DNA of 64,000 bases, from assembly GCA_951406725.2 (NCBI GenBank), contig OX597814.1:13082001-13146000 (forward strand). Reading direction: 5' to 3'. This DNA comes from Octopus vulgaris (lineage: Eukaryota). Positions within the stretch are counted from its first letter, which is position 1. Each line of letters begins with the position of its first letter. Made by a program: the position numbers and the translations under genes. This document shows positions 1-64,000 of this stretch, piece by piece. The notes beneath the pieces are model-generated. The model saw nothing but the letters and a program-made list of their open reading frames with translations. It was not told where the DNA came from and searched no databases.

Positions 1-299
1 TCCTCTTCCAACTTGGTATCGGCTTGTAATCTCCGCAGTTTCAAGCGTCTGCCGTAAGTCCTGAATCTGATCTTGACACTGCTTTCGTCGTCGTGCCAAA
101 GGCATTCGACAGCATGGTTGACTACATGATAGTGGTCAAGGTAGGTTGCGAATACACAGCACTATTTGTCTCAGTTAATGACTGGGAATGTGCCGTAGAA
201 ATCTGAAGTAGAAGGATTAAATTACAACGATTTGAAGGTGATAGAGCCTTTATACAGTAGCAAAGTTTCTATAAAATTTACACCATAGAACTGTTCAGT

Positions 300-1290
300 C
301 AACATATTTGAATCACTATAAACAAAACACTATAAACATATATTTTGAGTAGGTTGATCGGCAAAAGAAATATCTTACTCAGAACCAAAGAAAATAGCCA
401 CAAACCATGTGCAAGAGAAGGAAAATCGCCTCCGGTCATCGATAAAGCCGGAAAAATACAGGAAATAGATCATAATACCCGATAACTATGACGATAAAGA
501 AGAAATTGCAAAAGCTGTAAATCAACCAAAATCGAAGATGAATCCGAAACTACAAAATATATTTGATAAAACTATGAGAAAAGTTTTTACTTAGCAACTA
601 CTGGGATAAGCTAAATAAAAAAAGAAATAGACAAAGTAAAATCCGAACAGTGGTTGAGACTGAAGGAATTTTTAATGCGCCACAAAATCAAAGCTTCCCC
701 ACAAAAACGCATAATGAAGAAAAGAAACAAAATAATCAGTAAATCATGAAGTTTTGCGAAGGGGAAGAGACAATAAATCGTAATGATTCTGGCTGCTCAG
801 TTTTAAGGATCAATATAAACACTCCACAGACACGGTAGTGTTGGGACCTATATACACTGGAAATTGTGGCTGTACTATGAAATGACAGCAGAAGAAAATG
901 CTATAAGAAAATGACAAAGAAACCATACACTTGGATATGCCACTACACATAAATCGACAAATGAAAGCTAACACGCCAGATATTATCAAGAAAAAAAGTG
1001 CCTCCTAATCAACATATAAGCCATAACAGGCGGCAATGTATGTTGAAGAAACAGAGGAACTCACGGGATAAAATGATCTGGAGATGGAGATAACTCGAAT
1101 GTGGATCCTGAAAATAGAAACAATCCTTATAATAATAAGTATCGTTAAAAAACCTGCTGACAAATACATAGCCAAAGCACAAGGGCTTAGGAATATATAT
1201 AACATAGAAAATAGCACTGCAAGGTACTACACATTTCCTACGTACAGCACATTCAATACAGTAAAAACAAGGGCACTCAGAGAGCGCAAA
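300..1290 (+). mobile_element. Decayed 3' part of an R4/Dong-like (REL-endonuclease) non-LTR retrotransposon
   Basis: Frameshifted residues EETINRNDSGCSVL (~764-805, cf. ETIxHIxSGCxxL zinc knuckle), YIHWKL, ANTPDII (cf. ANRPDII) and ORF 1084 MEITRMWILKIETILIII (cf. EIxRMWxLKTxVIPIII). Confidence 0.7.
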
Positions 1291-1706
1291 CCTCCGCCAA
1301 GGCAACACCAACATCCTAATTTCTTTTATTGAGTACATGGCTTTTAAAGAAAGGGGACAATTCAAGTACATACAAAACAATATAATGGGGTACATAAAAA
1401 CAGATATCGTTTGAAATTATGGATACAATGAAAAATGTGGATGGAATGACTTACCTGCCACCCATAAGCAGGCGGTTTCATTTTACTGTCTTTATATAAC
1501 GTTTCTGTTGGTTTTTCCCTTTTCCCTCTTTTATGTTTTAATTTACACAAGGTCTCTAATCATTCAGTTCTTAAATTTCCTCACCTACCCTCATTTACGC
1601 CAAGTACTTCATCAAATCTTCGAATGTCACCACCGGCGGCAATTCATCAAAAGGATAGTGTACCGGTGCCACTTCTAACTTTTCACCAAACAATTCCTTT
1701 AACCAT

Positions 1707-1767
<61 letters not shown>

Positions 1768-1949
1768 AGCAGAACAGCTTTTAAACCTACATTGATCTCG
1801 TTGGATGGCAATTTAATTCTAATTACATTCTTCATTTTCGCAATCTTTTTTTCTATCTCTACACTTTTTGTGTATAGTATCATAATTCTTACTTGATTTC
1901 CTTTTGGTGTCTCTCTCTGATCTTCTTCCCCAATCTCTTCTACTGTTGC

Positions 1950-3000
1950 TGGTATTTCTATCTCTGTATGTCTCTCATTCTTTATTGTTATCTTCCTTTT
2001 TCTTCTGAACTTTCTCCTCCTTGCTGATCGTTGGTAAAGCTTTCTGTCTTCGCTCCTCGATCCCTTCACTTAATTTGTTGGCCTTTCATTTTCTTATTTG
2101 CTCTTTCACTTGTTCTACGGTCTGTGTCTCCTCTTCCTTTCCTTTCCTTTTCTTTCTAGGACTTTTTGGTGATGACTACGCGTTACTCTCCTTCCTCTTC
2201 AACACTGTATACCTGTATACGGTGCTTCCATATTCTGCTATTCTACGGTTGAAACTTCTTGATGTTCTTTCTTTATCCCCTCCCCTTCGTGTTTTTGGGG
2301 ACACTTAGCTTTCATGTGTCCCCGTACTCCACAACGCCATTACCTCTGCAATTTTGTGGAGGTCTGGTAAACTGATGTGAAACGACACCTCAACGCCATA
2401 ACCCCAGCAGTTTACCCCCGTAGTTCTTGTGATTTGAAGTATGTTGGTTTCCTGTTTGTATTATAGAGGATGGCTGCCACCAGTGACACCTCGTCAATTT
2501 CTGGGGGCACTCTAGCAATCCTAACTCTGGACACACGTTTGCCACAGTAGGTTGGTAGTAGTACCCACTCAGTTGATCTCAAAGGCACAGTGGAGTATTT
2601 TATTGCTTCTTGTTCACTCGCGAAACGTACCTACACTGTGCCATATCTCTTTCCCCCAGTGTAGTACGTCGTTAGACTTTTGATTTCCCTAGGCAGCTTC
2701 AGCCTCAGGCTGTCTCCTTCCTTTCTTAACAATTCATAGTACTTCATAAAATTAGCTTCGTTCAGTTGAATTTCTCTTACTTGCAGTATATGTGCCGTTA
2801 GATTCTTCCCAATCACTGCAGCGTAACTGCCTGCTGGAACTGGTTGACATTCCATAACGATATTTTCCACAACTATACCCATAAATGGGGAAGAAAAATA
2901 AACATTCAGGTAACAAGAAATCTAGCATTTCGCTAATACAACAATTAGGTGCGGTAGTCCTTCAACAATTTAAACAACAAGAAAACTCATATAAAGCGAA
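1950..3000 (-). mobile_element. Decayed gag-like ORF1 of a LINE (possibly L1/Tx1-type)
   Basis: Minus strand reads GGKRYGTV*VRFASEQEAIKYSTVPLRSTEWVLLPTYCGKRVSRVRIARVPPEID, then a broken zinc knuckle WRCGVRGHMKAKCP (~2298-2339) and a K/E/R-rich tail. Confidence 0.55.
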
Positions 3001-4109
3001 CACACATCAAATGCAACAGAATCAAATGACTCGAGTAGAAGACGATTAGCCGGAGATGTTTTTTAAAATGAGAATATCTGAAATATACTCAACTTCTCTA
3101 ACAAACGAGAATACTAAAAATGAACCCGACTACTCTCAAAATTCAAGTAAAAATAACCGGAAGAATAATCCAGAATCTTTGTCCGGTACCTGATCGATCC
3201 CAATGGTAGTCATGGAATGTGAAGGTGATGGTAGAAAATTTTGTAACAGTATTAAATTGTTTATCCATATCTAAGATAAGCCAAAGTTTAAAAAAAAATC
3301 ATCATTCAAAATACTTTCAAAGGCGAAGGTAATAATCATAAGTTCTACTCAAAAATGTTTTAATGAATAGCATGAGACCCTTTGGTTTTTTCTGCTCTTA
3401 AATCCCGGCCTTCCTTAACTATTTCTGTTGTTTTAGATCGATATATAGATGCACGTATATACGTATGTATAATGTAAATTGTTAATAAGTATGTATAATA
3501 TATAATGCATATATTATAAAAATATGGTAGTGTTACTTTATTTCTGAACGGTGTGGCTGTCGTTGGTTTATGTAGTTTGATTTCTTTATCCATCAGTTTC
3601 TATTAAGTTAGAGTCGCGAGTAAAATTAATAACAGAGAAACGAAAATGAAAGCAATGCCGCCATAATTTACGTGGAAACCACGAGCATGCTTTCGAGGGA
3701 GATAGTAAGACATCGTAGTTCTTGAGATATCTTGTCCAAGGAAAAACAATGAAGCACTACTGACAACAATACGTCCGCCTTAGCGACGGCGGAGGTAATA
3801 ATAAGACCAAAACAAGCTAAAGAACATACCCAAATAGTTGGGTTTATAGCGACGCAGGCAAAACTAAATACACATAAAAACGCACTCACTAAACATTCTG
3901 AGAAATGTTTGTCGCACATTAAAGAATGAAAATGTTATTCCTTCAACATTTATCATTTACTTTTCTTTCAACTACATTTTGTAATACAGCTGTTTGAAGT
4001 TATGAAAAATAGTTTAGACCCGAACATCGAAGCCAAATGAAATTTATTAATCTTATTTGATGAGTGTAACATACGTGGATATATTCATAAATAAATACAC
4101 ACACATACG

Positions 4110-4169
<60 letters not shown>

Positions 4170-5335
4170 TACAGAGAGAGAGATATATATTTGTAGCGTG
4201 TGAAAGGGCGGGAAGAGAGCAGGTATGTAGATATTCGGAGAGAGGGAATGAGATAGAGACGGAGGAATTTCATAATGTAATTGACGGAAATTACTTTGTT
4301 TTAACTAAATCGTTACCGAACGCAAAATAATTGATTTTCTCAGCGATAAATTCAATGACATGAAAATACATTGGAGAAAAATTGCTGAGTACATGATTTA
4401 ATAACTAATTAATTTGAGCGACATGCGTTGTATAAAAATATAAACGTTGCTGATAAAATTCTATTTAAAATTCCATTAGAATAAACCATAAAATAATCGA
4501 AAGCGATGCAGAATAGTTGGGTGGCCGAAATTAATTGTCTATGCTTTATGCAAAAGCAAACGTATTCTTCATACTTCCACATCTATGAATAGTCAAATTC
4601 TGTACTAATAGATGCTAAAACCAATACACGCACGCATACGGTGAGTCACCCATATACTAACCCTCTCACGCGCAAGATACATATTTGCAGGCGTACAAAC
4701 ACACGCACACGCGCCGCGCGCTCACACACACACACACACGTACACACACACGCACACCCACACACGCACACACACACACACACACATCCACACACACACA
4801 CACACAGACTTATGAAATGTAAATTCGTTAAAATATGATTGTAGCATATTTGAATTTCTAAATGCGAATTCACTGCAGCTTCCGTGGCGAAAAACTCTCA
4901 TATTGTGAAAGTCGTAAAAACATTACATCTGTTCTTTAGCCTTTCTCAATGAGAAATACCGATGTGAGCTAACATTGGGCAGATTGAAAGCCAGTTTTAA
5001 TTGAAAAGTAATAGACACCAGTGTCTCATTTGATTTAATGGATACCCTGGTGAGAATAAAAATAACAGCAACAGTGTAATTCTATCCTTATAAAAAGCAA
5101 AGTTTGTTTGCTTATTTGTTTGCTTGTTTCTTTGTTAGATTGTACGTTGACCGTTGAGAACACTAAATAAAATTGATATTTCAGGTTTTTTGTGTTATTT
5201 CAATTAATTTGACAATTCCGCAGATACCTGTGCACTTATTTTCCAAAAACAGATTGGTGGGGGGGGGATCCTATTTCTAGCAATCCACATGCTGTCTATT
5301 TCATAGTAATGCATTTTACAGAGTGAAAAATACTC

Positions 5336-5389
<54 letters not shown>

Positions 5390-5410
5390 CTTTTATTATT
5401 ATTATTATTA

Positions 5411-5560
5411 AAAAGCAACAAAATGTCAGAACAAACTATTACTCAGAGTTTCACGTTCCCGCTTGTGGAACAGTTTTCTTTAGAACGTAAACATAATTGT
5501 CCGGCGAACGGGAACGTGAAACTCAGAGTAACAGTTTTTGTTGAATTTCTGCTGCTTTTA
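5411..5560. repeat. ~150 bp fold-back element with two degenerate minimal hammerhead motifs (PLE-LTR-like)
   Basis: 5411-5476 is an inverted copy of 5495-5560. The right arm reads aattgt-CCGGCGA-acg ggaa cgt-GAAAC-tcaga-GTA-acagtt. Confidence 0.7.
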
Positions 5561-5633
5561 AATAAAGCATATTACTCTACCCCTGGTATTTGAGTACTCT
5601 TTTTCCACCTTGTTTCATTTATGTGTTTACTCC

Positions 5634-5705
<72 letters not shown>

Positions 5706-5845
5706 GCAATTAAGATTCAAGTAAATTCCAATGAATTTACTTGAATGTGGTACTTAACTTAGATGCACCAGAAAAACTATATAGTGTTATCCATACAGTA
5801 ATGTGGGGTGATTATAAACGAGAAAGAAGCAACAAGAATGGATTA

Positions 5846-5959
5846 GTTTTTAGTACAATTGTTTCATACAAAGACAGGCTTTATTACAAAGACAGGCTTT
5901 ATTACAAGTTGCAAAAATTGCAGCAGATAAAAGTGTCCCGTACTCATCAGCTAAAATAC
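5846..5959 (-). ncRNA. Type I hammerhead ribozyme motif (inverted copy of 6697-6792)
   Basis: Same core and stems on the minus strand. The 18-bp duplication lies within the stem II insert. Confidence 0.78.
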
Positions 5960-6696
5960 ATTTGAGTTCTCTAGACATCTTAGGCGCCTTCTCTATATAG
6001 GCGCCTTTTCTTTTCTCCCTATTCCACTTTTTCTTTTTTCTTTTCCTTTTTCTTCTTTTTCTTTTTTCTTTTTCTTTTCTCTTTCTTTTTCTTTTCTATC
6101 CTTCTCCCCCGTTTCTCTTTCTTTTTCTCTTTTTCCTTTTCTTTTTCTTTTTCTTTTCCTTATTTCTTCTTCTTCTCCTTTTTCTTTTTCTTTTTCCTTG
6201 TCTCTTTCCTTTTTCTTTTATTTTATTTTCTTTGCCCCACAAATAAATTCCTTCAGCCTTTAGAAATCTCAACATAGCAGTTTTGCACGGAGAGCAATAA
6301 CATGGCAAATTACCTTATCATATAGCATGAAATGATTGTGGATTAATAATGGTTAAATACATCATCTGTGAGTATGAAATTCCTCATCTTGCCACTGGAA
6401 ATGTAAATCTTCACTATGGATTAATTCACCTTTTCTGTGAAGCTAATAAGTCTTTAAAAACCTGTGATAAGTCTGTGCATCATCCTCCTCATATCTCTGG
6501 AAATTTAAATCTACACTATGGATTGATTCATCTTCTCTTCGAAACTAATAAGTTTTTAAAAATCTGTGATAAGACTGTGCATCATCATTAAGGAACTTTG
6601 GAAAACTTTTTACAACCTATATCTGCCTCTCATGGAACTATCTCCAATATTTCATGAGTATAACCTCACCCACTAAGATGTCTAGAGAACTCAAAT

Positions 6697-6792
6697 GTAT
6701 TTTAGCTGATGAGTACGGGACACTTTTATCTGCTGCAATTTTTGCAACTTGTAATAAAGCCTGTCTTTGTATGAAACAATTGTACTAAAAAC
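6697..6792 (+). ncRNA. Type I hammerhead ribozyme motif with extended stem II
   Basis: Stem I TTTTAG/CTAAAA; core CTGATGA 6706-6712; stem II GTACGGGACA/TGTCTTTGTAT; GAAAC 6773-6777; palindromic stem III AC-AATT-GT; cleavage triplet GTA (6782-6784). Confidence 0.8.
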
Positions 6793-6818
6793 TAATCCAT
6801 TCTTGTTGCTTCTTTCTC

Positions 6819-6858
<40 letters not shown>

Positions 6859-7324
6859 ATTAGTGGTTAGAGTCTCCGACTCACAGTCATGAGGTAATTT
6901 CATGTTGCGCCAATGCGAACGTCAACGTATCGGTGTGTGGAGAAAGGATTCTGTTATGCATAGGTTATCACTGGTCATCCATAGAAAACTTTGCCCGGAT
7001 TTTTGATTCGGAGGAACATCATAATTTTCTAGCATAATATAGATCCCTATGAGAGTTATGAAACAAATGGTAAACAGATACCTTTTGAACTTGACACTAC
7101 ACAAACACAATCAAAATGAACAATACTGACCATTTTTTCAACTTCAAGAGGCTTGTTTAGTTACAAAATAGTTTTAGAGACCTGTCACTTTGTATAGCTC
7201 ATGTTTTCATCCACTCGCACTAGACAAGACTATGGTGCAGTCAGAAAAATGTTTACCCTGAAAAAGAGACACCCTACTATATGTATGTGTATATGTATAA
7301 AAAAAACCCTTAAATATCCTTTAA

Positions 7325-8065
7325 AATGTTTCAGCCTGAAAGCTGCGCCCATGCTGAGGCACCACCGTTGAATGAGTTACACTAGTATGTGAAACCACCT
7401 CTGATACGTGGCACTTGATCAACAAGGGAGTTCGACGCCGCTGCCTGCATCTGTGTTTCCTGCCGAGTGGTAGGTTCATCTGGAACCCCTGACAAGAAGA
7501 GATCCAGTTTAGTTTTAAAGAAACCCACATCCACACCATGCAGGACTCTCAGGCATTTAGGAAGGATATTGAAGAGCTGTAGTCCCCTGAAACCCAAGCT
7601 GTTGCAGTATCTTGTCCGGTATTTTGATGGTGATGTTGGGATCTTTGGCACCATCCAGTGGCGCCCCGTTCTGCTGTTGGGATAACTTTGAATGCCAAAA
7701 TTCGGGACAAGACCCTCCAGGATTTTCCGGATGTATATCACTGCATGTCTCTTACGCCTTCGCTCCTGGGGGAAGAGTTTTAATACTTTCAGTCTTTCCC
7801 AGTAGCTAATACGTTGTATTGAGACGATCTTCTTAGTGTAGCTTCGTTGGATTGCTTCGAGTTCTGCTGTTAACTTCATATACCATAATATACCTTTATG
7901 ACCATAATTGGGAGCAGTAGTCCAAGCGGCTGAGGACGAATATCTTCCAAAGGACCATCACCGTCTCCTTCTCTCTTGTTCTGAAATTTCGGAGAATCCA
8001 TCCAGCTAGCCATCTGCATTTTATTAACATATTAGTAATATGCACTTGGAAAGACGCATCATTGC

Positions 8066-8066
<1 letters not shown>
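7325..8066 (-). mobile_element. Older 5'-truncated 3' fragment of the CR1-group LINE family found at 46.4-49.5 kb
   Basis: ORFs 7896-8198 and 7382-7879 align with the C-terminus of the intact ORF (LAGWILR..FRTRE..LDYCSQLWS; ELEAIQRSYTKKI..LDLFLSGVPDEPT). The 3' tail hairpin is shared. Confidence 0.92.
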
Positions 8067-8097
<31 letters not shown>

Positions 8098-8274
8098 TGT
8101 ATGTATGTATGTATGTATGTATGTATGTATGTATGTATGTATGTATGTATAGATGTATGTATGTGTGTATGTATGTATATAGGTATGTATGTATGCATAT
8201 ATATATATAGACATACATAGGTATATATAAATATATAAATATATAAATATATGTATATATGTATATTTATACAT

Positions 8275-8325
<51 letters not shown>

Positions 8326-8399
8326 TTGACACAGTACTTGTATATGCATCGTTTAAAGTTATTATATTTTGCTCATGTCCGTGAAGTTACCAGTTGAAT

Positions 8400-9990
8400 A
8401 CATACAAATACCTGACTATAAAATCGGAACGTACCTGCTGGTTTTAAACTGTTTCTATCAAAAGGATACATTTTCTTCATTATCGATTGTCCAGCATCGA
8501 TAAGATTTTCATCAAGCCTGCAGTTGATTGCTTCAAACTCTAATCTGTGAGATGTTGCCAATGAATTCATTACAACCCTTAATTAAATTATAATAGCAAA
8601 TGTCTTCAAGTAATATATTTTGAAGGAACCCAGCATTAATTGCCAGTGGCATTTCAGTGAATTATATCAAAATGAAAATCAATTATTCCAAATCGTATTT
8701 ACTTTGTCTGAGCTACGGTTCATTTTATTTAAGATTATTTTTCTGAACTCCCATTCCTTGTCTATACTACATTCATAATGATAATCTCTTTTGTACTTAT
8801 ACATAACTTCACCCATTCAATTTGAATAACTGCCAAACTATTATCTATAGAAATTTTGAATTGCTATTCGGGAATTTCTGTAGTCATTTCGTTCATAAAC
8901 TGAAATCGAATTACCTTTCGCATTCGTGGGATAAATAATTGAATCATTTAATAAATTTTAATACTATCTTTAAATGTTTATGCTGGAATAATTCGTAGCA
9001 AATCGTCAATGATTGCGCTATTATTGATGGGAGCAATCAGGTATGAAATCTAATACTACTTCTGCTTAATTCTCTGTTCATTGCTTATACTGAGGGTTTG
9101 ATATATAGATTATATCGCAGATACCATATCATGCCAACCCATAAACTCAGAAATAGAAAGAATTACATCAAATAATCCACCCTAATACTGAATATCCTTT
9201 CTAATTTTATTGGTATGTTAATATCTTTAATAAGATTTGTTATAGTTGGGCCACTGTGAAACGGACTGTTTACTGGTTTCCAATACAGGCAAAAAGAAAA
9301 TAAACTGGAAATATTTCTTTCGCCAACACATGTATCCGGTCGATTACATGGAACTGGAATAGTCCATATGTGTTCATATTAAATTGTTTATGTTTCTATT
9401 GGATTTTAACTGAAAATAATGACAAATCGAGTGATCTGTTATATACTGTTTTAAAAAATATATTACTGAGAAGAGTAAATGCGATACATAATTTGTGGTA
9501 TGAATAGAATTACATTAAAAACTTATGAAATTTTGAACAAAAGATTCAAGTAATGAAATTCTTGTTTGACAGTCTTTTTACATTTGGCGGAAAAATACCA
9601 GCCAGCAATAAGTAAAAGTGCTGTTTATAATATATTTGGTCGAATAATTTCATAAAAATATCATCAAGTCTAAAACTAGTTCTTATACTAGCTATGCAAA
9701 ACGCTCTTCTTACCGGGTCTAAAGTAATGGATCTCTTTTGGTTAAGTCAATCGTACGTCTTCAGAATTCATCCTAAATATTACATGTGAGATGCATACTA
9801 AAGACTATTTAGTGCGGTTTTTGCATCATTGAAAGATACATCTGAAATACTGAGTGGAATAAAGTAGATGATATATCTTAAATATTACCCGTATTTGTTG
9901 GGGATTCCTCTATATAAGTCAAACGAATTACGCTCGCTTGAGAGTAAAATGTTCCCATGAGCATATGAAATATCTTGATTCTGTAATTAC
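8400..9990 (-). mobile_element. Highly decayed Penelope-like element (RT region)
   Basis: Minus-strand remnants SFDLYRGIPNKYG (~9890-9930, cf. FDVxSLYTNIP) and FRLDDIFM (~9651-9675, cf. FRYLDDIF). Boundaries are approximate. Confidence 0.45.
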
Positions 9991-10051
9991 TATTACCTGA
10001 ATGAATTGTCATGTACTAATATCAAATTCCTGTCATTCAATATGACATTGA

Positions 10052-10259
10052 TTTTAAATTTTGGCATGAGGCTACCAATTTTTGGTGGGTGGGTGTAAAT
10101 CAATTACATCGACCCCAGTGCTCAAATGGTACTTATTTTATCGAAAAATTGAAAGGCAATGTCGACCTCAGCGGAATTTGAACTCAGAACATAAAGACGA
10201 ACCAAATGTCGCTAGCCATTTCGCCTGGTATCTTAACCATTCTGCCAGTTCGTCGCCTT
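10052..10259 (-). mobile_element. tRNA-derived SINE, family A (octopus OK/OR-like)
   Basis: Reverse complement of the 14753 element: GGCGACGAACTGGCAGAAT head, GAGTTCAAATTCC B-box, CACTGGGGTCGATGTAA body. Confidence 0.85.
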
Positions 10260-11853
10260 AGCTTTCAGAATAATATTGAAAAGCGAGCTCTGGATATTTT
10301 TTTTCTGAATTCTGAGCTTACGTAGGTGGAGGCATTATACTAAACAGGCTATTTTTTCACTTAACGTTGTATTTATTGACATATATTTTTATACATATCT
10401 TTCTCACAATATCAAAATGTAAACTAAACACCACTAGATTGAACTGAGCTATTTTGCATCTAATGGCACGAAGCTTATAGCGTGATATATACCATAAATT
10501 ATATAGGTATGTACGTACTTTTCAGAATGCTTGTGCGTATATGTGCATGTGTGTGTGTGTGCGCGTGCGTATGTGTGTGTTTGCGTGTGTGTACGCGTAC
10601 TTATTGTAATGGTTTCCATTTTAAGTTAATTTTAAGAATAACAACATAAAGTGCCCAGAGTTAGTACTACAGGTAAAAGCAAATTTTAATTCGTTGTGAC
10701 GGTGATGTTTTCAATTTTACATAGAGAAATATTTTGTTTTATTATTGAGAGAATCAATGTTAATGTGTGAATATGTTATTTTATTATTTCTTCTTTATAC
10801 ATGGTTGTTATATGCTGTTATATTCTAATGAATATTCAGAACCCCATGCGCGTTTGCCACTATGCCTGCAATATGATCAAAGCATTTTTCATTATGATTA
10901 TGTTAAATTTGGCTCCATCGGAAGCAATTTGCATTAATTACACCAAACCAAAATATGTATAATTTTAATGTTTTGGATTAGATTAAGACGAAGACTTCAT
11001 AGATTAATATATACTAGATCGTTTCACTGTATCGGCAACAAGGAAATCTGGGGGACTCCACATTAAAAAAAGATTACAAATATATAAATGTACGCTGAAC
11101 TATCTACTCTACTAGACAGTATATTCTAAACGATATTTTGTTGATATAAAGTTTAAATAATCTGATGACAAATATAACTTAAATATTTCTAAATATAAGT
11201 CATTTGTAATTCAATGATTATGGCCGTCAAATTAATAATGACGTTTGAAGTGGTTTACTAAGTCTCCAGTATCAGTCTCATAAAGAACAGTAAAAATCGT
11301 AAGTAAAATCATACAGATATCTATAGTGAAATATGCAATAATAACTGACATAAATGATGCAGCTACCGCCATACATGTGTATAATGAGGAGTGATATATC
11401 GAACACTATCGACATCATTATCTAAATCACTATATATCAAAGCAAATCAACGTGCCCCCTGTTAGTTTTAAATAGAATGCAAACAGATCATTATATATAA
11501 GCTCATTGGCGTCATTTTAAATGAGATCGGGAAAAAAAAAAGATAAATTATAGCCATATGCTCACAATATTCGAAAATGAATTCTTGAAAATGTTTCACA
11601 AGTGAACCGAAATATTTTAAATAATTGGTAACTGAAGAACATCGTAAATTATAATTGTGTAAACTAATATGTTAGCACTGACACATGGTACATTTACTAT
11701 TTACAGAATCGGCAGACATTCATTATTTTAGAATATATCATACTTATGGAAATATAACTGGAGAAGAAAAAGTTCTCGTTTAAGGAAAATATGTACTACA
11801 TACAGCGCATATATACAGACGTGCACGAACATCTCGAATATACACTTATGTAC

Positions 11854-11951
<98 letters not shown>

Positions 11952-12329
11952 TGTAAAATAACAAAAAATAATAGTTGTGATATTTCTATGGTATATTTCT
12001 GATGTATCCATATTTATGTATACTATATGTGTAACTATAAGAAAAGTACATTCTGTTTATTTAATTTCCATAAGTAGGTGAACATTCAAAATATCGTCAT
12101 GAATTTACATTTAGTTTAGGAGGTTGAGCGTTTCGACTAATAATTCTCAAGAGAGAGAGGGAGAGAGGAGGGAAGAGAGAGAGTCGGAAGATAGAGAGCG
12201 GGGAAGATAGAGAGAGAGATTATCATAAAAATCATAAAAATCACAGATGAGTATTATTTCGTGTTGCCTAATTTAGTTAGTGGCGCATAGTCTACGAACT
12301 GTTGATATGGTAGCGATATTTTATTACTT

Positions 12330-12600
12330 TCTCGTATGTTTTTATATGTTCTTTTTTTTTTCAAATTGTGCAGCTTAGAAGCCTTTTATCCTTCCGTATA
12401 CGAAGTTTCTACACCAAGAAATTTCGGCTGAATTGAATGGATTTCGGAGCTGGGTTTTTTCGAAAAGTAGCATCATTCCTTACAAAATTCTCTTAATGTC
12501 CGGATGTAAAAATCCCAACTCGTTAAAAATTACACAGCTACGAGCAAAAATATAAGTATGAAGAATGTCGATATATATTTACCAAGGAAAATGCGAGATT
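12330..12600 (-). mobile_element. Possible decayed mariner 5' end
   Basis: Loose resemblance to mariner N-terminal/TIR-proximal sequence; no ORF. Confidence 0.3.
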
Positions 12601-14202
12601 AAGTAATTACATATTATATTGGTTATGTTTATATTAATATTTATATAACTAAAGTGTTGATCGACTCTTTTCTCACTACCTAATAAACGATCCTTAAATA
12701 ATCTACATACACTTACATGAATCACCATCATTCAAATCGTTCGAAGTAGCAACTATATTACTCACAAATCATGCTACCTTACTTTAGAAAATGATACATT
12801 GGACAATATTTTTGAATATATACAGAAATAAGACAATAGGTATGTGTGCGGTGTATGGGGGATGCTTGTGTGTGTGTGGTGTATAGGGGGATGCGAGTGT
12901 GTGTGCGTGCATGTGTCTGTGAATATATATATATTATGTGTGTGTGTGTGTGTGTGTGTGTGACAAAATCTAACAGAAAAGGATCCGGGAGAGACTACTT
13001 TCTATGATTATATGCCAAGAAGTCCGTCATTGTGTATGTTTTGCATTTATACAAACGGGAAGCAGATTTCTATGCATACTTTTCTTTCTTAAATATTATC
13101 TAGTTGTATTTATAGAGTTGCATGATAGGGAAAATAATGAAGTATTTCAAAATCTGCCACTGTAAATAATTATCTATTTTATTTTAAACTAAACATGAAG
13201 GATGTCGAAATAAAAATACATGTCTCTAGATTTTTCTGAACTAATTTGATCTTGTTCTGATAAAACATATGTTGCACAGCCTATAGAGATTTTTAGTCGT
13301 GTTATTCAGGCGTTTGAGGCTTCCTTGTATTTTATGCTTATAGACATGAAAAAATACACAATGGGTTGCAATTTACCAGGAAATACTATTATGATGCCGT
13401 GTTTGATGAAAAAAAACAACTAAATATATTGATCTAAATGTTTTCGTCACTTCCTTTTCAACACAACACGTTTGTATATGCACTAGTGTCAATCTATGAA
13501 TATTTTCATTCACTCACAATTCAGGTGTCAGATTTTATTCTAAGCAGCGTATCAACATGAACGGTGATTTCTCTGTGTTACGATCTATTTCTACAATAAA
13601 CTGTATATTTTGCAAATCATTTCTAACGTCATTTAAGGGTCACCCACATGTGAAAAGTGATTTGATATATATTATGAAAGCTTGCAAGATGTTAGCGCAT
13701 ATTAGTACTTTCAATAAGTTTCCTAGACGTGTTGATATGCATGCTTCGACATGTGGATATATAACACATTTGGGTCGGTGTGGAGGGAGCAATTTATGCT
13801 ATGCGTATAGAAAAATATATGTAGGAGTGTATGTACGGGAGTGTGTGCACACATATATAACCGGCAGCTTCTCACTAATCAAGTTCCCGCTTGTCAAAAT
13901 ACTACTTTTCACCTAACTATCACTATTAACTTAGTATTTCTTTCAATCTATGACAGATTCTAGAGTTGAGTTCCTCTGTTCTTCTTGACATCCAGACCAA
14001 AGGTTTCTCTCCTCTTTGTCTTCATTTTACAAGAGAAATAAACAAATTATATTAGTTTTTTGTAAAGATATGTACACATATACATACACACACATACACA
14101 CACATATATGTATATATATATACATACATACATACATACATACATACATAATCATACAAACATACATACATATATATATATATAAATACATAATACAAGC
14201 AT

Positions 14203-14247
<45 letters not shown>

Positions 14248-14357
14248 ATATATTTATACATACACATACATACAAACATATCTGTATCAATCAATATATC
14301 TATCTATCAGCCTAGGTATATATGCATGCATGCATGTATGTATGTAATGTATGTAAG

Positions 14358-14414
<57 letters not shown>

Positions 14415-14752
14415 GCGTGTGTGTGTGCATATGTCATATATATATTTTCACACACATACATGCAAATATATATATATATATATATACATATTAGATAACG
14501 TATTGGTATGGTATTCACCTCGAAGTTTACCGCTAAAGCACGTGCACTTTTACAATAAGATGAAATAACAGTTCAGTAACGCACCTACTGGAACTAGCAT
14601 ACAAACACATCAAATTACCGAAAGGAGATGTAAACTACAAAAAAAAAACAAACATCATATATGGACACATTATGATAGTGGCAATAATTGTGCTATAGCT
14701 AACACTGTAACATCATCAGAACATAAAGTCAGAACTGTCATATATACAAAAA

Positions 14753-14985
14753 AGGCGGCGAGCTGGCAGAAACGTTAGCACGCCGGGCGAAATGCGTAGC
14801 CGTATTTCGTCTGCCGTAACGTCCTGAGTTCAAATTCCGCCGAGGTCTACTTTGCCTTTCATCCTTTCAGTGGTCGATTAAATAAGTACCAGTTACCCAC
14901 TGGGGTCGATGTAATCGACTTAATCCGTTTGTCTGTCCTTGCTTGTCCCCTCCGTTTTTAGCCCCTTGTGAGTAGTAAAGAAATA
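14753..14985 (+). mobile_element. tRNA-derived SINE, family A
   Basis: A-box-like AGCTGGCAGAAACGTTAG, B-box GAGTTCAAATTCC, central GCCTTTCATCCTTTC..GGTCGATTAAATAAGTACCAG. Four copies occur in the window. Confidence 0.9.
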
Positions 14986-15054
14986 ATATATACAAAAAAA
15001 TATAATAGGTGCTCATGCAGATTCTAGACGCTCATTGATGAACCTGTGTATGAG

Positions 15055-15370
15055 TACAGATCTGGTATATAAATATAACATACACACAAGGGGAAGACCG
15101 TATGTTTACACTGGAGCAATAACTGATTCATTCAAGAACCGTTATGGCAACCATGACGCCAGTTTCAAAACAATCTTCAAGAGACATTCATCGTCATTGG
15201 CTGATATTGTGTGGCGGCCTAAGAAAGGTAAAATTAAGTATAGAATAATTTGGTGCATAATAGGAACACAAAGCCATACGATATAATTTCCATGAGATGT
15301 CGACTCTGCTCCGAGGCATTCCTGTCTTTCGCACAATGCAGTGTGATTGAATTTGAGTAAACGTTAACCT
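15055..15370 (+). mobile_element. Penelope-like GIY-YIG endonuclease fragment
   Basis: DLVYKY..YVYTGAITDSFKNRYGNHDASF..SSSLADIVW..I.WCII, followed by RCRLC. This is the typical PLE endonuclease pattern. Confidence 0.8.
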
Positions 15371-15399
15371 ATTTAATAGTCATTATTAAATTATTACGC

Positions 15400-15648
15400 C
15401 AGGAGGCTCCGGCAGGGGCTGGTGGCGAACCCTGCTGTACTCTTTCACCATAAATTTCTCTCACGCTTTCTTCCTATTTTTGTTGTACCTTGTCACACTC
15501 TGTGTCACGCTGAATCTCTCAGAGAACTACGTTAAGGGTACACGTGTCTTTGGAGTGCTCAGCCACTTGCACGTTAATTTCACGAGCAGGTTGTTCCGTG
15601 GATCGAATCTACTGGAACCCTCGTCGTCGTAACCGACCGAGTCCCAAG
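15400..15648 (+). mobile_element. GC-richer SINE/LINE 3'-tail-like repeat fragment
   Basis: Abrupt GC-rich block ending TCGTCGTAACCGACCGAGTCCCA, lying between two PLE fragments. Confidence 0.45.
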
Positions 15649-15659
15649 ATGGAGTTTAA

Positions 15660-16120
15660 ATAAACATCTTATGGGGCTAGTTTCTAGAGAAGCAAATTGT
15701 AGTATTGATATAGCAGATAGGAGTATCACTACTAAATCCTTAAATAAGCTTGTAACTCCTATTCCCAGGAATCATGTCCTTTAATATATAAGTGCGAAGA
15801 TAGTACAATATATTATACGGGACTGGAAAATTCATATAGGGAGTACTATTGATTTTAAAAATAGATATATGGGTCACAAGAATTCATATATTAACCCAAA
15901 TATAAACACCTCTATGACCATGCATTAACCATCTCAGAGACTAACATTGAGAATAATTTAAGGTGGTCGATAGTTACTGAATCAACACGATACAAAATCT
16001 TGTAGGATTTGCCTAAAGGAATTGAGTAGCATAATATATACTTTTAATAGAAATAAAAACATATAATTAAATAAAATTACAGATGTCTTAGTATGTTGTA
16101 AGCTTAAATATTTAGCAATT
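15660..16120 (+). mobile_element. Second decayed PLE GIY-YIG fragment
   Basis: IHIGSTIDFKNRYMGHKNSY (~15830-15890). Confidence 0.65.
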
Positions 16121-16489
16121 CATTCAACTTTATAATTAATAGTTTTTAAATATGACCTGGATTAGATCCTATGAATACTTATATACAAATCTTTTATCTT
16201 AAATTACAGCTCTCTTTTGTGTAGTATGGTTTAAAATATATATCAATACACAATGAATATTCCAATAGGCTATTATTTACACGATTTGTTAAAGGCTCAC
16301 ACGTCAACCCTCTTAATTTCTTATTTAATTGTTGTATAGAAATGATTATACGCTTATACTTTGCTCTGTCCTGGGGGTTTTTGAGATATTTTTGTTGTAT
16401 TTAATAAAATGAGGGTTGTTAAAGTTTTTTGTTAAATATATTGTTCATTGCATTGTTGGAACTCTGTTGATTTATTGCTGGTTTGACGC

Positions 16490-16880
16490 ATTATTTATCT
16501 CACTGCTTCTTTACGTGATGGCTCTTGAGCCGTTACTGCGGAAGTTGGGTGGCATTCCGAGAGAACCAGGCAGTGGAGAGTCGGTTTAAGCTTATGCAAA
16601 TGACATCACCGTCATGATCAAAATGGAGAAACTCCAGAGAGTAAGAGAGGCCATTGGGGTTTACGAGAAGGTGACAGGAGCAAAGAGTAGTCGGAAAAAA
16701 TCAGTCGGCTTGCAACTCGGTACATGGAGGGGTAAGTAGATGCCTTCAGAGGTTGTACGGAGGTCTCTGTTAAGTTGCTAGGGTTCTGGTTTGGTCCGGA
16801 CCTCCGGGTAGAGAAGAACTGGGCTGAGGTTTCGTGCAGGGTGGGCCACATAGCCAGGACCTGAAAGGGAGGGCGGAGGT
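16490..16880 (+). mobile_element. L1/Tx1-like reverse transcriptase fragment
   Basis: YVMALEPLLRKL, AYANDITV (YADD remnant), EKVTGAK, KKSVGLQLGTWRGK, VKLLGFWFGPDLRVEKNW. Confidence 0.8.
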
Positions 16881-17097
16881 AGCTGCTCTTGATTTCGTCC
16901 TATATTTATGGACTGCCATATTAGCTTGGCGATAAATATTATTATCCAGTACCGCTGCCTAGTCTCCTTTAGAGAGACTTAGAAATAACAATTTTATATA
17001 TATATATATATCTGTTCACAAAAGGCTTTCACACAGTTTTTAACTACATATTCAGTTTGATCTCCGGTCTAAAGTGCATAGTAGAAGACATTTACCC

Positions 17098-17332
17098 AAG
17101 GCAGCGAGCTGGCAGAAACGTTAGCGCGCTGAGCGAAATACTTAGCGGTATTTCGTCTTCTGTTATGTTCTGAGTTTAAATTCCGCTGAGGTCGACTTTA
17201 CCGTTCATCCTTCCGGGGTCGATAAATTGAGTACCAGTTATGCACTGGGGTCGATGCAAACGACTTAATCCTTTAGTCTGTCCTTGTTTGTCCCCTCTGT
17301 GTTTAGCCCCTTGTGGGCAATAAATTAATAAG
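17098..17332 (+). mobile_element. tRNA-derived SINE, family A, nested in an older family B SINE remnant (~17010-17420, minus strand)
   Basis: Close copy of 14753-14985. AAGACATTTAC occurs just before (17086-17096) and just after it, like a target-site duplication. Confidence 0.85.
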
Positions 17333-17426
17333 ACATTTACACAAATGACCGAAAATGGGACTTAACCCAAAATCTCGAGTTCTCAAATTGAGTTTCTTAA
17401 CAACACAGTGATGCTTGCACCAAGTC

Positions 17427-17495
<69 letters not shown>

Positions 17496-18355
17496 CTGTA
17501 CGTCTATCTACGTATATATGAATACACACACACACACACACACACATATATGTATATATACATACACACATACGCGCACACATATATACATACATACATA
17601 CATACATACATACATACATACATACATACATACATACATACATACATACATACATGTAGTATGCATGTATGTGTGCTTTTGTATAAGTAAGGAAATGTAG
17701 GCCTTTAATTGTTTTATATTATTCTAAGATTTAATATCAATGAAATCATCTTTGATTAACATACGAGAAGTGTACAATATGCATACTTTGAGTATCCGAG
17801 TCATTTTATATTCCTATTAATCATTTACAATTAAGCGGGTTTATAATAATCCCTCATAGATCAGCATTTAGCTACGTGGCACAAACTTATTCCTCCGAAG
17901 TTTCCATTCCTACAATCAATGAAACAAATAAGCAATAAGCAACCACAACTGACTTGGGATTTAATTTTCATATAAACTATACTAGATTATTTTACTGGAA
18001 TAATAGTTTTCAAAAATATGACGCCGTTGTCGTTTTACCCAGATACGAGAAAATTGAAGAGATCTATGAATATATACATTCCAGCTGCTGCATACATATA
18101 TCTTTCATCTTTTATTTGTTTCACTCAATTCCCTGCGGCGATTGTAGGGCACCGCCTTGTAGGATTTTAATCGAACAAATCGACCTCCGGACATATTTTC
18201 CCTAAAGTCTAGTACATATTCTATCGCTTACTTTTGCCCAAATGCTAGTTTACAGAAACGTAAACAGACCATCACCGGTTGTCAAACGGTAGCGAGGGGA
18301 AGAACATAGATTCAATGACATACATACATACATACACACACACTCATATAAATAA

Positions 18356-18409
<54 letters not shown>

Positions 18410-18489
18410 GCAACGAAGACCAGAATATCTCTATTAGACCAAACTTGCCCTTCACGATTCTTGAAAGCCTGTGAATGTTTTTGAAGACG

Positions 18490-18562
<73 letters not shown>

Positions 18563-18619
18563 TAGACTTGGTGCAGGCATCACTGTGTTGTTAAGAAACT
18601 CACTAGCTAAGGAAGTAAC

Positions 18620-19080
18620 ATAATTCAGTACACTTCGAAGATATGTAAATTTTTCTGCAACAATCAGTTCTGTGTTTTGAAGAAAAATCTCCCGTTCATG
18701 ATATGAGTTGAAAGCTGGTTCAAACGTATTGTGAACCTAAAGCTTTAGTAGCAGCATGATACCTGCATACAATGGATGTCTTATTAGGAAGGTAAACGTA
18801 ATTGCATTTATTGACAAACTTACCGGTGTTTCTATAATGGATATATACACATTCTCCCTAATCTTGGAGTGCATTTGTAACCTAAACGTACATAGGGTAT
18901 ATCATCGGTTCAAAAATATCTCCCTACTCTACACCATTTTTTACTTTAAAAGATTCTGAAAGAAAGAAGTCCTCCACCTATAAGATATGTGACCATGTCA
19001 TCAGGAAAATACCTTCTGCTCACGAAATGTATTAATCAGCCAAGCTTAGCAAAACTCCCTATAATGCCTGTCTATTCATT
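18620..19080 (-). mobile_element. Decayed RTE-clade RT fragment
   Basis: Minus strand: FPDDM, GVE*GDIFEP (cf. GVKQGDILAP), VYIHYRNTGKFVN (cf. VYIRYRTDGKLFN), EKFTYLRS. Confidence 0.65.
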
Positions 19081-19451
19081 ATGTTAAAGGTCTATACAAG
19101 TGTACTGTTTCTATATCATCTTCTATATGATATTTCATTATACCATCATATAATAACTTTTTGTTATGCACACAAAAAGATATATTACCGCTGAATGATT
19201 TGTATAATCAGATTGATTTAAACTGACTATAATATCATTACAATTTGTCTGTCATTCATTCTTCATCCAGAATATATCTATTGAATTAATTGTGTAAAAT
19301 AAAGAGACATTCCTTACTGTTCCTTTTTCTGTAAATGTCGAAATTTAAAAAAATAGCAATCAGTTGGTATACATCTTTTTCAATGTCGTATAAAATTGAA
19401 CAATTCAAAGTAATGGAGAGTTATCGGCACAAATGGTATATGTACATATCA

Positions 19452-19672
19452 CTATAAAAGTTCCTGGACTTGTTATGTTTAAGAAAAAAATAACTTATTT
19501 ACCAAAGTTTTAACATGATCTCCTTTGAAATAGACACATTCTGCAGCAATACACCGATTCCAGCATTTCTGCCTGTGTTGGAATCCGGCATGGAAGTGAT
19601 TTTCCGTAAGCGAGTCGAGGACGTTCTGCGATTTGCTCTCAACCTCGACAACAGTGTTAAAACGACGACCAG
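19452..19672 (-). mobile_element. Internally deleted mariner remnant (transposase C-terminus plus TIR-like end)
   Basis: Minus strand encodes CWNRCIAAECVYFKG (cf. RWxKCIxxxGxYFEG). AAAAGTTCCTGGACT is TIR-like. Confidence 0.7.
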
Positions 19673-20439
19673 TGTTTAATAGTTTTTATAGTTTTTACTA
19701 CATAACCAGATTAGATAAATGGATGTAATGAGAGATTTAAAGATATTCATTTAATTTTGACCTTCTTTTACTTGTTTCATAGATTCAAATATTGGCATAC
19801 TGGGACACTACCATCAAGAGTTTAGTCAGGCAAACCCACCACAGTACCTACATTTTTCTAGTCAGGAATTTAATCTTAAATCTAATATTCAGACGCTCTG
19901 CTAAGTTACGAGGATGTACACAAAACGACGTCATTTCCCAAGCTGTGTTTGCGTGGGAAAACCCCCCAAAACGAACACATGCACACATACACACAGCTAC
20001 GCATACATCAACGCAGACTTATGCATACATAGACCTAGGTCAAAGTGATGATATACCTTTGATGAGAACCTAGTAAGATTCGAAAATCGATTAAGTTTGT
20101 TCATTACTTTTTCAGTCTATAGAGAAACAGTTAAATATCTCCTGTTTATATATCTACTGTATAGATTACATATATTCCACGTTGATATTGTGTAGAATAT
20201 GATCCCTGTTGCCATCGTGTTGATATTAAGTACAGTGTTAAACACTGACAGTATGCAAATTAATAGCTCCAGTTTTCCGTAAATTATTCAGTTTATGTAA
20301 ACCAAAAAACAAATAATAATAGTAAAATAAACAGTTGCTGGTTTTTCTGGGTTTGGCTCAAATGATGTAGACAACTCCGTTGAAGACCCAATAAGGTTTG
20401 GAAATCGATTGAAACTATCAATCAATTTTGTCAGTCTAA

Positions 20440-20474
<35 letters not shown>

Positions 20475-22464
20475 CATACATACATATCTACTACATGTCT
20501 ATATATACATGTGTGTTTGTATGTATACAAACACTCCCCCCACACACACACACAGAAATTGCTTTCACAATGTTCCCGTACCAAATCCCGTCACGTGACA
20601 TTGATTAGTACAAGGCTATAGAAAGGATAATTACCCAAGGTGCGGAACACGAAACCACATAGTCACGTAGAGAATTTCTTAACCACACATCCATGAAATA
20701 AAGTAGAGTAGCAAACGACATTAGGCTGGGTCTTGTTTTCCTGAATGCAGCTGTAATTTATTGAGATGTTCCGAACTCCAGATCATCATGACACAAGGTA
20801 TTTATATACGTGAGGACAGGTGGTCAGATTCCAACTCTGTGCTGTGGAGCCGTATACGCGCTATTATGTTTCAAGCTCATTTTGATGATTATCGCAGTCT
20901 TTCCGATTAAGCTGTCTATTAGTTGATCCAGCATATGTCGTTCAGTATGTAACAAGAGTCTCAACACGACGTTTCCGTTTAAACATATCGATATCTCTTA
21001 ATCGGTTTTCAGTCATTTCTCCGTAGAACGATGTTGAATTCACTTCCATTAGTATCATTTTGCTTCTTTCTTTAACCTCTCTTTATTATTCTCTTTTACG
21101 TCTCCTACTTTCTCTGCTATTTCTCCTTCATAACCTCGCTGTGACTAGCACGGTTCGCTCCAGGGTTTGATTTCTGCTTGTTCTTCTTGGTGCGGTTCTG
21201 CTTTTTACATTTGGCGTTATGAGCAGATGTCCTGTGAAATCTATATATTTCTATAGCACTGTATTGTACAGTATATCGTATACTCAATCCAAGAAGCGCT
21301 GTACGTATCCTGCTGAAAAGTATTTTCTTCTCAAAGTTTAACAGTAACGAGTTTGTTAGCATGTACACTTCACATCTGCCTGAGTCACGCGTAAGCTTTT
21401 ACTCTCTTAGCTCACGTACTTTAGCGTTTTCAGTTGCGCAGATTCTGATACAAAAAAATATATCCTTATCCACCTCTTTTTTGAAAAAAAACAGGTTGCA
21501 TCCGCCCACAAGGCGATTGTTACATTGAAATCCAGTGGAATTGGGTTGAGTCCGCTGCCGAGTTCTGAATAAGAAATATGATATTGGCTGTGCGAGTATG
21601 TGTGTGAGCGCGTGTGTGTATGTGTTAATGTTGAAATGGTGTATTTTTGTAAACTTATCTCTGGAAAGAATCAAAATAATATAGTTTAGTCTATGATATC
21701 GTGTGTTGCTGTTATTCTGTACCTATTTGCATAAATGGTTTGTGAGTGGTATGTGATCCCTGGGGCATAATTCGAATATGACGTAGCACTTGTTTTCGTA
21801 GTATGTGTGCGGTAGCTGGATTATAAAGTACGTCTGGTGCAGGCTGTACCGTTATCGACTTTTCGGTATCTTTGCGATCTAAAAATTGTTAATGTGTAAT
21901 GCTTCCTAAAGAGTTCGAAACTGTTTAAGAAATCGCACCTTCAGATAGTGTGGTTACCCACTGAGAAAATATCTCTAGTATAAGAACCACAGTTCAGCAG
22001 AAATATTTTCAGCCGAGTCAAATAATGTGACAGGGATTGACCTCTATGTTTCAAATTAAATGTCCATTTTCAACGACGTTTTACTTTAGAAGCCCTTTTT
22101 TTATTGACAAACCGAGTGAAAGCTTCGTCAATAACGTGTAATATTCTTGCATAGCCTAGTGAAACGTAGATACCAGCAGAAAGTACAAATGCAGTAAATG
22201 TCTGGATAATAAAGGTACACTTTACTAGAAGATACACACCTACAATGAACCGCCGAGGTGATGCCACATAACAACGTATATCTTCTTTCGCAGAACGATG
22301 ATTGAATTGGACCACTCGGCTACAAGAACACAAGCACCTAGTCTGATGCACAACCTTGAAACTGAAAGCGTTCGCTGAACAATGACTGCGCGATCAACAA
22401 TAAGGTTATTTGTTAATCAAATTTTGCATATCTACCTATCTGTCTGTCTACCTGCCTGCCTGCC

Positions 22465-22497
<33 letters not shown>

Positions 22498-22792
22498 GCC
22501 TGTCTGTCTATCTACCTGTCTCTGTCACTTTATTTATCTATCTATCTATCTATCTATTGATATCCTTATACGTCTATACAGCCAATTCGTTTAAGCATTA
22601 AAACCTGTAGCAATAAAACCTCTTAATGTGTGTTTAGTGTAAAATAATTCTGATATATGTTGTCTAAACTCGTTTACTTGCAAAACCACAACATTCACAT
22701 ATCTAGTGTATGTACGCTTAATTAATTTATTTTACTTATTTCCTTTACAGAATACATCCATCCATTCATTCATATATCTATCAATCTGTACG

Positions 22793-22828
<36 letters not shown>

Positions 22829-22916
22829 CATACATATATGTATACATACATGCATACATGCATACATACATACATACATACATACATACATACATACATA
22901 CATACATACATACACA

Positions 22917-22948
<32 letters not shown>

Positions 22949-25798
22949 CATACATGCATACATACATACATACATACATATATACATACATACATACATA
23001 AGGAATACGAAAAGTTGCCAAAGTTACCGAGAATTTCTACATTTCGTTCACTCTCAATTCTACTTCTAGTTCTCTTTATCCTACTCCAACTACTCCCGAT
23101 CCTACTGATAATCATCATCATCAGTAGCGTTATTATCACCAGCATCCTCACCTTTATGCAGACTATCATTTACAAGTGTGACCAACTAATCATTATCATT
23201 CTTATCAATTACGTAATGTGCTTTTCAATGGCGCATTAAAGTGGCTATCTGAGTCAGAAGACTATATCGATTCCAATGAACAGAAGTAAAGTAAGAGGTG
23301 TTTATTGGTAATTATATTGTTTTATAATTTGCACATGTCCAAGCCGGAAGATGCAAACATCTGAAAAACTCTCTACTCTGTAGCAAGCAAATTGTAATCA
23401 TTTTTCTCAAGATAATGCGTTTTGAAACTTGAAGTGCTGTAATATAATTTAGAATTGTAAACACTTGTACTTGTTTATATTTCGGTTAGTATTATTTACA
23501 CCATTACTTGTGAAGTGTATTGTAGCAGTATACTTCAACAAATGTTCTTTGTTTCAATATTGCAAAAAAAAAAAACAAAAAAAAAAAACTATAATATTCT
23601 TATTTAAAACAAAAAAATGGTAGAATAAACGTTTTTTGTGTACCACCTTTATTAAATCTCGGCAGTGCCATATTGCAAAATACATCTCACAAATTCAATT
23701 AATGAAAATATCATGATGAACGAAATGTCAGCTAAGTATATTTCCTTTATCCTCATTCTGAAACATATTTTGAAAGTTTTTTTACATACTGGATATAGAA
23801 GTTTGACATTTAAAATTTCTCTTTTACTACCTCTTTACAATATAACATCCGATTTATATTTGGATTTCCAATACTGATAGTTGCCTTAACAGGAGGAAAT
23901 TTATATTAAATTAAATGGAAAAACCTCAAATTACGACAGTACCTTAACCTTAAATACGTAGAGAGAACTTATGATGTACATTAGAAAGTTGTATATCATG
24001 CGGACATTGATATTTGGTGGTACCGCTTCAAATAATTTGTCTTGAAATACATAAGTATATAAATATGATGAAGAAATAGCGTGCATTTTGTCACAGAAAA
24101 CAAAAGAGAAAGACACTACACAAGGAATTAAAAAACTAAGATAACTCTGATGTTTTGATATCGATCTCATTATGTTTGATTTATGAAAATTCTTTGAGGC
24201 TGCACTTCAAATGATTTCGGGTTATTACTCACCAGAGAGTTGAACCGTTTTCAAACCCAGTAGAGTATCAATCTCAGTATTTTTAGGTGCAATTTCCGAA
24301 AGAATCTACGTCAATCGAAATTATATTTTTGATATAATATGAAATACAAATATTTTCTTTGAGAGAGCACACTCACGTCTAATGTCATCGAAGGTGAGAA
24401 AACAACCATAGAGAAATTGTAATTTCGTTTGATACTGATAGAATAAAAGTATTTCAGAGCAATGTTGACATTGCACACACACACACGTACATACACATAT
24501 ACATACAAACATACTACACACGCAATCATTTATGAATTTAACACCCATCGTAATACTCCATGACGCAATATTTTCTTTGATATATCTTACATTGGATATT
24601 TCTAAGATGTTTTCCACATTTTATGACGGAATATCCTTGATGATAGTCTCCAGTCTCTTAGAAGCGTAGAACGTGTGCTCCCACTGAATTATTGACAAAT
24701 GAATTTCGTGTCTATCAGATATTTTATGTTTCGTATTTAAGAGGCAATGTCTTATGGACCAATTTAATCTAATAATAATGTTGGGATACACACTATGGTA
24801 CACAACATTCACATGTAGAATGGTGATGTTTCTAAATTTACAGTTATACTTGAATAGATGCAAAAATAAAGCTGTTCTTGGTATTGTCATGTAGTTTCTC
24901 AAAATCGCATTCCAGCCTTTCATCTAAAGATATGCTGCTTTCCTACCTCTCTGCTATTTATACCATCCTTGATTTCTGGTTGGACCCGAGTCAACATATA
25001 CCAGAAACCTCCGACTCAATCACGATTTCCAATGGTTTTCGCTATATGTCGTCCATTTCAACCTTCAGTGACCGTTGCTTCTTCTACAACTTTATTCCTT
25101 TGATCTTCTCCCGAGAATGTGCGTCTTGTGTACATCGATCTACAAATTTTCAAGAGTAGTGCTACCTACCTTCCTTTTATTTTTCTCGGAAGGCATGTAC
25201 CTTCCATGGGCACAGCCTATAACTTCAGAGGAAATCATGTTCTACTACAATTTGTAACAAAAGTGTTACGAAACATATATTTTATTTGATTCAAACAATG
25301 CGTGTTATTAGAATTTGCAATCAGTATATTACGTAACTGTATGATGTTTATGGACACACACACGTACATATTTATGTGTGCGCGTGTACATGCGTGGGTG
25401 CGTGTGTACGTGTGTTTTCATATTCCTTTCCCTTTGAGCAACGCTTTTTAGAATCAGGAAAAGGTTTGCTCAGAACTAATCCCACTCTCTGAACTGCAAA
25501 GCATGATACCACCACAAAAAAAAAAAAAATAAGACAAAGCAAATCGACATCATTAGTTGCATTTGCAGTCGCTGGTTTCACATCAGAAAATCTTTCTCTC
25601 GGTCTTTACCTGATCAATGTTAACCACAAGAGAGGAGTGAAGTATTTGAATTCAAGGTTACCTTGACCTCAATAAATTGCCTTCACCAAGGCACCATCTA
25701 CTCCTTATATTTATACAAACACACACATAAAAATGTAAAATCCTTTTAAACATAAATAAAATAAATGTATATAAACAATATCAAAGATATATAAAAAG

Positions 25799-25847
<49 letters not shown>

Positions 25848-26038
25848 TGTGTGTGTGTGTGTGCGCGTAAATATGAATATAAGAATATAAGAGGATTATA
25901 ATAGAATATAAATATATAAAAAGGAATATGAAATGATAAATATGAAATATACAATATACATACACAACACAGAAAATCGTGCGCGCAAACAAACAACACA
26001 CACATACACACACCTAGTAGAACGGCCATTGACTACTC

Positions 26039-26640
26039 ATGAGATTTTCTTTCATATTCATATATTTAGGATGTACTCTAACCACTACTGGTCTTGATAA
26101 CGTAATTTCATATAGAATCAGCAAAACTAGTGATTCATTTGTTAGGCTTTACAAGCGTCTCTGGTCACGCTATAGCATATCTATCCAAGCGAAATTTAAG
26201 GTTTATAACACATATATTCTGCCATCATTGCTCTATAGAACTGGATCATGGGTTATTTATCGTAAAACTTTGATGTATCTTGAACGATTTTATCAACATT
26301 GTCGATCAGTGATGTAGAGGTACTTGAGAGAATTTGTAGTAGGAGTGAAGAATCGATCATTTTGCAAATCATCTGAGTTGGAATGAATGATGGAAGATGT
26401 CTTTAGCAAGTTTTGTATGGTGAGCTGAAAGAATGTTAAAAGCTAGCACACAAACCCAACATAAGATTCAAAGACTACTTTAAAAACCTTTTGACACAAA
26501 CAGGAATTTCAGATATTGATTGGGAGAGAGAAACACAAGACCGAAATAGATGAAGGAAAAGAATGCACAGTAGTTGCTTGAAGTTTGAAAGAGAGAGAAA
26601 ATGAAACACGGGAAGATCAGAAGAATGTATAGAAAAAAAT
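26039..26640 (+). mobile_element. Decayed RTE-clade RT thumb/C-terminal fragment
   Basis: FIYLGCTL..ISYRISK..F.RL.KRLW...ISIQAKFKVYNTYILPSLLY..LERFYQHC, then QVLYGELK. Confidence 0.85.
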
Positions 26641-27179
26641 GAACCAGTAGAAAATGAACGAACATTGATTTTTATGAGTGTGATTTGTATGAAGAAATGC
26701 TAAAGTCACGCAGGCCTGGCCACTTATCAAAGAAGCTATGGGATTCGACCCCTTGTAAATTATGATGCAGCTATTATTGACAACAGCGTATGTGCAACAT
26801 TTGGAAAGGTGTGTTGCTCAGTTGGAAGATAAAACAAACATGTCAAAAGAATTCATGCTACGGCACCGGTTCATTCTGCCAGCCAGCAGAACTATGGTTA
26901 ATGTAATAAAATATGCAAATCTGCGGCGAGGCTCAAGACTCATATAAGAACCTCGCTTTGCATTATCATTGACTCATTTCAATGATTCTTTCTATCAGTG
27001 GCTTTGATCGTATACGAGAAAGTAGCCACTATACATACATACATATATACATACATACATACACAAACACACACACACACACACACACACACGCATATAT
27101 ATATATATATATATGCCTTCTGTGCGAATGGTTTTGTTATACGGTGCCGGGTTTTACAATAATGTAAATCATAATAAAG

Positions 27180-27560
27180 GTATTTATGTAAGTCTAAAGC
27201 TTAAACCGATCACCGTGCAGTGACTAAGAAAAAAATTCTAATAATGGGACATATAAGCCCTTGAGAGAAAAAAAGAGTAGGCTTCCCTATCTGCGTGGGA
27301 CACGAAACCGCATCTCCATTTGAACCGAAAGTACATAGAACGTTTGTTTACAAAAAACAACTACGAACTAATATAGTTTTTAAATTTGACAGAAACAGGT
27401 AGGCTAATTAGCTGGTGCAATGGTAAGACTCTTAGTTACGTTAATAAAATAATGTAGGTTCGTGTCCCACGCGAATAGGAAATCCTGCTCTTATTTATCT
27501 GTCAAGAGATTATGTGCCCCATTCTTAGTCATTGTAAGCTTTAGGTTTATATAAGTACAC
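27180..27560. repeat. Imperfect inverted repeat containing a tRNA-like head
   Basis: 27245-27307 is the reverse complement of 27459-27523. A-box-like TGGTGCAATGGT (27413) and B-box-like GGTTCGTGTCCC (27457). Confidence 0.6.
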
Positions 27561-28999
27561 ACTCATATATATATATATATGATAACAAGACTTCATTTTT
27601 TATATTTAGTTTAATTATGTTATCGTTTTGAAATATCACTCAAATCTTTTAACGTATTAATTTAAATGAAAGCAATTTCTAATTTCATGATTTTGTTTCC
27701 ATTATCTATCCACCATCCGTTTACTGAGGTTACAGGAATGTTTAGCTTTAGGTGTACGTTCACACTCCTAAAACAAACCTCCTTCCAAACAAATACTTGA
27801 AAACCGTTTGCTATTCAGTATACAAAATAGGTACCTATTTATATCCGTCCCAATATATTCATCGTATTTCATGATGCTTGTTTGCACGATTGTATTAATA
27901 TGATTATTTCCTTGACCTGAAACATTGAAATAATTTGATTACTGCAAGAGTTGTGAAAAACGTTGTTCTTCTCAAGTATTTCTTGATGGTTTTCAAAAGG
28001 AAGACAATATTAATTATATAACCAACATGATCTTCAGTTTCACAACCAATCGTATCATCATCCACGCAGAAGAATAGAGTTGTGTTATACGTTTTCCCTT
28101 CATTGAACAACCTATCCTCACCTCACGTGCGAAGTACAATGAGAGGCAAACTGATTCATTGCGAATGGAGTATACTGGATTAAAATAAAGAAATGAACCA
28201 TGAAATACTAAACATATTTTCTCTTTGGGGTTAAAATATGTCATAAACTTAATTGAGAAAATTTGCCAGTGGGAAAGTGGAGATTGACATAAAATAAAAA
28301 GTTAAAAACTGTCGGAGTGTAAAAATTATTAACAAAAGTATTTTCTTCTTTTAGAATATGTCTATAAACGTTTAATTTCTATCGCTTTGTGAACCAATGA
28401 CATATTCGTGAATACATCTAAAAACTGAACTTGATTCCAGGTACAAATGTAATTTTAATATCTAAAACTAATCAATATCCGCAAGCAATGACATTGATAT
28501 ATATATATAGCTAATATTACTGAACGATGTTATTCGTTTATATTAGATAGCTTTGTATATCGTATCAGATACTATGTGACTGCAACAGGTATCTAATGGC
28601 TTACTGACACATGCACATGTTTCGGAGAGACCCAATAATTGCCGTACAACTACTTCTTTAGAAAGAATGTTCTTAGTATGAATCTATCTGATAGCATGCA
28701 TATATCCAGGAAGATGTCTTATGACGATTGTATATCAAGCAACTTAAATGTTACTTTAGATTTAAACTTTCGTTTCTTACGCATGTAAGTAGACCGACAA
28801 TATGAGGGGAACAGACAGTTGGTTATATCTACTCTAATACCTAAAGAATGAATGGCACCTTTGACCTTTGCACGTTTACGAGTAAGATTGCAAAGAACCA
28901 TTACAGAAACCGTGAAGCATTTTGTACTGTACCACAAACCGCATTTTAAAATATAAGTATTACAAAAAATGAGCTATCTGAAATTATGAGTTTGATATA

Positions 29000-29424
29000 C
29001 TCTTTTACTCTCTTTTTACTCTTCTACTTGTTTCAGTCATTTGACTGCGGCCATGCTGGAGCACCGCCTTTAGTCGAGCAAATCGACCACAGGACTTATT
29101 CTTTGTAAGCCTAGTACTTATTCTAACGGCCTGTTTTGCCGAACTGCTAAGTTACAGGGACGTAAACACACTAGCATCGGTTGTCAAACGATGTTGGGGG
29201 GGGACAAACACAGACACACAAACATATATACACACATACATATATATATATACATATATACGACGGGCTTCTTTCAGTTTCCGTCTACCAAATCCACTCA
29301 CAAGGCATTGGTCGGCCCGAGGCTATATTAGTTGACACTTGCCCAAGGTGCCACGAAGTGGGACTGAACCCGGGACCATGTGGTTGGTAAGCAAGCTACT
29401 TACCACACAGCCACTCCTACGCCT
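29000..29424 (-). mobile_element. Full-length tRNA-derived SINE, family B (CORE-like; octopus OR-type)
   Basis: Minus-strand head GGAGTGGCTGTGTGGTAAG..GGGTTCAGTCCC, then CACCTTGGGCAAGT, a LINE-like 3' tail and short tandem tail repeats. Partial copies lie at ~18135-18310, 19765-19960 and 32145-32320. Confidence 0.88.
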
Positions 29425-30524
29425 AAAATTATAAATGAATTTGAATTAAGATATTTTTCCTTTTAAACATCCTTCACTTCCGATAGGGCGTGGGTGGGTG
29501 GATGGAACTCAGGAGCATCCAATAAACTGCACTCAGAAAATGTTCATCGCAAGAAGAACAGCAACAGATTTCAGCTCATCTAATTTGAGCTTGTAGTTCA
29601 AATATCATAACAGTTCGGCCGTCGGATATCTACCTCTGTGTAGCTTGGAATGATAAAACCAAGCTGAATAAACTATGTTTGAATGGAATAAGAAAACGCA
29701 CGGTAAGTTCATACACGTTTGTATATTGTGAGGCTAAATAATGAAAACAGCAGCATCACAACAGCTACAAGGGAAAATGTATTGGGAAAAATGTGAATTA
29801 CTTGTTTCTGTCTCAACGACAAATATATACGGAAGGAAATGTTTAGTAATTCAAATAAGCGATTTAATTCAAAAGCATATAGAAGAATTCATGACAGTTG
29901 GGAATTGTAAGTAGATGAGGTAAATATGTACTGTATACAAATGATTCGAAAATAGTAAGAATAATTGACGAAATCGTTGACACATTCATTCAACTTGTAA
30001 AACATAATGGAAAAATTTCAAAATAGATCATAAAAAATCGATAAATACACTGCACTGCAAAAAATATAATTAGGACAGTAACACTTAACAGTCTGAGATA
30101 TATTTCTAAATAATCAAGGATGATACATATTCAAGCGCTTACACTCACTCGCACGTACACGCAAACACACATACATTTATGTGCGTGCGAGTAAAACTGT
30201 ATGGTGTATAAGTAATTTATTACATTTTTTATCAGAAGCAAAGCGCTAAGTGCAGGGCTACGAAATATAGTATAATGAAGTATGCATAGCTACATAGAAT
30301 TTCTCTGATATCAAGCTGCTTTTATACTTCTCGCAATAATATTCAAAAATTCAAATAACGTATTCCTACAGTATCACTCTAAAAATTGATATGATAATTC
30401 AGAATCGGCAAAATTGTGCGTGCACTTGAGAAGCACCTCCTCCCCTATACATACATACATACATACATACATACATACATACATACATACATACATACAT
30501 ACGTATATACATACTTATATATAT

Positions 30525-30565
30525 ACTAGCATTATGACCCGTCGCTGCCGGGTCATAGTGCCAGT
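30525..30565 (-). mobile_element. Helitron-type 3' terminus (GC-rich hairpin plus CTAG)
   Basis: Minus strand TATGACCCG-GCAGCGA-CGGGTCATA-ATG-CTAG|T. Confidence 0.5.
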
Positions 30566-30679
30566 GCCTGTATATATGTGTACATATTACATGTACGTCA
30601 ATATATATACATCTACACATAAAATACAAAATACAAAGTTATGTCTTGATATCGCTAGTGATAACAATACTCAAAATAT

Positions 30680-31560
30680 ATAACAGACTGGAATTATAGG
30701 CCCGTCTCTTGCAATTTCGATCAATTGTATCTTGTTCTCACTGTTGTATAGAAGTGTGGCTACAATCCAGCCTACATCTACTTCTGGGGGACATTTTAAA
30801 TTTTTATCCGGGACGTCCTACAGCCCAGATATAAAGGTAAAATTAAAATATTTCCACTTTGCAAGGTTCGAGTCGAGTACTCCCTTGCACGCTCCGTTGA
30901 CTCGAACCTTGCTTCTATTGTGGCGAATTTACCGCCTCTGGTTAGATATATTTCATAGTCGCACCAAGATACTTTTCGATGGTGCTTTTCTCCAGGTGTT
31001 CAAATCTTTTATTTTCTCTACATTGTATACTTTATAGACAATAGTCTTTTCTTTAATTGTATTTTTTATTTCGTTTGTTGGTGTTAACCTAAATTCACCG
31101 TCTTTGTCGGTGACCAATCCGAAATATGTTTGTATTTCTTCCATTTTCATTTTAATGAGTTCGCGCCCGCCGACGGCTGCAGCGGAAATTCATTTTTGGA
31201 CTTTCTTCTATCGAAGGCATTCTAACAAAAATGCTTCCGTGTAAACGGTGAAAATATTGTCAATTTCCCCAAACAGGGACACAATTCAATTTTTAAACAA
31301 TAATCAAAGCTCCTTCTCCCAAAGGGGGTCGTTTACAGTTTACAATTATTTAACAAATGCAACACAACAGCGTTTCCCTTACGAGGAACCAACAAACGTG
31401 ATAACAATAGTTAAACAGTAATAATAATAACAAACTTTACGGTGAATCAAAAAGCAGTACGCAGTTGAAGCTATAGTCCTTTAAGTATAAGAAATAAACC
31501 AACAGCAGTACTCAGTAGAGCGGCTGTTCGAGAAAACAGACATTACATACAGCCAAACTT
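30680..31560 (-). mobile_element. Second decayed LINE ORF1/5' region, homologous to 1950-3000
   Basis: GGKFATIEARFESTERAREYSTRTLQSGNILILPLYLGCRTSRIKNLKCPPEVDVGWIVATLLYN aligns with the 2.5-2.7 kb peptide. Confidence 0.6.
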
Positions 31561-31889
31561 CATATAGATATTTAATGCTAGCTAATTAGCAGATAATCTA
31601 ATGTAAAAGCCGTCGTAAATTGTATGGGCACACCTCCATCTAGACTATTCCATTTCTGCACGCTAATTTTATTTCTAATTTATTCCCATTCATGTGAAAC
31701 CACTTATTCAAGTTCAAGTCACTGATGCAATTTTATACCAATTGCTATATTTACTTTCGTTATGTTACGATTATATTCCACTTTAGTTTGTTTTTAATTA
31801 TTACTTACTACATATAATTCAATTGTTATTATTATCTCTAATTTTTATTGTTAAAGTGAAAATATCTGACATAAAATAGAGAAATGTTT

Positions 31890-32136
31890 TCGTTACACTT
31901 TTAACACATAATACTGAAATGGTGGAGAAGATATGATATTGCTATGGGCTTGCCCTAGGCAAGACGTCGTACATTTTTTTTTTTGCCCATGAAACTACAT
32001 GGACCCTAAGTAAGGCATGTGTAAAATTTGAATGAAATTGGTTGTGTAGTTCTCAAGTTTTAGGGAAACACAAAGACAGACAGATAGACAGACAGTCAGA
32101 CAGATACACATTCTCAGTTTTATATATAGAGAGATA
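31890..32136 (+). mobile_element. Helentron/DINE-like non-autonomous element end
   Basis: TGTGTAAAATTTGAATGAAATTGGTTGTGTAGTT, then (GACA)n, then TTTTATATATAGAGAGAT, the usual layout of these elements. Confidence 0.5.
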
Positions 32137-32338
32137 TATGCTTTTACTGGTTTCAGTAACTTGACTGCGGCCATGCTGAAGCAACGGCTGAAAAGAATTA
32201 GTTAAATAAATTGACTCCAAGACTTGATCTTTGCCGAAGCGCAAATGTACGGGGACATAAACACACCACCATTAGTTGTCAAGCGATAAGGTGTGTGTGT
32301 AGGGGGGAGCGAACACAAACACACTCATACATATCTAA

Positions 32339-32390
<52 letters not shown>

Positions 32391-32584
32391 GGAGGGAGAG
32401 AAAGAAAGAGAGAGAGACGTTATGAGAGGTACTGATATCAATAAGACCCAAAGGTGTCAGGTAATGCTGAGTAAGAGTTATAGACAGACTATAGTTAGGC
32501 TCGAGGTTCGGTGATTATGCGAATGAGGAGTCCAACGTAGGTCATATATCACCATGTGTATATATAAAAAAAATTAAAAGATTG

Positions 32585-33140
32585 GTATAAAAATCCAAGG
32601 CTGTGAAAGATTTCAGAACCTTTATAAATAGAAGGTCTTACAGCTGTTTCCAGGATATTTTATATATCCCTTCATCTGAGACGGTGTGAGAAAAGGGTTA
32701 AGCCATAGTTATTCTAGATAGGATATGAAATAGAGAGTGAAGTGAAGGAATGAAAAGAGATATAAGATAAACAGGGATATTGTATCTGTAGTTCCATTAG
32801 TTAGGCACAAAGGTATATATATATATAAGATTCCTGTACCTTGTGAGTAAGTTCCAATAGTATGTAAAATTGGTCATTCCAAGTATAGAGTTTGTAAACG
32901 GTGTTATTGAATCGAGGTTTTTTTTTTTAAGTGACTAAAAGTTGGAAATGTATTTGTTAGGTCAAGTCAAAACCAGGAACAGAGGAAAAGCAGAAGAAAA
33001 AAGAAAAAAAGAAAAAAGGAAGGCGAGGAGAATGATAATAAAGAAGAGAGTGAAAGTGATATATGAAATATCTCGTAAACAGCTGTAACACCTATTTATA
33101 AATGTTCTGAAATCTTTCACAGTCTTGGATTTTTATCTCA
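32585..33140. mobile_element. PLE-LTR-like inverted repeat pair with a hammerhead motif (32635-32682, minus)
   Basis: 32587-32668 is an inverted copy of 33058-33137. The minus strand reads GTCT-CAGATGA-AGGGATAT ataaa ATATCCTG-GAAAC-AGCT-GTA-AGAC. Confidence 0.7.
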
Positions 33141-33171
33141 TTCAGTTAATTTGTATATATATATTTTTTTT

Positions 33172-33298
33172 CTAGTTTCAGCTTAGAGCTGCGGTCATGC
33201 TGATGCACCGCCGTTTTGTGCTACACTGTTATTACGACGAACCTCGTCTAATATGTGGCACTTGGTGAAGAATGGAGTTTGATACAGCTACTCTCATT
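33172..33298 (-). mobile_element. Short 3' tail of a CR1-group LINE/SINE
   Basis: Minus strand GGCGGTGCATCAGCATGACCGCAGCTCTAAGCTGAAACTAGA matches the LINE end at 49476-49519. Confidence 0.75.
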
Positions 33299-34169
33299 TG
33301 TATATATATATATATATAAACACACACATACACATAGTCACACACACATACTCACACACACGCAATCGTGCCCATTTACAAATACACACAACATTCTCTC
33401 ATAATGAAGTATTTGACGTCGGATACATAATAGATCTTCAGTTTATTTCGTTATTGAAAATAAATAATATTGCCTTATATGTATAATTAAATTCTTTAAA
33501 AAGTTTTCTCAATGTCAACTTCCCGCATTGACATAGCAACAGCGAAATTTTACCTTTATTTGCAAAGTCTCTCTCTCTCTCTCTCTCACTCTCTCTCTAT
33601 TTTACCGTTTCCATTTCAAGTTTTAATTCGCTATTTGCAAACAACTAAGATAAATTACTGAAAGAATTATTTACCAAGTTTACAAATTTAAGTATTCAGT
33701 AAAACGAGCTTTAATTCAAACGATTTTTTTCATTTTATGTTTATTTCATTCATTGTTTGCAATGTTCCCTCTCCCCGCCTCTCCCTCCCTCTCTCTCTCT
33801 CAATCACACACACATACACACATACTTTCACTCTAATATAGACGCACACACTGGCTCTGCAATATAAACATACATACACACTAAAGCATTGATTTCGTTA
33901 TTACACATGTATCACATTAGAATTTTGCAATTCAATATAGGGCGTCCAAACAAATATGGGCATTCTTTCGTTTTAACACGCACACTTTGTTAATTTCCGT
34001 AAAAATGTTTTATTTATGTACCTTTTGCACACCTTGTTCAGCTCTATGTATCTGTAGTTAGTCACATACACGGGTTTTTGTATGCACGGTTTTATACATT
34101 AATGTATACGTGTGTATGTGTGTGTGAGAGAGTGTATGTGTGTTCAGCTTCGTGTTGTTTCTCCTGAGA

Positions 34170-35550
34170 CCATATGTTTGCCCAGAATTTTTTGCTTTCT
34201 TCAGCATCCGGCAAGGATTTTCACCTCTTTATTTAACATCCAATTCCTGATAGACCCGTTTCTGATTTTATTCGAAAACTCTGTTTAATCTGTATTGCTC
34301 AATTCTCTGTTCACATCTATATAGTTTATGTGCTTTAGCTCTCAGCTTCTGTTTTAATTCCTCAAACAGAACACTGATTCCATTTCTCTTCACCCTATAC
34401 TTCTCCTCTGTAGCTCAGCACCTCAGCACGTTTCTCCCGCTGAGCTTCATTTCTGTATTTCCGTTCCAGAATATTAAGGTGTTTTCTGTTTTCGTTAATA
34501 GACTGCGTTATTCTCCTTTTCCACCATGGTTCCTTCAGCTTATTTTGACATTTACCTTTGACTTTCAAACATAACTTCAGGGCTATAAAGATCGACATTG
34601 CATTTATTAGATTGTTGGTGTTTGTGATGATGTCAATCCTGATATCACCAATGATATTTATCTTCCTGACCCATCCATTGAGTTTCTTTCTGTCTACTTT
34701 TTTAAGCCCCATGTAAAGGCTCAGTTCAGAAAAGGTCTAAATATCAATGATTTCATTAAAATGGATATTTGTTCCGCGGATCTCTCATCGCATTCCTCAT
34801 CAATAATCTCAGCTTCATGCTCCTTTTCTTCCTTCAAATCTACTGCCATAGTTTTACTATCTGCATTCTAATCCTCATCCTTCTGTTAACCCCTGGTCTT
34901 ACTATCCCTGAGCACCCGTCTCTTAATGCTTTCTAGTTCAAAAGGAGATTACCATAAATAGCTTGGTCACAGATATTGTTCACTTAATTCAAATAGGCCT
35001 CAGTCGCTTCATGCTGTGTGCTTTCTTTTCCTACATCCACTAGGGGACACGTTATTATTATTTCTCGGATTACCCGGAAAGTAGCACTCCGTTACAGCCA
35101 CTTTCATTTCATTTAGAAGTTGCTTGATGATTACTGGGCTGACACTGCTCGCCTGTGGATCACTTCCAGGCTCATTCACGCCTTTCTCGTTTCTATTTTT
35201 ATTTGACATTTCAGCACTCATGATAACGGTTAGTGAATTTTAGATTGCACAACCACCAGTATTTTTCCTATATCCACCATAGGATATAGGATTCCTGTAA
35301 TCCTGGTTTACTTTTTCGAGTTTCCGTCCCTGCAATGGGTGTTCAATGATCTTGATTGTTTCTGCCTCTCGAGTATATACTACTTTGATAGCTGTTGCCT
35401 CGTAAGTGTTCATTAGCCTTTATACATGTCTTGTTTTCCTTCCTGTAGGGTGTCAAAATACGAAGAATCATACACCTTCTTCCTAGAGCATGCTCTGCGG
35501 GTGCGCCGGTTTAGTCACTGACAATCCCAACATAAAAAATGGGGTAGAGA
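34170..35550 (-). mobile_element. Decayed 5' part of an R4/Dong-like retrotransposon
   Basis: NEMKVAVTECYF; LKKVDRKKL..I.TNTNNLINA..KEPWWKRRI..IN..RKHL, typical of the region N-terminal to RT in these elements. Confidence 0.6.
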
Positions 35551-35767
35551 GAGAGAGAGAGAGAGAGAAAAGTTGCTTGCTCCCAATTTAGATACCGGGA
35601 AGAGGTGGCGTTGGTAGGAGGATGATCGCATCGGCCTCATGGCAATGCCGCCTTTTCATTAGAGTAGCTAGGTAGGAATATTGGAAGTGGATAAACAAAA
35701 GAAACAGGAGAAAGGGAGAAGAAAGTTTTAAGTGACATTCTTTGGTGTTGTGCTGCTAGCGTCATGG

Positions 35768-35826
<59 letters not shown>

Positions 35827-36294
35827 GAATAAATTTATTAGTAAATTGAACTTAGAAAAGCAAATTCTTATACAACATAGTTTGTTTCTTTTCTTTCAAT
35901 ATGTAAGGAACAATTTCGGGGCAATGTCGGGTACCTCATCTATTTTATGTATAATTATAATGTAGGGTATCTAAGAGATACCACCACGCTGGAAATAGCA
36001 GCCAAATTTTGACTCTAAAACAACATTAAATGTTCATACAGCGCCAGGAGAGAAGACAAAGAGACAAAATAAACAAGCAAAAAGATTACTGGATAATTCC
36101 AGATCCTTGATTTCTGGATTTGCATGAGAAATGCTCTGTTTTAACAGGGGAATATACTCAGATAGCTCATAAATACATACATATATATATATATATATAA
36201 ATATATATGTAGGTCCCGGGTTGATTCGGGGTTAACCACAGTAAATAAGGTACTCAATACATAGCAGAGTAAAATTAATTTATTATATAGAAGG

Positions 36295-36345
36295 AGCTTC
36301 TACAGGACTAGAACTGTTTCATTCAAGAGAAATCTTCAGGAAGCT
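36295..36345 (-). ncRNA. Type I hammerhead ribozyme motif
   Basis: Reverse complement of 51973-52023. Confidence 0.75.
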
Positions 36346-36900
36346 AGTTAACAAGAATTGTATTGGCATTTATACATTTAGGCAGGTTTAAAGGGGTGGT
36401 GGTGGGGGACTTTTTGGGGGTAGGTATAGCGCAAAGAAATCATACTTGGGGGAGTGGTCCAGGAGTCAGTGGTAAATTAGATAGAAGAATAAATAAAAGA
36501 ATAAAAAAAGGAGAATAAAAAAATATATAGAAGAATAGAGTTTTAGGTAAATAAGGAAATTCTCACTTATACCTATACATACATGTATACATATACACAC
36601 ACACACACATATACATACACACATACATACACACACACCCATATATATATATCTATATACACACATACATATACATACATATATCTACATATATATATAT
36701 ATATACATATACACATACATGCATATACATATACACACACACATGTATATATACACACACACGACCACACATACACATACACACAAAAAAATATATATAC
36801 ATACACACACATACACATACACACATACACACACAAATCCACATACACACATGCACACACAACACACAAGACCCTATATACTCATATATACATATACACA

Positions 36901-36934
<34 letters not shown>

Positions 36935-37382
36935 CATAAATATGTGTACCTATTCATACCTACACATACACACATATACATACAAATACAAACCCATTCC
37001 CTAATTTTAATTTTATTATCTTCATTTATTACTTTTGTTATCTTTGACCGCTGGTCACAAGCATCTTGGCTACGACAGCTAGTCCCTTTTATCTTTCTAC
37101 TTGAGCACAAGCACTCACTCACGCACGCACACTCATTAGCACGCGCACTCACTCATTCGTACACTCATACACATACACGCACGCACGCGTTATATTCATA
37201 CATACATACATCTACATACATACACGTATATACACATACGTACGCGTACCTACAGATTCATGTCTACAATCTAAGAAGACTAGTCTATACGTATACACCA
37301 ATAAATATATATACACACATACATATACACCTACATACAAATACATACATACATATATATACACATATACATACACACACAT

Positions 37383-37440
<58 letters not shown>

Positions 37441-37574
37441 CCGCATACATACATACATACATACACTCATACATACATACATATATACACACATACACAC
37501 ACCCACACGTATACATATACATACATATACGCGCATGCATACACATACAAATACATACACATACACACATACAT

Positions 37575-37609
<35 letters not shown>

Positions 37610-37618
<9 letters not shown>

Positions 37619-37971
37619 ATACATACATATACATATATACACACACACATACATACACATATACACATACACGCACATACACATATACATGCGTACCCAT
37701 ACACACACACACACGCGCGCATCCATATATACACATAAGTACACACATGCGTAAAAGTATACATATATCTATGCTTACACATACACACACACGCCACTCC
37801 TTATGTTCATACTTACATGCATACTAAAAAAAAATAAGTAATAAAGTATATATACGTGCAGTTATTCATACATGCATACTCAAAAAATAAATAATAAATA
37901 GTAAATAATAAATATTAAGTATATATACGTGCAGTTACCTATTATACAGACGGATACATACATATAAACTT

Positions 37972-38036
<65 letters not shown>

Positions 38037-38519
38037 CTTACACATATGTACATATACATACACACATACATAACTCTACGTACCTACATATACCAAAACA
38101 CACGAGCGTACACGTATATGTACATATACACATACACATACACACACATATATACATACATACATATACATACATACATATACATATATACACACACACA
38201 TACATACACATATACACATACACGCACATACACATATACATGCGTACCCATACACACACACACACGCGCGCATCCATATATACACATAAGTACACACATG
38301 CGTAAAAGTATACATATATCTATGCTTACACATACACACACACACACGCCACTCCTATGTTCATACTTACATGCATACTCAAAAAATAAGTAATAAAATA
38401 TATATACGTGCAGTTATTCATACATGCATACTCAAAAAATAAATAATAAAAAGTAAATAATAAATATTAAGTATATATACGTGCAGTTACCTATTATACA
38501 GACGGATACATACATATAA

Positions 38520-38604
<85 letters not shown>

Positions 38605-38730
38605 CTTACACATATGTACATATACATACACACATAGATAACTCTACGTACCTACATATACCTAAACACACGAGCGTACACGTATATGTACATATACACA
38701 TACACATACACACACATATATACATACATA
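37610..38730 (+). repeat. ~565 bp internal tandem duplication specific to copy 1
   Basis: Markers CATGCGTACCCA (37688/38239), GACGGATAC (37950/38501) and CATACTTACACATATGTAC (38033/38601) occur twice here and once in copy 2. Confidence 0.85.
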
Positions 38731-38867
38731 CATATACATACACGCATATATACATATATATATATATATATACCTATATATATATATATATATATATACA
38801 TATACACACATACATACATATATACATACATATACATACACACACATACACATACACACACACATAT

Positions 38868-38915
<48 letters not shown>

Positions 38916-39019
38916 ACATATACACATACATACATACACATACATATACATATACACACATACACACACACATACATATATTCACACACACATACATATA
39001 CATACACACATACATACAC

Positions 39020-39066
<47 letters not shown>

Positions 39067-39135
39067 CATGTGTGCAAACATACATACATACTCATACACA
39101 CTCTCATACTTACATATACACATATACACACACTT

Positions 39136-39204
<69 letters not shown>

Positions 39205-39250
39205 CATATATATACACACATACACATATGTACACATACACATACATATT

Positions 39251-39308
<58 letters not shown>

Positions 39309-39521
39309 TGTATATATATATACATATATACACACATATATATATATATACATACACACACACATATATATATACCCACACCTACACATACACACATATA
39401 TACATATATACATACATATACACACATACACACACACACATATATGTACATACATACACATACATATACATATACATATACATATACACATGCACATACG
39501 TATAACTCTACCTACCCACAT

Positions 39522-39556
<35 letters not shown>

Positions 39557-39726
39557 CACATATATATACATATATATATGTATATATACACACACATATA
39601 TATACCCATCTACAATCTGTATATACACACACATACATGCACATACACATTACTCTACATACCTACATATACATTGACTTACTCGCGTACACTCATATAT
39701 ATATATATATATACACATACACATAC

Positions 39727-39765
<39 letters not shown>

Positions 39766-39826
39766 TATATATATACATACACACGCACATACATATACAT
39801 ATATATATATACACACACACACACAT

Positions 39827-39870
<44 letters not shown>

Positions 39871-40138
39871 ACAATTGAGGGTAAAGTTAATTAGTTATTA
39901 ATCAATTTCACCAAGTATTCAGTATGTAAAAGGACCATTATTTTTTTGAGTAAACATTGTCTGAGAGAAAATTTTCTTTAAGTAGTGGAAAAGGCTAAAA
40001 AACTTATTTGGCTGCTATTTCTAGAAATTTCAGTATGTGGCAAAGTAATTTATTTTACTAAGCCCTAATTATATAATATTTTATATATACATACACATAC
40101 ATACACACATACATATACACATACATATGCATACACAC

Positions 40139-40178
<40 letters not shown>

Positions 40179-40500
40179 GTGTGTGTGTATATATGTATAT
40201 ATGTATATATGTGTGTATGCATATGTATGTGTATATGTATGTGTGTATGTATGTGTATGTATATATAAAATATTATATAATTAGGGCTTAGTAAAATAAA
40301 TTATTTTGCCACATACTGAACTTTCTAGAAATAGCAGCAAAATAAGTTTTTTAGCCTTTTCCACTACTTAAAGAAAATTTTCTCTCAGACAATGTTTACT
40401 CAAAAAAATAATGGTCCTTTTACATACTGAATACTTGGTGAAATTGATTAATAACTAATTAACTTTACCCTCAATTGTTGATATATATATATATATATAT

Positions 40501-40788
40501 AAAGTCAATACCACCATGACTGATATCCAATCTACAGTGGAGAAGGCTAGCCACTGGATTTGGTTAAAAAGAGACGATGAGCGATGGCTAGAAGTATATT
40601 GAGTTCATCATAACCAGCTGATCTAGCAAGCGGGGCCTCATATCAGTGAGGGGGCCGGTGCGCATTGATGCCGTCGAGAGGTAGGCCCCGAAACGGCGCG
40701 CATTCTCTCCTGATGACCCCATACACTTGCTAGCTTCCGATATACGGAGCTTTTAACTGGTAGCACTTGCATGTGCAAGTTGTTTGCA

Positions 40789-40790
<2 letters not shown>
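40501..40790 (+). mobile_element. 5'-truncated 3' end of a HERO-like non-LTR retrotransposon inserted in (TA)n
   Basis: 40501-40602 encodes KVNTTMTDIQSTVEKASHWIWLKRDDERWLEVY* (cf. the HERO C-terminal ExASxWLWLKR motif), followed by a structured GC-rich 3' UTR. The empty site is at 45910-45939. Confidence 0.75.
40613..40761 (+). ncRNA. Candidate rearranged (non-circularly permuted) hammerhead ribozyme
   Basis: GCCGT-C (40670-40675) pairs with GAA-ACGGC (40690-40697). GAGAGG (40676-40681) pairs with TCTCTC, which directly precedes CTGATGA (40710-40716). Six additional helices can be drawn. Confidence 0.7.
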
Positions 40791-40836
<46 letters not shown>

Positions 40837-40895
40837 ATGTGTGTGTGTGTATGTATATATATATGTATATGTATGTGCGTGTGTATATATATATA

Positions 40896-40942
<47 letters not shown>

Positions 40943-41343
40943 GTATGTGTATGTTTATATATATATATATATATGAGTGTACGCGAGTATGTCGATGTAT
41001 ATGTAGGTATGTAGAGTTATGTGTATGTGCATGTATGTGTGTGTATATACAGATTGTAGATGGGTATATATATGTGTGTGTATATATACATATATATATG
41101 TATATATATGTGTGTGTTTATATATATATATATGTATATATGTATATGTGGGTAGGTAGAGTTATACGTATGTGCATGTGTATATGTATATGTATATGTA
41201 TATGTATGTGTATGTATGTACATATATGTGTGTGTGTGTGTATGTGTGTATATGTATGTATATATGTATATATGTGTGTATGTGTAGGTGTGGGTATATA
41301 TATATGTGTGTGTGTGTATGTATATATATATATATATATGTGA

Positions 41344-41949
41344 TGGGCACCGCCGGCAACAACGTACACCTCACCTCGATACTCCTACTGAACATCAGAG
41401 GACTGCAAACACTCAGTAACAGGACAAAGATCCCGTTCCTGAGAGACTTTGTTGCATGCAATCAAGCCTTATGCATAGCACTTACAGAAACGCACCTGAA
41501 ACCGGACATAGCAGATGCGGAGTTACACATACCACAGCATGCTGTACTACGGACCGACAGGAAAGAAAGGAGTCATGGAGGTGTTGCTATGTACATCCGT
41601 GAGGACCTCACACCCCAGGTCCTCTTGTCATACTCAAACTCGGTGTGTGACACACTAATTGTACATGTTAGGCAACTTGATGTAGTTTTGTGTGCTACAT
41701 ATCGCCCTCCAGATGCCCCAAGCCATGTGGGCAAGTTTGAAGACTGCCTTATAAAAATAGAAGAAATTCTAACCACATTAGAACAACACATAGGTGTGCT
41801 TCTTATGGGATACTTCAATCTTCCCAATGTCAGATGGCCCGAGGGCCTTTCTCTCCCAGGAATGACAAGATGTGAACGAGGACAGGCGAGGTCCCTCCTG
41901 AACCTCATCAACACCCTGTACATGGAGCAGGTAATACTCCAACCAACCA
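41344..41949 (+). pseudogene. Duplicated, truncated 5' 606 bp of the LINE (APE endonuclease part)
   Basis: Copy of 46454-47060 with 6 substitutions seen by eye, including catalytic GDFN>GYFN. Confidence 0.95.
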
Positions 41950-42303
41950 TGTTTTATGTATAATTATAATGTAGGGTATCTAAGAGATACCACCACGCTG
42001 GAAATAGCAGCCAAATTTTGACTCTAGAACCACATTAAATGTTCATACAGCGCCAGGAGAGAAGACAAAGAGACAAAATAAACAAGCAAAAAGATTACTG
42101 GATAATTCCAGATCCTTGATTTCTGGATTTGCATGAGAAATGCTCTGTTTTAACAGGGGAATATACTCAGATAGCTCATAAATACATACATATATATATA
42201 TATATATAAATATATATGTAGGTCCCGGGTTGATTCGGGGTTAACCACAGTAAATAAGGTACTCAATACATAGCAGAGTAAAATTAATTTATTATATAGA
42301 AGG

Positions 42304-42354
42304 AGCTTCTACAGGACTAGAACTGTTTCATTCAAGAGAAATCTTCAGGAAGCT
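42304..42354 (-). ncRNA. Type I hammerhead ribozyme motif
   Basis: Reverse complement of 51973-52023. Confidence 0.75.
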
Positions 42355-42916
42355 AGTTAACAAGAATTGTATTGGCATTTATACATTTAGGCAGGTTTAA
42401 AGGGGTGGTGGTGGGGGACTTTTTGGGGGTAGGCATAGCGCAAAGAAATCATACTTGGGGGAGTGGTCCAGGAGTCAGTGGTAAATTAGATAGAAGAATA
42501 AATAAAAGAATAAAAAAAGGAGAATAAAAAAATATATAGAAGAATAGAGTTTTAGGTAAATAAGGAAATTCTCACTTATACCTATACATACATGTATACA
42601 TATACACACACACACACACACATATACATACACACATACATACACACACACCCATATATATATCTATATACACACATACATATACATACATATATCTACA
42701 TATATATATATATATATATACATATACACATACATGCATATACATATACACACACACACATGTATATATACACACACACGACCGCACATACACAAACACA
42801 CAAAAAATATATATACATACACACACATACACATACACACATACACACACAAATCCACATACACACATGCACACACAACACACAAGTCCCTATATACTCA
42901 TATATACATATACACA

Positions 42917-42950
<34 letters not shown>

Positions 42951-43398
42951 CATACATATGTGTACCTATTCATACCTACACATACACACATATACATACA
43001 AATACAAACCCATTCCCTAATTTTAATTTTATTATCTTCATTTATTACTTTTGTTATCTTTGACCGCTGGTCACAAGCATCTTGGCTACGACAGCTAGTC
43101 CCTTTTATCTTTCTACTTGAGCACAAGCACTCACTCACGCACGCACACTCATTAGCACGCGCACTCACTCATTCGTACACTCATACACATACACGCACGC
43201 ACGCGTTATATTCATACATACATACATCTACATACATACACGTATATACACATACGTACGCGTACCTACAGATTCATGTCTACAATCTTAGAAGACTAGT
43301 CTATACGTATACACCAATAAATATATATACACACATACATATACACCTACATACAAATACATACATACATATATATACACATATACATACACACACAT

Positions 43399-43444
<46 letters not shown>

Positions 43445-43580
43445 CCGCATACATACATACATACATACATACACTCATACATACATACATATATACACAC
43501 ATACACACACCCACACGTATACATATACATACATATACGCGCATGCATACACATACAAATACATACACATACACACATAC

Positions 43581-43626
<46 letters not shown>

Positions 43627-43975
43627 ATACATACATATACATATATACACACACACATACATACACATATACATACACGCACATACACATATACATGCGT
43701 ACCCATACACACACACACAAGCGCGCATCCATATATACACATAAGTACACACATGCGTAAAAGTATACATATATCTATGCTTACACATACACACACACGC
43801 CACTCCTTATGTTCATACTTACATGCATACTAAAAAAATAAGTAATAAAGTATATATACGTGCAGTTATTCATACATGCATACTCAAAAAATAAATAATA
43901 AATAGTAAATAATAAATATTAAGTATATATACGTGCAGTTACCTATTATACAGACGGATACATACATATAAACTT

Positions 43976-44044
<69 letters not shown>

Positions 44045-44185
44045 CTTACACATATGTACATATACATACACACATACATAACTCTACGTACCTACATATA
44101 CCTAAACACACGAGCGTACACGTATATGTACATATACACATACACATACACACACATATATACATACATACATATACATACACGC

Positions 44186-44234
<49 letters not shown>

Positions 44235-44294
44235 CACACATACATACATATATACATACATATACATACACACACATACACATACACACACATA

Positions 44295-44328
<34 letters not shown>

Positions 44329-44462
44329 CATATACATATATATACATATACACATACATACATACACATACATATACATATACACACATACACACACACA
44401 CATACATATATACACACACACACATACATATACATACACACATACATACACATATATATATG

Positions 44463-44494
<32 letters not shown>

Positions 44495-44688
44495 CACATA
44501 CATGTGTGCAAACATACATACATACTCATACACACTCACATACTTACATATACACATATACACACACTTACACACACACATACACACACATATATATATA
44601 CACACACACATATATACATACATACATATATATATATATATACATATATATACACACATACACATATGTACACATACACACACATATT

Positions 44689-44720
<32 letters not shown>

Positions 44721-44943
44721 CATGTGTGTATATATATATATACATATATACACACACATATATATATATATACATACACACACACATATATATATCCCCA
44801 CACCTACACATATACACATATATACATATATACATACATATACACACATACACACACACACATATATGTACATACATACACATACATATACATATACATA
44901 TACATATACACATGCACATACGTATAACTCTACCTACCCACAT

Positions 44944-44978
<35 letters not shown>

Positions 44979-45240
44979 CACATATATATACATATATATA
45001 TGTATATATACACACACATATATATACACATCTACAATCTGTATATACACACACATACATGCACATACACATAACTCTACATACCTACATATACATCGAC
45101 TTACTCGCGTACACTCATATATATATATATATATACACATACACATACATATACATATATATATATATATATATATAAATATATATATATACATACACAC
45201 GCACATACATATACATATATATATACACACACACACACAT

Positions 45241-45300
<60 letters not shown>

Positions 45301-45567
45301 CAATTGAGGGTAAAGTTAATTAGTTATTAATCAATTTCACCAAGTATTCAGTATGTAAAAGGACCATTATTTTTTTGAGTAAACATTGTCTGAGAGAAAA
45401 TTTTCTTTAAGTAGTGGAAAAGGCTAAAAAACTTATTTGGCTGCTATTTCTAGAAATTTCAGTATGTGGCAAATTAATTTATTTTACTAAGCCCTAATTA
45501 TATAATATTTTATATATACATACACATACATACACACATACATATACACATACATATGCATACACAC

Positions 45568-45607
<40 letters not shown>

Positions 45608-45907
45608 GTGTGTGTGTATATATGTATATATGTATATATGTGTGTATGCATATGTATGTGTATATGTATGTGTGTATGTATGTGTATGTATATATAAAAT
45701 ATTATATAATTAGGGCTTAGTAAAATAAATTATTTTGCCACATACTGAACTTTCTAGAAATAGCAGCCAAATAAGTTTTTTAGCCTTTTCCACTACTTAA
45801 AGAAAATTTTCTCTCAGACAATGTTTACTCAAAAAAATAATGGTCCTTTTACATACTGAATACTTGGTGAAATTGATTAATAACTAATTAACTTTACCCT
45901 CAATTGT

Positions 45908-45947
<40 letters not shown>

Positions 45948-46008
45948 ATGTGTGTGTGTGTGTATATATATATATGTATATGTATGTGCGTGTGTATGTA
46001 TATATATA

Positions 46009-46063
<55 letters not shown>

Positions 46064-46453
46064 GTATGTGTATGTGTATATATATATATATATGAGTGTA
46101 CGCGAGTATGTCGATGTATATGTAGGTATGTAGAGTTATGTGTATGTGCATGTATGTGTGTGTATATACAGATTGTAGATGGGTATATATATGTGTGTGT
46201 ATATATATATATATATGTATATATATGTGTGTGTTTATATATATATATATGTATATATGTATATGTGGGTAGGTAGAGTTATACGTATGTGCATGTGTAT
46301 ATGTATATGTATATGTATATGTATGTGTATGTATGTACATATATGTGTGTGTGTGTATGTGTGTATATGTATGTATATATGTATATATGTGTGTATGTGT
46401 AGGTGTGGGTATATATATATGTGTGTGTGTGTATGTATATATATATATATGTG

Positions 46454-49450
46454 ATGGACACCGCCGGCAACAACGTACACCTCACCTCGATACTCCTACT
46501 GAACATCAGAGGACTGCAAACACTCAGTAACAGGACAAAGATCCCGTTCCTGAGAGACTTTGTTGCATGCAATCAAGCCTTATGCATAGCACTTACAGAA
46601 ACGCACCTGAAACCGGACATAGCAGATGCGGAGTTACACATACCACAGTATGCTGTACTACGGACCGACAGGAAAGAAAGGAGTCATGGAGGTGTTGCTA
46701 TGTACATCCGTGAGGACCTCACACCCCAGGTCCTCTTGTCATACTCAAACTCGGTGTGTGACACACTAATTGTACATATTAGGCAACTTGATGTAGTTGT
46801 GTGTGCTACATATCGCCCTCCAGATGCCCCAAGCCATGTGGGCAAGTTTGAAGACTGCCTTATAAAAATAGAAGAAATTCTAACCACATTAGAACAACAC
46901 ATAGGTGTGCTTCTTATGGGAGACTTCAATCTGCCCAATGTCAGATGGCCCGAGGGCCTTTCTCTCCCAGGAATGACAAGATGTGAACGAGGACAGGCGA
47001 GGTCCCTCCTGAACCTCATCAACACCCTGTACATGGAGCAGGTAATACTCCAACCAACCAGGGCAGGTAACACACTGGATCTCTGCTTCACAAATGACAT
47101 GGATCTCATCCATAATGTGAAAGTGACACCGACACTACTCTCGGATCACAACATGATAGAGCTGACCATGTACGGGCCAAAAGAGAGCACGGACATGCAG
47201 CCTACAAGAAACCCTCAAAATCTTTCCAGCTTGAACTACCATAAGGCAAACTGGAAACAAATTGAGAAAGAGATCCTCAAACAAAACTGGCCTAAATGTC
47301 TCTCCTCGCCAGACATCGACGTGAAACTTCAACAATTCATGTCTGTAATGCAAGCCATATGCTACAAATGTGTCCCAGAGAGAAAGGCCACTGTACACAA
47401 GAACAAAATCCCCAGAGACAGGAAAATTTTAATGAGACGGCGTACGAAATTTTCAAATCGCCTAAACAAACAGATTGAAAGCAGTGAAAAGTCCCGCCTA
47501 AAAATAAAACTGTTGGAAATCGAAAAATGTCTGCAACTCTCCCATGGAAAAGAAAGAGCAGACAAAGAAGCCTGGGCTATAGAAAACATAAAATCTAACC
47601 CCAGAGCTTTCTACAGGTATGCCAAAGAAACAGCTACAGTGCACTGTAGAATAGGGCCACTCCTCGAAAAGGATGGCACACTTACAGGAAAACCAATGAG
47701 GGTAAGTGAAATACTGAATGAGCAATTCAAGAGTGTTTTCACTCCACCCCTTGGGCATCTCCAAATCACCAATCCAACTGACTTTTTTACCACTGCAGAT
47801 ATAAAATCAGAGGCGGCGACGATAGATTACATCGATATAAAGGAAGACGATGTAACCAAGGCTATAGATGAAATGAAAACAGACTCAGCTACTGGCCCCG
47901 ATGGATTCCCGGCAATCCTCCTAAAAGCATGTAAGAGAGTCCTAGCAAGACCACTGCAGTTCCTCTTTCAGAGCTTCCTCGCAGCTGGCAAACTTCCAGG
48001 AAAACTGAAGGAAGGTAAAATATGCCTCATTCATAAAGGAGGTAGCAGAGCGGAAGCCAAGAACTATAGACCTATCTCTCTGACCTCACACATCAGCAAG
48101 GTCATGGAACGAATAGTCAGAAGGAAGCTGATCACCTTCCTTGAAGAGAATGACTTGCTGCCCGACACCCAACATGGTTTCCGACCAGGGAGAAGCTGTT
48201 TAACTCAGCTCCTACAACACTATGACTGGGTGCTAAAACGGCTGCTCAACCACTCAAATGTGGAAGTGATATATCTCGACTTTGCAAAGGCCTTTGATAA
48301 AGTCGATCATGGAATGATATGTCACAAACTGCGTGATCTCAACATAGTTGGAAAACTGGGAGAATGGCTTCATGACTTTCTGAAGGATAGAAGTCAGGTG
48401 GTAGTAGCCAATGGGGCCACCTCCATTAACACACAAATAGTGAGCGGTGTTCCGCAGGGCACTGTTCTGGGACCACTACTGTTCATAATGGCCCTCTCAG
48501 ACATGCCCTCAGCCACGCAGAGAGCCACGATCACAAGTTATGCAGATGATACAAAAGTTTCACAGGCAATACAGAACCCTGAGGACACTAAACACCTGCA
48601 ATGTGAGCTGGACGAAATATACAAGTGGGCTGAAAAGAATAGCATGCAGTTCAATGCTGGAAAGTTTCAAGCTTTATACTATCAGCATGCAAAACTGAAT
48701 GCAATACCCAATGAATACACTGGACCCGGAGGGATTGCAATCCCAGAGGCACAATCAGTGCGTGACCTGGGTATTCACATGAGTGATGACGCGACCTTTC
48801 ATGTACATGTTGCTAAACTGACAATGAAATGTAGACGGCTGGCTGGATGGATTCTTAGAACCTTTAGAACAAGAGAACAAGAAACCATGATGGTTCTCTG
48901 GAAGACACTTGTCCTAAGCCACTTTGACTATTGCTCTCAGCTATGGTCACCATCCAGTGTCAAGTTGATCACAGAACTTGAGGCGATCCAACGAAGCTAC
49001 ACAAAGAAGATAGCCTCTATGCAGAATGTAAGCTACTGGGAAAGACTCAAGAGATTAAAATTATATTCCCTGGAGCGTAGGCGGGAAAGATATGCCATAA
49101 TATACATCTGGAAGATCCTGGAGGGAAGTGTCCTGAACTTTGGCATCGAGAGTTACGCAAATGCCAGAACTGGGCGCCACTGCGTGGTGCCTAGGACTCC
49201 AAACCTGCCATCAAGATGTAGGACAAGATTCTGTGATAGCCTGGGCTTCCGAGGCCCACAGCTCTTCAATATCCTCCCGAAGAACCTGAGAGACCTGCAT
49301 GGGGTGGATACAGATGTCTTTAAAATGAAGCTGGATCTCTTCCTGTCAGGTGTCCCAGATGAACCAACTTCAAGGCAGGAGGGGCAGATGAGGGCAGCTG
49401 CATCGAACTCTCTCATGCACCAAATAGCAGTTGCTAGAAAGCCTCCATGA
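46454..49450 (+). CDS. LINE ORF2 protein: APE endonuclease plus reverse transcriptase (998 aa)
   Basis: APE motifs NIRGL, LTETHL, YRPP, GDFN, TLDL, SDH. RT motifs QHGFRPGRSC, YLDFAKAFDKV, GVPQGTVLGPLLF, YADD. CR1-group C-terminus LYSLERRR. The ORF-track start at 46403 is microsatellite read-through. Confidence 0.97.
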   Translation: MDTAGNNVHLTSILLLNIRGLQTLSNRTKIPFLRDFVACNQALCIALTETHLKPDIADAELHIPQYAVLRTDRKERSHGGVAMYIREDLTPQVLLSYSNSVCDTLIVHIRQLDVVVCATYRPPDAPSHVGKFEDCLIKIEEILTTLEQHIGVLLMGDFNLPNVRWPEGLSLPGMTRCERGQARSLLNLINTLYMEQVILQPTRAGNTLDLCFTNDMDLIHNVKVTPTLLSDHNMIELTMYGPKESTDMQPTRNPQNLSSLNYHKANWKQIEKEILKQNWPKCLSSPDIDVKLQQFMSVMQAICYKCVPERKATVHKNKIPRDRKILMRRRTKFSNRLNKQIESSEKSRLKIKLLEIEKCLQLSHGKERADKEAWAIENIKSNPRAFYRYAKETATVHCRIGPLLEKDGTLTGKPMRVSEILNEQFKSVFTPPLGHLQITNPTDFFTTADIKSEAATIDYIDIKEDDVTKAIDEMKTDSATGPDGFPAILLKACKRVLARPLQFLFQSFLAAGKLPGKLKEGKICLIHKGGSRAEAKNYRPISLTSHISKVMERIVRRKLITFLEENDLLPDTQHGFRPGRSCLTQLLQHYDWVLKRLLNHSNVEVIYLDFAKAFDKVDHGMICHKLRDLNIVGKLGEWLHDFLKDRSQVVVANGATSINTQIVSGVPQGTVLGPLLFIMALSDMPSATQRATITSYADDTKVSQAIQNPEDTKHLQCELDEIYKWAEKNSMQFNAGKFQALYYQHAKLNAIPNEYTGPGGIAIPEAQSVRDLGIHMSDDATFHVHVAKLTMKCRRLAGWILRTFRTREQETMMVLWKTLVLSHFDYCSQLWSPSSVKLITELEAIQRSYTKKIASMQNVSYWERLKRLKLYSLERRRERYAIIYIWKILEGSVLNFGIESYANARTGRHCVVPRTPNLPSRCRTRFCDSLGFRGPQLFNILPKNLRDLHGVDTDVFKMKLDLFLSGVPDEPTSRQEGQMRAAASNSLMHQIAVARKPP

Positions 49451-49543
49451 AGTGAAACCAAGTAGCAACACCAAATGGCGGTGCCCCAGCATGGCCACAG
49501 CTCATAAGCTGAAACTAGAATCAATCAATCAATCAATCAATCA
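46454..49543 (+). mobile_element. Young CR1-group LINE, ORF2-only copy with an (AATC)n tail
   Basis: Intact ORF, ~70 bp 3' UTR, (AATC)6 tail at 49519-49543. It sits in (TA)/(TG) microsatellite with a possible TSD tatg(ta)ntgtg. Confidence 0.95.
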
Positions 49544-49555
49544 TATGTATATATA

Positions 49556-49603
<48 letters not shown>

Positions 49604-49787
49604 AATATGTGTGTGTATGTGTACATATGTGTATGTGTGTATATATGTGTGTGTATATATATGTATATATATATATATATATGTATGTATATGTATATAT
49701 ATATATATATATGTGTGTAAGTGTGTGTATATATGTATATGTAAGTGTGTGAGTGTGTATGAGTATGTATGTATGTTTGCACACATG

Positions 49788-49838
<51 letters not shown>

Positions 49839-49963
49839 GTGTATGTATGTGTGTATGTATATGTATGTGTGTGCGTGTATATATGTATGTGTGTGTGTGT
49901 ATGTGCGTATATGTATATGTATGTGTATGTATGTATGTGTATATGTATATATATGTATATGTG

Positions 49964-49995
<32 letters not shown>

Positions 49996-50053
49996 TATAT
50001 GTGTATGTGCATGTGTGTGTATGTATATGTATGTATATATGTGTGTATGTGTG

Positions 50054-50102
<49 letters not shown>

Positions 50103-50255
50103 ATATATGCGTGTATGTATATGTATGTATGTATATATGTGTGTGTATGTGTATGTGTATATGTACATATACGTGTACGCTCGTGTGTTTAGGTATATGT
50201 AGGTACGTAGAGTTATGTATGTGTGTATGTATATGTACATATGTGTAAGTATGTG

Positions 50256-50314
<59 letters not shown>

Positions 50315-50752
50315 AAGTTTATATGTATGTATCCGTCTGTATAATAGGTAACTGCACGTATATATACTTAATATTTATTATTTATTATTTATTATTTATT
50401 TTATGAGTATGCATGTATGAATAACTGCACGTATATATATTTTATTACTTATTTTTTGAGTATGCATGTAAGTATGAACATAAGGAGTGGCGTGTGTGTG
50501 TGTTTATGTGTAAGCATAGATATATGTATACTTTTACGCATGTGTGTACTTATGTGTATATATGGATGCGCGTGTGTGTGTGTATGGCTACGCATGTATA
50601 TGTGTATGTGCGTGTATGTGTATATGTGTATGTATGTGTGTGTGTATATATGTATATGTATGTATGTATATGTATACGTGTGGGTGTGTGTATGTGTGTA
50701 TATATGTATGTATGTATGCGTATGTATGTATGTATGTATGCGTATATGTATA

Positions 50753-50783
<31 letters not shown>

Positions 50784-51239
50784 GTATATGTATGTATGTA
50801 TGTGTATGTTTATGTGTATATATATGTATGTATGTATTTGTATGTAGGTGTATATGTATGTGTGTATATATATTTATTGGTGTATACGTATAGACTAGTC
50901 TTCTAAGATTGTAGACATGAATCTGTAGGTACACGTACGTATGTGTATATACGTGCATGTATGTAGATGTATGTATGTATGAATATAACGCGTGCGTGCG
51001 TGTATGTGTATGAGTGTACGAATGAGTGAGTGCGCGTGCTAATGAGTGTGCGTGCGTGAGTGAGTGCTTGTGCTCAAGTAGAAAGATAAAAGGGACTAGC
51101 TGTCGTAGCCAAGATGCTTGTGACCAGCGGTCAAAGATAACAAAAGTAATAAATGAAGATAATAAAATTAAAATTAGGGAATGGGTTTGTATTTGTATGT
51201 ATATGTGTGTATGTGTAGGTATGAATAGGTACACATATG

Positions 51240-51299
<60 letters not shown>

Positions 51300-51578
51300 T
51301 GTGTATATGTATATATGAGTATATAGGGACTTGTGTGTTGTGTGTGCATGTGTGTATGTGGATTTGTTTGTGTATGTGTGTATGTGTATGTGTGTGTATG
51401 TATATATTTTTTTTGTGTGTATGTGTATGTGTGGTCGTGTGTGTGTATATATGCATGTGTGTGTGTATATGTATATGCATGTATGTGTATATGTGTATAT
51501 GCGCAACCGGTAAAAAGAACTTTCACCTAATTAAATTACTTAAATTACTTCAATTATTTGTCAGCATTTTCTTCATTT

Positions 51579-51627
<49 letters not shown>

Positions 51628-51972
51628 GATATATGTATGTATATGTATGTGTATATATATATATATATATATATGGGTGTGTGTGTATGTATGTGTGTAT
51701 GTATATGTGTGTGTGTGTGTGTATATATGTATACATATGTGTATAGGTATAAGTGAGAATTTCCTTATTTACCTAAAACTCTATTCTTCTATATATTTTT
51801 TTATTCTCCTTTTTTATTCTTTTATTTATTATTCTATCTAATTTACCACTGACTACTTGACCACTCCCCCAAGTATGATTTTTTTGCGCTATGCCTACCC
51901 ACAAAAAGTCAACCACCACCACCCCTTTAAACCTGCCTAAATGTATAAATGCCAATACAATTCTTGTTAACT

Positions 51973-52023
51973 AGCTTCCTGAAGATTTCTCTTGAATGAA
52001 ACAGTTCTAGTCCTGTAGAAGCT
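51973..52023 (+). ncRNA. Type I hammerhead ribozyme motif
   Basis: AGCTTC-CTGAAGA-T TTC tctt GAA T-GAA-ACAG ttctagtc CTGT-A^GAAGCT: 6-bp stem I, 3-bp stem II with U.U closing, 4-bp stem III, GUA triplet. Confidence 0.78.
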
Positions 52024-52034
52024 CCTTCTATATA

Positions 52035-52077
<43 letters not shown>

Positions 52078-52591
52078 AATATATAAAGTTCGTGTAACAT
52101 ACTCACATATATTGATTAACTAACAAGTTATGGGTAAAATGATTAATTTCATTAATTCATCCTTTAACGTAAGTTTCAGTAACATCTGCATCTTATCAAA
52201 GATTATATTAAGCAGAAATGCAGTCTTTGTGTGTATGTATTGCTGTGAATTCTAAAATATTAAATTCCAAGTAATAAGTTAAATTTGGTGCCTTGAAAAG
52301 CAAATTACTAATATTTTCTTTCACACAAGCGCACAAGCACACGTTCATATGCGGCATTTATATTGGAAATAATATAAAACTTTGCTTAATTTTCTCTTTA
52401 AGAACAGACATTTGTCATTCAAATTGCAAATATTCGTCGAATTCCTTTTTCTCTATAGACGTTCAACTTAATTAAACATTAATTCATTAACATCTTGCTT
52501 CATTAAATATTGCGCAAGTACTCCGCTATCAACAAAAATGCGAAAGTTTGTTTACAGTGATGACAGGGTTGACAAACATCAAGTAATATAA

Positions 52592-52805
52592 AGCGGAGAG
52601 CTGCAAGAATCGTTTGCACACGGGGCAAAATGATTAGCAGCATTTTGTCCGCTTTATGTTCTGAGTGCAAATTCCACCAATGTCGCTTTTGCAATTCATC
52701 CTTTTGTGTTCGACAAAGTAACCACCAGTTGAGCATTGGTTTCGGTGCAGACGACTTATCTTTTCTCTCGACATTGCCGGCCTTGTGCCACAATTTGAAG
52801 CCAAT
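52592..52805 (+). mobile_element. Decayed family A SINE
   Basis: AGCGGAGAGCTGCAAGAATCGTT..CTGAGTGCAAATTCC..TTCATCCTTT. Confidence 0.75.
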
Positions 52806-52849
52806 ATGAAATAAGAGAGATGAAGAAGCTTAAATGTGGGGAATTAGGC

Positions 52850-53720
52850 ATTGACAACCAATAACGGGATGGGAGACTATCGACAGGGATGGGACACTAT
52901 CGACTATCAACAATCCCTATAAAATGGAGGAAGTATTTGGCGCTGACCAAACGAGCAACAAACTTTGATCTCGCTGCTCAACTGAACTTCATCACAAATG
53001 CTTTACAGATAACGGTTGAAAGCAGATATTGAATAGTGTGTGTAGAATGTATACTTCGGCAGGCGACTCTGGATTTTGATGGAGAGATGTGTGGATATTT
53101 GTTTTGATCAACTGATCAAATGCGAAAGTATGCGAAATGTTCCGGAAACGTATGGATAATCTGCAGAATGCTGTCACATTTTCTTCAAGACATGAAATAT
53201 AATATCGAAGGATTTGCACAGAATTCATGGTGATTATCATTTCATGGTTTGCGCTGAGGATAGAAGATAATATTCTCCTTCAGTTTCTGAAACGTCACTG
53301 CAATTTAAGCATCGAGCAACAAGCTTAAACTTAGAGAATTATTACAGAAGTCATTAGAAGGAAGAAACCGAAGAAAACACTAAAACCAATTCCTATGCCT
53401 CATCACATTATTCCACTACACATATCTTTTCCAACAAAACAGGCTTTCTGCAAATTATAGTGGTCAGTGTTCATTCACCATCGTGCAACCCTGAATCAGT
53501 GCCCGCAGATTTATCTCTTTTTCTTAAAATGTGCAACGCTCTTTGGAGACGAGATTTTCTAGAAGACTATGTGAAAGCAGCTGTGAAGAAGCCTGTGCCC
53601 TAGTGTACAGCTGTATTTTTTTTGAAACAGGATACTAGGGTTTTACACACTGAAGTCAGTATGGCAACTCTTGCGATCGAGCTATATTCACTAGTGACAT
53701 TGTAATTGATCAACAAGTCT
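52850..53720 (+). mobile_element. Decayed mariner transposase
   Basis: SPSCNPESVPADLSLFLKM..AL.RRDF..VKAAV (~53475-53590, cf. HPPYSPDLAPSDYxLF). Confidence 0.6.
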
Positions 53721-53901
53721 GTAGAATCTATATATCCTGTGTCAGTTAATAAAATACTGTGTCCCCATTTGAATTGCTTTTACTATTACTAGTTTAAAGC
53801 ATGTGCATATGTATTTATGTATATTTCTATATCTATCTATCTATCTATCTATATATCTATCTATCTATCTGTGTATCTATCTATCTATCTATCTATCTGT
53901 G

Positions 53902-53938
<37 letters not shown>

Positions 53939-53969
53939 GTATGTATGTCTGTCTGTCTGTCTGTCTGGC

Positions 53970-54000
<31 letters not shown>

Positions 54001-54026
54001 CATAAATATATACATATATATATATA

Positions 54027-54071
<45 letters not shown>

Positions 54072-54379
54072 ATAAACCTGTATGCGTATCATTAACTTTT
54101 TATACTTGTCTGTTTATACTTTGCTGGGCATCTAAACCTATTGCCACTATATAATCTGTACCCCTCCATATATATATACACACACAAACACATATACCTG
54201 CGTTTGATGTTATACATACATGCATACATACATACATGCATGCATACATACATACATACATACATACATACATACATACATACATACATACATACATACA
54301 TACTTACATACATGAATAGTTCCAGTGAGTATAATCAAAGCCATAGCTGACGTTATTTTATTGTTGGTCGCCATCTAAA

Positions 54380-55290
54380 AATGAAACCCAAAGAGTGATT
54401 GGATATGCAGAGATATATTCAAAGGGGATGAGCTCCTTGTGACATTGTTTATACTTTCTATAAATCCCTTCTCGTTCATCTCAAGGAAACCTGAATGATA
54501 TCTCACTGGTTCACAGAAATACCAAAATTACACAGTTTTTTTGTGGATGACTTGAGTCTATATGCCAAGAATATGCATGAGATTAAAAAGCTCATTGACC
54601 TGGCTACAGCATTCTTGAAGTATATAGGATTGGCGTTTGTTCAGGGTAAATGTTGCTATATGGTTGTGAAAAGATGAAAAATATCTAAACCAGATTAGCA
54701 ACATTTCCATCAATGACTTAACAATTTACCTGATGAGGAATCTTACAGTTATCTAGAGGTGGATGAATACATAACTTACAATGGGACCTGCAACAAAACA
54801 TGTTTCACTAAAGAATATTACAGCCGAATAAACAAAATTTGAAACTCAGAACTCCCCGCATTCAATAAAACAATGGCCCAGAATGTGTTTGAAGTGCCAG
54901 AATGTGTTTGAAATGTATGCGATTGCAAAAGAAGAGCAAGAAATATCAAACATCTGATGCACAAAGGGGCAGAGACGCAGGAAAAACAGCAACATATCAC
55001 AAACGATGTAGACTTCGTGGAGTTAACCATGAAGATAACACCCAGATTATAAGCATCTTTCGGAAAATGTCATCACAGTATTATCTATCGATCAGACATT
55101 ATGTTGTATCTAGGAAAATGTATAATGAGGGCTGTCAGATGAATAACCTTTAGGACAAAGAAATAAGAATCTAGAATATGGTAGAATTAGGCGAGTCAAA
55201 ACTTGACAAGAGGAAGCTGATCCGAAGACTACAGATCCAAGCAATCACTGGAACTCCATACATCTGTATAACTTTCCAGAATTTTATCAC
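54380..55290 (+). mobile_element. Decayed R4/Dong-like RT fragment
   Basis: IFKGDELL..LFILSINP (cf. GIFQGDSLS), SFFVDDLSLYAKN, ESYSYLEV, KEYYSRINKI*NSEL..NK. Confidence 0.75.
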
Positions 55291-55621
55291 TTAAGTGTAT
55301 ATGGACAGTGTCTTGACATGCAACTGCATGCATGAGAATACATATATAAAACAAAACATACAAATTTGCACATATACATGCTTACATACAAAAATAACCT
55401 GTTGTTGTCGTTGAAATTCAAATGACGGAACCTGGGACCGATAATAGAAACCGACTTCTTTATTGGCAAAAAAATCTTGAAATAAAACTTAATAAGACAT
55501 ACAGCATAGATGCATAGATATATACATACATACATACATAAATACATACATACATACATACATACATACATACATACATACATACATACATACATACATA
55601 CATACATACATACATACATAC

Positions 55622-56398
55622 GTGTCAAAGTGCTGTCATCTGCCTGTCGGCTCTACTCCTGCAACTCAACTTGATTTCGAGCCGGGTCGTCTGCTGCTGG
55701 AGAGGACCGATCAGGTAAAGGACCTGGGTATCTTGGTGGATTCCTCCTTTTCGCCTTCGGCCCAGTGCGTCCAAGCTGCCAACAAAGCGCGCGGAATTCT
55801 GTTTTTGATTCGACGGTCATTCGGAATGCTCACAGCAGCCATATTCCTGCCACTCTATGTCACGCTGGTGAGACCCATATTGGAGTATGGGATTCAAGCC
55901 TCTTCTCCTTATCTCCTCAAAGACATACAGCACCTCGAAAGAGTCCAGAGGCTGGCTACCCGCATGGTTCATGGTCTCAAAAATTTGTCCTACGAAGAAA
56001 GGCTGAGGACGCTCGACCTTTGTTCTCTTGAAAAACGCCGCCGCAGTGGTGATTTCATTCTCGCCCACAACATCATAAGCGGGAAGTGTAACCTCTCGAA
56101 AGAGCTGTTCTTCACTCCTGCTCCGGGGCGTCGGCTGCGGGGTCATTCCGAAAAGCTCTACCTGCGACGATTTCATCTCAATCGAAGGAGAAGAGCTTTC
56201 TCCGTCCGGGTTGCGGATCTGTGGAACAAGCTGCCTGACGAGATGGTGAAGATGCCGACGACCGCTTTGTTCAAAGCCTCCCTGGACCTCAAGTGGCCTG
56301 AACTGTTTACATGAACACCACCCTGTACTTAACTCCATGTCCCCCTACATGGCCTTGCTATTTGCTTTTGAGCCAAATTAACTAACTAACTAACTAAC
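55622..56398 (+). mobile_element. 5'-truncated CR1-group LINE (different family) with a (TAAC)n tail
   Basis: Open 230-aa C-terminal fragment (KDLGILVD, LVRPILEY, LERVQRLATR, SYEERL, RGHSEKL, WNKLP). Tail TAACTAACTAAC at 56379-56398; inserted in (TACA)n. Confidence 0.93.
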
Positions 56399-57416
56399 AT
56401 GCATACATACATACATGCATGTATGCATACATACATACATACATACGTACAGATAGAGTGAAATCCTTGGAGCACAAAGATGTAACCGAGAATGTAAATT
56501 ATGTTATTTTCTTTTGAAAACATCATGTCATAAGCAACTGATCCAAATGTTATCAAGATATTACCTCACGATACGACATAACATTGTCACGAAAACAATA
56601 TATTATGTCATTTGTAAAAAAGAGACCCTTGGAAATAATATACAAAAACCACCCCTTATTGAATAAGTACATATTTTTGATTCTGTTAGTAAACAGCTCT
56701 TTCGTCAGGTAAATAATTTAAATATGAAAAAACAGAAGAGAACCTACATGCATACATGCATAAATACATGCATGCAAACATACATACGTACATACATGCA
56801 TACACACATACATGCATACATATATGCATGCATACATACATACATAATACATACATACATATATTTAATGAATACATGTAGATTTCAGGTCATGCCAGCG
56901 CTTGATTGTAATTTTAATGATGGACGGATGTGGTTTTTCAGCCCTGATAGAAACGTATACACTTTTAGATGAATGAGGCTAAGATGAATGCATCTTAAAC
57001 TTTCTTTTGAGAGTGTTACTACAGATGGGTTAAGTGTTTTACTGGTTTCAGCTACGAACCTATATCGCATTGCATCGTAAATATGTTCAAAAACAAACAA
57101 AATACGAGCGATCGTTTTGCCTGGAGATTTTTAAAAGTGAAGAAATGCTTTGCGTACAACCAATCCGAAGGTTCAGAAAGTGCATATATTTGCCCCGAAA
57201 CAAGAACAAATATTCATCCTTGTATCGAAACGAAGCCACACATGTTACTCCTGTATGAGCTTTCTTTCTTATAGACAGTTAGGGATCGCTCATTTCAAAG
57301 AGTCAAGTGTTGTGTTTCGCCATGCAGTGTGTCCGACGAAATGCATCCTTTTTACTGTGTTGGTCCTCTAAGATTAACCTTGAATAAAAATATATAGAAA
57401 CTCTAAGTATATATAT

Positions 57417-57481
<65 letters not shown>

Positions 57482-60400
57482 ATGCATACACAGATACGCA
57501 GACAATAGACACACACAGAGAAACACACAAACATATGTATGTGTACGTGCGTGTATATATGTACTGCTTTATGATGATAACACGTACAATAAATGTTGTA
57601 AGAAATAAATATTTAATAAGATAAAATCAGTATATATCTTTGAGCAACTAATAATTTGATACGATGACAAACAACTCAGGTCGCATTTTATAACACGTCT
57701 GATGCTGTCACAAATCCTTAGACTCTGCCCCCATGGCATAGCAAGCTACAAGACAAAAGGATATGAGAAAATATGTGAAAAGGCAAGAAAGAATTAGGTG
57801 TAAATGGTGGAAGATTGTAAACACCCGATAACGAAGAAAGCAAAGAAAAGAGGTGACATAGAGTTATCAACACTTTGACCTTAAAGTTATAAGGCTGAAT
57901 GTATGGTGACCTAGATTCTGTGGTACATCTGCTCAATACGGAGAAGGTGATATTTTCGAATCTATTAAATGGAACTTATCCATATATATATATCTGCTGA
58001 AAATTTCAAATCTGGAATTCAGCAGTGCGTTAGAGTTCTTATATCTGGCTCAAATGAACAGGAAAATCCAGCAAGTTTATTCATTTCGTGCCCGAGAAAT
58101 ATAGAAAAGTATTTAGCGTTTCCAGCCTACGCTATTCGACAGAAAGTGATGGGGAGAGAGAGAGGGAAAGATAGAGGGAGAGAGAGAGTGCGAAATAAAT
58201 GGAGGGGAAAAGAATACACGCACAAGAATACTCAGATAGATGTTGCTTAAATTGTTATGAATGAGTCTTCTTTCCTTGTCAGGAACTTATATTGTTCTTT
58301 TGTTCAACAATTATAAAAATAAACTCAAGAACGTGCATATATGAACATTCGCATTCTAGAAATGGAAAGCACATTTGTGTAGATTTAATGAGAAATTTTA
58401 TATTCTTACATTCAGGAAATAGGCCTTAATTTACATCTATTACCATAGTTATACTGGATTAGGTAACAAAATTCTCTTCATAAAAACTAACAGAGATTCC
58501 TCCAAATTTGTTTAGCAGAAACTGATTCACAATATCCAAATACACTTGATTAAAATACAGTGAATATCTATAACAAATTTCAGCAAACATTCTCTACTTG
58601 AGGTTCTGGGGCTGAATACATTAATGCCATATGGAATTCACACACATGCACGTACTTATAGTCTCACACGAACGTGCCGTTTCAGGTAAACACAAACCGC
58701 AATACCTTTCTGGATTTAATTAAAAGAGAGTGCCCCATTTTCAGTGACATTTTAGAATTAAAAAATAATATAAGAAAATAATGCTTATGTATATACCCCT
58801 CCCCCTTTTTAAAGAAATATATATACTGTTAAAATGTTGACGTAGTCGACGTTAAATTATTAGATGAAAACTGAACAAAAACAGTAATGAAGTTCAACAA
58901 TACAACCTGAGAAATATATAAATATAAATGTGACATGTAACGATCTGCAGAAAGAAAAATATATATTTAAGACGTTAGAATTCCCCCTTCCCCCCCCCAA
59001 AAAAAAATAAATGAAAATAGTCATCGCAGATAAGATTGATCATTCCCAGGTCCCTTTCCGTCTTGATGTGTGTGAAAACATTTTTTATTTTGTTTTCAAT
59101 AATGTATGTATGCGTGTGTGTATATAAAATTTGAACATAAGAATGGAGCCTTTAGCTGGCGAGAGAATAATGGGTAGATTCGATTAATTTCCTGTAAGTG
59201 AAGAAAGAATATCAAGGGTTCGATTCCCAAATTTTATTCAATATTTCAAGTCTTTATTTGCGAGAAACAAACAATATGCTGCCAAGGGAAAAAACATAAT
59301 TAGTCAGTGGGAACCTCAATGCAGAATTAGTTTTTTGATTTCTAAAATCAAAAGTCTTAGTTGAATTGATGACGCCATCAAAATTCACTTGGAAGACACT
59401 TGGGAAGCTTTTAGACTGGAGATATTATAGAAACTTCTAAGAAACTACCCCCAACACACACAAATACACGTACATATGCACACTTGCACGAAAAGAGAGA
59501 GACACAAAGGCATCTATACATATATATCTGTTAGTGCGTGCGTGTGAGTGTGTGTGTGCTTCCATATAGGTATGTGTATCAGTCGATATCAGATATCTGA
59601 TAATCAGAGACTTGCATGTGATCAGTGTAGAAGGATCTATATCCTGATTTTGTGAGGTTGTTGACATTCGATGTGTCCTCACCACCAAGGCTACGTCGAG
59701 AAATGTGGTTTTCGTAAACAATGCAGTATGGAAAATGAGAGTTTGATTTCGCGCATGCCCTTATATTACACTACCATCTTATAGTGTTGCATGCATATAG
59801 TTAAACACACAAATATGTATGCATTTTATGTTTGTGCGTGTGTTAATTTGTGTGAGTGTGCGTGCGTTGGTGTGTTTGTGTATGCAACCATGTGTCTAAA
59901 TATTTTTGTGCGCATATGTCTGTGAGAAAGATGCTCACCTTAGAAAGTCACAGTGTCTGTTATTGGTGCCTTTAAATATGAAAGAACTTGTAACCCACAA
60001 TCTAATGCTAGTAATATTTTAACATGTTTCTACATTTTCAGAAACATTTATTTTTCTGCAAGTGAAACTCGCATCTTCAGTGTACTGTTATCACGAATAA
60101 GCGAGGAATATTTTCTTTGTGAGGACCAGAATACCTGGCTCATTTACAATAAATGAAATGTTTCCCCGTTTCGGAAATCACAACACACAAAATGTGTAAT
60201 CTAGCTTTGACTAGTTGCAGTTCGGAGTTCATTCACAATTTGCAGCATGTGTAATTGTCATTTTACGGCATGAATATTAGATATGTGGACAATCTACTCA
60301 CGCCTACGGCAGACACGGGACATGAGGTATGGCAAAAGGCAGAGAAATGAAGCTTGAAGTTCGTGAAAAGCTATCATATTTCAAGATTCCATTACATAAC

Positions 60401-61556
60401 ATGACTCTTTCGTTTGTTACTTTCTGTATAGTCATGTAACGTGTGTCTGCATGTACACTCAGATACATACACATACACACAAAATTATGGACATATATAT
60501 ATATATTATAATTACAAGTATAATTATAATTAGAGTTCAGCAAAAATTTGCTTTACCACCACATACCGAAGTTTAGAAATAGCACCCAAAGAATCTTACC
60601 TATTTCTTCTACTATAAGAAGAGACTACCGGACAAAAACAAAGTACTCGAAACAACCCACGCACACAGAGAGGAAAATTAATGACGAGTTTTGGAATTAG
60701 ATCGGTATAAAGAATGCAAATTTCATACTTTACCCAAACACTTTCCTCCTGAGCATGGGACTTCACGATATTAAATCTGAAGGCACTGGAAAAATTGAAT
60801 ATACCTCTCCAACTATCAGTATCAGACAGTTGATATTCAACATCCAGTACCGGCGAATTCAAAATATTGTTGAGAATGAGAGAAAAGGAAAGTGAAATAG
60901 GAGGCAAAGTGATGAGAATGAATGGAAGGCCAAGAAATGTTAGAGATGGGGAGCGAGAAAAAGAAAAGTGGAAAGAAGGAAGAAAGTGTGAAGGTAGCTA
61001 AAAGAAAGAGTAAAAGAGTCGTACAGAATTTAGATATAGATATATACTTACATACAGGAGACCAAAAGTGTACGTACGCAGCTATATTTATATAAATAAA
61101 AAACAAAGCAAAATGGAACAAGGACGTACCATCCGTGTACCATCTCTTATAATCCTTCCTATGGCATTCAACTTATGTTCCTACCGTAAGGCTTCATGTT
61201 AACACACGCTAGCTTAATTTAATTCATCCTTAATCGAAAGACACCTGTTGTTGTTAATGTCCTGTCGCTTGTATTTGTAAATGTGTAACATTCCTCCGTG
61301 TTTTCCGTCCCTGATTTCGTATACATTTGCTGTCTTCCTTCCAAAGAATCTAGTTCTCTTACTTTAGATTTTCTCGGGCCGGCCAGATTGGGTCAGCCTC
61401 GAGTCTAACCGGCCGAAACTGCAACGACAATCTGGAATTCGACTGATGGTAGAAAGCTCCGAATGACGCCTCCTCCCTTTTTTGTATCTTCTAATCATCC
61501 GGATGATTTGTTGTTGCCTGTTACATTCTTGTTCCAACTGTTTTGTTTTATATATA

Positions 61557-61601
<45 letters not shown>

Positions 61602-62089
61602 AACAAATTAGAAGCGTAGCTTATTAGTAATTAGCACCTAAAGGCAAAGTTAATAATGGCCACAAAATCGACGAATGGTGCTGGCACTGCTCATGCAAAA
61701 AATATTAGTTAAAATAACCCTGAGGCCACTAAAGCTACCTTTTTAATTTGCTGTTTACACAAATCAGCATATGATTTAAATGGTGTTTCTTATTTGATTG
61801 ACAAGTTAAGCTGAGTTTAACCCTTGGCGTTAAGTGCTGCATATCAGAATTATGGTTCTACGCCAAAATTACAATTCGGGTATGTACGTTAGGACTTTAC
61901 CCACGTCCTTTGTCTGTAATCAGTTTAGTGCCTTGGAGGTTTCAGAGTTAATTTAACTTTATATTTTTAGCGGAAAGGGCGTTCGCCAACATCTCCCGTC
62001 ACCTTTCTGAACACTATTAATTTTGCCATATATATATATATATATGAGAAGAAGAAACGAAACGAAACCAAGCGAATCGAATATATATA

Positions 62090-63628
<1,539 letters not shown>

Positions 63629-64000
63629 AGATATTCGCTTAAACCTCAACTTATAATTACAATCGCTTTCAACAAGTGTAATTATAAATTCTGCTCTCCT
63701 ATATCATCTCATCACTGCATTACACATGCACCAATAATTATCTCTATATCTCTTTCTCTTTCTCTCTCTCTCTGTATATATAATTATCTATCTATATATG
63801 TATATATATGTGTGTATGCACGTATGTATGTATATATGTAAGTATGTGTCTGTATGTGTCTTTGTTAATGTGTGAACATGCTGCACGAGCAATATGCCCA
63901 TCAATTAGCTATTTAGCTCTGCATTTATACACACACACTCACACACACACACACACAAACGCACACACACACGTGTGTGTATGTGTGCGTATGTATTTAT

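Follow-up and report, generated by a model that had tools for sequence, protein, structure and literature searches.

Positions 40500-40797 of the window, by which we mean the whole 64-kb stretch of DNA analysed here, hold only the last 299 nt of a retrotransposon, flanked by (TA)n tracts. On the forward strand, this piece opens with the last 33 codons and the stop codon (TGA at 40600-40602) of a single, 5'-truncated HERO-type ORF (40500-40602) that is identical to the C-terminus of P0001, the protein of the full-length copy L031. The genome itself (2.8 Gb) offers 2440 candidates for this stretch, referred to as family A, and the best 40 of them are practically identical, so that family A is young and the window copy a 5'-truncated piece of it. 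The full ORF was therefore read from other family A copies rather than from the window. These contain one frame of 1115 aa with the Pfam domain RVT_1, and by sequence and alignment reading P0001 combines a reverse transcriptase (RT) with what we take to be an N-terminal zinc finger, a CCHC knuckle and a PD..(D/E) restriction-like nuclease. Among solved structures, those of R2 and L1 proteins come nearest to it (R2 at E about 1e-17), and neither the GIY-YIG endonuclease nor the telomerase-like RT of Penelope-like elements was found in family A. By eye, the RT motifs resemble those of HERO-1_BF, HEROTn and HERO-1_SP, as given in the supplement to PMC7650587, far more closely than those of R2. 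The single ORF with RT and RLE and these RT motifs agree with a preliminary description of the locus, which had called the host HERO-like; we assign the element, by eye rather than from a tree of named elements, to the HERO-type RLE non-LTR retrotransposons as its probable class.

Directly upstream of the HERO fragment lies a MITE-like DNA element, consisting of 210-bp inverted repeats (39869-40078 and 40269-40480, 98.6% alike) around a microsatellite; similar sequence flanks a non-coding repeat, family D (see below), in locus L205. The window further carries an intact 1015-codon frame of an APE-RT LINE, CR1/L2-like by eye (46403-49447, forward strand), a 5' partial copy of that LINE (41340-41960), duplicated blocks in the region 36550-46000, and 3' fragments of other APE-type LINEs (55496-56311, forward; 7385-8372, reverse).

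Behind the HERO stop codon, the conserved nucleotides of a hammerhead ribozyme core are complete. C3-U4-G5-A6-N7-G8-A9 correspond to 40710-40716, G12-A13-A14-A15.1 to 40690-40693, U16.1 to 40674 and C17 to 40675, and stems I (6 bp) and III (5-6 bp) are in the correct register. Block S (40670-40681) comprises the 5' strand of stem III, the predicted cut after C40675 and a stem I strand (40676-40681). It is followed by block G (40684-40697), with the 3' strand of stem II, GAAA and the 3' strand of stem III, and by a stretch (40698-40720) that contains in turn a strand of the I-helix, the second stem I strand, CUGAUGA (40710-40716) and the 3' strand of arm A (40717-40720). Upstream of block S lie the 5' strand of arm A (40632-40635), which pairs with 40717-40720 directly after A9, hairpin B (40636-40650), the displaced 5' strand of stem II (40651-40656) and one strand of a helix linking the distal ends of stems I and II (40658-40663 with 40698-40703), the "I" interaction of type SGC. 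Further out, the region 40613-40630 provides the 5' strands of helices that extend arm A, namely 40613-40617, pairing with 40757-40761, and CUAGCAAG (40623-40630), pairing with CUUGCUAG (40726-40733). The preliminary description had placed every core element correctly and was off by one only for these last two strands. The 3' tail (40721-40797), finally, continues into the 5' start of the element in copies longer than one unit, and may be where reverse transcription starts.

As had been noticed, the order of the elements in the window, site-GAAA-CUGAUGA, is not circular: the block order of type I, II and III hammerheads is absent, and Rfam scans yielded no match to these or to any other ribozyme. 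A motif invisible to standard Rfam searches may occur widely without having been annotated. Chance is a poor explanation for the arrangement. With a descriptor that demands the order site-GAAA-CUGANGA (S-G-C) and at least 4 bp in each of stems I and III, none of 20000 dinucleotide shuffles of the 186-nt region matched, 4.49 Mb of shuffled element sequence gave one core match and no full match, and a scan of the 64-kb window returned a single hit, the present motif. Nested folding does not single the motif out (MFE z = -1.09), which is uninformative, as expected of a doubly pseudoknotted fold; in several lineages, the nested minimum-energy fold pairs up the core. We regard the fold as almost certainly real, and the motif as very probably an active ribozyme, whatever its role.

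The unusual part of the architecture is stem II. The strand after A9 pairs far upstream, forming arm A, and not with the stem II partner strand, while the stem II strand that provides G10.1 sits ~60 nt upstream instead of beside CUGANGA. The partner of C11.1 (40689) is thus a G on a separate upstream strand, with G40651 standing in for G10.1 in the window, and hairpin B is placed between that strand and arm A. At A9/10.1, a four-way junction is thereby made up of arm A, hairpin B, stem II and the core. The preliminary description had proposed a multi-way junction in the place of a directly formed stem II, and that part holds up: direct pairing between the letters after A9 and those before G12, as in an Eckert-type stem II, amounts to 0 bp in nine of ten lineages. 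It went too far in considering stem II replaced, as GGGGCC/GGCCCC is stem II, its canonical G-C closing pair coming from the distant strand.

Eckert et al. (2023; PMC10085705) defined the blocks S, G and C and found that type SGC cleaves. The present motif shares with their HRIMA-1 and its variants the block order, the short linker from stem I to stem II, all core letters and the extra helix that ties stems I and II together at their distal ends (described in PMC10085705 and consistent with its SGC-3 oligonucleotides). In type SGC, the stem II strand follows directly after CUGANGA, with at most 1-2 inserted nt, an assumption on which the scheme of six permutations is built (PMC10085705). By contrast, block C is broken here: the stem II strand lies upstream of the cleavage site, two extra helices make up a four-way junction, and direct pairing is possible only in a T variant of family D. 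The layout can therefore be restated as SGC in which the segment "stem II strand + I-helix strand" has been shifted to the front and two helices have been added at A9/10.1. The possible novelty of this topology consequently shrinks on one side, because the block order has been published as type SGC, and stands on the other, for the split stem II with its four-way junction. A further difference concerns the habitat, as type SGC was known from metatranscriptomes only, with none in genomes of known organisms (PMC10085705), whereas the present motif belongs to retrotransposons in an animal genome.

None of the tested SGC ribozymes has the split at A9/10.1, and it could be detrimental to catalysis. 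On the other hand, Penelope hammerheads naturally have one extra nucleotide between A9 and 10.1 (PMC4209133), indicating that the backbone has room there. The window copy has five G after hairpin B, which leaves C40636 unpaired, while in copies with six G the junction is without unpaired nucleotides. A fixed difference of five versus six G between upstream and downstream copies was considered and discarded, since the change was found in both directions and looks like slippage. Besides, hairpin B in group A (window 40636-40652) is nearly complementary to stem I plus CUGAUGA (40704-40716), and an alternative, inactive helix is possible. Such an "off switch" is notable in group A only (0-13 of 300 shuffles, compared with 74-188 of 300 for L097 and groups B, C, D and F) and was rejected as a general feature.

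Homologues were gathered via the protein and not via the RNA. A metagenome scan returned ten loci, of which two were left out (L100, a 39-aa match with no HERO ORF, and L096, whose contig ends 127 nt past the match). The motif lies behind the homologous ORF in all eight assessable loci; five pass the strict descriptor, and three are decayed relatives of one of these with the same elements. Within the genome of the window, it is likewise found behind homologous ORFs in families A, B, C and F, and imperfectly in family E (candidates: B 158, C 206, E 889). C-terminal protein identity among groups is 28-56%. The C-terminus of family C, which has the same layout, is 59% identical to a fish protein resembling HEROTn by eye; this lends indirect support only to the suggestion in the preliminary description that HERO 3' UTRs of fish are arranged alike. 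Related loci were absent from the viral and prokaryotic collections scanned.

In a MAFFT alignment of eight close sequences (A2, where the L092 row lacks its 5' part), 92.9% of the cells pair, compared with 40-56% in slid controls, and both sides have changed in 8 of 30 pairs, a figure matched by 1 of 500 shuffles. As MAFFT misaligned groups C and D when run over all groups, cross-group pairs were counted on a core-anchored alignment of ten lineages. There, both sides have changed in 22 of 25 pairs while the core letters are invariant; its overall pairing of 98% is partly built in by the descriptor. Six helices thus recur with different letters in the ten lineages, in keeping with the conservation by compensatory change that had been predicted. 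The hammerhead core and an NUH site are present in the window and in 10/10 fitted lineages, with GUC or GUA as the cut site and a G as the partner of position 11.1 throughout. The pair under G12 is G-C in nine of the ten, its G on the distant strand, and G-U in the family D copy used. The I-helix measures 4-7 bp in all ten lineages, and arm A, three of whose four pairs change on both sides, is a continuous helix of 4-13 bp in the homologues. Single old copies are mostly decayed (the descriptor is passed by 3/30 in C and 4/30 in B). The majority sequences of families B, C and F agree with the model and leave no nucleotide unpaired at the junction. In the family E majority, all elements are present and their order is unchanged, but it fails the strict descriptor, as its stem I consists of three pairs followed by a mismatch.

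Family D, found by chance in a flank, is a tandem unit of 832 nt with one hammerhead per unit and 1290 candidates. We call it non-coding because its longest open frames are of low complexity, and its motif is only 39-50% alike to the other versions. About half of its copies (25 T vs 28 C, counted over overlapping loci) have a T before GAAA, with which a direct 7-bp stem II is also possible. Young family D arrays sit in (TA)n and (CA)n tracts (L205, about 1290-1140 and 450-305 on the reverse strand; L221-L250). As a further observation, families B and E and loci L096/L097 have, by eye, a tRNA-like stretch with A-box- and B-box-like parts between stop codon and ribozyme (L097 at about 1610-1680; L131, L133, L135; L252-L270). 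ARAGORN called no tRNA gene in 15 loci; possible roles of the stretch are to promote Pol III transcription or to signal processing of the downstream unit.

What the motif might be for is best judged from how the copies lie in the genome. When the first 209 nt of the unit served as query, 74 candidates were returned, of which 40 were scored and 30 examined. Twenty-five of these 30 loci reach the unit start, and each of the 25 runs on upstream, seamlessly, into the element's own 3' end, as do two further loci fetched later. The junction between 3' end and unit start is one and the same sequence save for point changes. Full-length insertions consequently contain the motif a second time, 124 nt upstream of the element start, and in these 1.x-mers the cut site is about 317 nt ahead of the ATG. 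The preliminary description, which took the motif for a 3' UTR module, missed this main point: by its second position, the ribozyme probably sets the unit length of a circular template. The remaining five loci begin at +30 to +54 in the unit, slightly above an even drop-off, and could mark a linear 5' end, which would speak against a circle.

After merging one duplicate pair and leaving out one complex multimer, 25 independent insertions had a simple upstream part, with an extra upstream length of 11-1979 nt (median 312). The upstream cut site is passed by 18 of them, and none begins within 10 nt of it. Over 20 insertions, upstream substitutions recur in the insertion's own downstream copy in 87 of 176 cases, and in the copies of other insertions in 149 of 1937. 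Such private variants common to both parts argue that both were copied from one template; in this respect, they resemble the paired LTRs of a single provirus. At the other end, 54 of 60 distinct terminal 3' ends are found at unit positions 3731-3735, about 120 nt past the cut, and shade into the AT-rich target with a few letters common to target and RNA (microhomology). Each such copy must hence have been reverse-transcribed across the site. The cut site is intact in 57 of the 60, the other three showing single substitutions, and no insertions or deletions occur there in these 60 or in 11 readable upstream copies. No target-site duplications were obvious by eye.

Of families A to F, the more-than-unit layout is documented for A, D and F; it matches the partial tandem, pLTR-like structure of Penelope-type elements with a hammerhead in the repeated part. 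For family F, which shares about 37% protein identity, locus L284 starts inside the 3' tail, continues through the whole ribozyme into the 5' UTR and has a variant in common with its own 3' end, and four copies of the family end at the matching point. Family D likewise has a fixed 3' end, about 250 nt past the cut, and scattered 5' ends. Its units are arranged head to tail, with 17 of 22 insertions longer than one unit and up to 3.4 units (2.7 in array L245/246), a count to be read with the fact that the query spans the cut site, so that single-pass copies starting there would rank low. None of 12 upstream stretches of C-like N-termini, all from old and truncated copies, contained an upstream ribozyme.

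Internally deleted family A units, about 1.1-1.4 kb long, retain both ends. Each (L050, L051, L054, L058, L060, L062, L063 and L070) keeps the 5' part and the ribozyme end and has a deletion of its own. One such unit (contig 2 of run X1) is the element's deepest contig in runs X1 and X3. In X1, which is RNA by guess only, a 1283-nt contig of an internally deleted unit crosses cut site and junction, its two ends overlap by 25 nt, and run X3 has the same deletion joint. This contig fits a circle of about 1.26 kb, and equally a transcribed 1.x-mer.

Our preferred interpretation, to which we assign a probability of roughly 60%, is that an SGC-order ribozyme with a displaced-strand stem II turns the RNA template of HERO-type elements into a circle, and that this is general in the families examined. 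An insertion longer than one unit would be transcribed through both copies of the motif. Going by hammerhead chemistry, each of them would cut after its NUH triplet, releasing a unit-length RNA with a 5'-OH and a 2',3'-cyclic phosphate. The ends of this RNA could re-form one ribozyme, as 20-31 bp span the site, in line with the earlier proposal that both halves stay paired after the cut, and might then be joined by the ribozyme itself or by a host ligase of RtcB type. From the circle, the RT-endonuclease would begin target-primed reverse transcription at an internal point some 120 nt past the cut, a mechanism suggested by the fixed 3' ends and their microhomology. The RT would then cross the sealed site, roll round the circle and stop at random. 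The expected products, mostly 5'-truncated copies of the window's type plus some 1.x-mers that regenerate the two-ribozyme master, are the pattern observed. The short internally deleted derivatives and the 832-nt non-coding repeat would use the same cycle, with more turns in smaller units, as a circle predicts. A bolder version, on which we put somewhat less than even odds, extends this to the HERO clade: a hammerhead of a seventh connectivity would cut and self-ligate a protein-coding circle around which target-primed reverse transcription rolls, the junction would favour ligation in the manner of the hairpin ribozyme, and HERO proteins would move a class of animal retrozymes such as family D.

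The circle model as such has been put forward earlier, for Penelope elements and for retrozymes (PMC4209133 and PMC7229834, respectively). Against a circle count the competing folds that pair up the core, as well as in vitro work on a Penelope element in which, according to PMC11167929, mutating the hammerhead left insertion unaffected, the template was mainly uncut RNA and none of the reads stopped at the hammerhead site.

The uncut main template of that Penelope element also lends some weight to the strongest rival, that only the upstream ribozyme matters. Like the 5' ribozyme of R2, it would free the element RNA from read-through transcripts and may aid uncapped translation, for which its position ahead of the unit start and the ATG is suitable and roles in processing and translation have precedent (PMC6765202 and PMC13725137). 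The template would be linear, the 3' ribozyme would stay uncut, and the upstream repeat would be rebuilt by a homology-guided template switch at the RNA 5' end. A linear RNA made by the cut, however, should give many starts at that site, and the 25 insertions show none, most of them running past it; besides, precise switching would have to happen several times over to build the family D arrays of 3.4 near-identical units. We consider this explanation unlikely.

Only slightly less plausible is a nicked circle, in which both ribozymes cut and the ends of the monomer are clamped by helices without being ligated, so that the RT jumps the nick. The base pairs spanning the site would be sufficient to hold both products together, and R2-type RTs jump between template ends. 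Such end-to-end jumps usually leave added or lost letters, though, and the site, which is crossed just after initiation, is preserved in the terminal copies down to three single substitutions, with no letter gained or lost.

Improbable, and a little more so, is that a hammerhead-derived fold serves to bind protein or to position the RT and does not cut in vivo, more-than-unit copies arising from read-through or from other circles. In R2, structured 3' UTRs do position the RT (PMC12222951), each family keeps a constant spacing between motif and 3' end, and competing folds pair up the core. Yet what is kept are all catalytic letters of the core, the NUH site and the G-C pair beneath the sheared G-A pairs, while the helices change freely, and the same retention is seen in the non-coding repeat despite its low similarity to the other versions. 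Catalytic letters kept while helices vary are the pattern of selection for chemistry. Finally, insertion ahead of old copies or DNA duplication, with an unrelated motif, is very improbable as the source of the tandem copies and largely refuted: the endonuclease favours short AT-rich targets like the element's own end and tandem insertion is known in site-specific RLE elements (PMC4640811), but the upstream part is present in 25/25 copies reaching the start, with a single junction, and variants are common within an insertion six times oftener than across insertions.

Placed next to known systems, the circle reading most resembles what has been described for Penelope pLTR elements, which are likewise autonomous and of non-LTR type, with partial tandem copies, a hammerhead in the repeat, an internal start of reverse transcription and a proposed circular template (PMC4209133 and PMC11167929). 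In Penelope-like elements, however, the RT is telomerase-like, the nuclease is of the GIY-YIG type and the hammerheads are minimal, belong to type I and have low activity, whereas the present elements have an R2-group RT, a restriction-like nuclease and a complete, pseudoknotted ribozyme. Family D and the internally deleted units are reminiscent of metazoan retrozymes, tandem units with one hammerhead each. In PMC7229834, these are described as carrying type I hammerheads in units of 170-400 nt, with circles shown and a mobilising partner (Penelope-like elements) only suggested; here, in contrast, the ribozyme type is common to autonomous HERO elements and it is the circles that we infer. With R2 and other non-LTR elements that have 5' HDV-like ribozymes, the family shares an RLE-type protein (as in R2) and a ribozyme setting an RNA end. 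According to PMC6765202 and PMC13580325, R2 has just one ribozyme, located at the 5' end, its template is linear and the cut determines its 5' junctions, unlike the present 5' ends, which ignore the cut and pass beyond one unit. The single ORF with RT and RLE, finally, is that of the HERO clade, whose insertion is mostly non-specific with some liking for microsatellites (PMC4640811 and PMC7650587). We found no ribozyme, terminal redundancy or circular intermediate for HERO in the literature searched.

What is new here is the split stem II with its four-way junction; the block order is not. In the literature searched, the term "type-SGC" was found solely in the 2023 paper (PMC10085705), and the accessible parts of PMC3088659, PMC6155905, PMC6765202, PMC4640811, PMC13580325, PMC13725137, PMC11662667 and PMC10162972 nowhere describe the junction. 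Hammerhead variants with additional helices have been reported (PMC13725137, citing Weinberg et al. 2015). The split stem II may therefore have an earlier precedent, for instance in subscription journals, Repbase Reports, bioRxiv supplements or the figures of PMC10085705, which lay outside our search. Either way, hammerheads of non-circular permutation, known before from anonymous metatranscriptome contigs, are now placed in an animal retrotransposon that is young, numerous in copies and equipped with intact ORFs, and a connectivity is added that the six-permutation scheme excludes. With this family, it can also be tested whether tandem retroelements are copied from circles that ribozymes have made, a question that dates back to 2014. 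The circle reading would imply internal initiation and rolling reverse transcription in an element of the R2 group, a group now used for gene insertion, and a clamped ribozyme that favours ligation would serve circular RNA production as well.

Some HERO insertions have further retroelements as neighbours. Penelope-like RT frames adjoin those in L033 (120-1460) and L034 (951-1568), both on the reverse strand, and L034 (G000:C11:84626000-84635900) holds, within 10 kb, several pieces of family A that point in opposite directions. Another RT-encoding LINE family has pieces in the window (34395-35240, reverse strand) and in L031 (1-2382 and 8330-9900), where the HERO 1.45-mer sits inside an element of that family. 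The corresponding empty site was seen in all four sequencing runs, joining 2919 to 8327 with 32 other letters in between.
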